The notes under the pieces: generated by a model
What the model saw: the letters and a program-made list of their open reading frames with translations, nothing else
Told to the model about the DNA's origin: nothing
The model's database searches: none
Program-made: the position numbers and the translations under genes
Assembly (NCBI GenBank): GCA_051650125.1
Contig: JBOFIK010000052.1
Span: 1-64,000, forward strand
Reading direction: 5' to 3'
DNA from: Sarcina sp.
Lineage (GTDB): Bacteria; Bacillota; Clostridia; Clostridiales; Clostridiaceae
Length of the DNA stretch: 64,000 nucleotides
Shown here: in pieces, positions 1-64,000 of the stretch
Position numbering within the stretch: position 1 is the first letter of the stretch
Layout: the number at the start of each line of letters is the position of its first letter

Positions 1-66
1 TTCGTCTCCCCGTTGATGTAACTTTAGTTTAACCAAACAACAAAATATAATAAAGAACTTAACAAA

Positions 67-100
67 AAAATGGCGTCCGAAAACACCATTTTTATTATTT
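67..100. terminator. Imperfect hairpin plus T/A tracts downstream of the aquaporin gene (bidirectional-type terminator)
   Basis: aaatggcg-tccgaaaa-caccattt, 7/8-bp stem, flanked by an A-run and a T-run. Confidence 0.35.
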
Positions 101-166
101 AACTATTTTTGAAATACCCATACTTGAGTAAGAACCTAATTTAATGCAATCTCTATTTTTTCTATT

Positions 167-832
167 TTATTTTTCGCTATCTAATATAAACATACTAACA
201 ATAGATGAAAGTATTGCACCAGCTATCGGTGCTAATATAAATGCCCATAATTGTGTTAATGCTACACCACCAGCAAATAGTGCTGGTCCAAGACTTCTAG
301 CTGGATTTACTGAAGTTCCTGTTACAGGAATTCCAACAAGGTGGACTGCTGTAAGTGCAAAACCAATAACACCCCCAGCAAATGCTGCATTTCCTTTCTT
401 ACCTGTTACAACAAGTATTACTAATACAAATATAAATGTTAATGTAAATTCTGTTAATAATACTCCCCACCATGTAAAGTCTCCAAAACTATTTTGTCCA
501 AAATTATCTAATGGCATTTTTCCTGCCTTTAAAATTAAATATAATACCCCTGATGCTGCTATTGCACCTAGACATTGTGAAATTATGTAATATATAAGTT
601 CTTTGAAACTCATTCTTCTATTTATAAACATTGCAACTGATACTGCTGGATTTATGTGACATCCTGAAATAGTCCCTATACTATAACACATTCCCATAAG
701 TGCTAGTCCAAATGCAACTGCTATTCCAAGTATCCCTACTCCATTAATTCCTCCACCTAGAACTGCAGTAGCTGGTCCTATAAATACAAGTACAAAAGTT
801 CCTATAAATTCTGCCATAGCTTTTTTTGCCAT
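167..832 (-). CDS. MIP-family aquaporin (AqpZ-like water channel), 221 aa
   Basis: Two NPA boxes (HINPAVS and NPARS), six predicted TM segments. GGAGG RBS 8 nt upstream of the ATG. Length fits AqpZ rather than GlpF. Confidence 0.85.
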   Translation of the reverse strand: MAKKAMAEFIGTFVLVFIGPATAVLGGGINGVGILGIAVAFGLALMGMCYSIGTISGCHINPAVSVAMFINRRMSFKELIYYIISQCLGAIAASGVLYLILKAGKMPLDNFGQNSFGDFTWWGVLLTEFTLTFIFVLVILVVTGKKGNAAFAGGVIGFALTAVHLVGIPVTGTSVNPARSLGPALFAGGVALTQLWAFILAPIAGAILSSIVSMFILDSEK

Positions 833-1095
833 TTAAAAATTCCTCCTTAGTTTTTTGTCTAACAATTTACAATCTTATAACTCTTTTGCCATTTTTTCAA
901 CCTTTTATTTCTTTTTTGTTATTTTTAAGTCTTTTTGTTGTAATTATTATATTTTCTTTAGGTTTATTAAAAAAAGTTTCTGATAAAAAATACATTTACT
1001 TCTAAATATTATTATTCTTTTACTTATATTGTTTACATTTTTCATAGCAAATATTATACTTACATAAGAAAATTATAGAAAAGAGGTAATTAACG

Positions 1096-1386
1096 ATGGA
1101 TGTCAATGAATATAAAGATATAAATGAAAATGTTTCTATGGAGGAGTTTGGTAGGTTTGTTGCTATAAATGATAAAAAATCTAAAGTTACAAATATGCTA
1201 GCTCTTAGAAAAATGTCACTTGCAGGCTTTGATTATAAATCTAATCTTTTAAAGTTAAAATCTCTTGATGATGAGTATAAAAATTATGCAAGACAAGGAG
1301 ATTGTAATGCAGATATACTTCTTGAAAAAAGAATTGCTGTTGTAAAAAAAATAGAAGAACTTGAAAAGGTCGTAAGAAGTCTTTAA
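1096..1386 (+). CDS. Hypothetical small cytosolic protein (96 aa)
   Basis: Clean ORF with RBS AGAGGT upstream. Charged, coiled-coil-like. No recognisable motif. Confidence 0.5.
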   Translation: MDVNEYKDINENVSMEEFGRFVAINDKKSKVTNMLALRKMSLAGFDYKSNLLKLKSLDDEYKNYARQGDCNADILLEKRIAVVKKIEELEKVVRSL

Positions 1387-1487
1387 GTTTTGCTAAAAAG
1401 CACATATAATCTAAAATAAATAGAGATATATTTACCTTTTATTTAATGTTATAATATTTTAGAAATTTTAATTTGGGAGATAATAGA

Positions 1488-3653
1488 ATGACTATTGGTT
1501 TAAAAAGAGAAGACGAAACAAATTACTTAAATAAAACTATTGAAGTTATCGATAATATGCTTGCTTCTTTTGGTGTTTCATCAGATAAACAAAGCAAGGA
1601 TATAAAAGATGATAGAAAGCATTTTTGGACTAACTTTAGCGAACTTGATGAAATAGAAGTTCAACAATTTAACCAAGATATGGCTATGCAAGAAAATTTA
1701 TATATAAAAAATAGAACTAAAATAAATACTCTTCAAACTCAAAGAGAAATCCCTTACTTTGCAAGAATAGACTTTAAAGAAGATGGAGATTCTTATGCTG
1801 AAAGTTTATATATCGGAATATCAAGCATTATGAAAGATGATTTTGATTTCCTTGTGCTAGACTGGCGTTCTCCTATTTCTAATATGTTCTATGATTTTGA
1901 AATGGGTAAGGCTAACTATGAAACTCCAAATGGTGAAATTCATGGTGAAATAGTTTTAAATAGACAATATAATATCAAACATGGGGAAATTAAATTTATA
2001 CATGAATCAAATTCTAGTATACATGATGATTCATTGCTTGATATTCTATCTTCAAACACATCTGATAAAATGAAAAATATTGTTTCTTCAATTCAGAAAC
2101 AACAAAATGATATTATCAGAAATGATAAATCAAAAATCTTATTACTACAAGGTTGTGCTGGTTCTGGTAAAACTTCTATTGCTATGCACAGAGCTGCTTA
2201 TCTATTATATAAGCACAGAAAAACTTTAAGAGCTGATAATATTTTAATATTCTCTCCTAATGAAGTTTTTAGCGATTATATCGCCGATGTACTTCCAGGG
2301 CTTGGTGAGCAAAATATTAAACAGACTACTTTTGAAAGTTTTTACAAATCATACTTACCATCTATTTTTGAATATGAAAAAAAACATGATTATCTTGAGT
2401 ATACTTATTCAAATCAAAATGACAAAAGATATCAAGTTAGAAATGACGGTATGTTATTTAAGAACTCAAAAGAATTTATGCTTATTTTAGATAAATTCTG
2501 TGACACACTACCTGACATACTACCAAACTTTAATGACCTTAAATTTGGTGGTGAAGTTATTATAAGAAAAAGTAAGGTTAAAGAAACTTTTGTTGAAAGA
2601 TTTAGAAATGTTCCTTACCTAACTAGAATTGATAATTTAAAGCAAAGTCTTATTTCACAAGTTGAAACTAAATATCTTAAGCAAGCTAAAAAGAAAAACT
2701 CATCTGACTATGGATATAATATGATAGACCATGGTGAAGATTTCAATACTTATCTTATTGATGAGATAACAGAACAAGTAAATGCTATGTTTAAACTTGT
2801 TAACCCTATTGATATTTATAAAAGACTTTGGCTTACAATTGAAAAATATACAGATAAAAACCTAAGTGATGTTAAATCACTTACTATAAATTCAATTAAT
2901 GATTTAATGGTTAACTTTGAAGATATAGTTCCTGCACTATATATCAGATGTCATATGGAAGGATTTAGAGATTACAGTAATATAAAACATATAATTATTG
3001 ATGAATGTCAGGATTATAGCCCATTATTCTACTCTCTTATAAACAAAACATTTAAAAATGCATCTGCTACTATTCTTGGTGATTTAAACCAAAGAATAGC
3101 AAGTAATACAAATATCACTGCTAAAGAAGAAATTTCTTCTATCTTTGGTGAAGATAAAACTGAAATTGCTTGTTTAACTAAGAGTTACCGTTCTACAAAA
3201 AATATAACAAACTTTGCAAAAGAAATCCTTAAATCCTCAGAGGTTGTTGAGGCTATTGATAGAACTGGTTTAGATGTTCAAAAGATTAAAACTTCTAATA
3301 TAACTGATGATATTAGAAATATTGTAAAAGAAATTTCTGATAGAGGATTAACTTCTATTGCTATTATTCCTAAAACAGGCAATGTAGCACAAGACCTTTA
3401 TGATAATCTTAAAGATAAAATAGAAAATCTTAACCTTATAATAGATGAAAATAGTAGTTACTCAAGAGGTATAACTATCGTTCCGTCTTATATAGCTAAA
3501 GGTTTAGAGTTTGATGCTGTAATCATTCCTGATGGAGATTCAAAATCATACTCATTGGATTCTGAGAGAAATCTCCTTTATACAGTTTGTACAAGAGCTC
3601 TTCATGAACTTCACATACTTACTGAATCAGATCTTTCAAATTTATTTAAATAA
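1488..3653 (+). CDS. helD: HelD-type (helicase IV-like) UvrD-family ATP-dependent DNA helicase
   Basis: Walker A LLQGCAGSGKTSIAMHRAAYLL, motif II IIDECQDY. C-terminal UvrD-C signature (LYTVCTRALHEL). Start moved to the ATG at 1488 (GGGAGA RBS 6 nt upstream) rather than the TTG at 1473. Confidence 0.8.
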   Translation: MTIGLKREDETNYLNKTIEVIDNMLASFGVSSDKQSKDIKDDRKHFWTNFSELDEIEVQQFNQDMAMQENLYIKNRTKINTLQTQREIPYFARIDFKEDGDSYAESLYIGISSIMKDDFDFLVLDWRSPISNMFYDFEMGKANYETPNGEIHGEIVLNRQYNIKHGEIKFIHESNSSIHDDSLLDILSSNTSDKMKNIVSSIQKQQNDIIRNDKSKILLLQGCAGSGKTSIAMHRAAYLLYKHRKTLRADNILIFSPNEVFSDYIADVLPGLGEQNIKQTTFESFYKSYLPSIFEYEKKHDYLEYTYSNQNDKRYQVRNDGMLFKNSKEFMLILDKFCDTLPDILPNFNDLKFGGEVIIRKSKVKETFVERFRNVPYLTRIDNLKQSLISQVETKYLKQAKKKNSSDYGYNMIDHGEDFNTYLIDEITEQVNAMFKLVNPIDIYKRLWLTIEKYTDKNLSDVKSLTINSINDLMVNFEDIVPALYIRCHMEGFRDYSNIKHIIIDECQDYSPLFYSLINKTFKNASATILGDLNQRIASNTNITAKEEISSIFGEDKTEIACLTKSYRSTKNITNFAKEILKSSEVVEAIDRTGLDVQKIKTSNITDDIRNIVKEISDRGLTSIAIIPKTGNVAQDLYDNLKDKIENLNLIIDENSSYSRGITIVPSYIAKGLEFDAVIIPDGDSKSYSLDSERNLLYTVCTRALHELHILTESDLSNLFK

Positions 3654-3687
3654 AAAAATCTTTATAATTTTTTAAAAAAACCACCTA

Positions 3688-3726
3688 CTATGCAATCACT
3701 AGTAGGTGGTTTTCATTATACTTCTA
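3688..3726. terminator. Strong bidirectional rho-independent terminator between helD and the EEP gene
   Basis: aaaccacctacta-tgcaatc-actagtaggtggtttt, 13-bp perfect stem, A-run 5' and T-run 3'. Confidence 0.85.
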
Positions 3727-4510
3727 GGTTAACTTCAACTCCATAATGATCTGAAATCACCTCTTCATTTTCTCCATTAAAAATAACTTTTGATTTTACA
3801 ACTTCACTCTCAAAATTTGTAAACACAATATCTATTCTTTTATCTACATTACTTTCCCAACCAGCTATCTTACCTTTTACGGTAATTCCAGCACATTTTT
3901 CTTTAGCCATTTTATAAGTATCCATAAGTCCTTTTTCTAATATATAATCATATCCCTGTGCTCGCACATCTGCTTCACTGTTAAAATCACCAAGCACTAT
4001 ACATTCTTTATCATTTTCTATAAAATCACAAAGTTTATCTACTTGTTTTTTCAATGGTTCATTTTCATCATCCCACCAACCTAAATGACATGAACATACA
4101 CAAACTTTTTTTCCCTTGTAGTCTAAATTTATTTTTATTATTTTTCTACTTCTCCAATTTTCTATACTTTCACTTTTAGATACATATTTTGATTGAGTAT
4201 CAATAATTTTGTGTCTACTTAAAATTGCTATTCCTTCCTCAAAAACATCATATCCTATTTTTCCATAATCCCAAAAAAGATTATAGTCATTGCATCCTAT
4301 CTTTTTCAATTCAGAAATGAGGATAACTACAAAGTTATCCTCTTTTAATATTTTTTCTGAATCAATATATTTTGATTTTATGCTTTGACTAACCTCTTGA
4401 AGAGCTATAACATCGTACTTTTTTTTAGCTAGTACGCTAGCTAAGTATTTTATTTTTTCTAGCTGATTCTCTTCTTGCCATGAATGACAGTTTAAAGTTA
4501 GTATTTTCAT
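3716..4510 (-). CDS. Endonuclease/exonuclease/phosphatase (EEP) family protein, candidate sugar-phosphate phosphatase (MapP-like)
   Basis: Begins MKILTLNCHSW, typical of an EEP fold. Ends HYGVEV, consistent with the catalytic His. Translationally coupled (2-nt gap) to the upstream PTS EIICB gene. Confidence 0.65.
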   Translation of the reverse strand: MKILTLNCHSWQEENQLEKIKYLASVLAKKKYDVIALQEVSQSIKSKYIDSEKILKEDNFVVILISELKKIGCNDYNLFWDYGKIGYDVFEEGIAILSRHKIIDTQSKYVSKSESIENWRSRKIIKINLDYKGKKVCVCSCHLGWWDDENEPLKKQVDKLCDFIENDKECIVLGDFNSEADVRAQGYDYILEKGLMDTYKMAKEKCAGITVKGKIAGWESNVDKRIDIVFTNFESEVVKSKVIFNGENEEVISDHYGVEVNLEV

Positions 4511-4512
4511 AA

Positions 4513-6192
4513 TTAAACTCCTAATATATCTTGAACTTCTGATTTTATAACATCAACCTTTGGACCATAAACAGCTTGTATCCCCTTATCTTTAACAATA
4601 AGACCAATAGCTCCTGTCTTCTTCCAATCTTTTTCACTAGCAACTTGTGCTGTATCCTTAACTGTAACTCTAAGTCTTGTCATACAAGCATCAACATCTT
4701 CAATATTATCTTTTCCACCTAAAAGTTCGATTATTCTTAAAGCTTTTTCACTTCCTGATACTTCTGTGCCTACTGAAGTTCCCTCTTCATCTTCATTATC
4801 AATATAATTTCCTTTACGTCCTGGTGTAGGAATATCAAACTTTTTAATTACAAAGTTGAATACTGCAAAGTTTAATCCAAAGAATGCGAAACATGAAATT
4901 ACAAAGTTTATTATATCTCCAACAAGACCTGCATTAACAAGCATTGGTGTTCTTGTTAGGAACTCTATTAATCCAAATGCATGAACTCTAAGATTTATTA
5001 AATCTGCAAGTGCAAATGAAAGCCCTGCAAGTACTGCGTATATAACATAAAGTATAGGTGATATAAACATAAACATAAATTCTATTGGCTCGCTAACTCC
5101 TGTAAGTATAACCGCTAAAATAGCTGTTAAGAATATTGTTTTATATTTTTTCTTTTTATCCTTATCAACATTTTTGTACATTGCAAGTGTAACCCCTGCT
5201 AATGATGCTGTTGATAAGATAACTTGTCCAGCTTTAAATCTAGCTGGTGTAACTGTTGCTAATAAGTTATTGTAAGATGCCATATCTCCTGCACCTTTAA
5301 AGTTAATAAGGTCACTTATCCATGCAAGCCATAAAGGATCTTGTCCTGCTACTACTGTCCCAGCAGCTGCCCCTGTAGCTATCTGATAAACTCCACCAAG
5401 TTCTGTATAGTTGATTGGTACTGTAACCATGTGGTGTAATCCAAATGGTAGAAGTAAACGCTCTAATGTTCCAAATATGAATGGTGCAACTACCGGTGCT
5501 GTATCTTGAGATGTAGCAATCCATTTACCGAATGAATTTAAGCCAAGTTGTGCAAATGGCCAAACTATTGCAAGTATAATAGCTGTAACTACTGAACCAA
5601 GTATAACTACGAATGGTACAAATCTTTTACCATTGAAAAAAGCTAAACTTTGAGGTAATTTATTATAATTGTAATATTTATTATATAAAGTAGCCCCTAG
5701 GAATCCTGAAATAATCCCTACAAAAACTCCCATATTAAGTGCTGGTGCTCCTAAAATACTTGTAAAGTAATCTTTAACTACTAGATCTGCTCCAAATAAT
5801 GATGGTACTACTGCATTTGGGTCTGCAATCATCCCTGCATTAACTGCAAATATTGCTCCTGTAACTCTATTAATAAGTATAAATGCTATTAATGCTGCAA
5901 ATGCTCCTCCAGCCTTTTCTTTAGCCCATGATCCCCCTATTGCAACTGCAAATAGAATATTAAGATTCCCTATGATTCCCCAACCAATATCTTCTATAAC
6001 TCTAGCTATTGTATCTATAAATGCTACATCTACATACATTCCTATAAGCTTTCCAATAGATATCATAAGTCCGGCAGCTGGCATAACTGCTATAACAACT
6101 AATAACGCTTTCCCAAATTTTTGCCAAAAATCAAATGAAAACAATTTGCTTTTTTCCTTTACTTTTGCATTTTGCATTTTCAATCCCCCCAT
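4513..6192 (-). CDS. PTS glucose/maltose-family transporter subunit EIICB (no EIIA domain)
   Basis: N-terminal IIC (10+ TM, GITEP-like region) followed by a C-terminal IIB domain containing DACMTRLR with the phospho-Cys. An alternative start at MQNAK (6177) is possible. Confidence 0.85.
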   Translation of the reverse strand: MGGLKMQNAKVKEKSKLFSFDFWQKFGKALLVVIAVMPAAGLMISIGKLIGMYVDVAFIDTIARVIEDIGWGIIGNLNILFAVAIGGSWAKEKAGGAFAALIAFILINRVTGAIFAVNAGMIADPNAVVPSLFGADLVVKDYFTSILGAPALNMGVFVGIISGFLGATLYNKYYNYNKLPQSLAFFNGKRFVPFVVILGSVVTAIILAIVWPFAQLGLNSFGKWIATSQDTAPVVAPFIFGTLERLLLPFGLHHMVTVPINYTELGGVYQIATGAAAGTVVAGQDPLWLAWISDLINFKGAGDMASYNNLLATVTPARFKAGQVILSTASLAGVTLAMYKNVDKDKKKKYKTIFLTAILAVILTGVSEPIEFMFMFISPILYVIYAVLAGLSFALADLINLRVHAFGLIEFLTRTPMLVNAGLVGDIINFVISCFAFFGLNFAVFNFVIKKFDIPTPGRKGNYIDNEDEEGTSVGTEVSGSEKALRIIELLGGKDNIEDVDACMTRLRVTVKDTAQVASEKDWKKTGAIGLIVKDKGIQAVYGPKVDVIKSEVQDILGV

Positions 6193-6202
6193 ATTCTTTC
6201 TC

Positions 6203-7861
6203 CTAAATTTTGTACATTCTGCACTCCCAAGATTGTAATTTTATATTTTTATTAACACTAAAATCTTTGTTTTTATAGTTAGACAAGACTAAGTCTTTAT
6301 CTTTTAACTCAATATCAAACTCTGTAACTATATCCATATCACTTAAATTACAAATTATAATATACTTTATATCACCAAACACTCTAGTGTAGGCAAATAT
6401 ATTTTTATCTTCTTCTAATATTAATTTGTAATCTCCATATACTAATGTTTCACTTTCTTTTTTCACCTTTATAAGTCTTTTATAGAAATTAAGTATTGAA
6501 TCCTCATCCTTTAATTCATTTTCAACATTAATTTCTTTAAAGTTTGGATTTACTTTTATCCAAGGTTTACCCTCTGTAAATCCAGCATTCTCACTTGAGT
6601 TCCACTGCATTGGAGTTCTTGCATTATCTCTTGATATAGCATGAATATACTTTATTGCCTCTTTATGTGATAACCCTTGCTTTATCTTTTCCTTATATAT
6701 ATTAATTCCTTTTACATCATCATAATCTTCTATATTATCAAACTTAACATTTGTCATCCCAAGTTCTTGACCTTGGTATATAAAGGCTGTCCCTCTTTGC
6801 ATCATGTAGCACATAGCAAATGCTTTAGCACATTTTTCTCTATATTCTCCATCATTTCCCCAAGTAGAGACTACTCGTGGAATATCATGGTTTTCAATAA
6901 ATAATGCATTCCATCCATCTTTACTAAGTGTATTTTGCCACTTTGTAAGTACATCTTTATACGCTTTAACATTAAACTTGAGGTCATTTTCATAATCCCA
7001 AAGTTTTAAATGTTCAAACTGGAACAACATATTAAACTTACCTTTATCTCTTCCAACCCAAAGGTCTGCCTCATCTGAATTAACTCCATTAGCCTCTCCA
7101 ACTGTCATTATGTCATATTTGCTAAATGTCTCTTCCTTAAGTTCGTCTAAGAACTTGTGAATTCCATTTACATTCATATGCTTATCAAAACAAGAGACAT
7201 ATTTTTCATTATTAGGATTTGGCATATCTACAAAGCCTTCTTCTTTTTTAATATGACTTATAGCATCAACTCTAAATCCATCAACACCTTTATCAAGCCA
7301 CCAGTTCACTGTTTTATAAAGTTCTGCTCTCACATTTTTGTTTTCCCAGTTTAAATCCGGTTGTCTTTTTGTGAATAAGTGCAAGAAATATTCTTCTGTT
7401 TTTTCATCATACTTCCAAGCTGAACCTTTAAAAATACTTTCCCAGTTATTTGGCTCTTCTCCAGCTTTTCCTTCTTTCCAAATATACCAATCTCTTTTTG
7501 GATTATCCTTAGAACTCTTTGACTCTAAAAACCAAGGATGCTCATCACTTGTATGATTTATAACTAAATCAATTATTAATTTCATACCTCTCTTATGAAC
7601 TTCTCTCATTAGTTGATCAAAATCATCCATGTTTCCAAAGTCACTCATTATATCTTGATAATCACTTATGTCATATCCATTATCATCATTTGGCGATTTG
7701 TACATTGGACAAATCCATATAACCTCTATTCCTAATTCTTTTATATAATCTAACTTTTCAGTTATTCCTTTTAAATCACCTATTCCATCTCCATTTGAAT
7801 CTTTAAAACTCCTAGGATAAATCTGATATCCTGTTGCTTCTTTCCACCATATCTTTTCCAA
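6203..7861 (-). CDS. GH13 intracellular alpha-glucosidase (oligo-1,6-glucosidase / trehalose-6-P-hydrolase subfamily)
   Basis: WWKEATGYQIYPRSFKDSNGDGIGDLKG, DGFRVDAI (catalytic Asp), GEANG, NHD motifs. Start reassigned to the TTG at 7861, preceded by AAGGGGGA, giving the canonical MEKIWWKEA N-terminus. The track ATG at 7894 lies inside an operator-like palindrome. Confidence 0.8.
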   Translation of the reverse strand: MEKIWWKEATGYQIYPRSFKDSNGDGIGDLKGITEKLDYIKELGIEVIWICPMYKSPNDDNGYDISDYQDIMSDFGNMDDFDQLMREVHKRGMKLIIDLVINHTSDEHPWFLESKSSKDNPKRDWYIWKEGKAGEEPNNWESIFKGSAWKYDEKTEEYFLHLFTKRQPDLNWENKNVRAELYKTVNWWLDKGVDGFRVDAISHIKKEEGFVDMPNPNNEKYVSCFDKHMNVNGIHKFLDELKEETFSKYDIMTVGEANGVNSDEADLWVGRDKGKFNMLFQFEHLKLWDYENDLKFNVKAYKDVLTKWQNTLSKDGWNALFIENHDIPRVVSTWGNDGEYREKCAKAFAMCYMMQRGTAFIYQGQELGMTNVKFDNIEDYDDVKGINIYKEKIKQGLSHKEAIKYIHAISRDNARTPMQWNSSENAGFTEGKPWIKVNPNFKEINVENELKDEDSILNFYKRLIKVKKESETLVYGDYKLILEEDKNIFAYTRVFGDIKYIIICNLSDMDIVTEFDIELKDKDLVLSNYKNKDFSVNKNIKLQSWECRMYKI

Positions 7862-7879
7862 AACAACTTCCCCCTTTTC

Positions 7880-7893
7880 CGCAAACGATTGCA
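7880..7893. promoter_or_regulatory. Operator/cre-like pseudo-palindrome GCAAACGATTGC in the 5' UTR of the alpha-glucosidase/PTS operon
   Basis: Near-palindrome resembling LacI-family operators and CcpA cre. A second, better cre match (aTGCAAACGGTTGCt) lies at 8046-8060. A putative promoter TTGTTT-17-TATTAT on the minus strand sits between them. Confidence 0.4.
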
Positions 7894-8045
7894 TTGAATG
7901 TTAAAAAAAATTCCTGTAAATCGTTTTCATCTTTTCTATATGTTTATAATAACAGGTTTTAAAATCTAAAACAAGCATTTTTTTACATTTTAAAGTATTT
8001 TTTCTTTTTTTAACATTTTGTTTTAATTTAAAAAGCCATTTTTTC

Positions 8046-8060
8046 ATGCAAACGGTTGCT
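8046..8060. promoter_or_regulatory. cre-like / LacI-family operator site ATGCAAACGGTTGCT
   Basis: Matches WTGNAANCGNWNNCW at every constrained position. Located upstream of the promoter of the glucosidase-PTS operon and just downstream of the regulator gene. Confidence 0.45.
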
Positions 8061-8090
8061 TTATTCTTAAAAAAGAAAAGACTCTTATTT

Positions 8091-9092
8091 TTATCTAAAA
8101 GTCTCCCTTTTTACTAATCTGCACTTTACAATTCTATGTTTATTCTGTACATTCTCGAACTCTAGGCTCTCAATCAGTAACTCGGCTGCTTGATAACCTA
8201 ACATATCCGAATTTATATCAACAGTAGACAGTTTTCTTTTTTGGTATTCACATAAAGGAATATTATTAAATCCTATAATATCTATATTGTTAGCCCCTAC
8301 CTCATCTAGATACTCTAAAGCACCAATTGCTAGTAAATCATCTGCTGCAAATATACTATTTATACTTTCATTACTCTCGTATATTTTTTTCATTAATTTA
8401 TACCCAACTACCTTGCTATAAGATGTTCCTTGTAAAATCAAATTTTTATTCACTACCATACCATTCATTTCAAATGCCATTTTATATCCCTTTAATCTAT
8501 CTTTTGAAACATTCCATTCCTGTTTTGCTCCTAAAAATGCAATATTTTTATTTCCCTTTTCTATCATTTCTCCAACAACATCAAAACTTACCTTAAAATT
8601 ATCATTATCTACCCAAAGAGCATTTTCTGTATCATTGCATCTTCCAATTAAAACAAACGGAAACTTACTTTCATTTAGCTCTTTTATAATAAAATCTTCT
8701 TCTTTACTTCTTAAGATACATATGCCATCAATTAGTCCACTCTCATACATATCTTTTATGGCTTTTGAATCATCTTCTGAATCACTGAATGAATAACTTA
8801 CATAATACCCTTTATCTTGTGCACATAGACTAATCCCTTTCATAAGAGATACAAAGAAATTATTGCTCATTATTTCATTCCCATCATTAGGAACCACAAC
8901 GCCTATCATTCTTTTCTTTTTACTCACTAAACTTCTTGCTGCAAGATTAGGCTTATAATTCAATCTCTCGACAGTTTCCCTAACTCTTTTCTTAGTTTCA
9001 TCACTAATTGAGCTATTATTAGATAAAACTCTTGAAACTGTAGATGTTGAAACATTAGCTTCTTTTGCTACTTCCTTTATTGTTATTTTCAT
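8091..9092 (-). CDS. LacI-family transcriptional regulator (sugar operon repressor)
   Basis: N-terminal HTH (TIKEVAKEANVSTSTVSRVLSN) followed by a periplasmic-binding-protein-like sugar-binding core. AAGGAG RBS. Confidence 0.9.
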   Translation of the reverse strand: MKITIKEVAKEANVSTSTVSRVLSNNSSISDETKKRVRETVERLNYKPNLAARSLVSKKKRMIGVVVPNDGNEIMSNNFFVSLMKGISLCAQDKGYYVSYSFSDSEDDSKAIKDMYESGLIDGICILRSKEEDFIIKELNESKFPFVLIGRCNDTENALWVDNDNFKVSFDVVGEMIEKGNKNIAFLGAKQEWNVSKDRLKGYKMAFEMNGMVVNKNLILQGTSYSKVVGYKLMKKIYESNESINSIFAADDLLAIGALEYLDEVGANNIDIIGFNNIPLCEYQKRKLSTVDINSDMLGYQAAELLIESLEFENVQNKHRIVKCRLVKRETFR

Positions 9093-9291
9093 ATTACTAC
9101 TCCTTAAATTGTCTATCTAGAAACATCATACATATTTAATATACATAAAACAACATTTTAATAATATTATATTCAAATTTTAATACATATTTTAAAATTA
9201 TAAAGACTAATTGCCAATCCATTTCGCCACCATTTTGACATTCTTCATCTGTATAATACATTGTTTAGACATAAAACATAGAGGAGGACAT

Positions 9292-10722
9292 ATGGAAAAT
9301 AATAAAACGAAAATAGTTATAGCACTTATGCTTACTATGTTTCTTGCAGCCTTTGAAGGTACAGTTGTAAGTACAGCTATGCCCACTATTGCAAGAGATT
9401 TAAATGGATATAAATTAATAAGTTGGGTATTCTCTGCTTATCTTCTAACATCAGCTGTTTCAACACCTATATACGGTAAACTATCTGATTTACTTGGAAG
9501 AAAGAAAGTTCTTATAACAGGTATAATAATATTCTTACTTGGTACGTTACTTAGTGGACTATCACAAACTATGGTACAGCTTATAATATCTAGAGCCATT
9601 CAAGGACTAGGTGCTGGATCAATAATAACACTTACATATACAATAATTGGGGACTTATATGACATATCTGGAAGAGCTAAAATACAAGGTCTTCTTAGTA
9701 CAATTTGGGGTGTTGCAAGTATTCTCGGGCCATTTATAGGTGGAATTATACTCCTTAAATTATCTTGGCACTGGATATTTTTTGTAAATATCCCATTTGG
9801 ATTCCTTGGAATATTTATGATAAGTAAATATTTCCACGAAGAAGTACATACTCATAAAGTTAAAATTGATTACTTTGGAACTATATTCCTTAATATATCA
9901 ATTGTTTCCCTGTTATTTGCATCTCTTGAAAGTGCAAATAAAAAATATCTTATAGGTTGTTTACTACTTTGTATAATCTCATTTGTAATATTTATATTTA
10001 TTGAGAAAAAAGTTAAAGAACCTATAATACCATTTGATATATTTAATAAAACTAGTGTATATGCAAATATAATTGGATTTATTGTTGCAGTTGTAATAAT
10101 TGTAATTCAATCATACTTACCTTTATATACACAGAATGTACTTGGTTATAATCCAATTATTTCCGGATTATTCCTTGCACCAATATCAATTTCTTGGTTT
10201 ACAAGTTCATTTATACTTGCAAAATCGCTTAAGAAATATGATGCTAAAATAGCAATTATAATTTCTACAATTTTAATTTGTATAGCAATGGCTATGGTTG
10301 CTTTCTTAAACATATCAACACCTATAATAGTTCTTGTAATTGCAATGTTCATAATAGGATTTGGCTTTGGTGGTATAATGAATTCAACTATAATTATTTC
10401 ACAAATTGCTGTTTCAGATGGTAGACAAGGCGTCTCAACATCAACAATGAACCTTATACGTACAATTGGACAAACGCTTGGAGTAAGTATACTTGGCTCT
10501 GTGCTAAATAAAGGAATCACTACACATTTTAATAGTGAGAATCTACATCACATAACATCTGATATACTTGGAAGTGCTTCAAATCCAATGCATTTCTCAC
10601 AGTTAGAAATACAAAAAGGTTTCTATGCTGGGTTACATCTTGTGTTTATTTCACTTTTAATTATTTCAGTAATTGCTTTGATTGTAAGTATCTTCTCACC
10701 AAAGATAAAAAATCATCACTAA
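9292..10722 (+). CDS. MFS transporter, DHA2-like 14-TMS drug:H+ antiporter family
   Basis: Start set to the ATG at 9292 after GAGGAGG. Motif A-like GKLSDLLGRKK. 14 hydrophobic segments. Confidence 0.8.
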   Translation: MENNKTKIVIALMLTMFLAAFEGTVVSTAMPTIARDLNGYKLISWVFSAYLLTSAVSTPIYGKLSDLLGRKKVLITGIIIFLLGTLLSGLSQTMVQLIISRAIQGLGAGSIITLTYTIIGDLYDISGRAKIQGLLSTIWGVASILGPFIGGIILLKLSWHWIFFVNIPFGFLGIFMISKYFHEEVHTHKVKIDYFGTIFLNISIVSLLFASLESANKKYLIGCLLLCIISFVIFIFIEKKVKEPIIPFDIFNKTSVYANIIGFIVAVVIIVIQSYLPLYTQNVLGYNPIISGLFLAPISISWFTSSFILAKSLKKYDAKIAIIISTILICIAMAMVAFLNISTPIIVLVIAMFIIGFGFGGIMNSTIIISQIAVSDGRQGVSTSTMNLIRTIGQTLGVSILGSVLNKGITTHFNSENLHHITSDILGSASNPMHFSQLEIQKGFYAGLHLVFISLLIISVIALIVSIFSPKIKNHH

Positions 10723-10737
10723 AAAGAGGTGCTTAAT

Positions 10738-11364
10738 TTGAGTAAAGGCAAAAAAATATTAGTTACCATTTTATCTATAATAGTAGCTTTGATAATTGCT
10801 ACTATTATAACTTACTATGTTTCATTTAGTCCTAAAGTAGCTACTACTCCAGTGACTAGTAACATTCAAATAAATGAATTAAATCTTATTAAAAAGTTTA
10901 TTCCAACAGATGTAAATTTAAATCTCAAGGGTATAACTGCTAAATCTGATGCACAATTTAGCTCACAGGAACTTACAGACCTTGCAATCTATGCTGTTAA
11001 TCAAAGTCCTGAAGCTAAGCAGTACGTAACAGGTCTTCAAGTTAAAATTCTTGATGGTAATGTAATTATTTATATTACTGTAAACTACAAAGGTATTCCT
11101 TTTGAGGGAAAACTTGTATTTGAACCTTATGCTAAAGATGGTAAAGGAATTTTACATTATGTATCTGGTAATATCGGATTCATTCAAATACCTAAAAATA
11201 TCATTTTTAATAGCTTAGTAGACAACCCAATAATTCATTTTAACAAAACCGTTGGTGATATAATTCTTCATTTTGATAATCTAGGCCAAATTCAAATAGA
11301 AAATATATCTACTAAAGATGATAATATAGATATTATGTTTAAAGGTAGTATAAACTTATTTTAA
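10738..11364 (+). CDS. Hypothetical membrane-anchored (N-terminal TM) extracytoplasmic protein
   Basis: TTG start after AAGAGGTG. Single N-terminal TM, then a beta-rich domain. No recognisable motif. Confidence 0.5.
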   Translation: MSKGKKILVTILSIIVALIIATIITYYVSFSPKVATTPVTSNIQINELNLIKKFIPTDVNLNLKGITAKSDAQFSSQELTDLAIYAVNQSPEAKQYVTGLQVKILDGNVIIYITVNYKGIPFEGKLVFEPYAKDGKGILHYVSGNIGFIQIPKNIIFNSLVDNPIIHFNKTVGDIILHFDNLGQIQIENISTKDDNIDIMFKGSINLF

Positions 11365-11370
11365 TGCTAA

Positions 11371-11405
11371 GATGTGCCAATTTAATTGGTGCATCTTTTT
11401 TATGT
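11371..11405 (+). terminator. Rho-independent terminator
   Basis: agatgtgccaatt-t-aattggtgcatct (13-bp stem with 2 G-U wobbles) followed by tttttt. Confidence 0.6.
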
Positions 11406-11790
11406 TACGCTTTATTATATAATTCATCTTTTAAAATAAAATCTCGGAACATCAATATCACATAAGTAATACTATATATTAGAATTATATTTATTTTACA
11501 AAGGAGAAAAACTATAAACCAATGACACTAGCCTCTTTTTCAACAAATGATATTGTGGATGTAGTTCAAAGTGGGGCTGATTTTTCTTAAAAATTAGTAT
11601 TGCTAAATTCTATTTTAAGAACTTATACAAATAAAAAAAATTCTATTGCATGTATTCTTCAAGCATCAATTAAAAAGCTAGCGCTGATAATAATATATTA
11701 TCTTGTAAAATCAACTGTGCTTTTGAAAAATAATGCTTATTTTTTGATAGGACTTGATTGTCCTATTTCATACTAGTGAGGTGATTTAAT

Positions 11791-12504
11791 ATGAAAAACA
11801 ATAATTGTAGAGAAAAGCATTTTTGTCAAAAATGTTTTTGTAATCCCTGTACTTGCAATTATTCCTCTTGCTCTGATTCTTGTGATTCCTGTGATTCCTG
11901 TGATTGCTGTGATGATATAGCTGATATTCAAACTTCTTTAGAATCTATTTTAGACTTTGAAGCAAATATTTCCGAATGTGCTTCTAATCTTTTTAGTTAT
12001 ATTTTGCCTTGTGAATTAGACACTATTGATGATGCACAAAAAAAAATCAATTTATTTAGTACCCTACTACTTTCATATAGTAATAGAGCTGGTTCTTTAA
12101 GCAAACTAATAAATTCTGTAAGTTGCTTAGATGACTCATACATCCCTAATCCACATATAGAAGTTCTTGAAGATTGTTATAAAGAGAGTTGCAATCCTAG
12201 TTTAGTACGCCAACAACAACAACAACAACAACACCCTTGCCCAGCAAATAATTGCTATGACCCTTGCAAAAAAACTTCTCCAATTATTCGTATTGATGAC
12301 TTGAATCCTCCAAGCATCTGCGAGAACATAATTTATCCTCAACATATTTGTAACGGACTTTACTTTCTCGAAAAAATCAAAATTTATTTTTCAAAATGTA
12401 AAACTTGCAAAATATTTGAAGTTTATTTAAATTCTAAAACACAAAAACTTTTATACACTAATGCTAAAAATTCTTGCGGAATTTCTAAAACTTATATAGT
12501 ATAG
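11791..12504 (+). CDS. Cysteine-rich protein (25 Cys in 237 aa) with (SCD)n and poly-Q tracts, possibly a spore coat/exosporium-type protein
   Basis: N-terminus CREKHFCQKCFCNPCTCNYSSCSDSCDSCDSCDCCDD. Internal QQQQQQQH. GGTGA RBS. 425-bp AT-rich upstream region. Confidence 0.6.
   Translation: MKNNNCREKHFCQKCFCNPCTCNYSSCSDSCDSCDSCDCCDDIADIQTSLESILDFEANISECASNLFSYILPCELDTIDDAQKKINLFSTLLLSYSNRAGSLSKLINSVSCLDDSYIPNPHIEVLEDCYKESCNPSLVRQQQQQQQHPCPANNCYDPCKKTSPIIRIDDLNPPSICENIIYPQHICNGLYFLEKIKIYFSKCKTCKIFEVYLNSKTQKLLYTNAKNSCGISKTYIV
11866..11916 (+). repeat. 9-bp tandem repeat (TGTGATTCC-like, about 5 units) encoding (SCD)n within the Cys-rich gene
   Basis: ctctgattct tgtgattcc tgtgattcc tgtgattgc tgtgatgat. 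In-frame units, a substrate for slipped-strand length variation. Confidence 0.7.
12211..12231 (+). repeat. (CAA)7 trinucleotide microsatellite encoding poly-Gln
   Basis: caacaacaacaacaacaacaa inside the Cys-rich CDS. Confidence 0.8.
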
Positions 12505-12743
12505 GGGTATTTTTACAAATTCTTCTATCGCTTCATTTTTATTCACTTGATGAAAATTCTAATGAATTATCTAGTACCTTAACAGGGTTAAATTCTTATT
12601 CTAGATACTGTGAATTTATAAACCTTAAAAGTTGAAGGTTTACTACAAAAGTATCTCTAAAAAATTGTTGTAGTTCTTGATTGTAATTTTTTCTAAAAAA
12701 AAATGCTATAACACTTGATTGTGTTATAGCATTTGGATTTTTA

Positions 12744-13154
12744 CTAACATAAGTAATATTGTTTAATTAGTTTAACTATTTTCTTTGCTTCATTAGACTG
12801 AGCTGATGGAACTTTAAATGATATCGGTGCATTATAAGGTACACCATTAGCCCCAAGTGCTGTATTGTTTTGAACACCTATTTTAATATCTACATCTAAA
12901 TCAAAAGTTCCCGCAGTTTCAAAGGAAACATTTGAAACTGACTTTCCTGGTATAAACTTAACCTCAACTTTTTTACCAGTAATCCCTTGAACATCTATCA
13001 TGTAAATTCCAAGGTTAGTAAGAACTATCGAATCCCTTATAAATTTAAATCCCATTATAACTTGTTCATTGTTTAACAAATATTCATTAATTATGCTTGC
13101 ATCTGTAACTATACTGCCATTTCCCATTAACTTATCATATAATCCCATACTCAA
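12744..13154 (-). CDS. Hypothetical protein, possible bacterial PH-like (YokE-type) fold
   Basis: 136-aa beta-rich soluble protein. Only weak recollection of a PH-like family. Confidence 0.4.
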   Translation of the reverse strand: MSMGLYDKLMGNGSIVTDASIINEYLLNNEQVIMGFKFIRDSIVLTNLGIYMIDVQGITGKKVEVKFIPGKSVSNVSFETAGTFDLDVDIKIGVQNNTALGANGVPYNAPISFKVPSAQSNEAKKIVKLIKQYYLC

Positions 13155-13297
13155 TTCCCCCTTAAATTCTTTCTACTATTATACTATAAATAATCCTAAC
13201 TTATTTCCTTATTTAAAAATCATTTAAATAATTTACTAGCTTTTAATTAAAATATGTTATATGATAAATTAAAACGACCAATAAAGGAGTATTTAAT

Positions 13298-13609
13298 ATG
13301 TCAGTTTATATAATTAATTACTATTTAAAAGAAGCAATGCACTCATGCGGATGTGGTTCAGACCATCACGAGCATCATGCACACGAAGAAAGAGATAACC
13401 ATGAAGTTATTGGAGAAATCAAAGAACTTGGAGCTTGGGCTGAACTTATGCCTGATTGCTACATAGTTAAAACTGAAAAATCTTCAGAAGAAATTGCAAC
13501 AAAAGTTAAATCTGTAATGGAAGCTCACGATAGAATATTTGTAACAGAAATAAATAAAGAAAATGCTGCCTCATTCACACCTGGTGTAATGGAATGGATC
13601 AGACAATAA
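13298..13609 (+). CDS. Hypothetical His/Cys-rich small protein (103 aa)
   Basis: AAAGGAG RBS. The CGCGSDHHEHHAHEE segment suggests metal binding. Followed by a strong terminator. Confidence 0.5.
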   Translation: MSVYIINYYLKEAMHSCGCGSDHHEHHAHEERDNHEVIGEIKELGAWAELMPDCYIVKTEKSSEEIATKVKSVMEAHDRIFVTEINKENAASFTPGVMEWIRQ

Positions 13610-13616
13610 ACTAAAA

Positions 13617-13645
13617 AAGAATGCCCTTTGGGCATTCTTTTTTGT
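13617..13645. terminator. Rho-independent terminator (bidirectional geometry)
   Basis: aaaaaa gaatgccc-tttg-ggcattc tttttt. Confidence 0.8.
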
Positions 13646-13694
13646 TATGTAAAGTAAAATAATTCTCTTTTCTACTTTACACGTTTATTTCAAT

Positions 13695-14240
13695 TTAACT
13701 TTTACATCTAAGTACATAAGCTGGTGGTATATTCATATATGTTTTATCTGTGCGAATTTCCTCAAAAAATCTATCAAACAATTTTTTCTTTACTAATGAG
13801 TATTGGAAAGTAATAAACTCACCGCTATTTTCTATTATTTCTGCTGTTTTAGTTAGTATACTATCAGAAACATCCTTTGGTAAAGATGCAAATGGTAACC
13901 CTGAAACTATATAGTCAACATGTTTTATTTTATATCTTTTTAAGATATGATCTATATTTTCAGCACTTTCATTTAGTATTAATACATTTTTTTTATGTCC
14001 ATATAATCTATTTAATCTGTGATAAAATTCTTTATTTATTTCTATTAATATAATTTTCGTATTATCATTTGCTCTAGCAACTAATTTCTCTGTAAATGAA
14101 CCTGTCCCTGGTCCATATTCTATGATACATTTAGCATTTTCAAAATCGACTTTGCTTAGCATCTTACTTGCCAAAAATCGACTACTCGGTGCTATTGCTC
14201 CTACTTTTCTCGGATTTTTGATATATTCTAGCAAAAACAT
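13695..14240 (-). CDS. Class I SAM-dependent methyltransferase (small RrnaAD/phospholipid-N-MTase-like)
   Basis: Motif I IIEYGPGTGSFT. Acidic motif II LIEIN. 181 aa. Confidence 0.65.
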   Translation of the reverse strand: MFLLEYIKNPRKVGAIAPSSRFLASKMLSKVDFENAKCIIEYGPGTGSFTEKLVARANDNTKIILIEINKEFYHRLNRLYGHKKNVLILNESAENIDHILKRYKIKHVDYIVSGLPFASLPKDVSDSILTKTAEIIENSGEFITFQYSLVKKKLFDRFFEEIRTDKTYMNIPPAYVLRCKS

Positions 14241-14401
14241 AAAATCACTCCAATCGTTTTTTCAATTATACTATATATTCCACCTAAAATAAAATTATTT
14301 TTTTCATTTTTCATTTTTTGACTAAAAAAAGTCAATTAAATATATAAATTTTTTATACCTTTAATTGACTTTCTATTTCTCGAAAAAACTATATTTTATT
14401 T

Positions 14402-14620
14402 TTAAAAAGCTTCTTGATCATCTTTTGGGTGTTTTAAGTGTGTACCATAATAACTTATATCTTGTGTTATTTGGCTTAACTCATTCTTATGTTTATTATT
14501 ATAATTTCCTTGCTGATTTATATTCATGATGATAGCACCTGATACTAATGCTACCACTGCAATTCCTGTAACTGCTCCTAAAACTTTACTTTTCATAATA
14601 AAACCACCTCCTACATTCAA
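14402..14620 (-). CDS. Small membrane protein (72 aa, single TM)
   Basis: GGAGGTGG RBS. One hydrophobic helix. Confidence 0.45.
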   Translation of the reverse strand: MNVGGGFIMKSKVLGAVTGIAVVALVSGAIIMNINQQGNYNNKHKNELSQITQDISYYGTHLKHPKDDQEAF

Positions 14621-14766
14621 TATAGCACTTTAAATCATTCATTTAAAATAGTCATTATTGACGATTTATTACAAAAAGTGTTAAATAAACTAAATGATAC
14701 TAATTTATTTCAAAAAAACTCTTTTCTATTTAATATTATGAGGCATTAATTATTTTTTTGTCATTT

Positions 14767-15654
14767 TTACAACTTTTTTTTGTAATCTTTGTCCACATAT
14801 TGTTTCTCAAATTTATTATTGCATATGAATATAGTAACAGAGCCAATTATTATCAATAAATATCCTATTAATGAATATTCATCAGGCATATTGCCCCATA
14901 GTATCATACCAATAAATGTTATGAATATTACATTAGTGTAACTAAATACAGATATTTCTTTTGCTGGTGCATACTTATATGCTATTGTTAATGCAAACTG
15001 TGTAGCTGATGAGAATATTCCCGCTAAAATCAAAGCTATAATTTCATGTAGATTTGGTATTGTAAACTTGTATATCATAAATGGAATTGACATACTTGCT
15101 GATGTAAACGCATAGAAAAATATTATTGTATTAGGATTCTCTCTTTTTCTTAGAAATCTTAAAAAAGTACCTACTGCACCACCAAAAAGCCCTGAAAGTA
15201 TTGCTATTAATGACACAATTAAACTTTCTTCCCCCGTTGGTTTAACAACAAATATAACACCTATAAAAGCTATAACCATTGCTATAATATGATATTTCCT
15301 TACACCCTCTTTTAAAAATATTGCTGAGAATATAATTACAAAAAATGGACTAAGCTTACCAAGTACTACCGCATTTGCAAGTAACATATGACTTATAGCA
15401 TAATAGCTACACCAAACTCCTAAAGTTCCACAAAGTGCCCTAAAAAATAGAAATTTTCTGTTTTTAGTCTGCCCAAAGAAAGTATCATTAGACTTTAATA
15501 TTATAAATATAGTTGTTACAATTGTTATTATATTTCTAAAAAAACTTTTTTCATAAAAAGGTAAGTTTCCCGCTTCCTTTATTGCTGTTGATGCAAGCGC
15601 TGCTGTTAAAGCTGAAATTATTATTAATATAATCGCTTTATTTTTATTACTCAA
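14767..15654 (-). CDS. DMT superfamily (EamA-like) permease
   Basis: 10 TM in two repeated halves. 295 aa. Confidence 0.7.
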   Translation of the reverse strand: MSNKNKAIILIIISALTAALASTAIKEAGNLPFYEKSFFRNIITIVTTIFIILKSNDTFFGQTKNRKFLFFRALCGTLGVWCSYYAISHMLLANAVVLGKLSPFFVIIFSAIFLKEGVRKYHIIAMVIAFIGVIFVVKPTGEESLIVSLIAILSGLFGGAVGTFLRFLRKRENPNTIIFFYAFTSASMSIPFMIYKFTIPNLHEIIALILAGIFSSATQFALTIAYKYAPAKEISVFSYTNVIFITFIGMILWGNMPDEYSLIGYLLIIIGSVTIFICNNKFEKQYVDKDYKKKL

Positions 15655-15799
15655 AAAATCTCTCCTTTACTACTCCACTCAAATATCAACAAGTATACGC
15701 TATTACTTTATAAGTTTCAACTTACTTTAATTTCATAATTAAGTAATAAAAAAGCCACCTTATTAGATGACTTTTCATATATAAGATAACTTTCCTAAA

Positions 15800-16288
15800 C
15801 TATGCACTTTTTACAAATTCTAAATTACAAATTTCATTTTTAGAATCTACAAATTTAATATTCGCTCTTAGTAACTCTGATGCTCTCAGGCTAGTCCTAT
15901 TTTTCACTTTAATTGCGATTTGTTCACTTACATCCCCTGGTAGTAAATCTTCATTCATATCTATAATGCTAATCTTCCCACCTATGTCATATGTATATTT
16001 TACTCCTACAATTCTCTTGCCTGAGTCATTTTTTATTCTTGTACTAATAATTTTATTACCATCACTATCAGTAACTTTAGAATTAACAAATTTTAAAGTA
16101 TCTAAATTAAATTTTTTATTTTGTCCATGCACTGATAAATCACTCGTAATATTCGCTATGCTATTGATACTTGCAGTATCTAAATCTCTGTGAGTTTTAG
16201 ATACTGCAAGCACCTCAAATCCTATAAGTCCAACTAATACTATTCCTAACCCTAACGTAGTTCTATTTATCATTTCATATCCCCCCAT
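15800..16288 (-). CDS. Hypothetical membrane-anchored protein (162 aa)
   Basis: N-terminal TM, then a beta-rich domain. Confidence 0.45.
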   Translation of the reverse strand: MGGYEMINRTTLGLGIVLVGLIGFEVLAVSKTHRDLDTASINSIANITSDLSVHGQNKKFNLDTLKFVNSKVTDSDGNKIISTRIKNDSGKRIVGVKYTYDIGGKISIIDMNEDLLPGDVSEQIAIKVKNRTSLRASELLRANIKFVDSKNEICNLEFVKSA

Positions 16289-16339
16289 ATTTCTATAGTC
16301 TGATTTTTTGTAGCTTTTCTATCTATATAATCACATAAA

Positions 16340-16378
16340 AAAAGAGTAAATTCAATACTCTTTCCCCTTTTTTTACTT
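16340..16378. terminator. Hairpin terminator
   Basis: aaaaaaagagta-aattcaa-tactcttt cccc ttttttt. Confidence 0.55.
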
Positions 16379-16585
16379 ACCATCAACAAATTTTTAATAT
16401 TTTCTATTTATTATGTTTTACTCAAAATAGTTTTCAGAGTTAATTTTTATAACAAAAAAGATAGATATATTAGATTTCTCTAACTATACCTATCTTTTTA
16501 ATTCATTTTATCAATGATTGTTAAAATACCATTTCTTTAACTAAAGCAGTCTTATCTAGTGCATATTTATACATAAGGATCTATC

Positions 16586-16620
16586 TTCAAAAAAAGAATC
16601 GTATTGCTACGATTCTTTAA
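16586..16620 (-). terminator. Terminator of zinc-ribbon gene copy 1
   Basis: On the minus strand: gaatcgta-gcaa-tacgattc then tttttttt. Confidence 0.7.
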
Positions 16621-16870
16621 ACATTCAGAAATTATCTTCTGTTGTTTTGTGCTTTTCTAGCTCTTCTACAAGCTGGGCATCTTACTGGCTCATTATCGAA
16701 TCCTTTTTCTTTGTAGAACTCTTGCTCACCTACTGTGAATACGAACTCTTCGTTACAATCTTTGCATACTAATGTTTTATCTTGCATGATAATCCTCCTA
16801 AATTTTAAAGTTCAAAATGGATATAATAACCTCTAAAATAAGAGAAATATCTATCTATATGAAACTTTGT
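16590..16870. repeat. Copy 1 of a roughly 280-bp tandemly duplicated module (terminator + small zinc-ribbon gene + RBS + upstream region)
   Basis: About 90 % identical to 17040-17335. Homology extends well beyond the CDS into the RBS and terminator. Confidence 0.85.
16632..16787 (-). CDS. Small zinc-ribbon protein (51 aa, CxxC-x24-CxxC), copy 1. Not in the ORF track
   Basis: MQDKTLVCKDCNEEFVFTVGEQEFYKEKGFDNEPVRCPACRRARKAQNNRR. AGGAGG RBS 6 nt upstream. Own terminator. Resembles the widespread probable-zinc-ribbon (zf-trcl-like) family. Confidence 0.75.
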   Translation of the reverse strand: MQDKTLVCKDCNEEFVFTVGEQEFYKEKGFDNEPVRCPACRRARKAQNNRR

Positions 16871-17046
16871 TTTATTCTTTATTTAAGCTATCTAGCTTAG
16901 CTTTATAATAACATAGCGATTTCTGTTTTGCAATAAAATATTTAACAAAATTTTCATTTATATTCTACTAAAAAACGACTCTATTATGCTCTAATATTTT
17001 TACCATAATCAACAGAAATATTCCTATTTTTTGATTCTTTTTTGTA

Positions 17047-17082
17047 TAAAAAAAAGAACCGTATTACTACGATTCTTTAAAC
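17047..17082 (-). terminator. Terminator of zinc-ribbon gene copy 2 (slightly degenerate stem)
   Basis: gaatcgta-gtaa-tacggttc + T-run on the minus strand. Confidence 0.55.
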
Positions 17083-17092
17083 ATTTAGAAAA

Positions 17093-17245
17093 TTATCTAT
17101 TGTTTTGTGCTTTTCTAGCTCTTCTGCATGAAGCGCATCTTACTGGCTCGTTATCGAATCCTTTTTCTTTGTAGAACTCTTGCTCACCTACTGTGAATAC
17201 GAACTCTTCATTACAATCTCTGCATACTAATGTTTTATCTTGCAT
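17093..17245 (-). CDS. Small zinc-ribbon protein (50 aa), copy 2 paralog. Not in the ORF track
   Basis: MQDKTLVCRDCNEEFVFTVGEQEFYKEKGFDNEPVRCASCRRARKAQNNR. AGGAGG RBS. Confidence 0.75.
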   Translation of the reverse strand: MQDKTLVCRDCNEEFVFTVGEQEFYKEKGFDNEPVRCASCRRARKAQNNR

Positions 17246-17485
17246 AATAATCCTCCTAAATTTAAAGATTCAAAATGGATATACTAACCTCTAAAATTCA
17301 AGAGAAGTATCTATCTATATGAAACTTATTCATTCTTATTTATTGTTAGTATCTCTACTACTTCCTCAGTATAACACTTATATATTTATTAATCAATGGA
17401 ATTATCTCTGTTTTATGAAAATATTTTCATAAATTCTCCATTTCTTTTCAAAGCTAGTTATTTAGCCATCTCCGCAAATTTTTAT

Positions 17486-18169
17486 CTATATCAATCCATC
17501 TCTTTCATATGATTTAATAGCTGTAACAATATAACTTAAAGTACAAAAATCTCTCGAAATTTGCTTGCTTGCTTCTTTTAATCCATCGATTAAAAACTTC
17601 TCTTTAAATTCCTTTAAAAGAACCATACAACTTATAGGACTTATAGTTCTATCCTTTGTATCTAAAGTTCTTGACTCTTTGATATATGGATTTTCCATAG
17701 CAATATTTATAGCCTCTTCAAGTTCTTTACTGATTTCAAGTACTGGCATCTCATCAAACACTTTAACTTGCTTTTGTGTAAACTTTAAATTTTCAGCTTT
17801 AGTCACATCTGTATCAATAAATATACAGTCATAGAATCTAGCATCGTAAAAATCTGTTCCTTCTAAATTTACACCTTCAAATACAGCATTTCTAAATGTC
17901 GCTCTTTTAAATTTACTATTCTTTAAATTTGTACCAACAAACTCTGTCCAGTTGAAACTAGCTTCATAGAAATCACATGTTTTAAAATGGGCTCCTCTAA
18001 AACTTGCAAAATCAAAATTCGAGTTACAAAACTTACAGTTATAACAGTTTGCTCTTTTAAAATCTGTGTACATAAAGTTTTTATTTTCCTTATTCGCCTT
18101 ATTATACTTTATTATGTTTACCTTCTTATTTACAGCCATTATGCCTCCATCAGTACCTTTGTACTTCAA
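17486..18169 (-). CDS. Pentapeptide-repeat protein with unknown C-terminal domain
   Basis: Tandem A(D/N)LxG-like repeats (FRGAHFKTCDFYEASFNWTEFVGTNLKNSKFKRATFRNAVFEGVNLEGTDF). The true start may be MAVNKK (18136), because the 5' end overlaps a pseudogene remnant. Confidence 0.7.
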   Translation of the reverse strand: MKYKGTDGGIMAVNKKVNIIKYNKANKENKNFMYTDFKRANCYNCKFCNSNFDFASFRGAHFKTCDFYEASFNWTEFVGTNLKNSKFKRATFRNAVFEGVNLEGTDFYDARFYDCIFIDTDVTKAENLKFTQKQVKVFDEMPVLEISKELEEAINIAMENPYIKESRTLDTKDRTISPISCMVLLKEFKEKFLIDGLKEASKQISRDFCTLSYIVTAIKSYERDGLI

Positions 18170-18174
18170 TATAT

Positions 18175-18484
18175 TTTATTTAAAACCACTTTTAAAGCAA
18201 TCAAATTATCCTTCTATTATCTTTAAATGCGGATGTGTATTGCCTTCAAAATGTCTATAATTGCCACCATTTGTTTAGATATACTTTTTCAAATTCATAT
18301 ATCAAATCTTGTGCAACATCTAGGTCTGCACTCTTATTAATAGTCCCGCAGTGCTATGTGGACAGTATACTACAACAATCGCATCTTTGATACCACTTTT
18401 TGTGGCTACTCTTATATAAGGTGTTATATCTAGTAAAGTTTGTCTATCCTTTATGGTTAAATTATGCTTATATAAGTTTTCCAT
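18175..18484 (-). pseudogene. Frameshifted remnant of a YjbQ/UPF0047-family gene
   Basis: Frame 1: MENLYKHNLTIKDRQTLLDITPYIRVATKSGIKDAIVVVYCPHSTAGLLI then stop. +1 frame: NKSADLDVAQDLIYEFEKVYLNKW. Another frame: YRHFEGNTHPHLK. These match YjbQ conserved blocks (HTTAGL-INENADPDV ... YRHNEGN-AHIKA) in three different frames. Confidence 0.5.
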
Positions 18485-18499
18485 ACTTTCTCATTAGAT

Positions 18500-19672
18500 T
18501 TAAAACTCTAATAAATTATCATCTTTTAGCAACTTGTATAAAGTAGGTTCTATATTAAATTCATTTATTATAGCTTCAACTTCTGCAAGTGATTTCTCTT
18601 TCTTTTCCATTGAAACTTTCCCTTTAGATGCTCTAATTAAAATGTTCTTTGGTGAATGAGAAATATCTATAAATTCTAGTAACTGAGTTTTATATCCTAA
18701 ACACTCTAAAAGACTTCCTCTAACTGAATCAGTCATAAGTGCAGCCATTCTTTCCTTTATAATTCCATACTTAGTTATTGCAGTAAGATTTTCTGTGCTT
18801 ATCTGCTCATTAAATTCATGCTGACAACATGGAACTGAGAATATCATTTTTGTATTCCACTTAATAGCATTGTATAATGCATAATCAGTCGCAGTATTAC
18901 AAGCATGAAGTGTTATAACCATATCAACCTTATTATTATACTTGAATCCATTTATATCTCCAAGCTCGAAATGAAGATTCTCGTAATTATATCTTTTAGC
19001 TATGTCATTACACTTGTTAATAACATCTTTTTTAAGATCTAATCCTATTATTTTTACATCTATCTTTTTAATCTCTACAAAATAATAATAAAGAACAAAT
19101 GTAAGATATGATTTACCACAACCAAAATCTAATATAGTAAGCTCCTTATAATCTTTCTTTTTAACTTCATCATCTATTATTTCAATAAATCTGTTAATTT
19201 GCTTATACTTATCATATTTTGAATTTATAACTTTTCCTTCCTTTGTGAAAACGCCTAAATCTATCAAAGGTTCAATTATCATTCCCTCTTTAAGAATATA
19301 ATTTTTTTCTTTATTATGAGAAGTTTTTCCTCTCATGTTTGAATTATCTGTTTTTTTCTTATTTAAAAGTATTTTTCCTTTTTTAGAAATTTTCATTTCA
19401 GCAGTAAATTCATCTGCCCAAATTCCAACTTGCTTATAATTACCCTCTAAACATTCTAAAACTTTTTCCTCTAATTCATCTTTTCCGATGTTCTCATGAA
19501 ACACTTGCTTGTCTGTATATTTCTCTACTTGATAAGACTCCATAGAGTCTTTTAGTTTTACACTAAAAATAACTTTATTATATTCGTAGTCTTTGTTCAT
19601 TTTATTACTTAAAACCACTTTTATAATGTCAGTATTTAAAATTCCATTTATTTTCACTCTTAATTCATCCAT
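18500..19672 (-). CDS. SAM-dependent methyltransferase with an N-terminal domain of unknown function
   Basis: Motif I ILDFGCGKSYLTFVLYYYF. Motif post-I IGLDLKKD. 390 aa. Confidence 0.7.
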   Translation of the reverse strand: MDELRVKINGILNTDIIKVVLSNKMNKDYEYNKVIFSVKLKDSMESYQVEKYTDKQVFHENIGKDELEEKVLECLEGNYKQVGIWADEFTAEMKISKKGKILLNKKKTDNSNMRGKTSHNKEKNYILKEGMIIEPLIDLGVFTKEGKVINSKYDKYKQINRFIEIIDDEVKKKDYKELTILDFGCGKSYLTFVLYYYFVEIKKIDVKIIGLDLKKDVINKCNDIAKRYNYENLHFELGDINGFKYNNKVDMVITLHACNTATDYALYNAIKWNTKMIFSVPCCQHEFNEQISTENLTAITKYGIIKERMAALMTDSVRGSLLECLGYKTQLLEFIDISHSPKNILIRASKGKVSMEKKEKSLAEVEAIINEFNIEPTLYKLLKDDNLLEF

Positions 19673-19813
19673 ACTTTAACACACCTAACTACCTTTATTT
19701 TAAATTCAATTCTATAAACAATAATACAACAGTATACTTGTCCTTTTCAAATAAATAATTTTGTAACCATTATTTGTTATAATAAAATCCAGACTTAAAC
19801 TAAGGAGGTTTAT

Positions 19814-20359
19814 ATGAAATTTCACATACTTTTGCTTGTAGCCGTTGTGGCTATAGTAGTCATATTCAAGTACTTTACAGTCAAAAAATTTAATAAAGAT
19901 TTAAATTATGATGACCCTAAAAACTCAAATCACAAAAAATACGATTTAACTATTTTAAATGATTTACATAATATAAACAATTTTTTACATAGTGCTATAA
20001 ATCATATCTTTGTAGGTACTATCAATATACATGGTGAAGCTGATGGTTATCACTATGACAATATAAAAAATACAAATAGTACAATAATTTCTAATACTAA
20101 AACAACACTAAATAAATATGATGTTTATAAGGCTAAGGTTATTGTTAATAGAAAATATAAATCTGATGATGGTGGTTATTCAACATTTTTTCCAAATAAT
20201 CATTCACCACAAGATGTTATTAATTCTATAAACGAAGCCTATTCTAATAAACATCATATTGACGGTAATATTTATATCGGTAGGGCTAATAATGGAATGG
20301 AAATAGAAATGTATCTTACAGATGACTACAAAATAATTTCTGCATTCCCTAAATATTAA
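19814..20359 (+). CDS. Membrane-anchored/secreted protein with a bacterial EndoU-like RNase domain
   Basis: N-terminal TM/signal sequence MKFHILLLVAVVAIVVIF. C-terminal blocks GTINIHGEADGYHY ... YSTFFPNNHSPQDVINSINEAYSN ... GNIYIGRANNGMEIEMYLTDDYKIISAFP recall the EndoU_bacteria toxin domain (STfFP ... AyP). Confidence 0.5.
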   Translation: MKFHILLLVAVVAIVVIFKYFTVKKFNKDLNYDDPKNSNHKKYDLTILNDLHNINNFLHSAINHIFVGTINIHGEADGYHYDNIKNTNSTIISNTKTTLNKYDVYKAKVIVNRKYKSDDGGYSTFFPNNHSPQDVINSINEAYSNKHHIDGNIYIGRANNGMEIEMYLTDDYKIISAFPKY

Positions 20360-20423
20360 GCTTGACTCTATAAGATTATTATGTTAAACTAAGTTTACAG
20401 TTGGTACTTAATAGTGCTGTCTT

Positions 20424-20466
20424 GTAGAGCATGGGTCTTTCGCCGGAACCATGCTCTACTTTTTTT
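20424..20466 (+). terminator. Rho-independent terminator
   Basis: gtagagcatgg-gtctttcgccggaa-ccatgctctac ttttttt. Confidence 0.8.
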
Positions 20467-20514
20467 ATACAAAAAAATAATAGCTGAAAAAGCTATATAA
20501 GGGGATATATAATA

Positions 20515-21636
20515 GTGAATTTTAAAGAACTTGGAATAAAAGAAAATACAGTTAACATACTAAAGAAAAATGGAATTATACAGCCTACTGCAATACAAGA
20601 GGAAAGTATTCCTTCAATATTAAAAGGAGCTGATGTAATTGGTGAGGCTAAAACCGGAACAGGTAAAACACTTGCTTTCCTTTTACCTACAATGCAAAAT
20701 ATTTCAACAAAAAATAGTAATACTCAAGTTTTAGTACTTTCTCCTACAAGAGAACTTGCTATACAAATTACTGATGAAGCTCAAAAACTTACTATTGATT
20801 CAGATATTAAACTTTTAGCTGCTTATGGTGGTAAAGATGTTGGATCACAACTAAAAAAATTAAAAAATGATATTCATATGGTAGTTGCTACTCCTGGTAG
20901 ACTTTTAGACCATATACAAAGAAAAAGCATTGACCTTAGTAAAATTAGCACAGTTATAATTGATGAGGCTGACCAAATGTTACTTATGGGGTTCAAAAAT
21001 GAAATCAATGAGATAATGGCACGTGTTCCTAAAAAGTGTCAAACACTTTGTTTCTCTGCTACTATGGATTCAGCAGTAAAAAAACTTGCTTATAGATATA
21101 TGACAGAGCCTAAATTTATAGAAATTAAAGAAGAATCAGTAACTGTTGATTCCATCAATCAAGAAGTTGTTGAAACTACTGATAGATGGAAACAAGATGC
21201 TCTTTGTAGTGCTTTTGAAGAGGATAATCCATTTATGGCAATCATCTTCTGTCGAACTAAAAGAAGAGCTGATGAACTTGAAGCCGGTTTATATAGAAGA
21301 AAAATCAAATGTGAAAAAATCCATAGTGATGTACCACAAGCTAAAAGAGAAAAGATTATGAAAGCTTTTAGAAAAGCTGATATTCAGTATCTTATAGCTA
21401 CTGATGTCGCATCAAGAGGTATAGATATTTCAGGAGTTACTCATATTTACAACTATGATATGCCTGAAAGTGTAGAAAGTTATATCCATAGAATAGGTAG
21501 AACTGGTAGAGCTGGTGAAGGTGGATATGCTTGTATGTTCACAGATCCTAAAAACTTACCTATGCTTGAAGAAATAGAAAAAACTATTGGATTCAAAATT
21601 AAAAGAAGAGATTTAGATATTAAAAAAACTAAATAA
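20515..21636 (+). CDS. DEAD-box ATP-dependent RNA helicase
   Basis: Q motif, AKTGTGKT, PTRELA, DEAD (IIDEADQML), SAT, HRIGRTGRAG. Confidence 0.9.
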   Translation: MNFKELGIKENTVNILKKNGIIQPTAIQEESIPSILKGADVIGEAKTGTGKTLAFLLPTMQNISTKNSNTQVLVLSPTRELAIQITDEAQKLTIDSDIKLLAAYGGKDVGSQLKKLKNDIHMVVATPGRLLDHIQRKSIDLSKISTVIIDEADQMLLMGFKNEINEIMARVPKKCQTLCFSATMDSAVKKLAYRYMTEPKFIEIKEESVTVDSINQEVVETTDRWKQDALCSAFEEDNPFMAIIFCRTKRRADELEAGLYRRKIKCEKIHSDVPQAKREKIMKAFRKADIQYLIATDVASRGIDISGVTHIYNYDMPESVESYIHRIGRTGRAGEGGYACMFTDPKNLPMLEEIEKTIGFKIKRRDLDIKKTK

Positions 21637-21641
21637 AATAA

Positions 21642-21680
21642 AACAATCCCTAAGTGAGCTATTCACTTAGGGATTGTTTT
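21642..21680. terminator. Bidirectional terminator
   Basis: aaacaatccctaagtga-gct-attcacttagggattgtttt. Confidence 0.85.
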
Positions 21681-21695
21681 ATCTACACATACTTT

Positions 21696-21890
21696 TTATC
21701 TAACTCTTTTTCTTGCAAAAAATGATATTGAGTAAAGTCCTGATATCCCAACAAGAATGTAAATTATTCCACTTAAAACACCTATTCCAAAAATTGCTTC
21801 AACAAGATTAAAACCAAATAATCCTATAAGCCCCCAGTTAATAGCACCTACTATAACTAAAAGTAATAATATTCCATCTAATATTTTCAT
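21696..21890 (-). CDS. DUF378-family small membrane protein
   Basis: MKILDGILLLLVIVGAINWGLIGLFGFNLV is the family signature. Two TM. Confidence 0.7.
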   Translation of the reverse strand: MKILDGILLLLVIVGAINWGLIGLFGFNLVEAIFGIGVLSGIIYILVGISGLYSISFFARKRVR

Positions 21891-21970
21891 AAATATACTC
21901 CTCCTTTGTTCTTTTAATTATAGTATCCCCCATCAACTTTATATTATTATTATTTAATTTATAATCACCA

Positions 21971-22321
21971 CTAATTTTTTTCCCTAAAATAAAACTGAGC
22001 AATATCTATAAAATCCCTCTCGAGCGGAAGGTCCACTCTCCAATTATTAGGTTCATCTTCTTCTATTAAAAAGTTATATATTTCTGTTACTTCTTCAAGA
22101 TTACTCTTTGCTCTCTCTACATCCTGTGTTACAATAATTTCTGCTCTAAGACTATTATCCACTAACTGTGCATATTTTTTAGTTAAATTTTCTAACTCTA
22201 TCTTATCATCCTCAACTTGAACTAAATAGTCCTTAACATCCTTTTCTAAAAATACTTTTTTCCCTTTATTTAATGCGCAATATTCTTCATATCCTGTATC
22301 CTCTTCTCGCAAAATAAACAC
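21971..22321 (-). CDS. Hypothetical acidic cytosolic protein (116 aa)
   Basis: ORF with RBS. No motif recognised. Confidence 0.45.
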   Translation of the reverse strand: MFILREEDTGYEEYCALNKGKKVFLEKDVKDYLVQVEDDKIELENLTKKYAQLVDNSLRAEIIVTQDVERAKSNLEEVTEIYNFLIEEDEPNNWRVDLPLERDFIDIAQFYFREKN

Positions 22322-22511
22322 CCCTTTCTTTATTTTAATTCTTAACCTTCATAGCTTATCTTAAACTACTCTTTTAAATAATCACCTGTCATTTTTCACA
22401 TCCCTTATATCAAACTATATACCCACATTTATACACCCTATATTATTGTTGCAACTTTTAAAAACCCCATTCCCTTTATACAAATTTTACCATATTTTAT
22501 AATATAAAAAA

Positions 22512-22548
22512 ATAGTAGCTAGTTTATTACTACTAGCTACTAAACTAA
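22512..22548 (-). terminator. Terminator downstream of the glyoxalase gene
   Basis: On the minus strand: tagtagctagt-agtaataa-actagctacta ttttttt. Confidence 0.7.
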
Positions 22549-22550
22549 GA

Positions 22551-22934
22551 TTATAAGTTTCTTAAAACTTCAACCTTATATCCGTCTGGATCAGTTACAA
22601 AATAATACTTTGGTGGTTCTCCTGGAAGTCCTTTTAATGGAGTTACTTCATATCCCATTTCGATATGTTTCTCTCTTAAAGCTTCAAGGTCATCTACACC
22701 TATTGCTATATGACTGAATCCATCACCTATAACATAAGGCTTCTCTGGGTCATAATTATATGTTAATTCAACCTCATATCCTCCAACTACGTCAGAAAGA
22801 TATACTAAATCAAACTTATACTCTGGAAATTCTTTTCTTCTTGTTTCTACAAGTCCTAATGCATCTCTATAAAATTCTAAAGATTTTTGAAGATTCATAA
22901 CTCTAAGACATGTATGCAACATTTTTATTGCCAT
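22551..22934 (-). CDS. gloA: Lactoylglutathione lyase (glyoxalase I, VOC family)
   Basis: 127 aa. LHTCLRV ... SHIAIGVDD ... GY(K/E)VE pattern of single-domain GloA. Confidence 0.75.
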   Translation of the reverse strand: MAIKMLHTCLRVMNLQKSLEFYRDALGLVETRRKEFPEYKFDLVYLSDVVGGYEVELTYNYDPEKPYVIGDGFSHIAIGVDDLEALREKHIEMGYEVTPLKGLPGEPPKYYFVTDPDGYKVEVLRNL

Positions 22935-23011
22935 GTAAAAACACCCCTTCTCTCACATTTTGTATTTTGTTCCCATTTATAATTATACTACAAAATATGA
23001 ATTTAGTTTGC

Positions 23012-23374
23012 TTATTTTTTCGATTTTGGCATTCTTAAAATACACATAAGCCCTGCAACTGTAAATAATATAGCTGGTAACATATAAAGGAACATAGATA
23101 TTAAGAATCCACCTAAGCCACTTATGAGCATAAAAACACCTGCTAGTGTACTATTAGAATTTGCTAAAATTGCTCCTACAATACCCAAAATTGATAATAT
23201 CACAAGTATTGTTCCAGTCTTTTCTAAAAAGTAATTTTCAAGCCCCATGATGTTATTCATTGGCATAAGATTCATAAAACCACCTATGATACCATCAAAT
23301 AAACCTACTATAATACCAATAATTCCTGCTATTATTCCTAAAATAAATTCTGCTCTTCTTCTCATTAAAATCAC
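23012..23374 (-). CDS. Small polytopic membrane protein (DUF4064-like)
   Basis: Four TM, 120 aa. Confidence 0.5.
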   Translation of the reverse strand: MILMRRRAEFILGIIAGIIGIIVGLFDGIIGGFMNLMPMNNIMGLENYFLEKTGTILVILSILGIVGAILANSNSTLAGVFMLISGLGGFLISMFLYMLPAILFTVAGLMCILRMPKSKK

Positions 23375-23519
23375 ACTCCTAAATTATTCAACTAAATTAT
23401 AAATAAATCTAAATCTTTCTTAAACTTAGCCTACATTTATTTTTACCAATACTTAGTTAAATATTCCAAAAGAAAAAAACTACCTTGTAATTAATAATTA
23501 CAAGGTAGTTTTTAAAGTT

Positions 23520-25097
23520 TTAAGCTTTTAAATGCGCATCACAATGAACACAAAGACTTTCTAACCTATCTCTTAGGTTTATTTCTTTGTTTTCACTAAC
23601 CATTACACTAATCTTATCGCCTGACATCATGACTGTATCACCATCTGGAATAAGATGTGTTCCCTCTCTCTCAATAGAAATAACAAGTGTATGATCTACA
23701 AGTTTTATTTCTTTTAACTTCTTACCAACAATTGATGAACCCATCTCGATTATATAAGAAACTATTATTTCTGCACTTTCACTTGTTACAGGTGTTCCAT
23801 TTTGTGCATGTAATCTCATTTTGAATAATGATTCATACACTGGCTCACATCTTAATAACTCTGCTGTAAGATATGCAACACCACAAACTAGAGCAATTCC
23901 TCCAATTTGTGTAAATGACCCACTCATCTCACAAACAAGTACAAATCCTGTTATAGGTGCTCTTACTATTGACGCAAACATTGCTGCCATAGCAAATAAT
24001 ACAAATGTGTTCATAAACACAGGATTAACTCCTAGATACATAACTGAAACATCACCAAATATTATACCAACTAATGAGCCAAGTGTTAGAAGTGGAAATA
24101 AAATTCCTCCTGGTGTTCCAGCACAGAAACTGATCATTGAAAATATAAACTTTGCAACAAGTAATATTATTGCAAATTTTAAAACAGTTCCATTAACTAA
24201 AATATTGTTTATTAAGTGAATTCCTCCACCTAAAACTTGTGGTATAAATATTCCGAAAAACATAGCACAGATAAATGGTATTATCATTCTATACTTTACA
24301 GGAACATTTATCTTTTTGTATAATCCCATAGTTTTTACAAGTGTTTTATTATATACAACCCCTGCTAGTCCCATAATAATACCAAGAACTATTATATATG
24401 GGTAATATTTTAATGGTAATACTGGCATTACATGAGTTGATAGAATGTGCTTTGAACCAAAAAAGCCCCAAGTAACTATATCTGCTGATACTGACGCTGC
24501 AATTGCAGATACAAATAATGTTGGTGTGAATTTTTTATGCACTTCTTCTAATACAAACATAACCCCTGCAAAAGGCGCATTAAATGCTGCTGCAAGACCT
24601 GCACCAGCTCCACTTGATATTAAAAATCTTTTTTCTAGTTTAAGTCTTTTAGTTAAGTTTCCATAAAGGTTAGCAACTGTTGCACCAATTTGAATTGATG
24701 GTCCTTCAATTCCAAGTGACAATCCTGAACCTATTGCAAGAACTCCACCAACAAACTTATAAATTAGAACCTTCACTGGTGAGGGTTCTTTAAAGTGACC
24801 TGTTAATATCCCCTCTATTTGTGGGATACCACTTCCACTAATCATCGACTCATCTTGTACCATATATCCTACAATAAGACCTATTATAGCTAAAACTACG
24901 AGCCCTATTAATATATACCACTTATTATTAGCTAAAAATGCATATGTAGCAAAAGTATATTTATCTATATGATCTAACACTAATCTGTAAATTGATATTA
25001 TAAGACCAGCTATTAAACCCACTATAACGCTTTGCAGTACTATTCTAAGCTTTATTCCAGTAAGCATATCGTACATCTTTGAAATTTTACTGTCCAT
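23520..25097 (-). CDS. ClC-family voltage-gated chloride channel/antiporter with a C-terminal TrkA-C (RCK_C) domain
   Basis: GSGIPQIEG selectivity motif, GIEGP, GxFxP region. C-terminal 90 aa matches the TrkA-C fold (LKEIKLVDHTLVISIEREG). Confidence 0.85.
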   Translation of the reverse strand: MDSKISKMYDMLTGIKLRIVLQSVIVGLIAGLIISIYRLVLDHIDKYTFATYAFLANNKWYILIGLVVLAIIGLIVGYMVQDESMISGSGIPQIEGILTGHFKEPSPVKVLIYKFVGGVLAIGSGLSLGIEGPSIQIGATVANLYGNLTKRLKLEKRFLISSGAGAGLAAAFNAPFAGVMFVLEEVHKKFTPTLFVSAIAASVSADIVTWGFFGSKHILSTHVMPVLPLKYYPYIIVLGIIMGLAGVVYNKTLVKTMGLYKKINVPVKYRMIIPFICAMFFGIFIPQVLGGGIHLINNILVNGTVLKFAIILLVAKFIFSMISFCAGTPGGILFPLLTLGSLVGIIFGDVSVMYLGVNPVFMNTFVLFAMAAMFASIVRAPITGFVLVCEMSGSFTQIGGIALVCGVAYLTAELLRCEPVYESLFKMRLHAQNGTPVTSESAEIIVSYIIEMGSSIVGKKLKEIKLVDHTLVISIEREGTHLIPDGDTVMMSGDKISVMVSENKEINLRDRLESLCVHCDAHLKA

Positions 25098-25484
25098 TCA
25101 CTTCTCCTATAAAGGCCGACCTTGCCTATTCAATTTTTCTTCTCTCACAGTAATCTTTCTGTGACGCATTACAACTTAGTTATACTCTTTTTATCTATCT
25201 CTATCAATCTTTTCCTTAACATCTAATCTATATAGAATTATATGGAAACTAAAAAAAACACCTTATTTTTAGCAATTCTTAATTTAAAACTAATTATATT
25301 TCAACATTTACCAATTTTAAGCTATAATTTTTCACTTATAGCAAAATTTTATTTCCAAATAAAATAAAGCATTTATACTTTATTTGAACTTTCACAAAAA
25401 AGTTTAAATAACCAAACTTGTAAGTTTTTTGATATAAAACTATAATTAGCATATACTTATAGTTTAACTAAGGAGGCATTTTAA

Positions 25485-25997
25485 ATGGGTAAACCAGCAC
25501 AATATTTTATAGAATCATTAGATATGATTGCCCACCCAGAGGGTGGTTATTACAAACCTAGTTTTGAATCAGAAGAAAGAATAACATCTACTGACCTTGA
25601 AACCAAATTTGAAGGTGAAAGAATACTATGGACTAGCATTTACTTTTTACTAAGGGATGGTGAAGTTTCTAACTTCCATAGACTAAAGTCGGATGAAATG
25701 TGGTATTACCATGCAGGCAATTCTCTTACAATATATATGATAAGCCCAGAAGGTATACTTACAACAAAGCAACTTGGTCTAGATATAAAAAATGGAGAAA
25801 GCCCTCAGGTTCTAGTTCCTAAGAATTACATATTTGGCTCTGCTATGAATAATGAAGGATTTTCTTTAGTTGGATGTATGGTATCTCCTGGATTTGAATT
25901 CAAAGATTTTGAGTTATTTGAAAGACATTGTCTTTTAGACTTATATCCACAACATAGCAATCTAATAAGAAAATTAACTAAAAACCCAAATAAGTAA
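25485..25997 (+). CDS. Cupin-fold protein (DUF985 family)
   Basis: IAHPEGGYYKPSFES ... YYHAGN are signature blocks. Confidence 0.7.
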   Translation: MGKPAQYFIESLDMIAHPEGGYYKPSFESEERITSTDLETKFEGERILWTSIYFLLRDGEVSNFHRLKSDEMWYYHAGNSLTIYMISPEGILTTKQLGLDIKNGESPQVLVPKNYIFGSAMNNEGFSLVGCMVSPGFEFKDFELFERHCLLDLYPQHSNLIRKLTKNPNK

Positions 25998-26062
25998 TAA
26001 AAATATATCTCACTTAAAAAATGGTATAATTACCTATATTCTAAAATAAAGGAGGCATAACA

Positions 26063-26866
26063 ATGGAAAAACTAACTATACTCGGAACAGGTTCAGCTAT
26101 GGTAACTAAATGTTATAACACTTGTTTCACTATTTCAGATGGAAATGAGCATTTTCTTGTAGATGCAGGTGGTGGAAACACTATTCTTGTTAATCTTGAA
26201 AAAGCTAACATTAATATAGATAAAATTAAACATATGTTTATATCACATACTCATGGGGATCATATACTTGGTGCACCTTGGGTAATAAGAGCAGTTGCAA
26301 CTAAAATAGCTAAAAAATCTTATGATGGAATATTTACTGTATATGGTGAAAAGTCTGTTTTAATTGCTATAAAGACTATCTGTAACTTTGTACTAAAACA
26401 AAAATTTCTAGATATGATAGATAATCAAATAATATTTAAAGAAGTAACTGATGGAGAGACTTTAAGTATACTTGGAAGAGATACTACTTTCTTTGATATC
26501 AAAAGTACAAAACTTCTTCAATATGGATTTAAAACTACTCTTCTAAATGAAAAATCACTTGTGTTTATAGGTGATGAACCTTATAGAGAAGAAGAAAAAG
26601 AATATGTTTTAAATACTGACTATCTTTTACACGAGGCATTTTGTCTTTACTCTGAAAAAGATAAGTATAAACCTTATGAAAAACATCATGCAACAGCAAA
26701 AGATGCTTGTGCTAATGCAAGTCTTGTAAATGCTAAAAATGTTATCATCTATCATACAGAAGATGACCAATTAGATAAAAGAAAAGAACTTTACACAAAT
26801 GAAGGTAAAGCTGAATTTACTGGAAATATACTAGTTCCGGATGATTTAGAAATTATTACTCTTTAA
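26063..26866 (+). CDS. MBL-fold metallo-hydrolase
   Basis: HxHxDH (ISHTHGDHILG) plus downstream His/Asp ligands. Confidence 0.8.
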   Translation: MEKLTILGTGSAMVTKCYNTCFTISDGNEHFLVDAGGGNTILVNLEKANINIDKIKHMFISHTHGDHILGAPWVIRAVATKIAKKSYDGIFTVYGEKSVLIAIKTICNFVLKQKFLDMIDNQIIFKEVTDGETLSILGRDTTFFDIKSTKLLQYGFKTTLLNEKSLVFIGDEPYREEEKEYVLNTDYLLHEAFCLYSEKDKYKPYEKHHATAKDACANASLVNAKNVIIYHTEDDQLDKRKELYTNEGKAEFTGNILVPDDLEIITL

Positions 26867-26872
26867 AAAAAC

Positions 26873-26915
26873 AAGAAATCGACATAGCTAGCGATTTCTT
26901 GTTTTTTTATTTTTT
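26873..26915 (+). terminator. Rho-independent terminator
   Basis: acaagaaatcg-acatagcta-gcgatttcttg ttttttt. Confidence 0.85.
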
Positions 26916-27172
26916 ATTTAAATTTACAAAAAAATCAGCTACCTTGGTAGAAGTAGCTGATTAGCATTAGTTATTTTCTTAAGATGTATTAGCGATGATA
27001 TAAATATACCATAACTTTTTCTAAAAACTAATGAAAATGAAAAGCTTTTACATTTTTTATAATTAGTTTTAAAAGTTTATTTTCTTATCATTTTCACTAG
27101 TATATTTCACTTTTTTTGTTCAAAATATTGACCTTTGTGGAGTCTTAGTATAAACTTATAAAAGTTAAATAA

Positions 27173-27212
27173 GACAGTTTGAGAGCCTCCTGTCTATAAA
27201 CAAAACTACGGC
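27173..27212 (+). promoter_or_regulatory. Candidate preQ1-I riboswitch aptamer upstream of queT
   Basis: 5-bp P1 GACAG/CUGUC, 12-nt loop, then the A-rich tail UAUAAACAAAACUACGG. The tail closely resembles the T. tengcongensis preQ1-I tail UUAACAAAACAAGG. A queT gene lies downstream, but the aptamer is about 125 nt from the RBS. Confidence 0.45.
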
Positions 27213-27336
27213 AAACTCAGTTTTTAATTTCTATTAAAGCTTATTTTTTGCATGCGCAATTATTAAGTTAGATTTTAATTTCTCTATTTCGCGGTAGTTC
27301 ATCAAAATTTGTATAGGCTCGGAAATCGGGGGAATT

Positions 27337-27837
27337 ATGAATAAAAATACTAAAACAAAAAAACTTGTAATATCTGCACTTATCGCAGCAATATATGCTG
27401 CACTAACACTTTGGCTTGCACCAATAAGTTATGGTAATATTCAATGTAGACTTTCAGAAGTTATGGTCCTACTTGCATTTGTAGATCCATTCTATATTTG
27501 GGGACTTACACTTGGATGCCTTATAGCAAATGGTCTTGGGCCTGATGCAGTTTCAAATATTATATTTGGAGTACCTGCAACATTTATAAGTGTATTATTT
27601 GTAGCTTATACTGGAAAATGGTTCAGACATAAAAAATGGGCTATTTATGTAGCATCACTTTGGCCTGTACTATTTAATGGTCTTATAATAGGGTATATGC
27701 TTCATATATTATTTGCACTTCCATTAGCATTAACAATGCTTCAAGTTGGAATTGGTGAATTTATCGCTGTTTCAATAGCTGGAATAATAGTTTATAAGCT
27801 TGTATTTGTTAAACTGAAAAAAATGAATGTAATATAG
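27337..27837 (+). CDS. queT: QueT-family queuosine-precursor transporter (ECF-type S component-like)
   Basis: 166 aa, five TM. ISALIAAIYAALTL ... RLSEVMVLLAF blocks typical of QueT. GGGGGA RBS. Confidence 0.7.
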   Translation: MNKNTKTKKLVISALIAAIYAALTLWLAPISYGNIQCRLSEVMVLLAFVDPFYIWGLTLGCLIANGLGPDAVSNIIFGVPATFISVLFVAYTGKWFRHKKWAIYVASLWPVLFNGLIIGYMLHILFALPLALTMLQVGIGEFIAVSIAGIIVYKLVFVKLKKMNVI

Positions 27838-27849
27838 ATAAAAAACTAG

Positions 27850-27890
27850 AGTGAACTTACTAATTTAAAGTAGGTTCACTCCTTATTTTT
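27850..27890. terminator. Bidirectional terminator between queT and the flotillin gene
   Basis: gagtgaacttact-aatttaa-agtaggttcactc, with U-runs on both sides. Confidence 0.75.
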
Positions 27891-29947
27891 TAGTCTAATT
27901 TTTCTTCCTCTTCTTTTAATTTATGATATATTTCTTCTCTCATTTGTTTTGCTATATCTGATTCTTCAACACCTTCTTTAAAATCTACACCCATTTTTTC
28001 TGATAAAAGAACTGCTAGAAGACTCTCCATAGCATTTACGCCTCCACCATTTTCACTACTGCCACCCATAGTAACAACATTATTAGGTACTATATTTATA
28101 CCTCCCTCTTTGATAGCATCTGTAAATTTACTCATAACATCCTGAACTACCTGATACTGTGGTCCACCATATGCATTTACTTGTTCCCGAACGGCGATCG
28201 CCTGTGAAATCCCCTTTCTAGCTGCCATATCAGCCTCAGCTTCCCCAAGCTTCTTAATTTTATACGCCTGTGCATCTGCAAGAGTTTTTTGTCTTTGAGC
28301 ATCTTGTCTAGCTTTTTCAAGTTCAGCTTTACCAACGTTATCTTGAATTTTAATATTAATTTCTGACTTAGTAAGTTCATCTTGTTGCTGTGCTTTTGCT
28401 TGGAACTCTTTAAGTTCTTTCTCTTTTTCACTCGCTTTCATTTGTGAGTTATAAGTTTCTATTTTTTCCTTAGCAAGTTGTCTATCACTAAGTTGTTTTA
28501 ATATCTCTTCTATTTTTGCATCCCCATTAGGTGATGGTGTTCCTATAAGAACTTCTTCAAGTTCTAAATTATAGTTATCAAACTTCGCTTTCATCTCATC
28601 AGTTGCTTTCTTTTGAATCTCTGAACGATTCTGTATAAGCTCAATCAAAGTCATTTTTTGACCTATATTTTTAAAGTAAGAAGACACCATAGGATCTAAA
28701 GTTTGGTCTACAAGCCTTTTAATATCACCAAATCTTTGAATTACAAGTGGTGCTTTTTTATAATCTATATGAAGAACTACTGATAAAGGCAGTGTAGGTT
28801 CAAAAGCATCTAAAGTTATAAGTGTAACTTCTTTTAAATTCTCATCATACTTATGCCCACCAACCTCTGATTTAAGCCATTTTAATATAATATTTGTAGT
28901 TGGAACTTGTGTAAGTATCCCAGCAGATGTATTATATGCGTACTTACCTGGTTTTAAAGGCACTGCCCATATTCCCTTACACTCTTCTGCAACAAGCTCC
29001 CCATGAGTATACCCGCTTCCAGACATATCTTCACCCTTGCTACCCACAAAAGATGTAACTACTCCTGCAAATCCTACCGGAACTATTGTTTTAGGAACTA
29101 TTTCTATACTTGCAAAAAGTCTATTTATAAAATACGTACCATCACTCATAACTTGATATTGCTTTCCTCTAAAACCACCAGCATTTAAAAATGCCTCTGG
29201 ATTTTGGAAGTTGTTGTGATACTTATCTAAATCTCTAGGATTCTCCCCTACTACTGGTGCTATAATTTCACCATTAGGAAGTGATGGCCCATCTTGAATT
29301 GTCACAATTCCCATAGGGTCCTCTATAATATTCCCTGAACTATTCTTTGTTCTATTTTTAATCACTACTGGTCTAAAACCATTCTTAAGTTTTAAATCAT
29401 CTGACATTTTTTTTATTTGTTCTACTTCAAGCTTATTTCCTATATTTATAAAGTAATTATTAGCCTCTGTTAAGATAATAAACATACCAAGATTAAAAGC
29501 ATATGTTCCCTCTCTTAATATTGACCTTTGAGGTCCTTTTTGCCCCCCAGCAGCAAGAAAACTTCTAGTATCTTGAAAGTTGCTACATTTTACAACCTTT
29601 CCAAGTGTCTGAGTTTCTGATAAAGCTTCACCATCTCTAGAAAATACATAACCTATTTGCCCCTGCGGAATTGTTACAAGCGGACACTTATTAACTTTAT
29701 ATAAGAAACCAGGCTTTAAATGTACTCCTGTTCTAAGAACATCTGGTTGAAAACCAGCCTCACCATTAGTAGCGATAAATTTTCCATCTTTTAAATTCCC
29801 TTTTGGTGACCACCATTTTTCAACCACCCCTACTTCATTAGTTCCTATAACTCTAAGACCTAGCACCTTAAAAACAAGTAAATAAAATGCTATAAGCCCA
29901 CAAGCTCCATATAAAGCCATCATTGCAATATCTTTTGCATCTGCCAT
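27890..29947 (-). CDS. Flotillin-like SPFH (band-7) domain protein, 685 aa
   Basis: N-terminal TM hairpin, SPFH domain, and a long EA/KQ-rich coiled coil (AQQQDELTKSEINIKIQDNVGKAELEKARQDAQRQKTLADAQAYKIKKLGEAEAD) typical of FloT/YqiK. Confidence 0.8.
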   Translation of the reverse strand: MADAKDIAMMALYGACGLIAFYLLVFKVLGLRVIGTNEVGVVEKWWSPKGNLKDGKFIATNGEAGFQPDVLRTGVHLKPGFLYKVNKCPLVTIPQGQIGYVFSRDGEALSETQTLGKVVKCSNFQDTRSFLAAGGQKGPQRSILREGTYAFNLGMFIILTEANNYFINIGNKLEVEQIKKMSDDLKLKNGFRPVVIKNRTKNSSGNIIEDPMGIVTIQDGPSLPNGEIIAPVVGENPRDLDKYHNNFQNPEAFLNAGGFRGKQYQVMSDGTYFINRLFASIEIVPKTIVPVGFAGVVTSFVGSKGEDMSGSGYTHGELVAEECKGIWAVPLKPGKYAYNTSAGILTQVPTTNIILKWLKSEVGGHKYDENLKEVTLITLDAFEPTLPLSVVLHIDYKKAPLVIQRFGDIKRLVDQTLDPMVSSYFKNIGQKMTLIELIQNRSEIQKKATDEMKAKFDNYNLELEEVLIGTPSPNGDAKIEEILKQLSDRQLAKEKIETYNSQMKASEKEKELKEFQAKAQQQDELTKSEINIKIQDNVGKAELEKARQDAQRQKTLADAQAYKIKKLGEAEADMAARKGISQAIAVREQVNAYGGPQYQVVQDVMSKFTDAIKEGGINIVPNNVVTMGGSSENGGGVNAMESLLAVLLSEKMGVDFKEGVEESDIAKQMREEIYHKLKEEEEKLD

Positions 29948-30294
29948 AAATTTATCTCTCCTTTATTTTTTATTTATTTAAATATATTCTCTAGGAAAGT
30001 ATTTATTTCTAAAAATAAATTAAGAATTTATTACTATTAAAAAGGTTTTTATTAACTATTTAATAAATATATAAAATTATTTTTTAAAGTTAACTTTTAC
30101 TTTATTTTATTTTGGAACTAATTAGTCTAAAAATCATATAGTTAAAAGCATAGACCAAATTTACTATTGATAGACTTTGTCAAAAGTTTATTTTTAGCAA
30201 ATATCATTTTATGATAGCTAAATTAATAAACTATAAAGTAAAAAAAAAATTTATCAATAATATCTTTTTAATATTATGTAAAGGAGTTTTGACT

Positions 30295-31119
30295 ATGAAA
30301 AAATCCCATAAGAACTTTTTAATTATCACTATAACACTGACTTTATCATTTATTTTAATTAATGTTCTGCTAATATCCTCAAAAAAAGGACTAGTTCTTA
30401 ACACGAGGGATAATACCACGCAAAATCTTAAAGAACTCAAAGACTTAGAAAAATCTAATGTTAATGATGTTAAAAAAGATATAGATAAAGTCCAAAAGAA
30501 CTTACCTAAAGAAGACGTTGCTGAAAATGAGACAGATGGAGAAAATACTGCAAATGAGAATGATACTCACGAAACTAAACCCGAGGAACAAACTAACTAT
30601 AAAGATGTTTTTTCAAACTCTGTTATAATGGGTGATTCTCAGACTCAAGGTCTAACAATTTACGGCTTTTTAGATACAACCTCTGTAATAGGAGTAAAGG
30701 GCGGAGGCATATCTGATGCAACAACAAAAAATATGGATATTCTCTCAAACCTTAGTCCAAGTAATGTCTTTACCTTATATGGAATGAACGATATTTTGAA
30801 CTATCAATCAAATATAGATGGGTTTATAAATGATTACTCAATATTAATAAAGAAAATCAAGGTTACCCTTCCAGATAGTAAAATATTTGTCAATTCAATA
30901 TTACCCGTTGAGGCAAAAGTTACTTCAAGTAGACCTATATATAAACAAATAGATGCTTATAATGTTGCATTAAAAGCTATGTGTAATGACCTTGGTATAA
31001 CATATGTAGATTCACATAAAATTTTACTAGATAATCCTACTCTATTTGAAGGTGATGGCATGCACCTTAAACCATCTTTTTACAACAACTGGCTTGATTT
31101 ACTAAGCAATTATATTTAA
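30295..31119 (+). CDS. Secreted SGNH/GDSL-family hydrolase (putative O-acetyl esterase/transferase) with a low-complexity N/E/T-rich linker
   Basis: Start at the ATG at 30295 after AAGGAG. Signal/TM sequence. GDSQTQG block (catalytic Ser). C-terminal DGMH. Confidence 0.7.
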   Translation: MKKSHKNFLIITITLTLSFILINVLLISSKKGLVLNTRDNTTQNLKELKDLEKSNVNDVKKDIDKVQKNLPKEDVAENETDGENTANENDTHETKPEEQTNYKDVFSNSVIMGDSQTQGLTIYGFLDTTSVIGVKGGGISDATTKNMDILSNLSPSNVFTLYGMNDILNYQSNIDGFINDYSILIKKIKVTLPDSKIFVNSILPVEAKVTSSRPIYKQIDAYNVALKAMCNDLGITYVDSHKILLDNPTLFEGDGMHLKPSFYNNWLDLLSNYI

Positions 31120-31131
31120 AGGAGCTTTCTA

Positions 31132-31590
31132 ATGTTCAAGAAATTATTTATTTTTATTACTATTGGTTTTTCAATGCTCCTTTGTTCCTGTATGTCCACT
31201 AAAGACATAGACCTTAGTGTTATTGAAAAAAAGATTGATAATGCTATTAGTGCTGAAACTTACACTAAAGGAAGTTCAAAAGAACTTAGAAGATTTTTTG
31301 GTATTAATACTGATGATATCCTTGACTATACTTTATACACGCCCGCTTACACAATGGATGTTAATGAAATTCTTATTGTAAAAGTAAAAGATCAAGCAAA
31401 TATTGATATCATCAAAGACTCCATAGATGCTAGAGTTGAAAGTCAAATTTCAACTTTTGGCTCTTATGGACCAGACCAATGCGCGCTTTTAGAAGATTAT
31501 ATCTTAAAATCTAAGGGAAACTACATATTCTACTGTGTTTCACCTGAAAATGAAAAAGTATATAAACTCTTTAAAGAAAGTCTTAAATAG
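31132..31590 (+). CDS. Lipoprotein (DUF4358-like) accessory protein of MBOAT/DHHW clusters
   Basis: Lipobox LLCSC. 152 aa. The family typically sits beside DltB-like MBOAT genes. Confidence 0.55.
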   Translation: MFKKLFIFITIGFSMLLCSCMSTKDIDLSVIEKKIDNAISAETYTKGSSKELRRFFGINTDDILDYTLYTPAYTMDVNEILIVKVKDQANIDIIKDSIDARVESQISTFGSYGPDQCALLEDYILKSKGNYIFYCVSPENEKVYKLFKESLK

Positions 31591-31605
31591 AAAGGTGGTG
31601 GTTAT

Positions 31606-33000
31606 GTGGTTTTTAGTAGTATAATTTTTCTATTTACTTTCTTACCTATTACTTTAATTTTGTATTATGTTTCACCAAGAAAATTTAAAAACTTATCACT
31701 TTTGATTATGAGTTTAATTTTCTATGCGTGGGGTGAACCATTATATATTTTTCTAATGTTATTTACTACTATATTTGATTTTTATATGGGAAAGCTTATT
31801 GCAAGAAATATTATTTATGAGGATAAAGCTAGATGGCTACTCATATTTACTGTCACTGTTAATATTCTTATCCTAGGCTTTTTCAAATATTATGGATTCT
31901 TAGTGGATAATATAAATACTATAATTTCTCTAGATATTGCAAAATCAAACCTGCCATTACCAATTGGAATATCATTTTATACCTTTCAAACCTTGTCTTA
32001 TATAATAGATGTTTATCTTGGAAAAGTTAAAGTGCAAAAAGATATAATTTCTTTCTCACTCTATGTAACTATGTTTCCACAACTTGTTGCTGGCCCAATA
32101 GTTAGATATTCTGATGTTAATAAACAGCTTGATGAAAGAACTGAAACTTTTGAAACGTTTGGAGAAGGTGTAGAAAGATTTATTCTTGGACTTGGCAAAA
32201 AGGTGCTTTTAGCTAATAATATCGGTTTTTTATGGACAACCATTTCAGCAATGGATATTTCAAATATTTCAGTCCTAACCTCTTGGCTAGGAATAGCTGC
32301 ATTTACATTCCAAATTTACTTTGATTTTAGCGCTTACTCTGACATGGCAATAGGTCTTGGTAAAATGTTCGGCTTTGATTTTATAGAAAACTTTAACTAT
32401 CCCTACGCCTCAAAAAGTGTAACTGAATTTTGGAGAAGATGGCATATCTCACTTGGAACTTGGTTTAGAGAATATATCTATATTCCTCTTGGTGGAAATA
32501 GATGTAGGCTTCTCTATCAATGTAGAAACCTCTTTATAGTTTGGCTAGTCACAGGACTTTGGCATGGAGCTAGTTGGAACTTTGTGATTTGGGGACTTTA
32601 CTACGGTGCAATACTACTTATTGAAAAGTTTTTCCTTGAGGAATATCTAAAAAAACTTGGTCCTATTGCATCAAGAATTTATACTATGATTCTTGTAATG
32701 ATTGGTTGGGTATTCTTTGGACTTGAAAGTCTTAAAGACGGGTTAAACTATCTTAGAACTATGTTTTTATTATCAGGTAATCCATTAATAGATGATACAG
32801 CTATATATTACCTTTTAAGTTACCTTATTGTATTTATATTGCTAATTGTATTTTCAACACCTATACCTTATAAGCTATTTAAAGACATAAAAAAGAAAAA
32901 TACTTTAGTTCCAACACTGATAAATGCTTTTGTTCTCTTTATGGGAATAGCTTATCTTGTAACTGAAACTTACAATCCATTTTTATACTTTAGATTTTAG
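31606..33000 (+). CDS. MBOAT-family membrane O-acyltransferase (AlgI/DltB/PatA-like)
   Basis: GTG start after AAAGGTGGTG. Conserved His in WRRWHISLGTWFREYIYIPLGG. 10+ TM. Confidence 0.85.
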   Translation: MVFSSIIFLFTFLPITLILYYVSPRKFKNLSLLIMSLIFYAWGEPLYIFLMLFTTIFDFYMGKLIARNIIYEDKARWLLIFTVTVNILILGFFKYYGFLVDNINTIISLDIAKSNLPLPIGISFYTFQTLSYIIDVYLGKVKVQKDIISFSLYVTMFPQLVAGPIVRYSDVNKQLDERTETFETFGEGVERFILGLGKKVLLANNIGFLWTTISAMDISNISVLTSWLGIAAFTFQIYFDFSAYSDMAIGLGKMFGFDFIENFNYPYASKSVTEFWRRWHISLGTWFREYIYIPLGGNRCRLLYQCRNLFIVWLVTGLWHGASWNFVIWGLYYGAILLIEKFFLEEYLKKLGPIASRIYTMILVMIGWVFFGLESLKDGLNYLRTMFLLSGNPLIDDTAIYYLLSYLIVFILLIVFSTPIPYKLFKDIKKKNTLVPTLINAFVLFMGIAYLVTETYNPFLYFRF

Positions 33001-33015
33001 AAAGGACTAAGGCTT

Positions 33016-34158
33016 ATGAAAAATAAAAATTCTTACTATAAAACTCTAGCTATTTTATTTATAGCAGTAATTGGCTTAGTAACTATTTTAAATATTCTGC
33101 TACCTGACAAAGATTTTTCTGAATCTGAAAATAGAGTTCTTTCTAAAAACCCTAAATTTTCACTAGAAAGACTTGTAGATGGTAGGTATACAAAAAAATA
33201 TGAAAAATATAAAACTGACCAATTCATAGGACGTGATACTTTTATGGGAGTAAAATCATTTTCTGATTTACTTCTTGGAAAGAAAGATAATAAATCAGTT
33301 TTTTTAGCTGATGATGGTTACCTAATAGAAGATTTCACACCTATGTCTAATGAAAAAATTGAAGATAATCTTAAATCTATAAATGATTTTACTAAAAAAT
33401 ATAAAGATGTTAACTCTTATGTCGCAATAGTTCCAACTGCTATAAGTATATATGATGATAAACTCCCAAGTTTTTCACCAGTAGAAAATCAAAATACTTA
33501 TATAGGTAAATTTTATAGTGAATTAGATACTGATATAAAAACTATAAATCTTTATGACATACTTTATGAAAATAAAGACAAGCATCTATACTATAAAACA
33601 GACCATCACTGGACTACATTATCAGCAAATCTAGCTTATGGAGTTATAAAAAAAGAGATGGCACTTGATAATACTGAATCTACTTTTACACCTAAAACAG
33701 TTTCAAATGAATTTAAAGGTACATTATCATCAAAAAGTGGTTTTAGAGGAAATTCAAATGATTCAATAGATATTTATTTAAATAATAATCCTGATGCAAA
33801 AGTAATCGTAGAATATCCTGAGTCACAAAAAAGGACAACTTCATTATATGACACATCAAAGTTAGCAACTAAGGATAAGTATGCTATGTTTCTCTCTGGA
33901 AATCATCCAATAATAAATATTAAAACAACAGCTAAAACAACTGATAGTCTTGTTATTTTTAAAGACTCATATGCAAATTGCTTTATACCATTTTTAACAG
34001 AACATTATAGTAAAATCACAGTTATAGACCCAAGATACTACTATGATGACCTCTATAAACTAATGGATGAAAATCAATTTGATGATATGCTATTTTTGTA
34101 TAATGCAAATACCTTTTTTACAGATTCATCAATAGCACCTGTTCTTAGAAATGAATAA
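33016..34158 (+). CDS. DHHW-family protein (AlgJ/AlgX/PatB-like SGNH-type acyl-transfer partner of MBOAT)
   Basis: N-terminal TM anchor. YYKTDHHWT signature. Confidence 0.8.
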   Translation: MKNKNSYYKTLAILFIAVIGLVTILNILLPDKDFSESENRVLSKNPKFSLERLVDGRYTKKYEKYKTDQFIGRDTFMGVKSFSDLLLGKKDNKSVFLADDGYLIEDFTPMSNEKIEDNLKSINDFTKKYKDVNSYVAIVPTAISIYDDKLPSFSPVENQNTYIGKFYSELDTDIKTINLYDILYENKDKHLYYKTDHHWTTLSANLAYGVIKKEMALDNTESTFTPKTVSNEFKGTLSSKSGFRGNSNDSIDIYLNNNPDAKVIVEYPESQKRTTSLYDTSKLATKDKYAMFLSGNHPIINIKTTAKTTDSLVIFKDSYANCFIPFLTEHYSKITVIDPRYYYDDLYKLMDENQFDDMLFLYNANTFFTDSSIAPVLRNE

Positions 34159-34160
34159 AA

Positions 34161-34205
34161 AGATACCTCTATGAAACTTTAAAATTTCATAGAGGTATCT
34201 TTAAT
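34161..34205. terminator. Bidirectional terminator
   Basis: aaagatacctctatgaaa-ctttaaaa-tttcatagaggtatcttt, 18-bp stem. Confidence 0.85.
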
Positions 34206-35016
34206 TATTTTTTCTTAGTGCTTGAACTACTTCTATATCTAGCCCTATTTTTTCTGCTATTATTTCATCTGATAATATATCTAAAAAGCTTATTGCAGTT
34301 TGAATTTTAGTATCCTCAACCGCTGAATAAATAGCGTTTGCTTCATCATGCAATGCCTTTTGTCGCATATCATACATTGCTCTCTGCTTTTTATCTGCAC
34401 TAATTTTCACAAGTTCATCTTTAGCATCCCTAATCACTTTTATATCATTTTCTAAAGTTCTCACTTTTTCACTCTCTGGATTTTTCAAAAATTCAACCCA
34501 AGCCGCAAGCATACCTTTTTCATTGCTTTCATCTCTAAGTTTTGGAATTTCTATAAAATGAATCTCCATAATATCATTTAATTCCTTATCAGTATCTACA
34601 TCTTTCAACCTAAACATACTGTGAAATTTATTATTTTCTAAATAATCAAAATCTAAAATATTAATACATACTGTTCTATTTAAGATTGAATAATTCTTTT
34701 TCTCTGTTAATTGATCTTCATATATTTTACTCCAATAATATAAAGTTCTTTTAATCATATTTTTTTCATTTCTAAGCTGTATCTCTATGTTAATTCTCTC
34801 ACCTTTATTTGTTGTCGCCTTTATATCTAATCTTGAAAATTTATCTTCAACAAATTTTTTTTCAATATCTGTATTCTCTAAAATAACATCTTTTATTTCA
34901 TCTTTACTTTTTAAAGTTGCATTTAAAAAAGAGATTAGTATATTTTTATTTGATTCACTTCCAAAAATTTTTTTGAAGATAAAGTCAGTCTTAGGATCAA
35001 GTAATCCTTTATACAT
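34201..35016 (-). CDS. Rpn-family recombination-promoting nuclease / putative transposase (PD-(D/E)XK, YhgA-like)
   Basis: N-terminus LLDPKTDFIFKKIFGSE is diagnostic of this family. 271 aa. Confidence 0.75.
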   Translation of the reverse strand: MYKGLLDPKTDFIFKKIFGSESNKNILISFLNATLKSKDEIKDVILENTDIEKKFVEDKFSRLDIKATTNKGERINIEIQLRNEKNMIKRTLYYWSKIYEDQLTEKKNYSILNRTVCINILDFDYLENNKFHSMFRLKDVDTDKELNDIMEIHFIEIPKLRDESNEKGMLAAWVEFLKNPESEKVRTLENDIKVIRDAKDELVKISADKKQRAMYDMRQKALHDEANAIYSAVEDTKIQTAISFLDILSDEIIAEKIGLDIEVVQALRKNN

Positions 35017-35344
35017 TCAGTCACCCCTCCATTTTATCCTTGTATTATTTCATTCTTACCATTTTTATATACTTTTATTATATCAATTTTTATTTCAAAA
35101 AAATATAACTTTACTAAACTGAGTTATTCTTTATCTATCAAATACTTTGTTTTTTCTTTTCAAAAAAATTCAGCAACTAATCTTTGAGTTAAATTTTCTA
35201 TATTTTCATCTAACCATTTTATTTCAATTAAATTCAGTGTTAATTTTCAAATCTTCTTTCTTACTATTTACATCTAAAATCTATTTAGACTTTCATTAAG
35301 AAAAGGAGGTTCTGCTATTCCTATAACAGTTCCTCCTCTTTAAC

Positions 35345-35941
35345 TTACTCTATTATTAAATTATCCATTGCTTTACTCCCGTCTGAAATAAGCATTAAAA
35401 TAGATTCTTTATTGCTACACTCTGCATTTCTTATTACTGTATTTATCCTAATATTATTTATTGCTAAAACAGATGCAGTATTCTCTACATATTCTTTTAA
35501 ATCAAAATTTGCTTTTTCATCTAGTTCTACTTTATAAATAGAGTTTACTATATTACCACAACCTTGCTCGACCATAAGCTCTGCTATATATTTTGTAGCC
35601 TCTATCAACTTTTTCTCATTTTCTCTTGTTAGCATTATCTTTGTTTCCTTTATATAACCTTCTAAAGAATTAATTAAAACATCCACTCGTCCAAAGTTAT
35701 CTATTATTTCATGAGCCACAAATTTTACGCTTTGAGTATCATTAAAATCACATGGTATATAGATAACATCTGTTATACTACCTAGCTCTTCCTTAAGTTT
35801 TTTTACTATTGCAGCACCCTCTTCTGCTTTAGTTGTTGTAAAAGCTAATTTTGCTCCATTCTCAAGTAATAATTTTGATAGTTTATATCCTTTTTCTAAA
35901 GTTACGTCAGTAAGTAAAATAACCTTGTTTTGTAATCTCAT
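35345..35941 (-). CDS. Degenerate short-chain dehydrogenase/reductase-like protein (probable pseudo-enzyme)
   Basis: Aligns to the SDR N-terminus, but TGxxxGxG is replaced by TDVTLEKG and the YxxxK Lys is replaced (YVENT). Truncated at about 198 aa. Confidence 0.5.
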   Translation of the reverse strand: MRLQNKVILLTDVTLEKGYKLSKLLLENGAKLAFTTTKAEEGAAIVKKLKEELGSITDVIYIPCDFNDTQSVKFVAHEIIDNFGRVDVLINSLEGYIKETKIMLTRENEKKLIEATKYIAELMVEQGCGNIVNSIYKVELDEKANFDLKEYVENTASVLAINNIRINTVIRNAECSNKESILMLISDGSKAMDNLIIE

Positions 35942-36157
35942 CTTCCCTATCTCCCTTTAACCATTTTGAATTTTAGAAATATTCTCTCAATTATATTTTC
36001 GTAACTATTTTTAAAGTATGTATATGTATTTAGTTAAATTCCTATATTTAATTATCAACCTCTTTTTCTTATGTTATACTTGATAAAGCGTATTTTTTAT
36101 TTAAATCACTTTAATTAGAAAAAAATCGTAAATTACTGTTATAAAGGAGATTTTTTT

Positions 36158-37333
36158 ATGACTACTAAATTTTATTTACACCAAGGAAAAAACAAAAGAT
36201 CTGAGCAAGGTCGTCCTTGGATATACACAGATGAAATAAATGAATATGATGGCGAATATGAAAACGGAGATATTGTTGAGGTTTATAACCATAAAGGATA
36301 CTTCATAGGAAAAGGGTACATAAATGACCAAAGTAAAATCACTATAAGAATAATGACAAGAGATCAAAATGAAGTAATTGATAGAGATTTCTTTGTTAGA
36401 AGATTCAAAGCTGCTTCTGATTACAGAAAAACTGTTATAGATACATCATCATGCAGATTTTTCTTTGGAGAGGCTGACTTTCTTCCTGGTTTAACAATTG
36501 ATAAATTTGAAGATTATTATGTAATTCAAATTTCAACACTTGGTATGGACCAATACAGAGATATGATAGTTGATATTCTTACTAATGAATATAAAGCTAA
36601 AGGTATCTATGAAAGAAGTGATATCAGAACTAGAGAAATTGAAGGACTTGAGCAAACTAAAGGGTTCTTAAGCGAGCCATTTGATACTAACGTTCAAATA
36701 GTTGAGAACGGAGTTAAGTACATTGTTGATATAGAGAATGGGCAAAAAACTGGATTCTTCTTAGACCAAAAAGAAAACAGAGCTGCTATTCATAGAATCT
36801 GTAAAGATAAAGATGTATTAGACTGCTTTACTCATACAGGTTCATTTGCATTAAATGCTGGTATTGCTGGTGCTAAATCAGTTCTTGGAATTGATGTATC
36901 TCAACATGCTATTGATTGTGCTACAAGAAACTCAGAACTTAATGGACTTGAAGATACAGTTAAATTTGAATGTCATAATGCATTTAATGTTCTTGGAGAT
37001 TGGTCAAGAGAAGGAAAAGAGTTTGATGTTGTAATACTTGATCCTCCTGCTTTCACAAAATCAAGAAATACAGTTAACGCTGCAATAAGAGGTTATAAAG
37101 AAATTAACCTTAGAGGACTTAAAATGGTTAAGTCTGGCGGATACTTTGCTACTTGTTCATGTTCTCACTTTATGACAGAGGAACAACTTAAAAGAACAGT
37201 TTTAGAAGCTGCACATGATGCTAGAAAAACTTTAAGACAAATAGAATGTAGAACTCAAAGTTCAGACCACCCAATACTTTGGAATGCTGATGAGTCATAC
37301 TACTTAAAATTCTTTATATTCCAAGTGTTCTAA
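36158..37333 (+). CDS. rlmI: 23S rRNA (cytosine-C5) methyltransferase RlmI-like (PUA + class I MTase)
   Basis: N-terminus RPWIYTDEI. DxFxHTGSF. PPAF motif IV (VILDPPAF). Confidence 0.8.
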   Translation: MTTKFYLHQGKNKRSEQGRPWIYTDEINEYDGEYENGDIVEVYNHKGYFIGKGYINDQSKITIRIMTRDQNEVIDRDFFVRRFKAASDYRKTVIDTSSCRFFFGEADFLPGLTIDKFEDYYVIQISTLGMDQYRDMIVDILTNEYKAKGIYERSDIRTREIEGLEQTKGFLSEPFDTNVQIVENGVKYIVDIENGQKTGFFLDQKENRAAIHRICKDKDVLDCFTHTGSFALNAGIAGAKSVLGIDVSQHAIDCATRNSELNGLEDTVKFECHNAFNVLGDWSREGKEFDVVILDPPAFTKSRNTVNAAIRGYKEINLRGLKMVKSGGYFATCSCSHFMTEEQLKRTVLEAAHDARKTLRQIECRTQSSDHPILWNADESYYLKFFIFQVF

Positions 37334-37351
37334 GCTAAATCTAGTATAAGA

Positions 37352-37390
37352 GCCACATTTTAGACTATCTAAAATGTGGCTTTTCTTCAA
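37352..37390 (+). terminator. Rho-independent terminator
   Basis: agccacattttaga-ctatc-taaaatgtggct tttctt. Confidence 0.8.
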
Positions 37391-37416
37391 TGTTGATATT
37401 TAAAACTTTTAAAATC

Positions 37417-37611
37417 TTACTTTCCTACTTTAATTGATAAAGTATTTCCTATCCAATAAGCTTTTACTACATCGCCAGCATGTATGTTTGCGAAAGCATA
37501 TCCACTTACCTTTGTAACTACCTTTGAATCTGGTGTTGTTACTGGTTCTATTGTAAAGTCGTGACCTTCCTTACCTGTTATTGTTAATGTGAATTCTTCG
37601 TAATTGTTCAT
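37417..37611 (-). CDS. Hypothetical small protein (64 aa)
   Basis: ORF with GGAGG RBS. Beta-rich. Confidence 0.4.
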   Translation of the reverse strand: MNNYEEFTLTITGKEGHDFTIEPVTTPDSKVVTKVSGYAFANIHAGDVVKAYWIGNTLSIKVGK

Positions 37612-37885
37612 ATTTTTGCCTCCATTTGTTTTTATCTTTTGTTATGTACTTATATAGTATACCACTGAATGGTATGATTCTTGTGTTATTTTTTCAATTT
37701 TTTTATTTTTTTCCCTTTTTTTCAGCTTAATGCAACATTTTGACTAATATTAACTTATGTACACTTAAGTTTATCCAAATATTTTAGTCTTTCCTAGATA
37801 AATATGGTTATTTTTTGTACTAATCTATATATTTTAAAGAAAAATGGGAATACTATTAATTAGACTAATCACATGGAGGAAACTT

Positions 37886-38527
37886 ATGAGAATACCAAAG
37901 CATATAGGTGTAATTCCTGATGGAAACAGACGTTGGGCATTAGAAAACTTGCTAAAAAAAGATATGGGTTATACTCATGGTATAAACCCCGGGGTCGAAC
38001 TCTTTAAAATCTGTGAAAAAAAAGGAGTTAAGGAATTAACCTTTTACGGATTTACCATTGATAATACTAAAAGACCAGCAGAACAAAAAGTAGCATTTAC
38101 AAAAGCTTGTATTGAATCAGTTATGCTTATGACAAAAGAAAATTGTGAAATTTTAGTTCTTGGAAATACTAAGTCATCTGCATTTCCAAAAGAACTTTTA
38201 GAGTTTGCAACAAGAAAAAAATTTGGTACTGGCGGCATAAAGGTTAACTTTTTAATCCACTATGGCTGGGAATGGGATTTAAATTTACTAAAAGAATCAA
38301 ACACGACCTCAAAAGATATTTCTTCTAATATTCAATCAAAAGATATTTCAAGAATTGACCTTATTATAAGATGGGGTGGCAGAAGGAGACTTAGCGGTTT
38401 TTTACCTGTACAATCTGTTTATTCTGATTTTTATGTAGTTGATAATTTTTGGCCTGACTTTAAATCATCTGATATTGATGATGCCTTAGAATGGTACAAA
38501 ATTCAAGATGTCACTTTAGGTGGCTAA
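37886..38527 (+). CDS. Cis-prenyltransferase (UppS-family isoprenyl transferase) paralog
   Basis: Start at the ATG at 37886 after GGAGG. Signature HIGVIPDGNRRWA. Only about 213 aa. Confidence 0.7.
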   Translation: MRIPKHIGVIPDGNRRWALENLLKKDMGYTHGINPGVELFKICEKKGVKELTFYGFTIDNTKRPAEQKVAFTKACIESVMLMTKENCEILVLGNTKSSAFPKELLEFATRKKFGTGGIKVNFLIHYGWEWDLNLLKESNTTSKDISSNIQSKDISRIDLIIRWGGRRRLSGFLPVQSVYSDFYVVDNFWPDFKSSDIDDALEWYKIQDVTLGG

Positions 38528-38547
38528 AATTTTACAATAAATAATTA

Positions 38548-38582
38548 GGATAGATTTAATTTAAATCTATCCTAATTACTTA
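38548..38582. terminator. Bidirectional terminator
   Basis: aattaggatagatttaa-tt-taaatctatcctaatt. Confidence 0.8.
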
Positions 38583-38647
38583 TTCTAAGTTTATAACTCC
38601 TCTCTTTATACTTTTTAAAGAAATATTTTGATTTTACTATAAAATTT

Positions 38648-40141
38648 TTAAATTTCAAAATCACCGAGTATAACTTTTTCTAAAACTTTACTTCCGTCCA
38701 TAACTACTGAAATTCCATTCCCGGGGTGTGTTGATGCTCCGATAAAGTATAGACCTTTTATATATCTTGATTTTATATGCCCTCTTAAATAATTTGTTTG
38801 ACTAAGTTTATGACTTAATCCAAACGCATTTCCATAATAACAATTAAATTCATTTTTAAAATCCGTTGGAACAAAGTAATCTTCAACTTCTATATGATTT
38901 TCTATATTTTCAAGTCCTGCTATTTTATTTGAAATTGTTTCTAAAATACTATCTCTTACTTTTTTAATATTTCTCTCATTCCACTGAAATTTTTCAAAAC
39001 TTAAATTAGGTACTCTAAGCATTATATTAAGAGAACTCTTTCCTCGCTCACAAAAACTATCATCTATTGAGCTTGGGTAATACATATATAGGCTAGGTTC
39101 TTTGACTATATACCCCTTAAAAGCCCCCTCTATACTAAGTTTAAAATCTTCACTTAAATATATATTATGTAATTTTAAGTCATCAAACTTTTTATTAAGT
39201 CCAAGATAAAGTATAAATACTGAACATGAATACTCTTTTTTATTTAGATTCCTCTTTTTATACTTCACCTCATTTATTTCCTTATCAAATAGACTTTCAA
39301 GTGAATATGAATAGTCAGCATTACAAATTACTAAATCTGCTATTTTAAATTCACCATTCACACATACACCAACTGCCCTTTTATTTTCAACTATAACTTT
39401 TTCAACTTTTGTATCTGTGAAAATTTCCCCACCAAGTTCATTAAACAATTTACTTAAAGCCCTAACATATGAATACACTCCACCTTTTATATAAAACACC
39501 CCTTCTTTTTGTGTTATAGATGGTATTAACGTATATATATTAGATGACTCATATGGATTAGTTCCTATATACATAGTTTTAAAAATAAGATACTCTCTAA
39601 GTTTTTCATAACTTATCCGTTCTTGTATAAACTTATTGCTATGCTCCACGGGTCTTATGTCTAAAAATCTAGCTATTGATTTAAAGCTTAAAAACTCAAA
39701 TATACTAAGCATAGGCTTATCTAAAAAATATTTTTTTGCAATTAAATACTTGCTAAAACTCTCATAAACAAACTTATCATATTCAACTGATAGTCCACTA
39801 CTCATTTTTTCTAAAACTTTCGCCATTTTTTCTTTATCAGAGTAAAAATCGTATCTACTACCATCACTATAATTCACTCTGTATGTATGATCTAAATCAA
39901 TCAAATCAAAATATTCTTTATAATCTTTTTCACACGCCTTAAATACACTTATATAACTATCTTTACTTAATAAAACAGATGCTGATAAATCAAATTTATA
40001 TCCATTTTTTTCTTTTAAATTAACTCTTCCACCAGCTCTACTCTCCTTCTCAAAAATAGTCACTTTAAACCCTTTGTTTAATAGCCTTATTCCAGTACAA
40101 AGTCCTCCAATTCCAGCTCCTACTATAATTACACTCTTCAT
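38648..40141 (-). CDS. FAD-dependent oxidoreductase of the phytoene desaturase (CrtI/CrtN) family
   Basis: N-terminal dinucleotide fold VIIVGAGIGGLCTGIRL ... EKESRAGGR. 497 aa. Confidence 0.75.
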   Translation of the reverse strand: MKSVIIVGAGIGGLCTGIRLLNKGFKVTIFEKESRAGGRVNLKEKNGYKFDLSASVLLSKDSYISVFKACEKDYKEYFDLIDLDHTYRVNYSDGSRYDFYSDKEKMAKVLEKMSSGLSVEYDKFVYESFSKYLIAKKYFLDKPMLSIFEFLSFKSIARFLDIRPVEHSNKFIQERISYEKLREYLIFKTMYIGTNPYESSNIYTLIPSITQKEGVFYIKGGVYSYVRALSKLFNELGGEIFTDTKVEKVIVENKRAVGVCVNGEFKIADLVICNADYSYSLESLFDKEINEVKYKKRNLNKKEYSCSVFILYLGLNKKFDDLKLHNIYLSEDFKLSIEGAFKGYIVKEPSLYMYYPSSIDDSFCERGKSSLNIMLRVPNLSFEKFQWNERNIKKVRDSILETISNKIAGLENIENHIEVEDYFVPTDFKNEFNCYYGNAFGLSHKLSQTNYLRGHIKSRYIKGLYFIGASTHPGNGISVVMDGSKVLEKVILGDFEI

Positions 40142-40360
40142 AATCCTTTACCTCATTTAACTTTTCATATTAAATTTAGTATCTACACTTAACTCAAAAA
40201 ATATGAGTTACTCTTTTAACACTCCACTACTTTTAGCAACTTGTATCTCAAATAAAAATAATAAATCTAATCTCTGAATCCCAGCTTTAGATCGCTCAGC
40301 AATTTATATTTGAATATAAAAGCAAAAAATCCTAGAAAACTACTCTTCTAGGATTAATAA

Positions 40361-41323
40361 TTATGCTACTTCTTTTTTTCTTGCACTACCTAAAATAACT
40401 CCTACTATTATAATTGCTGCTGCTATTAAAAGTCTTGTATCAAGCTTATTATGCATAAATATAACTTGTAGAACAACTGCCCATAATCCATAAGTTATAT
40501 TAAGTCCCATAGCTCTTGATGGACCAATTTTATGTACTGATACATAGTAAATCCATGTTGAGAATGCTCCTATTGATGCTGCTATAAATGCAACTCCACC
40601 TGTTTGCGAAAAAATTGTAGGTATGATATATTTTAATGCTCCTATGAATGGTAATATAATAACTAAATCAACTGCAAGTGCTGAGAAAACTGTTATTATA
40701 AGTGCCATATGTTGTGAAATTGTTTCTTTCTTCATTCCCCATGATAAAAATACTCCCTGTACTCCCCAACCTAATGCTGATAAGAATGAGAATAAAAGTC
40801 CAAGTGACATATCTGGTCTATTTATAGCAAGACTTCCTGGTTTGTATCCAATAAATATAACTGCAAAAATTATAAGAACTAGACCAAAATATGTTTTCAT
40901 TGGTAACTTCTCTTTCATAAATATTCTAGCAACAAGTGCTCCTAGGACTGGATATGTAGAAGATATTATAGAAGCATATGCTGCTCCTGAATATTTAACC
41001 CCTAGTATATAAAATAACATTCCAAGTGGACCTCCAAGTATTCCTGCAATAGCTAAGACAGCTCCATTTCTACTACAAAAACTCGGTATAATCTCTTTTA
41101 TTTTACCTCTTAAAATAAAAGTACTTGTTGTCCATATAAACACAAATATATCATTTAAAAAATTACTTAAAAATGGTGCAAAAAATGCCATATACGGAGC
41201 TACAAGCGGATTAAGTGTTAAAGATACTCCTATTAATACTGTATTCATAGCCCATGTAATACCTGATATTAAACCAGTTGTATTTCCTATGAACGCGATA
41301 CTAAAATTGCTTCTTTTGTTCAC
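40361..41323 (-). CDS. Polytopic membrane protein, DMT-superfamily-like (possible sugar/metabolite porter)
   Basis: 10 TM in two halves. 320 aa. Confidence 0.5.
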   Translation of the reverse strand: MNKRSNFSIAFIGNTTGLISGITWAMNTVLIGVSLTLNPLVAPYMAFFAPFLSNFLNDIFVFIWTTSTFILRGKIKEIIPSFCSRNGAVLAIAGILGGPLGMLFYILGVKYSGAAYASIISSTYPVLGALVARIFMKEKLPMKTYFGLVLIIFAVIFIGYKPGSLAINRPDMSLGLLFSFLSALGWGVQGVFLSWGMKKETISQHMALIITVFSALAVDLVIILPFIGALKYIIPTIFSQTGGVAFIAASIGAFSTWIYYVSVHKIGPSRAMGLNITYGLWAVVLQVIFMHNKLDTRLLIAAAIIIVGVILGSARKKEVA

Positions 41324-41476
41324 TACAAATTCCTCCTAAAAGTTTATTATTTAATTACCTATAAATTATTTTTTCAAAACTATTAAAAACCTGTATACTA
41401 ATTGATATATGATTTTAATTTTTAAATTAAGTATTATACTCATGATACAAATTAAAGAATAAGGTGGTAAATATTT

Positions 41477-42700
41477 TTGAAAAATTTATTAATTCTAGAT
41501 AAAAAAAGTCTTCCTAATATTATTAATAATAAGAATTGGATTTTTCTAGATATACGTTCTAGCAATTCTTATAATGGTTGGCAATTATATAAAGAAAAAG
41601 TTTCTGGTCATATAAAAGGTGCAACAAATATTTATTATAAATGGAGTTCCAATAAAAATCTATTACAAAACCTAATTAATTCTAAAAAAATTAAATTAGA
41701 TACTCATTTAGTTTTTTGTTATAGCGATATAACTTCATTAGATGATATATTAGATTTTTTCACTAAAAATAACTTTAAAAACTTACATATTTTAGATATG
41801 AAAACTCTTACTCTTGAAGATAATATTTTTATATCTAATTACACTAATTATAACTATCTTTTCCCTGGCGAACTTATAGCGTCTTTGCCTAATGAAAATT
41901 CAAAAATGAAGATTTTTCATACAGGTTTTGGTGAAGAAATTGAAACCTCTAAAAAAGGTCACATAAAAGGTAGTATTTATATTAATACTACTGAAATAGA
42001 ACCTCGTCCTCTTTGGAAACTTGCTTCTAAAGATATTTTAACCCTTGTTGGTAAAAAATACGACTTACACACTGATGATGAAATTCTTATAACGGGTTGG
42101 AATCAAATGGCGTCATTCAGACTTGCAACCACCTTACTTTATATGGGAATAAAAAACATCAAGGTTTTAAATGGTGGTCTTGAAAGTTTGGAATCTTTAT
42201 CATATGATTTTGAAACTACTAGTAATTTTATACTTCCTAATACAGATAAAATTTATAAGCTAAATTTTGATGATAAAATTATTCTTACAACTGATACTTT
42301 AAAAGAAAAACTTAAAACTGATAACTTTACACTTTTAGATAATAGAACATGGCTTGAACATATAGGAGAAATTTCTGGTTATACTTATTATAAAAAAAAA
42401 GCTAGAATACCTAGTTCTATTTATGGTCATGCTGGAATTAAAGGACCTCACAGCCTTGAATATTATAGAAATGTAGATAATACTATGAAATGCAAAGATG
42501 ATATAGAAACTCTTTGGTTATCTCAAAGTATAAACTTATCAAACGAACTTGCATTTATGTGTGGTAGTGGGTGGAGAGCATCTGAAATATATTTCTACGC
42601 ACTTGTATTTGGATATACTAATATCACTCTTTATAGTGATGGTTGGATTGGTTGGAGTCGTGATGATTCTAACCCTACTGAAACTGGAATTCCTAAATGA
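41477..42700 (+). CDS. Multi-domain rhodanese-like sulfurtransferase
   Basis: TTG start after AAGGTGG. Three rhodanese-like modules, only the last with an active-site Cys (CGSGWRASE). Confidence 0.7.
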   Translation: MKNLLILDKKSLPNIINNKNWIFLDIRSSNSYNGWQLYKEKVSGHIKGATNIYYKWSSNKNLLQNLINSKKIKLDTHLVFCYSDITSLDDILDFFTKNNFKNLHILDMKTLTLEDNIFISNYTNYNYLFPGELIASLPNENSKMKIFHTGFGEEIETSKKGHIKGSIYINTTEIEPRPLWKLASKDILTLVGKKYDLHTDDEILITGWNQMASFRLATTLLYMGIKNIKVLNGGLESLESLSYDFETTSNFILPNTDKIYKLNFDDKIILTTDTLKEKLKTDNFTLLDNRTWLEHIGEISGYTYYKKKARIPSSIYGHAGIKGPHSLEYYRNVDNTMKCKDDIETLWLSQSINLSNELAFMCGSGWRASEIYFYALVFGYTNITLYSDGWIGWSRDDSNPTETGIPK

Positions 42701-42782
42701 TTTTTCTAATTTATATTTAATATACAAATTAGTATTTAAATATTGTATAATGTTATCTGATAACTAGTATGGAGGTTTTTTA

Positions 42783-43250
42783 ATGAACAATATTCTAACT
42801 ACTGAAAATATGACAAAACTTGAAGAAGAATTAAATTATAGATTAACAGTAACAAGAGCTGAGATTGCTAAAGAAAAATTAGTTGCAGCAGCTCATGGTG
42901 ATAGATCAGAGAATGCTGAGTATAAAGAAGCTTGTGCAAATTATAGAGAAAATGATAATAGAATACAATATCTTATGACTATGATTTCAACAGCTATTGT
43001 TATAGATGATGCTGAACTTGATAAATCAAAACTTACTATAAATAGTAAAGCTAAAGTTCTATTTGTAGAAGATGGTGATGAGGAGATTATAACGCTTGTT
43101 ACTACACTAGACTTAGATCCTGAAAATATGATGATAAGTATAGAATCAGACCTTGGGAAAGCTTTGACTGGTAAAACAGTCGGTGATACTGTTGAAGTAG
43201 TAGCCCCTGGTGATAACTACACTATAAAAATCTTAGAGATACTAGAATAA
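42783..43250 (+). CDS. GreA/GreB-family transcription elongation factor homolog
   Basis: N-terminal coiled coil. C-terminal FKBP-like domain with GKALTGKTVGDTVEV. Confidence 0.7.
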   Translation: MNNILTTENMTKLEEELNYRLTVTRAEIAKEKLVAAAHGDRSENAEYKEACANYRENDNRIQYLMTMISTAIVIDDAELDKSKLTINSKAKVLFVEDGDEEIITLVTTLDLDPENMMISIESDLGKALTGKTVGDTVEVVAPGDNYTIKILEILE

Positions 43251-43356
43251 TATTCTAGTATCTTTTTCTATGTCCTCATATATTAAACCACTCAATAAAC
43301 ATTTTTTATCATTAAAATTCATAGAGTATAAAGTATAAATTTATTAGGAGATAAAT

Positions 43357-45069
43357 ATGGAAAACCCAAATATATTAATTCTTATGGTAGACGAAGAAAG
43401 ATACCCTACCGTCTATGAAACTAAAGCTATTAAAGAATGGCGTACTCAATATCTAAAAGCACAAACACTCTTAAAAGAAAATGGATTTGAATTTAAAAAT
43501 CACTATACTGCAAGTTGTGCCTGTGCACCTAGTAGGGCAAGTATTTATACCGGTCAATACCCTTCACTCCATGGAGTTAGCCAAACTCCTGGTGTTGCTA
43601 AGGATGACTTTGATTCAAATATGTTTTGGCTTGATCCTAATACAGTACCCACTTTTGGAGATTATTTTTTAAAAGCTGGCTATTCGAGTTTTTGGAAAGG
43701 AAAATGGCATGCATCTCAAGCTGATATTATAAACCCAGGTCCTAGTCACCCATCTTACCTAAGTTATGATATAAATACAGGAATTCCATTACCTATTGCT
43801 AAAGAAAGGTATCTTAAAGCAAATAAGCTTTTACCTTTTGGTTTTAATAGTTGGATTGGACCTGAACCCTTTGGTGATTTACCTGTAAATTCCGGTTCAT
43901 CATCACCAAAACTTGTAAGTGGTAGAGATATTGTTTTTGCTGATGAAGCAATTGAACTTATAGACCAGCTAAATAGTACTAATTCACCAGAGCCATGGAT
44001 TATAACAACATCATTTGTGAATCCACATGATATTACTTTGTATGGTGAAATCACAAGACTTAGTGGAGATTTTAATTTTAGTATTGATGCGTCAGTTCCT
44101 CATATAGATAAAGCACCAACAGCAGATGAAGATTTATGTAAAAAACCAAGATGTCAAAAATCATATAAAGAAGTTTATCAAGAGGCTTTCCAACCTAGCC
44201 TTGACTCAGAAGAATATAGACAGCTCTATTATTCTCTTATGCTTCAAGCTGATAAACAAATGCAAAGAGTTTTAGATGCATTAATTAAGTCTAAATTCTA
44301 TGAAAATACAATTATAATATTCACGTCTGATCATGGTGATCTTGGTGGTTCACATGGTGGGTTATTTGAAAAATGGTATCAAGCATATGAAGAAACTACT
44401 CATGTACCTCTTATAATTCATAATCCAAAACTATTTGACCATTATCAATGTACTGATGCTATAACTAGCCATATAGATTTGCTTCCAACACTACTTTCTC
44501 TTGCAAACATAGATGAAACTGCTACTAGATTAAAACTTGAAAAAACACATACTCAAGCTTTAAAACCTGTTGGTAGAGATTTAACACCTTTATTTAACAA
44601 ATGTTGTGATACTCCTGAATTTTCAGAAGGTGTATACTTTATGACTGATGATGATCCTACTAAAGGTCAACATCAAGAAACTTTTGATGGCAAGAGTTAT
44701 AAAGCTGTAATTGAACCTAGCAGTATAGAAACTATCATTATATATCTTAAAAATACTGAAACTGAACAACGTGAAAAATGGAAGTTCTCTAGATATTTTA
44801 ATAATAGCGATCTTTGGACATCACCAAACAAAGAAGATAAATTACTTGATAAAATAGCATCTGATGAACTCTGCGAAGTTGATATCTATACACTTAATAA
44901 AATTGATAATGTTGAAGACTTTGAAATGTATAATCTAACAAATGATCCAATTGAAGCTAATAATTTGATTAATGAGTATTATTGTGATAAATCAGTTAAA
45001 GAAATTGCAGACTTACTTTATGGGCTTTTAATTAAACAAAGAGAAGAAAAAAGACTTTCACCTCAGTAA
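43357..45069 (+). CDS. Cys-type sulfatase (arylsulfatase family)
   Basis: CAPSRASIYTG signature with the Cys destined for formylglycine. Metal ligands DEE...D and DHG present. Confidence 0.85.
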   Translation: MENPNILILMVDEERYPTVYETKAIKEWRTQYLKAQTLLKENGFEFKNHYTASCACAPSRASIYTGQYPSLHGVSQTPGVAKDDFDSNMFWLDPNTVPTFGDYFLKAGYSSFWKGKWHASQADIINPGPSHPSYLSYDINTGIPLPIAKERYLKANKLLPFGFNSWIGPEPFGDLPVNSGSSSPKLVSGRDIVFADEAIELIDQLNSTNSPEPWIITTSFVNPHDITLYGEITRLSGDFNFSIDASVPHIDKAPTADEDLCKKPRCQKSYKEVYQEAFQPSLDSEEYRQLYYSLMLQADKQMQRVLDALIKSKFYENTIIIFTSDHGDLGGSHGGLFEKWYQAYEETTHVPLIIHNPKLFDHYQCTDAITSHIDLLPTLLSLANIDETATRLKLEKTHTQALKPVGRDLTPLFNKCCDTPEFSEGVYFMTDDDPTKGQHQETFDGKSYKAVIEPSSIETIIIYLKNTETEQREKWKFSRYFNNSDLWTSPNKEDKLLDKIASDELCEVDIYTLNKIDNVEDFEMYNLTNDPIEANNLINEYYCDKSVKEIADLLYGLLIKQREEKRLSPQ

Positions 45070-45077
45070 ATTAAAAA

Positions 45078-45105
45078 GCACCTGCTAATGCAAGTGCTTT
45101 TTCTA
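45078..45105. terminator. Bidirectional terminator
   Basis: aaagcacctgc-taatg-caagtgcttttt. Confidence 0.7.
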
Positions 45106-46383
45106 TTAATCTTCTATCATTATCTCTAATATTTCTTTATCTGTTCCTTGCATTCCATACTTTCCAAGTCTTCCAATAGCTGAAATAGTTTTTTCTATAT
45201 CACCTTTGATTATACCTGTGTTATATTTGTATGCCTTGTCCTCCATAGCAATATAGTGTGCCATCATTCCAGCATCTATGCATGTTGCTATCTTTGAACC
45301 ACATGAAGGTTTTGCCCCATCACATACTATTCCAGATATATTTGCAAAGGTATTTACTATTGCCTTATCTATTTGCTCTAAAGTTCCATCTTCAAGGTAA
45401 GTTATAGCTGCACCAATTGCACACCCACCAACAACTGAACCACAGAAAGCTGATAATCTACCTATTCCAGCTTTTTCATGAATAGTTATAAGGTTAGAGA
45501 ATACAAGTCCTCTGTAAAGTTTTTCTGCTGACAGTTTCTTCTCTTTAGCATATAAAATTACTGGAATTGAAACTGTCATTCCTTGATTTCCACTACCTGA
45601 GTTAGTCATAACAGGCATTGCACTTCCACTCATTCTAGCCTCTGATGCTGCTGATGTATAAGCTTTCATCTTAGTAACTATATTATTTTTATCGCCTGAT
45701 TTTAAAATGATATTTCCTATTCCAACACCATAGTTTCCTGTCATACCTTCTTTTGATATGTTCATGTTATATTCTATTTGTGTATCCATAAGGTCTTTAA
45801 TATCTTCTATTTTAACTGTGTTTGAAAATTCATATATATCTTTAACTGTTAAAATACTTCTATCTACAAATACTCCAAGATATTTTTTTGGGTCTTCATC
45901 TGCTTCAAATTCAACTTTTCCATCTTTAACTACTTTTGTTATGTTATTATGAGCAAATTTTATCTCAACCATAGCACTATGATTTTCTGAGTGCATTTCC
46001 ATTTGAATGTGAAGAGGTACATTTTCCTCTAAAGTTTCAATTGTGCAATAATCTGTTTCCATAAGTTCTTTTGCTCTATCTTTATGCTCCTGAGTTACTT
46101 TACTTATAACTTCAAGACCTTTATCTGCATCTCCACCAATTGCTCCAATTATTGAACTAGCCTTTATTCCAACTAATCCATCAGTATTTGGAACAGTAAC
46201 ACACATAGCATTTTTAATTATGTTTCCACTGCACTTTGCAACTATTCTTGTAGGTTCTTCCCCAAGAACTGCCGCTGCTCTAGCTGCTGCAAAAGCTATT
46301 GCAATTGGCTCTGTGCAACCCATTGCTGGTATAAGTTCCTCTTCAAGAATCTTTATATATAATTTATATGTATTTTTATCCAT
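45106..46383 (-). CDS. L-cysteine desulfidase family protein (YhaM/CdsB-like, UPF0597)
   Basis: PAMGCTEPIAIA block. Start set to MDKNTYK (46383) behind GGAGG, instead of the longer track ORF. Confidence 0.75.
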   Translation of the reverse strand: MDKNTYKLYIKILEEELIPAMGCTEPIAIAFAAARAAAVLGEEPTRIVAKCSGNIIKNAMCVTVPNTDGLVGIKASSIIGAIGGDADKGLEVISKVTQEHKDRAKELMETDYCTIETLEENVPLHIQMEMHSENHSAMVEIKFAHNNITKVVKDGKVEFEADEDPKKYLGVFVDRSILTVKDIYEFSNTVKIEDIKDLMDTQIEYNMNISKEGMTGNYGVGIGNIILKSGDKNNIVTKMKAYTSAASEARMSGSAMPVMTNSGSGNQGMTVSIPVILYAKEKKLSAEKLYRGLVFSNLITIHEKAGIGRLSAFCGSVVGGCAIGAAITYLEDGTLEQIDKAIVNTFANISGIVCDGAKPSCGSKIATCIDAGMMAHYIAMEDKAYKYNTGIIKGDIEKTISAIGRLGKYGMQGTDKEILEIMIED

Positions 46384-46600
46384 TAATTCCAACCTCCAAC
46401 TTGTCCATTTTCTATCTATATTATAATAACATCTTGCGAGGAATTTTGACATAGACTATTGCAATTAACTTAAATCCCACCTTATTCTACAAAATAAAAA
46501 GATAGGCATATAAATCTATATCTGCCTATCTTAAATATTTCTTCTATTTAACCTTTAATAACCCTCTGCCCTTAAAAACTTTTTAATCTGTACTATTATT

Positions 46601-47110
46601 TTATTTGTTTTTTAATGACAATCTACAATATATAACTAGTGAAACTCCTATTATAATTAAGGGTACAAACATTGTTGTCCCTGAAAAACCACTTCCTATA
46701 TTTTTAGATGCTAGTAATATTTGAACTTGCATATTTGCAAACAATAAAGCTAACTCAAGATTCATTACTTTTACAAATGTAGACTCCATATTATATTGCT
46801 TTTCTCTATTTCCCTCATGTAGAGGCACAATATAATTTCCCATGCCAGGATATTTACTGATTAATGTAAAAAACAAATACATTCCAATTGCAATTCCTAG
46901 TAATAAAAACAATGTATGTTTTGAACCATAAGCATCAACTTGTCCATATATATTAAAATGTGTTGGAATTCTATCTCCTGCCTCACTCCAAATTTTAAAA
47001 GTAAATCCACTAAGAAATATAATTATAAGTACCGTAACTGAATCTAATATTAAATTAATTTTTCTGTGCTTTTCACTAGGTTTCCATTTAGCCATTTTAC
47101 ACGCCCCCAA
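46601..47110 (-). CDS. DUF1648 (SdpI/YfhL-like) membrane protein, paralog A
   Basis: Four TM. NREKQYNMESTFVKVMNLELALLFAN block shared with 48210-48704. Confidence 0.6.
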   Translation of the reverse strand: MGACKMAKWKPSEKHRKINLILDSVTVLIIIFLSGFTFKIWSEAGDRIPTHFNIYGQVDAYGSKHTLFLLLGIAIGMYLFFTLISKYPGMGNYIVPLHEGNREKQYNMESTFVKVMNLELALLFANMQVQILLASKNIGSGFSGTTMFVPLIIIGVSLVIYCRLSLKNK

Positions 47111-47195
47111 TTAAATATTAAATATCTTTTTTTATATTATACTCCCTAAATTCCATATTTCCCCTTAGTTAAGGAAGATTTAAGATTTGTCTTAT

Positions 47196-48035
47196 TTACT
47201 TCTCCCAATAGCTAGGTCTAGTAATTGAACTTGGTAACTTTGTTTTACTATCACCAATAGTAGCATTTATCTGTTGCTGAGTTATAAATAAAGCCTTTTC
47301 TAAGTTAGCACCTCTAATATTTGTATCTCTCATATCAGTAGCAATTAAGTTTGCACCAGTTAAATCAGTATTGCTTAAATTAGCTGCTATAAGTAGTGAA
47401 CAACTTAAATCTGCTCCCCTTAAATTTTCCTTACTTAGGTTTTTAGCAATATTATTTTTGCTTATCACTTTTTTATTTTTAACTTTTGACTTATTACTTA
47501 CTTCTATACTCGTAGCCTTTAATAAAACATTTATACTATCCCTATATTTTTCTATATTAATAGATAATATCTCTTTAGGACTTAAAATTGTAAGCTTATT
47601 TAACTTATCTATCATCTCTTCAATTTTTACTTTTTGCTCTTTTCTACTCTCAAAATCATAAGCCATATTTAAATACCAAAGCATTTCATGAAGTTGTCTT
47701 GCTATTAAAAACACCTCAAACATTTCATCCTTTAAAGATTTTTTCTCATTCCATCTCACACCATTATATATTTGACTTGCCACCTTTTGACCAGCACCAA
47801 AACAATCATAAGAAGTACATCCCTTAAGTCCTTTTTCTCTAAGATTACTATGTACCTTACAAGTAAAATCCTCATTCAAATTACTACAAGGGTCCCCTGC
47901 TACCTTATCCTTTGGAAATCCATCCATCTTTGAAAAATATAGTGCCACGCAGCAAAATCCAAAACAATTTTTGCAATCTATCTTCAACTCTTTTTCTATA
48001 TCAAAACTTTCATTATAATTCTTTTTCACTTTCAT
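47196..48035 (-). CDS. Fusion protein: N-terminal YkgJ-type Cys-cluster (UPF0153) domain + C-terminal pentapeptide repeats
   Basis: CKNCFGFCC ... C ... C ... C cluster, then LRGADLSCSLLIAANLSNTDLTGANLIATDMRDTNIRGANL. Confidence 0.65.
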   Translation of the reverse strand: MKVKKNYNESFDIEKELKIDCKNCFGFCCVALYFSKMDGFPKDKVAGDPCSNLNEDFTCKVHSNLREKGLKGCTSYDCFGAGQKVASQIYNGVRWNEKKSLKDEMFEVFLIARQLHEMLWYLNMAYDFESRKEQKVKIEEMIDKLNKLTILSPKEILSINIEKYRDSINVLLKATSIEVSNKSKVKNKKVISKNNIAKNLSKENLRGADLSCSLLIAANLSNTDLTGANLIATDMRDTNIRGANLEKALFITQQQINATIGDSKTKLPSSITRPSYWEK

Positions 48036-48209
48036 AATACATCTCCATTTTCAAATACTTTATATTCAATCTAAAAAGTATTATACCATTTAACATTTTT
48101 TATTCAATTACTTTAAACAAAAATAAATATCTATAAAATTTCAAAAAAATAAGATTGCTTAATTAAAACAATCTTATCTTCTACATTTAAAATTTTTATG
48201 TATTTAATT

Positions 48210-48704
48210 TTATTTTTCTTTAAATATAAGTACTACATAAATAATCGTTGTAATAAGTATTGCTACAACAGGTACAAGAATAATTATATCAGTTATGTTT
48301 GCTAGTCCACTCCATGCAGACTTCATAAGCTTAATTTGAATTGATGCAAATAAAAGTATTGCCTCAAGGTTTAAAACCTTTATAAATGTACTTGTTAAGT
48401 TATACTGTCTATCCCTATTACTACTTGTAATTCTTACTAAATGCCTGTCCATATTAAGATATGTACTCATTAAAAATAATATTATGTACACTACAATAGA
48501 TATTCCTACTATAATAAATAATGAATCTTTTGATAGATAATTATCAATGCTTCCAACCTCATCAAAATGTACTGGAATCATAGCTGGGGCTGTCACCCAA
48601 TATTTATATGTCATAACACCTAAGAAAATAATCCAAAGTGCTGCAACTACATCTACTACTATATTTATTTGCTTATATATTCCGCTTGCTATCCATTTTT
48701 CCAC
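48210..48704 (-). CDS. DUF1648 (SdpI-like) membrane protein, paralog B
   Basis: NRDRQYNLTSTFIKVLNLEAILLFAS block, paralogous to 46601-47110. Confidence 0.6.
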   Translation of the reverse strand: MEKWIASGIYKQINIVVDVVAALWIIFLGVMTYKYWVTAPAMIPVHFDEVGSIDNYLSKDSLFIIVGISIVVYIILFLMSTYLNMDRHLVRITSSNRDRQYNLTSTFIKVLNLEAILLFASIQIKLMKSAWSGLANITDIIILVPVVAILITTIIYVVLIFKEK

Positions 48705-48856
48705 GCTTTGTTTCCTCCTAAAATAAACCTTTTTCTCTACATATCATTATACTATCAAGCTACCTATTCCTCATTACTTATATGTGTCATTTTCCATAAA
48801 AAAAGGTTACTCTCTTAGTTTTTACACTATAAGAATAACCTTGTCTAATGAAAGCT

Positions 48857-49558
48857 CTACTTCATATCTTCAACCACTTCTTTTATTTCTTTATTCTCAC
48901 GATATAAAATAGGATTTACTTTGTCAAAATAAGTATATATTCTAGCCTCCATCTTATCATCCGTAAAATCATATGATGAATTATCTCTTACAATATACTC
49001 TTTGCCATTTATTTTAATTATTTCATCTGTAGGTTCACTGCCCCCAAGCATAACAACGAAAAAAAACATTGGCATAACGGCTATTGCTATTGTATATACA
49101 CCTACCGCTATACCTTTAATAATTACTTTACCAAATCCTCTTTTTGAATTATTCTCATCTCTCTTTGTAATTAAAATATTAAATAATGCTATCACTATTA
49201 AAAGTGCATATGTTATAACTCCCAATATAGCCATTATAGGTTCTAAATTACTTACTAATCTATACCCCTTAGGTATCATCATTGCTGTATATGTTATAAA
49301 AGCTAAAAATGTTAAAGAATATATAGCTATCACCCATCTAAAAAATTTATTAATTCTCTTCTCAATTATTAAATTACAAATACACATTTCTAAAAGTAAT
49401 AAACTACCTCCAATATAATATGGAAGCCCAATCATAATGGGAGCACTATCTATCATATCATTATCTGAAGTTACCACTACAACTAACAAAGAAATTACAA
49501 GTGTACAAATTTCTATAACGTTAATAAAACTTAATTTGTTGTTTCTATAAAAAGTCAT
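48857..49558 (-). CDS. Hypothetical polytopic membrane protein with a C-terminal soluble tail
   Basis: Six TM, 233 aa. Confidence 0.45.
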   Translation of the reverse strand: MTFYRNNKLSFINVIEICTLVISLLVVVVTSDNDMIDSAPIMIGLPYYIGGSLLLLEMCICNLIIEKRINKFFRWVIAIYSLTFLAFITYTAMMIPKGYRLVSNLEPIMAILGVITYALLIVIALFNILITKRDENNSKRGFGKVIIKGIAVGVYTIAIAVMPMFFFVVMLGGSEPTDEIIKINGKEYIVRDNSSYDFTDDKMEARIYTYFDKVNPILYRENKEIKEVVEDMK

Positions 49559-49698
49559 CTTTTCCCCCTCAAGTTTTTTATTTTTTTACTCTTAGAGTAT
49601 AATCTAAATTTCTTATATTTTTTTAAAAATAGAAAAAGCTTAATAAAAACTTGTTGTAGTTGTCACATTTATATTAGATATTTTAATTTATCTTATTT

Positions 49699-50037
49699 TC
49701 ATATCAGCCTTAAATAATCATCTTCACCCTCACCATTCAAATTATAAATCGCTTTGTACTCTGCAAATGTAACTTCTTCATACTCCATTCTGACTTTTGC
49801 AGATATATATTTACGTTCATCATCATTCTCCATATGCCATGTATTTATTACATACGAAATACTATGAAATTCATATTTTATATTTTTAAAGACCATCCCT
49901 TTAAATAATTCATTAAAATCTTCTTCATCATTCTTCTTATATTCAGCTAAATAAAATTTTAAATCTCTCATTACTAAATCTTTTATATTGTACTCTTGTA
50001 TCCACTTTTCTAATTTAAACTCCATATTCTCATTCAC
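49699..50037 (-). CDS. Hypothetical small cytosolic protein (immunity-protein-like size and composition)
   Basis: 112 aa, acidic. Confidence 0.4.
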   Translation of the reverse strand: MNENMEFKLEKWIQEYNIKDLVMRDLKFYLAEYKKNDEEDFNELFKGMVFKNIKYEFHSISYVINTWHMENDDERKYISAKVRMEYEEVTFAEYKAIYNLNGEGEDDYLRLI

Positions 50038-50100
50038 CCCTTAAGTTCTTAGATTATAAACTTTTTAATCTATAATATATTCACTATTACCAAAGCATTA

Positions 50101-50568
50101 TCATCTTGTAACTTTATGTTTCCTAGCAGTACTATGAAGATTAGAAATTGCATATTCACCTTTTTCAAGCTTTAACTCAAATAATTTTTCCATTTCAAGC
50201 TCTGGATATCCAACACATTGAATTAATTCACCAGCAGTAACAACTAATAACTTTCCACTAGAAATATTTAACCATTTAAAATTATCTAAATCTTTATCAC
50301 TCATCTGTAACTTAAATTTATGGTCACCATATGGCAATAAATATATTACCATTTTTCCCTGCTCACAAAAATCTCTTATCGGTTTTGACTCCCTTTCTCT
50401 CACTACATCCCAATTTTCTTTTGGAAAATCAAATTTCAATTCCGACTTTCCTTGTACATCTAACAAAACATCCATAGAATACAATAACTCACTATTTAAT
50501 TCACTTAAATAAATTTCATCAGTTAAAACTAATCCATCATCCCCATCACATTCTACTATAAAGTCCAC
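50101..50568 (-). CDS. Hypothetical cytosolic protein (155 aa)
   Basis: ORF, acidic. Confidence 0.4.
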   Translation of the reverse strand: MDFIVECDGDDGLVLTDEIYLSELNSELLYSMDVLLDVQGKSELKFDFPKENWDVVRERESKPIRDFCEQGKMVIYLLPYGDHKFKLQMSDKDLDNFKWLNISSGKLLVVTAGELIQCVGYPELEMEKLFELKLEKGEYAISNLHSTARKHKVTR

Positions 50569-50629
50569 TTTATCTATCTCCTTACATCAGTTATTTTACT
50601 TTTTACATTACCTTCGACTTTATATGAAA

Positions 50630-50740
50630 TTAAAATATTTCTTTGACTTCAATATCTCTCACTTTAAATAATACAATTTTAAAAATCCATAAAATAAGTG
50701 ATATTGGTACTATTAAAGATAAATCTGTATAGGGACTCAT
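50630..50740 (-). pseudogene. Truncated N-terminal fragment (36 codons) of the paralogous membrane-protein family
   Basis: MSPYTDLSLIVPISLILWIFKIVLFKVRDIEVKEIF versus MGGDVSLIIPISFALWIFKVVAFKVRDIEVKEM in 51423-51866. DNA identity extends over about 90 bp. Confidence 0.6.
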
Positions 50741-50837
50741 TTATAGGCTCTCCTTTTAATTTTTATTTTCAAATAACTTTATAGGATACTAGTGAAGAAA
50801 GTTTTACTTTCTGAACTTGCCATAATATTTCCTCTCA

Positions 50838-51386
50838 TTATTTCAAATCAATAATTTTTATTTTCTTATCATATTTTTCTCTCGTAACGTAAAAGAAAAA
50901 ACATATAATACTTATTATATCCATTCCTAACTTTACCAAAACATATGGAAATGTAAGAGCAATTCCAACATATACAATCGTTGGCATAAACTGCTCTAAA
51001 TGAATTAAGCTATATATTATAGCTAATGCATGAACCAGCCACCATACTTTTTTTTCGCCATTCCTTATTAGCAAAATAATATTTATAAAGGTAATCTTTA
51101 TAAAGAATAGCCCTTGCCTAATGATTAACCCCCATAATAATATTCCAACAATAGTTTTTCTATAACTATCAATATAAAAGATTTCACTAAAAAGCTCCTT
51201 CATTATGAATAGAATTATTATTTCAAAAACAACATATTCTTCTAATTTTTTTAGTATTTTTAATAAGAAATTTTTTTTCATGTTCTCATTTTCTAATTTC
51301 TTCGATTTAAACAGTACAATTTTCACAATTGAAAGTATTAGCATAATCAACACTATTAATGGAACATCCTGTAACTCACCAAACAT
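50838..51386 (-). CDS. Small polytopic membrane protein, paralog 1 of a 3-member family
   Basis: Shared C-terminal block NGEKKVWWLVHALAII. Four to five TM. Confidence 0.6.
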   Translation of the reverse strand: MFGELQDVPLIVLIMLILSIVKIVLFKSKKLENENMKKNFLLKILKKLEEYVVFEIIILFIMKELFSEIFYIDSYRKTIVGILLWGLIIRQGLFFIKITFINIILLIRNGEKKVWWLVHALAIIYSLIHLEQFMPTIVYVGIALTFPYVLVKLGMDIISIICFFFYVTREKYDKKIKIIDLK

Positions 51387-51422
51387 TTATACTTTCCACC
51401 ACCTTAAACTAATAAAATAAAT

Positions 51423-51866
51423 TCAAAATATTTCTTTTTTAATCTGTACTAAATTCACTATTAACATAACAATTATATATGGATAACAAAACATCATAGT
51501 GCAAAATACCACAAATGGCAATACAATGTATGGTAAAATAATGCATAAAATCATCAATACTATCCATATAGAATTAACTAACCACCATTTTTTCTTTTCA
51601 CCTTTTTCAATTAATAAAATTAAATTCCTTGCTATTAATTTCAGTATATTGAAAATATTAATTCCTATTAAAATAAGGAGCATAATTCGAGTTATATTGT
51701 TAATAAAAGAATCTTCCATTATCAGCATTACCGAAACTACTAAAAGTATTAAATTTATAAAACGACTCATCTCTTTGACTTCAATATCCCTCACTTTAAA
51801 TGCTACGACTTTAAAAATCCATAAAGCAAATGATATTGGTATTATTAAAGATACATCTCCGCCCAT
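51423..51866 (-). CDS. Small polytopic membrane protein, paralog 2
   Basis: EKGEKKKWWLVNSIWIV block. Confidence 0.6.
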   Translation of the reverse strand: MGGDVSLIIPISFALWIFKVVAFKVRDIEVKEMSRFINLILLVVSVMLIMEDSFINNITRIMLLILIGINIFNILKLIARNLILLIEKGEKKKWWLVNSIWIVLMILCIILPYIVLPFVVFCTMMFCYPYIIVMLIVNLVQIKKEIF

Positions 51867-52107
51867 TTATACTCACTCCTTTATATATCAAGTGTATTAG
51901 ACCACCTAACTCTCTCTTTAAATTATCTTTACTCCTTTTATAATGACAAGCTCCTTCTTTTCCACTTATTCCCACTTTATACTTTTTGATTCTAAAAGTA
52001 AATTTAATCAACTTCTTCTCTCTACTTCTCACTTTCTTTAATTAATTTTTGAACTTAATTAAAGAAAAAACTATGCACAAATTAAATGCATAGTTTCCCT
52101 GTTATTA

Positions 52108-52162
52108 TTTTAAACGAATGGATTATAGAATCTTCCACCATTCACATATATTAAGTAGCCTG
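52108..52162. repeat. Left 55-bp direct repeat: decayed duplicate of the ecfT 3' end (with an adjacent terminator-like hairpin at 52066-52096)
   Basis: ttttaaacgaatggattatagaatcttccaccattcacatatattaagtagcctg is identical to 56814-56867. Weaker homology continues to about 52210, with a 54-bp deletion relative to ecfT. Confidence 0.85.
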
Positions 52163-52317
52163 CAAACTTCTTCCCACTATACCAAGTACGTTTTTTCTTT
52201 AGTTCCTTGCTTTCTACACTTTTATTCCCCTATATTTGCCTAATACCTTAAAAATACTTATGAGAGAAGATTACTTCTTGAACTTACTACTATCCTCAAA
52301 GTATTATTGCCTTCCCA

Positions 52318-52821
52318 TTATACTAAGAATTTTTTAATTTTAAATACATATATAATATAAATATTCATTACTAAACTTCCAAGAGTATATATATACATGG
52401 ATCCTGACCCAAAAATAATAATACATGGTAGTAAAATTGTAGGTGCAATAAAACTGAGTATTATAGGTACTACATGAATTGCCCACCATACTTTCTTTTT
52501 TCCTTGTTTCACAAGTAAAATAAAGTTTTTATAAATAATTTTCATAAAAAATAAAAGCTTAATAAATATTAAAACCCATATTACTATTCCTGCAATATTT
52601 TTTATATAGTTATCAATAAAAAGATTTGATATAAAATAATCTAGCATTATATACAAAATTATTATTTCTACAATAATATATTCCTTTAATATTTTCAAAA
52701 CAGGATATTTTTCTTCTTCTTCCTCTTCTAATCCTTGTAATTTAAATAATATAATTTTAATAATGCTTAAAATAAATGCTATTGGTACCACTATTGGAAT
52801 ACTTTCTAATTCTCCATTCAT
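52318..52821 (-). CDS. Small polytopic membrane protein, paralog 3 (inside the DR-bounded island)
   Basis: KQGKKKVWWAIHVVPII block. Glu-rich loop. Confidence 0.6.
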   Translation of the reverse strand: MNGELESIPIVVPIAFILSIIKIILFKLQGLEEEEEEKYPVLKILKEYIIVEIIILYIMLDYFISNLFIDNYIKNIAGIVIWVLIFIKLLFFMKIIYKNFILLVKQGKKKVWWAIHVVPIILSFIAPTILLPCIIIFGSGSMYIYTLGSLVMNIYIIYVFKIKKFLV

Positions 52822-52967
52822 TTGTATTTTCTACCTTTCCTTTCTATATATATAAGTTGTACGAATGAATCTACATTACACATTCATTGTATTGTCTACA
52901 ATGAATGTGTAATTCTTAAATATAAAAATGTAGATTCTATAATACAACATATATAGTATGAGTAAAT

Positions 52968-55900
52968 TTATTCATTTTTCTCAAATGTAATACTAGTAAA
53001 AAAGTCATTAAACTTTTCATAATACGAATTTATAGAATGCGCCACAGAAAATTTATCTATTCCTGAAATCATCCACTTATTTCTCCCTAATAAATGTGAT
53101 TTAAGTCCAAATTGATTTATATGATCTTCATTCATTTTGTAATTATAAACTTTCTTACTTTTCTGTCCATGATTATCATATATATTAGTCATTGGAGTGA
53201 AACCTGGTGATGCAAATGTTGTTATTTTATGAATTTGACTTTTACTTTCTTTAAAAGTTTCAAGATACATACCTGCAACAACAAGTTTTAATGGTGTAGG
53301 AATTTGGTTATCTATATAATACTTTAACCCCTCTGAGCTAGTTGGTGTTAAATTTATTTCTGGGTTCAATAAAGACCCTCCAATTTTTTGCGCTAGCCAC
53401 CCACCTAATGAATGTCCTGCAATATAAATATTAGTAGCTCCTGTATTACTTTCTGAATTCAAAACTTTATTCATAAATTTATACGCCGCATATACTTGTT
53501 TGGAATTATTACCCAACAAAATCGCTCCACCATCAGTGAATAGCCAATCATTAAAACCTTCTGCCGAGAATTTTTCTCCACTTCCCTCAAATGCTATAAT
53601 AATATTCTCTCCATTTTTTAGAGCTATAGCTCCAAATCCTGAATCAAAAAAACCTTCTATTATTGTCGAATCATTACTCTCTATGACTTCCCAATTTTTT
53701 AACAAATCAAATTTCTTCCCTAAATTAAGTTCACTAACTTCTTTTCCTATTTTACTATCTGTCACTTTATAAGAAAGATTCGCCGCCTGCATAAAGATTT
53801 TATCTTGTTTCACAAAGTCACCACTATTAATATTAAACTCATACTTATTTTCATCATCTTTATCTGGTATTCCATCTCCATCCATATCTCCACTACCTGC
53901 TTCACCATGGATATCATCAGTAATATCTCCAATTTCCTCTCCAGTTTTTACATGATAATATTTCCCACCAGTTTCGTTTGCTATTTTTTCTAATAATGCT
54001 TTATCATATTTTGTTCCTAATCCTATTGTATATATTTTTATATTGTCATTTTTAGCTTGTTCTAGTGAACTATCATGGAATGTTCCTTCGCCATCAGTTA
54101 ATAGAATTATCTTTTTATTTCTATCTTTACTATTTTTCAGTTGTTGTATTGCACTATCAACTCCTGCTGATATATTAGTGCCACCACTATTAATTCCAAG
54201 TCTATTAACATTATCCAATAAAGCTTTTTTATCAGCTGTTAATGCTTGATAAACACTAGATGAACTTGAAAAACCAACTAATGCCATTTTATCTTCATTC
54301 TCTTTTTTATTTATAAAGTGTTCTGCTAATTTAACTCTGTACTTATTTCTATCATTACTAGACATACTTCCAGATGTATCTATAACAAATGCTAAGTCCA
54401 ATTTACCTTTTTCAGATGGGTGTTTAATTTCATTCTCCCAATACTTATCCCACTCATCTTTATCAATAATTAAGAATTGGTCATTTACAGAGTATTTGTT
54501 ATCTTCTTTACTTTCTATTCCATTCTCAAAATTAACTGTTATAATTCCTTTAGTAGACTTATCCTGTCCTTTTACTTCAACTAAAGTATTTAGCTCTTTA
54601 TCTAATTTATATAAAGTCGGATTTTTTTTATCATCTAGCTTAAGTTTACTATAATCAAATTTAAAACTAATATCCTTTGATGCTTTAGGTATCTTAACTA
54701 AATAAGGATTACCTAAATATCCTGGTGTTTCTTTCGATGTCATAACATGTGTATTTTTCATATTTACAATCGCTATATTAGCTATATCTTTACCAATAAA
54801 CTTTCCATTAATTTCAATTGATATATTTTCATCTAGGATATTAGCTGATGGTTTATGTGTATATTTTAAAAGTTCATCACCATCTAATGTTCCATTATCA
54901 TCAGTGTCTTTTTTATTTGGATTTAATTTTAGTTCTATTTCTTTTCCATCTAAAATCCCATCATCATCCGTATCTTTTTTATTTGGATTTGTCTTATATT
55001 TTTCTACTTCTTCCTTATCATTTAATCCATCAAAATCTGTATCTGCCTCTAAAGGATTTGTTTCTAACTTTTGCTCTTGTTTTACTGTTAATCCATCCTT
55101 ATCTTTATCCTCATCTCCATCTAAAACTCCATTATCATCACTATCTGGCTTTAAAGGATTTGTATCTGATATATAAACTTCAAAACAATCATCTAATCCA
55201 TCATTATCTGTATCAGCTTTTAAAGGATCTGTTTCATACATTAAAACTTCCTCTCCATCTAAAAGACCATCACCATCCGTGTCTTCTTTTAACGGATCTG
55301 TTCCAAGCTCTAGTTCTTCTTCATCACTTAAAGTATCATTATCTGTATCTTTAAATTCACTTACATGAACTTTTTTAGATTTACCCACTTTATTTCCATT
55401 AGCATCAAATGAAATAATTTGATAGTAATATTTTTTTGACAACTCATCAGCTTCTGCATCTAAATACATATTACTTGCAATATCTTTTTGGTACTCTGTT
55501 AGATTATTACTATCATTCCCTTTCATTATTGTATATTTTAAACTCTCATTTTTATCCCATTCTAAAGAAACAATATTCTTTCGTCTTTCAGCTTTTAAAT
55601 TTATTATTTCAAGCCCTTCATTAATTTCTGGTTCAACTCCTAATAAAATATTTCCATCATATAAAACTAATATTTTATCCCAGTTCATATAATCCTTTGC
55701 ATCTTTATTAAATGAATAATCATTTTCTTGATTATAAACCGGCCAATCTTTCTTGTTAACTCTACTATGAATCTCAAGTTCATTTCCTGCTGTTAATTTT
55801 TCACTGACATTCATTTTTAAAGATAAATATCTATCAGCATCTTCAAGTTCTTCAACCTTTACAATCTCTGATGTTATTTTTTCTTTTCCGATATTCGCCC

Positions 55901-56639
55901 AATCTATTACTATTTCTTCATTTGTCTCATTTCCATCTGAATCCCCAGTATAATAATACCTTACTTCTAGCTTTGATAAATCTAAGTCTGTATTACCTGA
56001 ATTTAAAATTTTAAACCACGGGTATATACTTGTTATATCTTTATCTAGGTATTTATTATACATTTTTGCATCTACTTTTATGATACTTTCCTCTTTTATT
56101 TCTGTTGGTAAAACTCCATGTATTAATTGCCCTTTATAATCAACAGTAACATCATTTGCATATGAATAATTCTTTTCTTGATTATAATTTTTATTATCTT
56201 TATTCTGTAATCTAATATTCAATTCAACTTCTTCATCTTTTTTTAATTTATTTAGCCCTTCATTAAATTTTATATTTATTTTACTATTTGCTTTTTCATA
56301 ATTTTTATCTAATTTTTCTATTTGTACATCTACTTTTGATTGGTCAACAGAACACCAATCCTTTACTATTTCTTCTTTTTCAATTCCTTGATTATCATAC
56401 CAATAACTTAATGCTAAATCATTTAAATTTAGTGCTTCTTCATTAATATTTTTAATCTTAATTTTAAAGGATATTGTGTTACTTTCAACTTCCTTTATAA
56501 CATCTTCCTTTGTTATTTCTACACTTTTTATAGTTTCAGCTTGTACAATCTTTCCTATTGAAAATCCTTGGAACATTTGTAGCATAAAAGAAGCTAATAT
56601 AAATATAGATATCCTTTTTTCTTTGTTTTTTATTTTCAT
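52968..56639 (-). CDS. 1223-aa secreted multidomain protein: signal peptide, 2x CBM3-like modules, FN3-like, thrombospondin-type-3 Ca-binding repeats, VWA (MIDAS), C-terminal class-3-lipase-like alpha/beta hydrolase
   Basis: CBM3 blocks RYYYTGDS ... KKDWPVYNQENDYSF ... NWDKILVLYDGNILLGVEP. TSP3 DxDxDGxxDxxE repeats (about 8). VWA DTSGSM ... GGTN ... LLTDG. Nucleophile elbow GHSLGG near the C-terminus. Confidence 0.75.
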   Translation of the reverse strand: MKIKNKEKRISIFILASFMLQMFQGFSIGKIVQAETIKSVEITKEDVIKEVESNTISFKIKIKNINEEALNLNDLALSYWYDNQGIEKEEIVKDWCSVDQSKVDVQIEKLDKNYEKANSKINIKFNEGLNKLKKDEEVELNIRLQNKDNKNYNQEKNYSYANDVTVDYKGQLIHGVLPTEIKEESIIKVDAKMYNKYLDKDITSIYPWFKILNSGNTDLDLSKLEVRYYYTGDSDGNETNEEIVIDWANIGKEKITSEIVKVEELEDADRYLSLKMNVSEKLTAGNELEIHSRVNKKDWPVYNQENDYSFNKDAKDYMNWDKILVLYDGNILLGVEPEINEGLEIINLKAERRKNIVSLEWDKNESLKYTIMKGNDSNNLTEYQKDIASNMYLDAEADELSKKYYYQIISFDANGNKVGKSKKVHVSEFKDTDNDTLSDEEELELGTDPLKEDTDGDGLLDGEEVLMYETDPLKADTDNDGLDDCFEVYISDTNPLKPDSDDNGVLDGDEDKDKDGLTVKQEQKLETNPLEADTDFDGLNDKEEVEKYKTNPNKKDTDDDGILDGKEIELKLNPNKKDTDDNGTLDGDELLKYTHKPSANILDENISIEINGKFIGKDIANIAIVNMKNTHVMTSKETPGYLGNPYLVKIPKASKDISFKFDYSKLKLDDKKNPTLYKLDKELNTLVEVKGQDKSTKGIITVNFENGIESKEDNKYSVNDQFLIIDKDEWDKYWENEIKHPSEKGKLDLAFVIDTSGSMSSNDRNKYRVKLAEHFINKKENEDKMALVGFSSSSSVYQALTADKKALLDNVNRLGINSGGTNISAGVDSAIQQLKNSKDRNKKIILLTDGEGTFHDSSLEQAKNDNIKIYTIGLGTKYDKALLEKIANETGGKYYHVKTGEEIGDITDDIHGEAGSGDMDGDGIPDKDDENKYEFNINSGDFVKQDKIFMQAANLSYKVTDSKIGKEVSELNLGKKFDLLKNWEVIESNDSTIIEGFFDSGFGAIALKNGENIIIAFEGSGEKFSAEGFNDWLFTDGGAILLGNNSKQVYAAYKFMNKVLNSESNTGATNIYIAGHSLGGWLAQKIGGSLLNPEINLTPTSSEGLKYYIDNQIPTPLKLVVAGMYLETFKESKSQIHKITTFASPGFTPMTNIYDNHGQKSKKVYNYKMNEDHINQFGLKSHLLGRNKWMISGIDKFSVAHSINSYYEKFNDFFTSITFEKNE

Positions 56640-56756
56640 CCTTATCGCCTCGACATATTTTACCTTAAAAGTTAAAATTTGTAAATTATTTAAAAATAAC
56701 CAACTAAAATCACTGGTAATATTATCAACACTTTAAAATGATTAATTTTCTATAAA

Positions 56757-56790
56757 AAAAAAGCTATACACTTTGTAAGTGCATAGCTTT
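56757..56790. terminator. Bidirectional terminator after ecfT / large gene boundary
   Basis: aaaaaaaa gctatacac-tttgtaa-gtgcatagc ttttt. Confidence 0.65.
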
Positions 56791-56813
56791 TTATGTCGAT
56801 TGTTTTTTTTAAT

Positions 56814-56867
56814 TTTAAACGAATGGATTATAGAATCTTCCACCATTCACATATATTAAGTAGCCTG
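56814..56867. repeat. Right 55-bp direct repeat (authentic ecfT 3' end)
   Basis: Identical to 52108-52162. Confidence 0.85.
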
Positions 56868-57642
56868 ATAATATTACAAGACAAAGTCCAAATATCATAA
56901 CTGCATAGTCACTCTTTGTAAACTTCTTTCCACTATACCAAGTACGTTTTTCTTTACTTCCAAATGCTCTTATCTCCATAGCACAGCTTATTTTATCTAT
57001 CTTTTCTAGACTAGAAAAGATAAGTGGCATTATAATTACTGACGCATTTTTAACTCTAGTTATTGGACTCGCTTTTTTTGACATATCTATTCCTCTTGCT
57101 TGTTGTGCAAAGGCTATGTCATGATATTCTCTTTGAATATCTGGTACATATCTAAGTGCTATTGCTACTGAATAAGCAACTTTATAACTTACACCTATTT
57201 TATTTAATGATGCTGCAAATTCACTTGGATTAGTTGCAACCATAAATATAAGTGCCATTGGTGTTATAAGTAGATATTTTAGAACAAAATTAAGTTGATA
57301 GAATAATTGCTCTGATGTTACTTGATAATAATTTGTTATCTTAAATAATACTGTTTTTGAACCATATATCTCACAACCTTGGTATGGTGATATAAGATAT
57401 ATCGCAAGTGTATTTATTACAAGGAATATTATTATAAAGTAAAATACAAATGATATTTCCTTAAATTCAACTTTTGAAACTTTAAATATGATAAAACTTA
57501 AAATAAGAAGTCCTACTAAAAGTCTAGTATCATAACTTATCATAGATGCTATAACATAAGCTAATAAGAATAGTATCTTTGCTGCTCCTGTAAGCTTATG
57601 AACAAATGAATTCTTGTTTGAATATTCAAGCATAGTTTTCAT
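56815..57642 (-). CDS. ecfT: ECF transporter transmembrane (T) component EcfT
   Basis: Five to six TM. Conserved ARG-like motifs (ALRYVPDIQREY ... ARG). Stop-start overlap with the upstream ATPase gene. Confidence 0.75.
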   Translation of the reverse strand: MKTMLEYSNKNSFVHKLTGAAKILFLLAYVIASMISYDTRLLVGLLILSFIIFKVSKVEFKEISFVFYFIIIFLVINTLAIYLISPYQGCEIYGSKTVLFKITNYYQVTSEQLFYQLNFVLKYLLITPMALIFMVATNPSEFAASLNKIGVSYKVAYSVAIALRYVPDIQREYHDIAFAQQARGIDMSKKASPITRVKNASVIIMPLIFSSLEKIDKISCAMEIRAFGSKEKRTWYSGKKFTKSDYAVMIFGLCLVILSGYLIYVNGGRFYNPFV

Positions 57643-59346
57643 TTATCTTTCCCTCCTGTCAACTTCTATAAACTTGTTAACTAAATCTCTTGGCTTTTCA
57701 AAACCTAGTTTAACTGCAAGTTCATATAATGAAGTTTCTTTAAGATTAGCTCTTTTTATAACACTACTATCAGTTAAAATATTAGATGCTATATCCTGTG
57801 CTATCTTTTGCCCATCTCCTAGAACTACTGCTCTGTCAGTATATTCAAGCATTAAATGCATATCATGAGTAACCATTATTATAGTAACTCCTTTTTTATT
57901 AAGCTCTACAAGGAACTCCATAATTTCTGTATAGTGTTTAAAATCTTGCCCTGCTGTTGGCTCATCAAGAATTATAACTTTAGGATTTAAAACTAAGATA
58001 GATGCTATTGTCACCCTCTTCTTCTGACCATAACTAAGTGCTGATATAGGCCAGTTTCTAAAAGGATATAATCCACATATTTTAAGTGTTTCTATAACTC
58101 TTTCTTTAGTTTCTTCTGCACTAACACCTCTAGCTTTAAGCCCTAGCCCTACTTCTTCCATAATCATAGGCTTTGAAATCATCTGATTAGGATTTTGCAG
58201 AACTATACCAATATTTTCTGCTCTCTCTTTTATAGTATCTTTTATCATATCTTTACCTTCAAAAAGGACTTGTCCTTTTGTAGGTTTATAGAATCCACAT
58301 ACAAGCTTTGAAATTGTAGATTTACCTGCACCATTTCTTCCAACTATACTAAGTATTTCTCCCTTTTCAACTTTAAATGAAACATCTTTTAAAATTTGCT
58401 TACCTTTTTTATCATAAGAGAAATCTACATTTTTAAATTCTAGAATAGCTTCACTTTCCTTTGTCATAGCAATCTCTTCTACATCACTACTCCAAGTTTT
58501 AAGCTTGTCCTTATACTCATCAAGCATTATAGTATCAATACTAGCTGACTTCATCTCTTGTGTAATTTTAATATCTGCATATTTTAAAGCTGTAACATAA
58601 AGTGGTTCTCTTATTCCATTTTCAATTAAGATATTACTTGCTAAAAGTTTGTCTGGGCTTACATCTGCAAGTATTTCGCCCTCATGCATAACAATAATTC
58701 TATCTATATCTCTATGTAGAACATCTTCAAGTCTGTGCTCTATAATTACAATAGTCTTATTATTTTCTTTATGAATTTTATCTATAAGTTCAATTGATAT
58801 CTTCCCAGTTGCAGGGTCTAAACTAGCAAGTGGCTCATCAAATAAAAGTATATTAACATCACTAACCATAACTCCTGCAAGAGTAACTCTTTGCTTTTGA
58901 CCACCAGATAGACTATGTGGTGATGCATCAAGGTAAGTATCTACACCTACTATTTTTGAAACTATATCGACTCTTCTTTTCATCTCTGCTTGATCTATAC
59001 AATCATTCTCTAACTTAAAAGCTATATCCTCAGCTACTGTAAGTCCTATAAACTGACCATCTGGGTCTTGTAGAACAGTCCCAACTTCATTAGATAAACC
59101 TGCAATATCACACTCTCTAGTTTCTTTTCCATTAACCTTTAGACTACCTGTAATCTCACCCTCATATAAAAAAGGTGCTAGTCCATTTATGCAGTTAGTA
59201 ATTGTACTCTTACCACAACCAGAAGGCCCTACTATTAAAATTTTCTCACCTTCATATATTGTAAGATTTATATTATTTAGAGTTGGACACTCTTGTGCTC
59301 TATATTGAAAACTGAAATCCTTAAACTCAATGACTGTTTTTTTCAA
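57643..59346 (-). CDS. Fused duplicated ECF ATPase (EcfA-EcfA', two ABC cassettes)
   Basis: Two Walker A (GPSGCGKST, GRNGAGKST), two LSGGQ (LSGGQKQRV, LSYGQKKRV), two Walker B. Confidence 0.85.
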   Translation of the reverse strand: MKKTVIEFKDFSFQYRAQECPTLNNINLTIYEGEKILIVGPSGCGKSTITNCINGLAPFLYEGEITGSLKVNGKETRECDIAGLSNEVGTVLQDPDGQFIGLTVAEDIAFKLENDCIDQAEMKRRVDIVSKIVGVDTYLDASPHSLSGGQKQRVTLAGVMVSDVNILLFDEPLASLDPATGKISIELIDKIHKENNKTIVIIEHRLEDVLHRDIDRIIVMHEGEILADVSPDKLLASNILIENGIREPLYVTALKYADIKITQEMKSASIDTIMLDEYKDKLKTWSSDVEEIAMTKESEAILEFKNVDFSYDKKGKQILKDVSFKVEKGEILSIVGRNGAGKSTISKLVCGFYKPTKGQVLFEGKDMIKDTIKERAENIGIVLQNPNQMISKPMIMEEVGLGLKARGVSAEETKERVIETLKICGLYPFRNWPISALSYGQKKRVTIASILVLNPKVIILDEPTAGQDFKHYTEIMEFLVELNKKGVTIIMVTHDMHLMLEYTDRAVVLGDGQKIAQDIASNILTDSSVIKRANLKETSLYELAVKLGFEKPRDLVNKFIEVDRRER

Positions 59347-59430
59347 ATTTTCTTCCCCCTGTTATTTAAAATAATTCTTGCTCTAAATAAAAATAGAATA
59401 CCAAAATAAACTTATCTGGTATTCTCTAAA

Positions 59431-59985
59431 TTAAAGATATTCTTTTTTTAGACTACCTTTTCTAATTCTTGTTTTTGAATATGAGTAAATAAGTATTGTA
59501 CCTAAAACTCCACAAGTAATAGTATTTGCTACACCAGCAACTGCTGCTTGTATATAAACTTTTTCGATCGGCTCTTTGTATAGAACAAAATCTAAAGTTG
59601 GAGCAACAAATCCCCAAGCAATAGCATTCGCAACTATTTGATATATGTTATATATAATCATTTGCTTTTTCTCAAAAATACCATCTGAAATTTTAATTCT
59701 TTTACTAGCAAAACCAATAATAAGTCCCATAACTGCTGATGCAATAATCCAACTAAACCATGGTGAACCATAAGTTAAGTCTTTTAGAGTATGTCCTAAA
59801 AATCCAATAGCAAAAGCTGTCTTAGGTCCATAAATAACTGCCATCAAAGCTAAGAATGCATAACATGTAGCAAATTCTGTATTAGGAATCCCTGTTGGAA
59901 TTGCTGCAAAACGACCAAGTATCATAAATACAGCAGCACCAATACCAATAGCAACTACTTTATTAATAGTTAATCCTTTTTTCAT
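59431..59985 (-). CDS. ECF transporter substrate-specific (S) component
   Basis: Six TM, 184 aa, first gene of the S / A-A' / T operon. Confidence 0.65.
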
Positions 59986-60097
59986 CTTAATGTCCTTTAA
60001 AAGTAGATTTTTGTTAACTTATATTCTTTTTTTCGACATAAATTAACACCTTTTTATATTACATTAAATCCCCTCATAAAACAATAAAATATACAAA

Positions 60098-60140
60098 AAA
60101 AGATAGACAAACATTCAAAAAGTTTATCTATCTTTCGTAT
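60098..60140 (-). terminator. Terminator downstream of fruA
   Basis: On the minus strand: agatagataaac-tttttgaat-gtttgtctatct ttttttt. Confidence 0.7.
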
Positions 60141-60148
60141 TTTCTTTT

Positions 60149-62017
60149 TTATTTAATTTTCTTTTTTAAAACTGATAATACTAACATACCAACAATTGAC
60201 CCTACTAGTAGTGCTACAAAGTAGCCTATTGGGTTTGCTATTACTGGTAAAACAAAAATTCCACCATGAGGTGCTCTAAGTGAACATTCAAATAACATTG
60301 ATAATGCACCTGCTGTTGTTGAGCCTACAACACATGCTGGAATTATTCTTAACGGATCTGCTGCTGCAAAAGGTATTGCTCCCTCTGTTATAAAAGCAAA
60401 TCCCATTATATAGTTTGTAATTCCTGATTTTCTTTCACTCTCTGTAAATCTATTTTTAAAGAATGTTGTGCAAAGTGCAATTGCAAGAGGAGGTACCATA
60501 CCACCAATCATAACTGCTGCCATAAATTCAAATTGTCCACTAGCAAGTGATGCTGTTCCAAAAACATATGCTGCTTTATTTATAGGCCCACCCATATCAA
60601 TCGCCATCATTCCCCCTAAAACTGCTCCAAGTAAAACTTTACTACTCTCTCCCATACTATTCAAGAAATTTGTGATTCCTGTATTAGCTGCTGCTACTGG
60701 AGGATTTACAAGGAATACTATAATAGCTCCTATTAATAATATACCAAGGAAAGGATATAATAATACAGGTTTTAAACCTTCTAAACTATTAGGTAAGAAA
60801 TTCAGTACTTTCTTTAATCCAAGCATTACGTAACCTGCTATAAACCCTGCAAGTAACGCCCCTAAGAAACCCGATCCCCCTATGTTAGCAAGCATACCCC
60901 CAACAAATCCGACAGCAAGACCTGGTCTATCTGCAATACTCATTGCAATATAACCTGCTAAAACTGGTAGCATAAATCCAAATGCTTGATCTCCCACAGT
61001 TTTTAGAAATGCTGCAAACTCTGTGTTACTTCCAAATGTAGCTGGATTAATACTATAATCATCAAATAAGAATGCTAAAGCTATTAATATTCCTCCACCA
61101 ATTACGAAAGGTAACATATGTGATACACCATTCATTAAGTGCTTATAAATTTGTCTTCCTATTGTCTCTTTTTCATCACTTATTTCCTCACTGCTACCTT
61201 CTGTATGGTGATAAAAATTAGCTTTTCCATCTCTAGCTTTATTTATTAACTCATCTGCTTTGTGTATTCCATTTGCAACCTTAGTTTGTATAACTTTTTT
61301 ACCATCAAATCTAGCCATATCAACTTTTTTATCAGCTGCTATAATTATGCACTCAGCCTCTTCTATCTCTTTTTTAGTTAAAACATTTTTTGCCCCACCA
61401 GAACCATTTGTTTCTACTTTTATTGTAACACCCATTTCTTTAGCTTTTTTCTCTAAACTTTCCGCTGCCATAAATGTGTGAGCTATGCCTGTTGGGCAAG
61501 CTGTAACAGCTAAAACTTTATAGCCACTATCATTATTTTCTTCTTCTTCTTTATTTAATTTTTCATTTTCTTTAGCATCAATTAACTGTAAAAATTTTTC
61601 AACAGAATTTGCATTTAATAATGATTTTTTAAATTCCTCATCCATAAGCAGTGTTGCTAATCTTGCTAAAACTTCTAAATGTGTATTATTCTCACCATCT
61701 GGTGCTGCTATCATAAAGAATAAATGAGCCGGCTCTCCATCTAGGGAATCATAATCAACCCCCTCTCTTATAATCATTGAACTAAGACTTGCCTTTTCAA
61801 CCGCTTTTGTTTTAGCATGAGGAATTGCAATACCGCCCCCTATACCCGTTGTACTTAAAACTTCTCTTTCTAAAATAGCATTCTTATACTCTTCTTTGTC
61901 ATTTAAATTTCCTGACTTATCCATTAAATTAATTAAAGTATTTATTGCTTCTTCTTTAGTTGTAATTTCCGGATTTATTGCAATACTATTTTTTGATAGT
62001 AAGTCTATAATTCTCAT
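60149..62017 (-). CDS. fruA: PTS fructose-specific EIIABC
   Basis: N-terminal IIA(Fru/Mtl type), IIB(Fru) with CPTGIAHT, and a C-terminal IIC. Confidence 0.85.
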   Translation of the reverse strand: MRIIDLLSKNSIAINPEITTKEEAINTLINLMDKSGNLNDKEEYKNAILEREVLSTTGIGGGIAIPHAKTKAVEKASLSSMIIREGVDYDSLDGEPAHLFFMIAAPDGENNTHLEVLARLATLLMDEEFKKSLLNANSVEKFLQLIDAKENEKLNKEEEENNDSGYKVLAVTACPTGIAHTFMAAESLEKKAKEMGVTIKVETNGSGGAKNVLTKKEIEEAECIIIAADKKVDMARFDGKKVIQTKVANGIHKADELINKARDGKANFYHHTEGSSEEISDEKETIGRQIYKHLMNGVSHMLPFVIGGGILIALAFLFDDYSINPATFGSNTEFAAFLKTVGDQAFGFMLPVLAGYIAMSIADRPGLAVGFVGGMLANIGGSGFLGALLAGFIAGYVMLGLKKVLNFLPNSLEGLKPVLLYPFLGILLIGAIIVFLVNPPVAAANTGITNFLNSMGESSKVLLGAVLGGMMAIDMGGPINKAAYVFGTASLASGQFEFMAAVMIGGMVPPLAIALCTTFFKNRFTESERKSGITNYIMGFAFITEGAIPFAAADPLRIIPACVVGSTTAGALSMLFECSLRAPHGGIFVLPVIANPIGYFVALLVGSIVGMLVLSVLKKKIK

Positions 62018-62053
62018 TTAGTTCATCCCCTTATTTTTTTATAATATATCTTT

Positions 62054-62959
62054 TCACTTAATTTGATCTAATAATTCAAATACTTTTTTTCTTGTTGCAA
62101 GTCCCTTTGAAAATGCACTTGCACTACCAGTAGCAACTCCTAATTTAAAAGCTTCTTCAAAATTTTCGTTTTTTAAATATCCTGCTATGAAACCACCTAC
62201 CATTGAATCTCCAGCCCCAACAGAATTTATTAATTTACCCTTAGGAACTTCACTTTTCAAAATTTCACCATTTTCAGTAATAAATATCGCTCCCTCACTA
62301 GCCATAGATATTAACACATTTTTTGCCCCTAAATTTTGTAACTTTTTAGCATACGTAATTATATCATCTTCTGATGAAATCTTTACGTTAAATATTTCTG
62401 CTAATTCATGATGATTAGGTTTTATTAAAAACGGCTTATATTTTAAAACATTTAAAAGCAACTCACCTGTTGCATCTACTACAAACTTAATCCCCTTACC
62501 TTCCAATCTAGCCATGATATTTTCATAAATATCTTTTGGTAAACTATTCGGTATACTGCCTGCTAAAACTAATATATCTCCAACTTTTAGACCTTCTAAT
62601 TTTTTAAATAACATTTCTATATCTTTCAAATTTATATTAGGTCCTTGTCCATTTATTTCTGATTCTTCAGTAGACTTTAATTTTATATTTATTCTTGATA
62701 ATCCATTTTCTAACTTAATAAAATCTGTATCACACCCCTGAACTTTTACCTGTCTTTCAATTTCATCTCCTGTAAATCCAGCTACATATCCTAATGCTTT
62801 ACTTTCAATCCCTAAATTTTTCAAAACAATTGAAACATTGATTCCCTTCCCTCCTGCATATATCTCCTCCTCGCTTGTTCTGTTCACTCTCCCTAAATCT
62901 AAATCATGAACACTTACAATATAATCAAGTGCTGGATTAAATGTTATTGTGTATATCAT
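62054..62959 (-). CDS. fruK: 1-phosphofructokinase (PfkB family)
   Basis: MIYTITFNPALD N-terminus. GAGD motif near the C-terminus. Confidence 0.85.
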   Translation of the reverse strand: MIYTITFNPALDYIVSVHDLDLGRVNRTSEEEIYAGGKGINVSIVLKNLGIESKALGYVAGFTGDEIERQVKVQGCDTDFIKLENGLSRINIKLKSTEESEINGQGPNINLKDIEMLFKKLEGLKVGDILVLAGSIPNSLPKDIYENIMARLEGKGIKFVVDATGELLLNVLKYKPFLIKPNHHELAEIFNVKISSEDDIITYAKKLQNLGAKNVLISMASEGAIFITENGEILKSEVPKGKLINSVGAGDSMVGGFIAGYLKNENFEEAFKLGVATGSASAFSKGLATRKKVFELLDQIK

Positions 62960-63717
62960 ATCTTTTTCACCTCTATAACTTCTGTTTCTTCCTTTATCAA
63001 TTCCTTATTTTTATTTAAATCATCAGTCGTAATTATTCTTGCATCTTCTATATTTGAAAATGTTACATTACTATTCTTATCAAATTTTGAATTATCAATT
63101 AAAATATAAGCATTTGTAGTTCTTTTTATAGCTTCTTGTTTTACTAAGGCTTCTTTAATTTCAGGAGTCATATACCCTTTTTCAATTGAAACTCCATTAG
63201 TTCCAAAAAATCCTTTTGTAAAATTATATTTTTGAAGTGCGTTTATTGCTTCTATTCCTATAATAGCCTGTGTTGATCCTTTAATCTCACCCCCAAGCAT
63301 ATAAACTTCATAACCTCTTCTTGCTAACTTTTGAGCTTGATTAATTCCATTTGTTACATAAACTACTTTATCTACCTCTATGTACTCAATTAGCAATTCT
63401 GTTGTTGTTCCTGCATCAATATAAACAAAATCATCTTCCTCTATATAACTTGCTGCTTTTTTCGCTATAAGCTTCTTTTCTTCTATATTAATGTTTTTTC
63501 TTAAATTAACATCATCATCTTTCGACTTAAAGCTTTCTATTATAGATGTTGCCCCACCATGAATTTTTTTTAATTTCCCTTGTTTATCTAAAGCATTTAA
63601 ATCTCTTCTTATTGTAGACTCTGATGTATTTAAAGTTTCAACTAAACTTGAAACTTGCACACTACCATTTTTATTTAATTCATCTAAAATTATCCTGTGT
63701 CGTTTCGTTGTTAACAT
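62956..63717 (-). CDS. fruR: DeoR-family transcriptional regulator of the fructose operon
   Basis: N-terminal HTH (RHRIILDELNKNGSVQVSSLVETLNTSESTIRRDL) plus a DeoR C-terminal sugar-phosphate-binding domain. 4-nt overlap with fruK. Confidence 0.85.
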   Translation of the reverse strand: MLTTKRHRIILDELNKNGSVQVSSLVETLNTSESTIRRDLNALDKQGKLKKIHGGATSIIESFKSKDDDVNLRKNINIEEKKLIAKKAASYIEEDDFVYIDAGTTTELLIEYIEVDKVVYVTNGINQAQKLARRGYEVYMLGGEIKGSTQAIIGIEAINALQKYNFTKGFFGTNGVSIEKGYMTPEIKEALVKQEAIKRTTNAYILIDNSKFDKNSNVTFSNIEDARIITTDDLNKNKELIKEETEVIEVKKI

Positions 63718-63766
63718 TTATATCACTTCCCTTATTTTATTTTACAATCATTATCAATCAAAATCA

Positions 63767-63823
63767 ATCATTTTCAGTCATTTCTTTTTTTAATTTTCTA
63801 TGAATAAATCATTTTCAGTCATT
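63767..63823. promoter_or_regulatory. Two 17-bp direct repeats (ATCATTTTCAGTCATT) in the fruR promoter region, candidate DeoR/FruR operators
   Basis: Copies at 63767-63783 and 63808-63823, plus additional AATCA iterations upstream. Confidence 0.35.
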
Positions 63824-64000
63824 CTAATTTTATTTTTCCATATTTTACTCTTCACATATTAAAAATAAGTATCTATACACTAATACTAACTTTTATTATT
63901 AAACATAAGGATAATAATAAAAAATAGCATATTAACTCTTAAATTACGCGCAGCTAATTCACTTAACTTTGAAATTTACCTTTTCTGCTATTTATCATTT

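What the first reader, a model, noticed from the sequence alone, without database searches (positions are those of the whole stretch)
11791..12504. Hyper-cysteine-rich protein with in-frame (SCD)n 9-bp repeats and a (CAA)7 poly-Q tract
The protein is 237 aa with 25 Cys, 12 of them in the first 40 residues as C-x2-C / SCD iterations. Two coding microsatellites (9-bp x about 5 and CAA x 7) could give strain-to-strain length polymorphism. The composition resembles cysteine-rich spore coat or exosporium morphogenetic proteins of clostridia (for example CdeC/CotY-like). The long 425-bp AT-rich leader would fit sporulation-sigma control. No direct homology can be asserted from sequence alone.
Basis: partly seen in the sequence, partly recalled or inferred. 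Interest (0 to 1): 0.6.

Follow-up and report, generated by a model that had tools for sequence, protein, structure and literature searches.

The report
Cysteine-rich probable spore-surface protein, orphan family
The cysteine-packed gene is real and belongs to a rare, unnamed protein family of spore-forming clostridia that most likely builds a cross-linked structure on the spore surface; here it is the only intact gene left from an eroded five-gene cluster.

Summary
Window 11791-12504 (+) encodes 237 aa with 25 Cys, 12 of them in the first 40 residues. It carries a 9-bp repeat (4.4 copies) and a (CAA)7.7 tract.

The protein matches no Pfam or NCBIfam family and is not CotY/CdeC/CsxA-like. Only about 11 relatives turned up among 1.84 billion representative proteins, all from clostridia (Sarcina, Clostridium).

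The conserved parts are a roughly 70-aa alpha-helical hairpin and a roughly 55-aa C-terminal beta module. The Cys-rich N-terminus and the poly-Q linker are lineage-specific and predicted disordered.

In relatives the gene is third in a conserved trio: two hairpin proteins of about 100 aa (A, B), then this fusion protein (C). The trio sits with signal-peptide-less SdrD_B/DUF11/GEVED proteins. One locus adds a BclA-like collagen protein, a glycosyltransferase and rhamnose genes.

A sigmaK-like motif (GTAAC-N17-AATAnTATA) precedes the trio in nearly all loci.

In the window, the "425-bp leader" is that promoter fused to a pseudogene of B. A fragment of the SdrD_B gene lies downstream.

Best reading: a disulfide cross-linking subunit of a spore-surface polymer, analogous and possibly distantly related to Bacillus A-ENA "sporesilk" clusters. 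All of this is computational inference.

The parts
11369..11397 (+). Intrinsic terminator ending the upstream MFS-transporter / 211-aa gene operon. It sets the left limit of the transcription unit.
   Evidence: Terminator scan: 13-pair stem followed by a T-run.
11446..11476 (+). SigmaK-like promoter motif GGAAC-N17-AATACTATA (-35 'AC', -10 'aATAnnnTA'). It is inherited from the lost first gene (A) of the ancestral cluster.
   Evidence: The same motif, GT(A/C)AC-N16-17-(A/C/T)ATAnnnTA, lies upstream of gene A or of a stand-alone C gene in L001-L006 and L010. L008 and L011 carry one-mismatch versions. A slightly relaxed form of the motif hits 11 times in 183 kb, and 10 of those hits are at these positions. 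The strict motif is expected about once per 64 kb on both strands. The sigmaK rule (-35 AC, CATA-type -10) is taken from PMC3789822. The window copy has T->G in GTAAC.
11465..11510 (+). Remnant of the -10 / 5'UTR / ribosome-binding-site region of the lost 117-aa gene A.
   Evidence: blastn: 82.6% identity to L001 7220-7261, which lies immediately upstream of gene A. Alignment.
11540..11718 (+). Pseudogene of the 101-aa hairpin gene B. The 5' third is deleted, GAA has become TAA at 11588-11590, and there is a 1-bp deletion near 11683.
   Evidence: tblastn: B-protein residues 38-85 at 69% identity, then residues 83-97 in another frame. DNA alignment with L001-L003.
11746..11767 (+). Conserved stem-loop (GATAGGAC / GTCCTAT) between the end of gene B and the ribosome-binding site of the Cys-rich gene. 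Function unknown (mRNA processing or stability element?).
   Evidence: RNAalifold on four loci gives 8 pairs, one of them with a compensatory change in L002. Conserved in the alignment.
11778..11784 (+). Ribosome-binding site GAGGTGA.
   Evidence: Read from the sequence. Invariant in the four aligned loci.
11791..12504 (+). Intact coding sequence of the Cys-rich protein (family 'C'), 237 aa plus stop.
   Evidence: dN/dS against orthologues is 0.17-0.19, about the same as between two orthologues that sit in intact clusters (0.155).
11791..11916 (+). N-terminal Cys-rich region (residues 1-42, 12 Cys), predicted disordered. The motif CxKCFCNPCTC is conserved only within the Sarcina clade.
   Evidence: Alignments. 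AlphaFold2 pLDDT below 50.
11874..11913 (+). In-frame 9-bp tandem repeat x4.4, encoding the (SCD)n run. It is an insertion specific to this copy.
   Evidence: Tandem Repeats Finder. Orthologues have an 8-9-residue gap at this position.
11914..12123 (+). Alpha-helical hairpin module (residues ~42-111), paralogous to the small A and B proteins.
   Evidence: AlphaFold2 helices 42-71 and 79-111, pLDDT 61-76. hhalign against B proteins: probability 87%, E 3.7e-6.
12124..12330 (+). Hypervariable linker (residues ~112-180), Cys/Pro/Gln-rich and predicted disordered.
   Evidence: Across the family the linker varies from 0 to more than 400 aa. pLDDT below 50.
12211..12233 (+). (CAA)7.7 tract encoding seven Gln. 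Specific to this copy and located inside the variable linker.
12331..12501 (+). Conserved C-terminal beta module (residues ~181-237, five strands) with no known structural or sequence relative.
12531..12653 (+). Fragment of the lost downstream 257-aa SdrD_B-domain gene.
   Evidence: tblastn: residues 148-188 at 49% identity, E 2e-5. blastn: 75% identity to L001 9131-9219.
12701..12734 (.). Bidirectional intrinsic terminator shared with the convergent bPH_1 gene. It sets the right limit of the unit.
   Evidence: Terminator scan: 14-pair stem on both strands.

Best explanation
**What it is**
- The gene encodes the 'C' subunit of a conserved three-protein module (A-B-C) found in a few endospore-forming clostridia.
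- A and B are alpha-helical hairpin proteins of about 100 aa. Each has a conserved N-terminus (M-[A/S]-Y-P...) and a short Cys-containing C-terminal tail.
- C carries a paralogous hairpin. It is preceded by a Cys-containing N-terminal peptide and followed by a hypervariable, often Cys-rich, linker and a small conserved beta module.

**How it probably works (inferred)**
- The module is transcribed late in the mother cell from a sigmaK-like promoter.
- The proteins have no signal peptides, so they would assemble in the mother-cell cytoplasm onto the spore surface (outer coat, exosporium or appendage).
- The hairpins would stack with each other. The Cys-rich ends and linker would lock the assembly by intermolecular disulfide bonds.
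- The beta module of C would act as an oligomerisation or docking end, for example for the neighbouring SdrD_B/DUF11 proteins.
- This arrangement parallels Bacillus A-ENA 'sporesilk' clusters and may be distantly related to them. Those clusters combine single hairpin subunits with hairpin-passenger fusions.

**State of the window locus**
- The cluster has eroded. A is deleted, B is a pseudogene and the SdrD_B genes are gone.
- C is intact, keeps the ancestral promoter and ribosome-binding site, and has gained two in-frame microsatellites in its two disordered regions.

**Shown versus inferred**
- Shown: family anatomy, paralogy of the hairpins, synteny and erosion, conservation of the promoter motif, purifying selection.
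- Inferred: sigmaK control, spore location, disulfide cross-linking, hairpin stacking.
For: **Family anatomy**
- Two conserved modules are separated by a linker of 0 to more than 400 aa.
- AlphaFold2 gives a hairpin at pLDDT 61-76, a beta module at 82-95, and the rest below 50.

**Paralogy of the hairpins**
- C hairpin against B: probability 87%, E 3.7e-6.
- B against A: probability 90%, E 1.7e-6.

**The trio recurs in distant loci**
- It is present in L001-L003 (Sarcina), L004, L005, L010 (Clostridium MAG) and L011 (Peptostreptococcaceae MAG).

**Neighbourhood points to the spore surface**
- SdrD_B/DUF11/GEVED/DUF6923 proteins flank the trio. They have no signal peptide and have Cys-rich C-termini.
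- L011 adds a BclA-like collagen protein with (GxT)n repeats and a Cys-rich N-terminus. It also has a GT2 glycosyltransferase and rhamnose-pathway-type genes (NTP_transferase, dTDP_sugar_isom and epimerase families).
- DUF11 domains occur in a clostridial endospore-appendage anchor (PMC12357932).
- bclA genes are sigmaK-controlled in C. difficile (PMC3789822).

**Promoter**
- The motif is almost exclusive to the position upstream of A or of a stand-alone C.

**The gene is maintained**
- dN/dS is 0.17-0.19.
- A stand-alone C with the motif directly upstream also occurs in L006 and L007.
- In Clostridium sp. B9 the A-B pair lies at a locus (L008) that contains no C gene; the same organism's C protein (P0012) is not encoded there.

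**Parallel with A-ENA**
- Bacillus A-ENA clusters have several hairpin genes, fusions with collagen or SdrD_B/DUF11 passengers, and glycosyltransferases (PMC13111695; checked).
- hhalign of 24 A/B sequences against a 10-sequence A-ENA profile gives E 6.5e-4, probability 28%. The alignment is colinear from residue 1.
Against: - There is no expression, proteomic or microscopy data for any member of the family.
- Sigma-factor assignment rests on a motif whose -10 element mostly starts with A rather than the consensus C. The window copy also has a changed base in the -35 element (GGAAC).
- In the window the partner genes are destroyed, so this copy may no longer have a structure to join.
- Cysteine content is not conserved across the family, so disulfide cross-linking may not be the core function.
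- The hairpin part of the structural model has only moderate confidence.
Confidence: 0.55

Rival explanations
1. A gene in decay. After the cluster eroded, the Cys-rich gene is a functionless survivor. Its microsatellite insertions are early signs of relaxed constraint.
For: - Both flanks hold pseudogene fragments.
- The -35 element of the promoter carries a substitution.
- The two repeat insertions are unique to this copy.
Against: - A 237-codon ORF remains intact in DNA of 29% G+C.
- The ribosome-binding site is conserved.
- dN/dS of 0.17-0.19 is no higher than between orthologues in intact clusters. With dS near 1, a recent relaxation would not be visible, so this point is weak.
- Both insertions sit in regions that vary freely across the family.
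- A stand-alone C gene recurs in another lineage (L006 and L007).
Confidence: 0.17
2. An intracellular structural or fibre protein that is not tied to spores. It could belong to a cytoplasmic or lysis-released matrix of vegetative or stationary cells.
For: - The proteins have no signal peptides.
- The hairpin paralogues suggest a polymer.
- Nothing directly shows spore location.
Against: - The conserved motif has the mother-cell sigmaK form.
- The BclA-like collagen, rhamnose and glycosyltransferase neighbourhood is typical of exosporium loci.
- All named hosts belong to endospore-forming groups.
Confidence: 0.13
3. A metal-binding (metallothionein-like) or redox-buffering cysteine protein.
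For: - The N-terminal region has about 30% Cys, in CxC and CxxC spacings.
- A neighbouring 103-aa protein has a Cys/His-rich stretch.
Against: - The Cys pattern is not conserved. N-terminal Cys counts range from 0 to 12 among relatives.
- The conserved parts are the hairpin and the beta module, which carry few Cys.
- No match to any metal-binding family was found.
- There are no metal-resistance neighbours.
Confidence: 0.07
4. A precursor of a secreted cysteine-rich bacteriocin or ribosomally made modified peptide.
For: A Cys-dense N-terminus.
Against: - At 237 aa it has two folded conserved modules.
- There is no leader or cleavage motif. No radical-SAM, lanthipeptide or ABC-export genes are adjacent in any locus.
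- No bacteriocin family matches consistently. One weak Helveticin_J hit in one family member, E 0.03, is noise.
Confidence: 0.03

Closest known systems
A-ENA ('sporesilk') alpha-helical endospore appendage clusters of Bacillus thuringiensis/cereus (PMC13111695; PDB 9ihh)
   Same: - Subunits are alpha-helical hairpins of about 100 aa with a conserved N-terminal peptide: M-G-M-P-T-I-P..L in A-ENA, M-[A/S]-Y-P-x5-L/I in the A and B proteins here.
- Several paralogous hairpin genes lie in tandem.
- There are 'fusion' members made of a hairpin plus a passenger domain.
- Neighbours include DUF11/SdrD_B proteins, collagen-like proteins and GT2 glycosyltransferases.
- Subunits appear built for covalent linking to each other.
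- A-ENA1 also ends in a CSC tail.
   Different: - Sequence relationship is unproven. hhalign gives at best E 6.5e-4 and probability 28% for A/B. There is no signal for the C protein directly.
- A PDB sequence search with the A/B profile does not find 9ihh.
- A-ENA is cross-linked by isopeptide bonds between Lys and Glu/Gln/Asn. Here the obvious reactive residues are cysteines.
- The passenger domain of C (the beta module) is not among the passenger classes the paper lists (collagen/C1q, SdrD_B/OmcB, 4Fe-4S).
Cysteine-rich exosporium and coat morphogenetic proteins: CdeC/CdeM (C. difficile), CotY/CotZ/ExsY (Bacilli), CsxA/CsxC (C. sporogenes, SPOCS domain)
   Same: - They have high Cys content and no signal peptide.
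- They are presumed to self-assemble in the mother cell and to be stabilised by disulfide bonds (PMC7677010; bioRxiv 10.64898/2026.09.03.749163).
- They are under late mother-cell control.
   Different: - No sequence or domain similarity was found. No Pfam or NCBIfam hit appeared, even at E up to 10, for any of 14 family members.
- The architecture differs: hairpin, disordered linker, small beta module.
- Cysteines are concentrated in non-conserved disordered segments rather than in a conserved fold.
S-, L- and F-type endospore appendages (Ena1/Ena3 DUF3992; F-ENA DUF4183) with their anchors (PMC12357932)
   Same: - They are spore-surface polymers built from small subunits.
- Terminal peptides latch subunits together. 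From my own knowledge of the S-ENA literature, the N-terminal connectors of S-ENA are Cys-containing; this was not checked here.
- Clostridial anchors contain DUF11 domains.
   Different: - Those subunits are beta-rich (jellyroll or beta-barrel), not helical hairpins.
- No DUF3992 or DUF4183 match was found here.

Membership tests
CotY/CotZ/ExsY spore coat/exosporium family | Match to the family's sequence model (Pfam Spore-coat_CotZ) | tested here: not met
   hmmscan against Pfam-A at E up to 10 did not list this family, either for the window protein or for any of the 14 family members.
CsxA/CsxC-type SPOCS-domain exosporium proteins | Presence of a SPOCS (SpoVID-CotE-SipL) domain (bioRxiv 10.64898/2026.09.03.749163) | tested here: not met
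   No Pfam or NCBIfam domain of any kind was detected. The predicted fold is a helical hairpin plus a small beta sheet. That the SPOCS domain is represented in Pfam is my own knowledge, not checked here.
CdeC (C. difficile exosporium morphogenetic protein) | CdeC-type size (44.7 kDa) and redox-sensitive motifs: CX2CX(6-7)CX4CX(3-4)C, CX8CX(6-7)C and VDXFX3CXF (PMC7677010) | tested here: not met
   - The protein is 237 aa.
- Residues C12-x2-C15-x6-C22-x4-C27-x3-C31 fit the first spacing, but only if intervening Cys are ignored. The fit is lost in the orthologues.
- By my reading of the sequence, no VDXFX3CXF motif is present.
- NCBIfam gave no hit. No direct alignment to a CdeC sequence was made.
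A-ENA (alpha endospore appendage) family | Alpha-helical hairpin subunit of about 100 aa | tested here: met
   - AlphaFold2 predicts helices 42-71 and 79-111 in C, at moderate pLDDT of 61-76.
- A and B are 96-119 aa and homologous to this hairpin.
A-ENA (alpha endospore appendage) family | Significant match to an A-ENA sequence profile (the authors' rule is hmmsearch E <= 1e-7 with their HMM) | tested here: inconclusive
   - The authors' HMM is not held.
- I built a 10-sequence A-ENA profile from Bacillus plasmids.
- hhalign against 24 A/B sequences gives E 6.5e-4 and probability 28%, colinear from residue 1.
- Against the C family the probability is 0.2%.
- The A/B profile does not retrieve 9ihh from PDB sequences.
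A-ENA (alpha endospore appendage) family | Conserved isopeptide donor, acceptor and catalytic residues (K42/K76/K77/K84; E29/Q44/N64/E78/Q82; E28/E39/E41/E86) | not tested
   No alignment reliable enough to map these residues could be made. The 47 aligned columns cover only the latch and helix 1.
A-ENA (alpha endospore appendage) family | Cluster organisation: several hairpin genes plus hairpin-passenger fusions, with collagen-like, SdrD_B/DUF11 and glycosyltransferase genes | tested here: met
   - This is met in the relatives, not in the window. See L001-L003, L010 and L011.
- The Bacillus clusters for comparison are L015 and L016, as described in PMC13111695.
Metallothionein / SCIFF-type Cys-rich peptides | Short peptide with a conserved Cys pattern; for SCIFF-type peptides, an adjacent radical-SAM maturase | tested here: not met
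   - The protein is 237 aa.
- The Cys pattern is not conserved.
- No radical-SAM gene lies in any of the loci examined.

The most novel reading that the evidence does not exclude
The A-B-C trio encodes a previously undescribed class of clostridial spore-surface fibre or lattice. Alpha-helical hairpin subunits (A, B) would stack as in Bacillus A-ENA 'sporesilk'. They would be locked by disulfide bonds from Cys-rich terminal peptides instead of isopeptide bonds. The Cys-rich C protein would be the anchor, tip or cross-linker. It would use its hairpin to enter the polymer and its new beta module to hold the SdrD_B/DUF11 and collagen-like decorations.
Probability: 0.3. Interest if true: 0.7.

Novelty: new variant of a known kind. 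Interest (0 to 1): 0.5.

Why it matters
**Why it would matter if true**
- Spore-surface polymers decide how spores stick, clump and resist stress. Several new classes (S-, L-, F- and A-ENA) were discovered only in 2021-2026, mostly in Bacilli.
- A rare clostridial module built from helical hairpins with cysteine-rich ends would extend the A-ENA idea to anaerobes.
- It would also show a second chemical solution, disulfide instead of isopeptide, for making a covalent protein fibre. Such fibres interest people working on robust biomaterials.

**What the window adds**
- It shows how such accessory clusters erode, leaving one gene under the old promoter.
- It shows that cysteine-rich repeat expansions arise in the disordered parts of these proteins.

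**Caveat**
- For the gene in the window alone the significance is moderate. It is an orphan, possibly partnerless, member of the family.

Tried and rejected
**Searches that found nothing useful**
- Pfam and NCBIfam scans of the protein and of 14 relatives gave only noise.
- PDB sequence searches with the C profile and the A/B profile gave only chance hits. The 1353-aa neighbour gave none.
- Rfam over the whole window gave no hit.
- A metagenome scan for close relatives, meant to compare repeat copy number, found none.
- The sigma-70 promoter scan of the leader was no better than shuffled sequence.

**Runs that failed or were unavailable**
- AlphaFold2 with 6 sequences gave pLDDT 35 and was unusable.
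- The AlphaFold-database fold library was not available.
- The search for related loci with the 14-sequence alignment failed because it had no conserved stretch. With the 6-sequence alignment it found one further Sarcina locus.
- Contigs encoding P0001 (the window protein) and P0012 were not on record. The rest of this genome could therefore not be searched for other A/B copies.
- The A-ENA authors' HMM is not held as a supplement.

**Ideas considered and dropped**
- A weak tblastn hit of protein A at window 63427-63549 (E 0.07) was judged noise.
- The CATACTAGT sequence just upstream of the ribosome-binding site was considered as a promoter -10 element. It was rejected because it lies too close to the start codon.
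Full report
**1.

Window 11791-12504 (+) is an ATG-initiated ORF of 237 codons plus stop. It holds 25 Cys, or 10.5%. The mean over the 47 window ORFs of at least 150 aa is 1.2%, and the next richest ORF has 3.2%. Twelve Cys lie in the first 40 residues.

Tandem Repeats Finder gives a 9-bp in-frame repeat at 11874-11913 (4.4 copies, 93% matches) and (CAA)7.7 at 12211-12233. Only 20 repeat rows of score 40 or more exist in the whole 64 kb, so two inside one 714-bp gene is unusual.

A strong ribosome-binding site, GAGGTGA, precedes the ATG. The window is 29% G+C. An identical protein is annotated as hypothetical in a Sarcina sp. metagenome-assembled genome.

**2. The family is rare, unnamed and modular.**

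Pfam and NCBIfam give no credible match. A word-indexed search of 5.8 billion protein clusters found six proteins. An exhaustive HMMER profile search of 1.84 billion representatives found 11.

The organisms that are named are Sarcina sp. and Clostridium sp. B9.

The alignment shows what is conserved:
- a segment of about 70 aa (residues ~45-111) with the pattern ..SLESILDSEA.ISECA..LF...QKKINLF..LL.SY.NR..S..KLI;
- a C-terminal segment of about 55 aa with the pattern NGIYFLEKI.IY.....F..Y.NS....L....A.N.......TYI.

Between them lies a linker that ranges from nothing (146-149-aa members) to more than 400 aa. It is Asn/Gln-rich in one member. In Clostridium sp. B9 it consists of about 20 repeats of CCKPCEEPHCKPH.

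The N-terminal Cys count ranges from 0 to 12. The (SCD)n run and the poly-Q tract are insertions present only in the window copy.

With 15 sequences, AlphaFold2 predicts the following:
- two long helices, residues 42-71 and 79-111, at pLDDT 61-76;
- a five-stranded beta module, residues 181-237, at pLDDT 82-95;
- disorder (pLDDT below 50) for the Cys-rich N-terminus and the linker.

**3. The surroundings show an eroded cluster.**

Three other Sarcina genomes keep the same flanking genes: an MFS transporter and a 208-aa gene on the left, and bPH_1, a 103-aa gene and a methyltransferase on the right. Between these flanks they carry a larger insert:
- on the minus strand, a LytR-family gene and a 297-aa gene;
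- on the plus strand, a 117-aa gene (A), a 101-aa gene (B) and the Cys-rich gene (C);
- then a 257-aa SdrD_B protein;
- then an 1174- to 1353-aa protein with DUF11, DUF6923, GEVED and SdrD_B domains.

In the window, DNA and protein comparisons show four things:
- 11465-11510 is the promoter and ribosome-binding-site region of gene A, 83% identical to the relatives.
- 11540-11718 is the 3' two-thirds of gene B. It carries a GAA-to-TAA nonsense change at 11588-11590 and a 1-bp deletion near 11683.
- 12531-12653 is a fragment of the 257-aa SdrD_B gene.
- Everything else in the insert is gone.

Terminators at 11369-11397 and 12701-12734 bracket the unit. The "425-bp AT-rich leader" is therefore an ancestral promoter fused to a dead gene.

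The C gene itself looks maintained. dN/dS against the orthologues is 0.17-0.19. That is about the same as the 0.155 between two orthologues in intact clusters. With dS near 1, a recent loss of constraint could not be seen.

A stand-alone C gene in the same chromosomal position occurs in another lineage (L006 and L007). In Clostridium sp. B9 the A-B pair lies at a locus (L008) with no C gene; that organism's C protein (P0012) is not encoded there. C therefore does not need adjacent A and B genes.

**4. A conserved trio of hairpin proteins.**

The helical module of C is homologous to B (hhalign probability 87%, E 3.7e-6). B is homologous to A (probability 90%).

The order A, B, C recurs in distant metagenomic loci L004 and L005. 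It recurs in a Clostridium MAG, L010, where A-B is duplicated. It also recurs in a Peptostreptococcaceae MAG, L011.

A and B begin with a conserved M-[A/S]-Y-P-x5-[L/I] and end in short Cys tails such as FSCNSCK or KLSCDCKK. A profile search with A and B found only 18 clusters. The named hosts are all clostridial: Sarcina, Clostridium, Romboutsia and Peptostreptococcaceae.

**5. Why a spore surface role is the best reading.**

- By my own reading of the N-termini, none of A, B, C or the SdrD_B/DUF11 proteins has a signal peptide or a wall-sorting signal. No signal-peptide predictor was run. Large Ig-fold repeat proteins usually have such signals. Lacking them fits assembly in the mother cell.
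- Nearly every protein in the cluster starts or ends with a short Cys-rich peptide.
- L011 adds a 206-aa protein with a Cys-rich N-terminus and GxT collagen triplets, as in BclA. It also adds a GT2 glycosyltransferase and genes of the families used for dTDP-rhamnose synthesis: NTP_transferase, dTDP_sugar_isom and two epimerase-family genes. From established knowledge of Bacillus anthracis and C. difficile, this is the classic make-up of an exosporium nap locus.
- DUF11 domains occur in a clostridial endospore-appendage anchor (PMC12357932).
- A motif GT(A/C)AC-N16-17-(A/C/T)ATAnnnTA lies 35-75 nt upstream of gene A in most loci examined (about 130 nt in L004), or upstream of a stand-alone C gene. 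L008 and L011 have one-mismatch versions.
- Chance expectation for the strict motif is about one per 64 kb on both strands. In 183 kb of window plus clostridial loci a slightly relaxed form hits 11 times. Ten of those hits are at exactly these positions.
- A -35 'AC' with a CATA-type -10 element is the signature that separates sigmaK from sigmaE promoters in C. difficile and B. subtilis. bclA genes belong to that regulon (PMC3789822).

There are three caveats:
- I derived the motif from the same sequences it is scored on.
- Its -10 element mostly begins with A rather than C.
- The window copy reads GGAAC.

**6. Comparison with what is known.**

The protein is not a member of the CotY/CotZ/ExsY, CdeC or CsxA/SPOCS families (membership table).

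The A-ENA paper (PMC13111695) describes:
- a 101-aa helical hairpin with a 13-residue N-terminal latch (MGMPTIPEGLDIT) that stacks into cross-alpha fibres;
- fibres locked by intermolecular isopeptide bonds;
- homologues in Bacilli and Clostridia, and clusters with several hairpin genes;
- "fusion" members whose passengers are collagen/C1q, SdrD_B/DUF11 or 4Fe-4S domains.

I confirmed this neighbourhood in Bacillus plasmids.

The parallel with the A-B-C trio is close in several ways: subunit size, hairpin fold, conserved N-terminal peptide, tandem paralogues, a hairpin-passenger fusion, and the same kinds of neighbour.

The sequence evidence is only suggestive. As I enlarged both profiles, the hhalign E-value fell from 0.14 to 0.0036 and then to 6.5e-4 at probability 28%. 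The last alignment is colinear from residue 1 through the latch and helix 1.

C compared directly with A-ENA gives nothing. I therefore state the analogy with confidence and treat homology as unproven.

**7. Mechanism proposed.**

This is inferred. Late in sporulation, sigmaK-type RNA polymerase would transcribe the cluster. A and B hairpins would stack into a polymer on or around the spore.

C would join through its paralogous hairpin. Its Cys-rich N-terminal peptide and linker would form intermolecular disulfides once the mother cell lyses. Its beta module would provide an end for oligomerisation or for docking the Ig-fold and collagen-like proteins.

Repeat expansions such as (SCD)n here, or the CCKPCEEPHCKPH repeats in Clostridium sp. 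B9, would tune the number of cross-linking cysteines and the length of the spacer.

In the window lineage, C either works with partners encoded elsewhere or is a relic. I could not search the rest of the genome.

**8. Verdict.**

The gene is a new variant within a known kind of system and belongs to an uncharacterised family. Interest is moderate for the window gene itself. It is higher for the A-B-C module it points to.

Noticed in passing
window 11746-11767; also L001 ~7957-7978 and L002 ~7934-7962: A conserved stem-loop (GATAGGAC..GTCCTAT) lies between the stop codon of gene B and the ribosome-binding site of the Cys-rich gene. L002 has a compensatory change and an extended stem. No T-run follows, so it is not a classic terminator. 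It may be an mRNA processing or stabilising element that uncouples expression of C from A and B. The stand-alone C gene in L006 also has a small hairpin (AAGTTTA..TAAACTT) in its 5'UTR.
   Followed up: partly
L011 1-17287 (Peptostreptococcaceae MAG contig, 18 kb): The A-B-C cluster sits with a Sel1-repeat protein, rhamnose-pathway-type genes, a 699-aa DUF6923/GEVED/SdrD_B protein, a BclA-like collagen protein, a GT2 glycosyltransferase and a Rep3-type replication protein. The cluster may therefore be plasmid-borne here, as A-ENA is on pBtoxis.
   Followed up: partly
L010 7258-14227 (Clostridium sp. MAG): The A-B pair is exactly duplicated (A-B-A-B), each copy with its own promoter motif, and is followed by a 162-aa C. 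Four large DUF11/GEVED/SdrD_B proteins lie next to it, and a TnpB-like (Cas12f1-like_TNB) gene lies downstream.
   Followed up: no
P0012 (Clostridium sp. B9, 579 aa): The linker of this family member contains about 20 tandem copies of a CCKPCEEPHCKPH-like unit and a GRPPF repeat. This is an extreme case of the Cys-rich repeat expansion seen on a small scale in the window.
   Followed up: no
window 13298-13609 (+): A 103-aa protein with a Cys/His-rich stretch (HSCGCGSDHHEHHAHEE) and no Pfam match. It is a conserved right-hand neighbour of the locus in all Sarcina-type loci, including those with a stand-alone C (L006). Any relation to the Cys-rich gene is unknown.
   Followed up: no
window 10729-11364 (+): A 211-aa protein with an N-terminal membrane anchor and no Pfam match, translationally coupled to the MFS transporter. 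It is the conserved left-hand neighbour of the locus and is fast-evolving (67% identity to L001, against 87% for the transporter).
   Followed up: no
window 52968-56639 (-): A 1222-aa protein combining cellulose-binding CBM3 modules, bacterial TSP3 repeats and a von Willebrand A domain. From my own knowledge, Sarcina cells are embedded in cellulose, which makes this protein worth a look.
   Followed up: no
L006 ~4213 (- strand): The only hit of the promoter motif that is not upstream of A or C lies on the opposite strand. It sits in the gap between the stand-alone C gene and the 103-aa gene. Its significance is unknown.
   Followed up: no
L014 2959-3270 (-) (B. thuringiensis pBtoxis-like plasmid, A-ENA1): A-ENA1, the minor paralogue of the sporesilk subunit, ends in ...LKLCSCRKSSDY. 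This is a CSC tail reminiscent of the Cys tails of the clostridial A and B proteins. The major subunit, A-ENA, has no Cys.
   Followed up: no
L016 6219-8255 and 9728-11509 (B. mycoides plasmid): In B. mycoides the A-ENA-like hairpin sits at the C-terminal end of DUF11-domain proteins, so the passenger comes first. Hairpin-passenger fusions therefore occur in both orders.
   Followed up: no

Follow-up and report, generated by a model that had tools for sequence, protein, structure and literature searches.

Antibacterial lipase effectors are well documented in the T6SS (Tle) and in the T7SS (TslA), and the swapping of unrelated toxin domains is a classic hallmark of polymorphic toxins. We know of no Sec-secreted antibacterial lipase that combines carbohydrate- or ligand-binding modules with a polytopic membrane immunity protein, and to our knowledge a set of CBM3, TSP3, and VWA modules matches none of the N-terminal modules of Sec-exported polymorphic toxins. 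The known proteins that confer immunity to antibacterial lipases (Tli; TilA, PMC10730906) are either lipoproteins or soluble in the periplasm, and Imm11 is among the families in heterogeneous polyimmunity loci (Zhang et al. 2012, PMC3482391).

The window analysed here, a 64-kb stretch in total, comes from a single MAG contig of a gut Clostridium/Sarcina (NCBI 'MAG: Sarcina sp.', proteins MGL4762882-88). It carries an ECF transporter operon ending in ecfT, whose product was assigned as the T component from its CbiQ match and from the S and A-A' components upstream (Pfam). The region downstream of this operon is a strain-variable, horizontally exchanged island (Table 1). Empty sites were observed directly in two related species, which have ecfT and a copy-A-type terminator and lack the island. 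In one of them (L004, EcfT 95% identical), ecfT is followed by sequence 94% identical to window positions 52163-52031, with one repeat copy and no insert; in the other (L005, EcfT 92%), it is followed directly by a homologue of the 233-aa protein. The site is therefore polymorphic, and the sequence-only reading was right in expecting relatives without the segment, as both species keep a single repeat copy. Its description of a ~4.7-kb insertion bounded by the repeats fits the segment between them, but the variable region relative to L004 runs from 56812 to ~48814, is ~8 kb long, and extends past the repeats.

Table 1. Features of the island downstream of ecfT and of its flank (window positions; aa, residues of the 1223-aa protein)
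Feature	Position	Strand	Evidence and remarks
ECF transporter S component, riboflavin-type	59431..59985	-	Pfam ECF-ribofla_trS 1.3e-47
Fused EcfA-A' ATPase	57643..59346	-	Pfam ABC_tran x2 + DUF3744; 91% DNA identity to L004
Intact ecfT, T component, 275 aa	56815..57642	-	Pfam CbiQ 2.7e-26, 93 bits; product 95% identical (aa) to EcfT of L004
Direct repeat copy B, 56 nt exact	56812..56867		Last 53 nt of ecfT + stop context; longer homology to copy A reaches ~56955
termB, predicted intrinsic terminator after ecfT, island-side junction	56758..56792	-	-18.5 kcal/mol, z -6.9; common to L003
1223-aa multidomain protein, predicted secreted, intact ORF	52968..56639	-	NCBI 'VWA domain-containing protein' MGL4762886.1
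Predicted signal peptide	aa 1-34		Basic n-region, hydrophobic core, VQA|E at residues 32-35; by inspection
CBM3 x2	~aa 40-175 and 190-335		Pfam CBM_3 (PF00942) 38.6 and 54.9 bits vs threshold 22.4; putative ligand binding
TSP3 repeats	aa 430-590		Pfam TSP3_bac (PF18884) 98 bits; 5 stretches when aa 430-600 scanned alone
VWA	aa 748-908		Pfam PF00092 83.5-88.8 bits; MIDAS D754-x-S756-x-S758, T821, D849 intact by inspection
TSP3-like linker	aa 918-931
Putative class-3-lipase-like domain	aa 935-1223		S1077, D1172, H1201
Hypervariable C-terminal lipase-like domain, polymorphic part	52971..53900	-	DNA identity to L003 drops from 97-100% to 65-75%
107-nt nested palindrome	52849..52955		Between big gene and TM167 gene; -43 kcal/mol, z -7.8; edge of homology to L083
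TM167, 167-aa polytopic membrane protein, candidate cognate immunity/partner	52318..52821	-	Directly downstream of big gene
Recombination scar: ~100-nt stretch + truncated ecfT fragment + termA + flank	51959..52310		Absent from L083/L084 haplotype
Copy A, decayed ecfT 3' fragment, 51-nt internal deletion	52102..52210	-	Contains 56-nt exact repeat 52107-52162
termA, predicted intrinsic terminator + flank, native ecfT terminator region	52031..52101 (termA 52065-52099)	-	-14.9 kcal/mol; 94% identical to L004 ecfT-downstream sequence
TM147, paralogue of TM167 (~30% identity), candidate orphan immunity gene	51423..51866	-
TM182, paralogue of TM167 (46% identity), candidate orphan immunity gene	50838..51386	-
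Fourth TM-family gene remnant, 30 aa	50636..50725	-	77% to TM147 N-terminus
Two small soluble proteins, 155 aa + 112 aa	49699..50568	-	Variable island vs L004, L005; no Pfam match, uninformative context elsewhere
233-aa membrane protein, distal island edge	48857..49558	-	Homologue directly downstream of ecfT in L005

A second island haplotype (L003/L083/L084) has neither the internal ecfT fragment nor the scar, so that the scar is lineage-specific. In L003, the island lies behind an ecfT 3' end that is identical to that of L004 over ~88 aligned nt except for the stop-codon base (TAA vs TAG), and the L003 and L004 lineages are regarded as equivalent on the basis of these ~90 nt. Codons 1-430 of the big gene have a dS of 0.058 between the window and L003, and ecfAA'/ecfT have a dS of 0.34-0.41 between the window and L004. 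Homologues also occur in unrelated genomic contexts (L001, L002, L078, and L079). This one site is represented by four haplotypes (empty, scar-bearing, scar-free, and decayed), which together record how such modules are gained, replaced, and eroded.

The domain content of the 1223-aa protein was read directly from Pfam. The CBM3-TSP3-VWA architecture recognised by the sequence-only reading held, with two CBM_3 matches, TSP3_bac, and VWA all above threshold. For the signal peptide, whose prediction it had called for, a basic n-region, a hydrophobic core, and a cleavage-like VQA|E were found by inspection. The fn3 domain that it had placed between CBM3 and TSP3 found no support, as aa 340-445 matched no Pfam family at E up to 1 except the TSP3 edge; aa 340-430 and aa 595-745 lie outside the assigned domains. 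The combination had also not been recognised as a described one, which is too broad: the TSP3-VWA-lipase core recurs in many Bacillota proteins, annotated solely as 'VWA domain-containing protein', and it is the CBM3-bearing form that is rare (~7 proteins). The protein of Schinkia azotoformans (P0028) and similar Bacillota proteins have the same order of TSP3, VWA, short linker, and lipase, with homologous lipase domains, but they lack the CBM3 pair and some carry DUF11 or SLH instead.

Indirect support from the triad, the relatives, and the fold suggests that the C-terminal domain is class-3-lipase-like with a putative Ser1077/Asp1172/His1201 triad. The Lipase_3 family (PF01764) reached 16.3 bits with the full-length protein and 20.3 bits with the C-terminal domain alone, below its gathering threshold of 22, so that the lipase assignment made earlier is not carried by this protein's own Pfam score. 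Relatives exceed that threshold, namely P0003 (24.4 bits), P0121 (29.6), P0032 (38.3), and also P0028, and P0032 scored 49.4 bits with Mbeg1-like (DUF2974, PF11187). The GHSLGG motif (1075-1080) is invariant, and among the 147 homologues S1077 is present in all, D1172 in 129, and H1201 in 104. With the model of the lipase domain, Foldseek placed lipases of Rhizomucor, Yarrowia, and Penicillium at the top with probability 1.0, as expected of a class-3 lipase fold; triacylglycerol lipases and feruloyl esterase A are its structural neighbours, and no Tle or TslA structure was among its top 50-60 matches. The model itself is moderate (pLDDT 64), and its Asp/His region is poorly modelled. Compared with class 3 lipases and DAD1-like PLA1 (PF01764; PF11187), the domain has marginal sequence similarity (16-20 bits vs 22), a long helical insertion (aa ~1095-1135), and a fused N-terminal extension of ~900 aa.

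This domain is the part of the protein that diverges. Between the protein and its closest relative, P0001, identity is 93-99% across the first 913 residues and falls to 65% in the lipase domain, and dS is 0.79 in the lipase domain vs 0.058 in the N-terminal part. dN/dS is 0.33-0.38 for the lipase domain and the TM genes and 0.06-0.17 for the rest, all below 1. The same lipase-like domain is found in all six full-length homologues and in all fragments.

The gene after the lipase gene always comes from one tiny TM family, and its products are 23-54% identical between haplotypes (TM167 in the window, TM162 in L003, TM162b in L085, and that of L002); the one adjoining the lipase gene in the window is only 30% identical to that of the closest relative. 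Only 7 of 5.8 billion cluster representatives belong to the TM167 family, and the predicted model of TM167 (pLDDT 53) was unusable. The L003/L083 haplotype retains, at a more distal position, an orphan window-type TM168 (81% identical), accompanied by fragments of Imm11 and Imm50. L085 has only fragments of the lipase gene but an intact TM gene, which is followed by an orphan lipase-domain fragment. More distant clades have lipase domains of their own, with other kinds of small TM protein as partners (104-105 aa in L001/L079; 193/184 aa in L078), and the pair of lipase gene and TM gene moves jointly into unrelated loci. No small membrane-protein gene lies beside the lipase gene of S. azotoformans at the one locus inspected (L090). 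The earlier proposal that the adjacent paralogous membrane proteins are immunity or partner candidates thus gains genuine support from the comparison of loci, in that the TM gene apparently co-diverges with the lipase domain and, in L085, has outlived the lipase gene.

We consider it somewhat probable that these genes encode a Sec-secreted polymorphic lipase effector and a new family of polytopic membrane immunity proteins. In this two-gene core module, the first gene would supply the Sec-secreted 1223-aa protein, whose N-terminal CBM3 pair, calcium-binding TSP3 repeats, and VWA/MIDAS domain may anchor it at, or direct it to, a polysaccharide or a ligand on the cell surface, while the lipase-like C-terminal domain (Ser1077-Asp1172-His1201) would attack membrane lipids, presumably those of other bacteria. 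The second gene would supply a small polytopic membrane protein that protects the producer. The lipase domain and the adjoining membrane protein would diverge together in the style of polymorphic toxins and their immunity proteins, and older membrane-protein genes would pile up downstream as orphans. Several marks of polymorphic toxins were found: an N-terminal secretion signal (by inspection), a conserved N-terminus with a far more divergent C-terminus among close relatives (vs P0001), and orphan cassettes downstream (TM147, TM182, and the remnant in the window; TM168 in L083; the lipase fragment in L085; and the Imm11/Imm50 fragments in L003/L083). Unrelated C-terminal folds on the same N-terminal scaffold were not among them, as the domain is lipase-like in all homologues examined.

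The main alternative, which we think unlikely but the best of the competitors, is that the big protein serves as a common exoenzyme or adhesin, either secreted or kept at the surface. It would be a lipase/esterase that CBM3 and VWA tether to plant fibre, to mucus, or to polysaccharide of the cell itself, with a role in nutrition or colonisation. On this view the membrane proteins would be either unrelated or accessory (anchoring, maturation), and the fast evolution of the lipase domain would reflect adaptation to substrate or host. CBM_3 and VWA typify adhesive and substrate-binding modules and would suit binding to a plant or host matrix too, and the structural neighbours of the lipase domain named above point the same way. 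The wider TSP3-VWA-lipase family is widespread in Bacillota without a TM partner, as in S. azotoformans, which suggests that the lipase may be primarily an exoenzyme or adhesin. The single fold in all variants and the dN/dS values below 1 also speak against an effector, as do the sub-threshold Lipase_3 score, the moderate model of the lipase domain, and the unusable one of TM167, and the known immunity proteins to antibacterial lipases are soluble or lipoproteins, whereas TM167 is polytopic. However, an exoenzyme or adhesin leaves unexplained why a different lipase domain apparently always comes with a different adjacent TM gene, why diverged TM paralogues build up in tandem, why the TM gene outlives a destroyed lipase gene, why Imm11 and Imm50 fragments lie within the L003/L083 island, and why the gene pair moves jointly into unrelated loci.

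With a toxin and its immunity protein as the preferred reading, a more detailed picture can be offered tentatively. The module could be a Sec-secreted 'lipase bacteriocin' of some gut Clostridium/Sarcina lineages, in which the CBM3, TSP3, and MIDAS-VWA modules dock on a polysaccharide or surface receptor of neighbouring cells, a polymorphic class-3 phospholipase tip kills, and multi-pass membrane immunity proteins of a hitherto undescribed family protect; strains might trade and stockpile the latter, with the modules of toxin tip and immunity gene replaced through ecfT-anchored recombination.

The duplication at ecfT is directly visible in the window. The repeat search aligned 52102-52162 with 56807-56867 (61 nt, 97%) and, as a second block, 52161-52195 with 56917-56951 (35 nt, 94%); read by eye, the exact identity is 56 nt (52107-52162 = 56812-56867). 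Copy B is the true 3' end of the intact ecfT; in copy A, a deletion at a GCA microhomology has removed 51 nt of ecfT coding sequence from between the blocks. The direct repeats with one decayed copy had thus been seen correctly in the sequence-only reading. Its concern that they might be generic intergenic repeats can be set aside, because the 51-nt repeat core occurs exactly twice in the 64-kb window against 0 expected in shuffles. The terminator hairpin, said to be duplicated together with the ecfT end, is not simply so: a strong predicted intrinsic terminator follows each copy, termA after A and termB after B, but the two differ in sequence. Around the scar, L083 positions 1048-1589 align with 52850-52311 and 1585-2728 with 51958-50819.

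The order of the segments across the 56-nt exact repeat is that of one MAG contig as assembled, and the scar arrangement was seen in this contig only. An assembly artefact is nevertheless improbable in our judgement. The contig could have been threaded twice through a 56-nt node common to co-existing strain haplotypes, or the 4.7-kb segment could really be circular or tandem, so that the repeat-flanked integrated form would not exist as drawn. The source of the sequence, a MAG, would allow this, the exact repeat of 56 nt is close to the maximum k-mer of 55 common in de Bruijn assemblers, and a second assembly with the scar was not found, L083 and L084 both lacking it. However, two junctions in the window, from TM167 through ~100 nt to the truncated ecfT fragment and from the termA flank to the sequence upstream of TM147, are absent from every other haplotype and must therefore stem from real molecules. 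The 51-nt deletion and the extra mismatches in copy A indicate decay rather than a collapsed repeat, 56 nt are easily spanned by reads of 100-150 nt, and even in a circular or tandem form the ecfT fragment would stay physically joined to the island.

The ecfT duplication is a recombination scar and not a transposon target-site duplication, because the repeat is a stretch of ~110-190 nt from the 3' end of a gene and the island has no transposase or integrase; the target-site-like duplication proposed earlier gives way to an imperfect gene fragment that fits homologous or illegitimate recombination. Site-specific islands often restore the 3' end of their target gene, and this and the direct repeats around a segment missing from relatives might suggest a conventional mobile element (a transposon, or an integrase-driven island with attL/attR) whose target or attachment site was duplicated, but this is highly improbable, since neither the stretch from ecfT to the DUF1648 gene nor 48.8-56.8 kb contains an ORF for a transposase, integrase, or recombinase, no island ORF has a Pfam recombinase domain, the repeat search gave no terminal inverted repeats at the segment ends, the duplication is imperfect and far longer than a target-site duplication, homologous modules elsewhere have other flanks without such repeats, and relatives of the lipase domain were not found in viral contigs.

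We suggest instead that recombination at the 3' end of ecfT brought in or replaced the proximal 4.7 kb (termB, the lipase gene, and TM167). A circularised fragment may have integrated by a single crossover, or the recombination may have been illegitimate and facilitated by homology; both pathways would leave a scar that consists of a truncated ecfT fragment and the native terminator. Homology-facilitated illegitimate recombination and Campbell-type single-crossover integration are the models for comparison: as there, the acquired DNA has one end within shared homology (the ecfT 3' end) and an illegitimate junction at the other, and the anchor gene is partly duplicated in direct orientation. 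Unlike those cases, the pathway here is read only from the scar. The locus is a clean natural example of module movement, and its scar fixes one junction to the base.

If confirmed, the effector and its immunity proteins would represent a new delivery route and a new immunity-protein family in the competition among strictly anaerobic gut Firmicutes, and would give a role to the widespread, uncharacterised TSP3-VWA-lipase proteins. If the protein is an adhesin or exoenzyme, the finding is a routine variable surface-protein island.

Like the T6SS Tle1-4/Tli and T7SS TslA/TilA pairs (PMC10730906), in which a phospholipase A acts against bacterial membranes, the module appears to have an alpha/beta-hydrolase with a GxSxG nucleophile, a candidate partner where those lipases have a neutralising protein on the outer membrane face, and a variable, multi-copy array of putative immunity genes. 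Unlike Tle and TslA, export is predicted to be by Sec rather than by T6SS or T7SS, and on the 1223-aa protein Pfam matched no LXG or LXG-like helical targeting domain, a Sec-type signal peptide being present instead; unlike Tli and TilA, the candidate immunity protein is a multi-pass membrane protein. The Sec-exported polymorphic toxins of Gram-positive bacteria, such as B. subtilis WapA/WapI (framework in PMC3482391), share with this locus a signal peptide (here predicted), a large conserved N-terminus with adhesive or repeat modules, a far more divergent C-terminal domain, enzymatic there and putatively so here, a small gene directly downstream that here apparently co-varies with it, orphan downstream cassettes, and a strain-variable locus with heterologous Imm-family fragments. 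The protein differs from them in having no RHS/YD, filamentous haemagglutinin, LXG/WXG, recognisable pre-toxin, or processing peptidase domain, and the locus differs from polymorphic toxin systems in that all its C-terminal variants have one fold, that of a lipase, and in that its candidate for immunity spans the membrane several times and belongs to a new and very small family.

A horizontally exchanged island that varies between strains very probably occupies the ecfT site (coordinates in the table). A scan for EcfT, with one genome per species, found two close relatives. In the first, an uncultured Clostridium MAG (L004; EcfT 95% identical), alignment to the window covers the ECF operon (60160-56812, 91%) and the 130 nt that follow it (52163-52031, 94%), the latter comprising one repeat copy, the terminator behind the decayed ecfT fragment (termA) and its flank; an unrelated 309-aa gene and a DUF1648 gene follow. 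The operon runs straight into sequence of this type, so L004 is an empty site. The alignment shows the decayed fragment (copy A), termA and the flank as the native operon end, and the sequence from the terminator of the intact ecfT (termB) onward as the foreign side. A single DUF1648 gene of L004 was matched, compared with two in the window (46601-48704). The second relative, a Sarcina MAG (L005; EcfT 92%), has a homologue of the 233-aa protein after ecfT and is, by this gene order, a second empty site. A metagenomic contig (L003) encoding P0001, the closest homologue of the 1223-aa protein (89%), has a termB-type junction behind its ecfT 3′ end, which equals that of L004 over ~88 aligned nt save one base in the stop codon. 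Judged from these alignments, close lineages are polymorphic for the presence of the island. Horizontal exchange is further supported by the dS of the large gene between the window and L003 (0.058 for the first 430 codons, 0.118 for codons 601-913), which is below that of ecfAA′/ecfT between the window and L004 (0.34-0.41). The empty sites and this dS contrast bear out the horizontal insertion at the ECF operon boundary that was proposed in the sequence-only reading. As for its proposed size, ~4.7 kb between the repeats, the segment is indeed absent from relatives, but the variable region is larger, ~8 kb (56812 to ~48814).

Features of the ecfT site and its surroundings in the window
Feature	Coordinates	Strand	Remark
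Riboflavin-type S component	59431-59985	-	first in gene order
Fused EcfA-A′ ATPase	57643-59346	-	
EcfT	56815-57642	-	
1223-aa ORF	52968-56639	-	
TM167, 167-aa membrane protein	52318-52821	-	
TM147	51423-51866	-	TM167 paralogue
TM182	50838-51386	-	TM167 paralogue
Fourth TM-family remnant	50636-50725	-	30 codons, 77% identical to TM147 N-terminus; between TM182 and 155-aa ORF
155-aa ORF and 112-aa ORF, small	50101-50568 (155-aa)	-	downstream of TM182
233-aa membrane protein		-	after 155-/112-aa ORFs
DUF1648 protein		-	after 233-aa membrane protein, end of listed gene order
DUF1648 membrane-protein paralogues	46601-47110, 48210-48704		
279-aa protein, pentapeptide-repeat C-terminus	47196-48035		between both DUF1648 paralogues
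Direct repeat, 61 nt, 97%	52102-52162, 56807-56867		repeat search
Direct repeat, 35 nt, 94%	52161-52195, 56917-56951		repeat search
Exact repeat, 56 nt	52107-52162, 56812-56867		read by eye
Nested palindrome, 107 nt	52849-52955		-43 kcal/mol, z -7.8; fills gap from lipase-gene stop to TM167 start
His/Leu-rich 168-aa ORF	54848-55354	+	rejected as gene

Other haplotypes add to this variability. In L083, which overlaps L003 at 99.9%, and in L084, the gene of TM168 directly abuts the sequence upstream of a TM147 homologue (L083 1048-1589 corresponds to window 52850-52311, and 1585-2728 to 51958-50819); therefore, the 350-nt scar (52310-51959) is missing from this haplotype. In L085, ecfT and a native-type terminator are followed, at 475-2074, by a lipase gene reduced to three short in-order fragments (aa 59-83, 762-783 and 1174-1223), an intact 162-aa TM gene, an orphan piece of lipase domain (aa 1027-1055) and fragments resembling TM167 and TM182. 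The site thereby appears in at least four states. GC content does not distinguish the island (24-31%) from its flanks (27-32%), and promoter-like sites are not enriched above shuffled sequence.

The 1223-aa protein carries a signal peptide of the Sec type, which by inspection would be cleaved after VQA34. Pfam confirmed the CBM3, TSP3 and VWA assignments: two CBM_3 domains (38.6 and 54.9 bits), five TSP3_bac stretches in aa 430-600 (98 bits) and a VWA domain at aa 748-908 (84-89 bits) with an intact MIDAS motif (D754/S756/S758, T821, D849). The suggested fn3 domain was not recovered, as aa 340-430 and 595-745 match nothing in Pfam. The lipase assignment fails on the protein's own score, its C-terminal 310 aa reaching 16-20 bits against the Lipase_3 threshold of 22, but it is supported because relatives exceed the Pfam thresholds (Lipase_3, 24-38 bits; Mbeg1-like, 49 bits), an exhaustive profile-free search found 143 homologues, and the triad is conserved in the 147 aligned sequences (Ser1077 in 147, Asp1172 in 129, His1201 in 104), where GHSLGG is invariant. 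A sequence search of the PDB with this domain gave only nucleophile-elbow matches (E above 0.4), and no orphan fragment of it turned up in the window by tblastn. Scanning metagenomes with the whole protein returned only distant TSP3-VWA relatives (32-35% identity), and a viral-contig scan gave no match. Literature searches found no published description of the CBM3-TSP3-VWA-lipase architecture; NCBI names the protein "VWA domain-containing protein", and its TSP3-VWA-lipase core is already in databases, yet uncharacterised. The direct-repeat families D1-D8 of the window are TSP3 repeat units, and the long plus-strand ORFs inside the gene were rejected as antisense shadows of this repeat DNA.

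The N-terminal regions (aa 35-913) are 93-99% identical to P0001 (dS 0.058-0.23), with DNA identity to L003 of 97-100% over 56620-54071 and 91-92% within the TSP3 repeats. For the lipase domain, protein identity is 65%, DNA identity drops progressively to 65-75%, and dS (0.79) exceeds the core-genome value. The lipase domain and the TM genes also have a higher dN/dS (0.33-0.38) than the other parts (0.06-0.17). The gene that follows the lipase gene always belongs to one polytopic membrane-protein family, with about four to five helices predicted from hydropathy; its members share a conserved G-x-K-K-x-W loop, and only 7 cluster representatives were found among 5.8 billion. The family members that adjoin the lipase genes differ strongly from each other: TM167 is 30% identical to TM162 of L003, which in turn is 54% identical to TM162b of L085. 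The L003/L083 strain retains the window-type TM168 (81% identical to TM167) further downstream, past truncated Imm11 and Imm50 genes, and the window has a downstream array of TM147, TM182 and a fourth remnant. A lipase-TM pair also occurs in an unrelated genomic context (L002), and beside the lipase domains of more distant homologues (L001, L079, L078) lie small membrane proteins of other kinds.

Several neighbours were recorded at these loci. The Imm11 (profile positions 104-192 of 194) and Imm50 (1-56 of 118) remnants, at L003 5081-5704 and L083 422-1045, are flanked by two TM-family genes. Imm11 is among the families of heterogeneous polyimmunity loci, and the partners of both families are nuclease-type toxins (for Imm50, Ntox24 as well) rather than lipases (Zhang et al. 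2012, PMC3482391). The homologue P0003 (58% identical) lies between two paralogous membrane proteins of 104 and 105 aa (L001 9437-9751 and 13695-14012; 67% identical to each other), whereas such genes are only downstream in the window. P0006, the Sarcina homologue on L078, is inserted between the housekeeping genes murB/aminotransferase and rapZ/whiA, ~2.3 kb from an upstream PDDEXK_2 gene (6866-7708). The TM paralogues and the 155- and 112-aa proteins have no Pfam or NCBIfam match, even at E up to 10, and the predicted structure of TM167 (pLDDT 53) was too low in confidence for a fold search. The soluble 155-aa protein belongs to a Clostridia-wide hypothetical family (~167 aa, 35 cluster representatives, no Pfam model) that elsewhere adjoins a Dus gene and a large LRR protein; this context is uninformative on immunity, so the protein is not put forward as a candidate for that role.

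We lean towards a toxin-immunity module for the lipase and TM genes, because the variable tip, the co-varying neighbour, the orphan arrays and the small gene kept after loss of the large one together match what is seen at polymorphic toxin-immunity loci. The candidate immunity proteins form a new family. That the protein is instead an exoenzyme or adhesin is less likely given this pattern; CBM3 and VWA would suit adhesion or a fibre-bound exoenzyme just as well, and the one locus of the broader TSP3-VWA-lipase family that was inspected (Schinkia) has no membrane partner. It also weighs against the toxin-immunity reading that all variant tips share one fold, that dN/dS is below 1 and that known lipase immunity proteins are not polytopic.

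Of the duplication described earlier, the coding 3′ end of ecfT stands and the hairpin does not, since each copy is followed by its own strong predicted intrinsic terminator of different sequence. By pairwise alignment, copy A is the ecfT 3′ end without 51 nt. The repeats are not generic intergenic ones: the 51-nt core of the exact part has two occurrences in the window, against a chance expectation of none. A single MAG is the source of the window, and in length the exact repeat is close to a k-mer often used by assemblers; nevertheless, an assembly artefact is very unlikely, as both novel junctions of the scar must derive from real molecules. In L003, a ~90-nt insert (131-221) splits the termB hairpin downstream of ecfT. 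It is 77% similar to intergenic, terminator-like sequence at window 43-136 and may represent a short intergenic element that is repeated or mobile.

The target-site-like duplication of the sequence-only reading is better replaced by a recombination scar, because the island has no transposase, integrase or recombinase (ORF and domain searches) and no terminal inverted repeats (repeat search), and the duplicated piece is an imperfect gene fragment of 110-190 nt. A classical mobile element is for the same reasons hardly credible. The observed structure is exactly what would result if the chromosomal ecfT 3′ end had undergone a single crossover with a circularised donor fragment that carried termB, the lipase gene, TM167 and a piece of ecfT; homology-facilitated illegitimate recombination, with its illegitimate junction at ~52210, would yield the same. 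The palindrome between the lipase gene and TM167 has no second copy in the window, and none of the fetched loci contains it; homology to the L083 haplotype starts right at its edge. It could serve as a signal for processing or attenuation, or mark a recombination junction.

The locus represents a well-resolved case of module turnover at a recombination hotspot and offers the directly testable hypothesis that anaerobic Firmicutes have a lipase effector exported by Sec. We rejected the ABP toxin-protease-immunity systems (PMC13460014) as a model, the locus having no co-encoded serine protease or cytoplasmic immunity protein. The TslA/TilA lipase toxin systems (PMC10730906) show the same four-part pattern, and a working similar to that of Tle/TslA effectors is proposed, although no targeting domain of the T6SS or T7SS is present and, unlike in polymorphic toxin systems, unrelated toxin folds are not exchanged. 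By analogy, we suggest that it works like both a polymorphic toxin system and the Tle/TslA effectors while being a member of neither.
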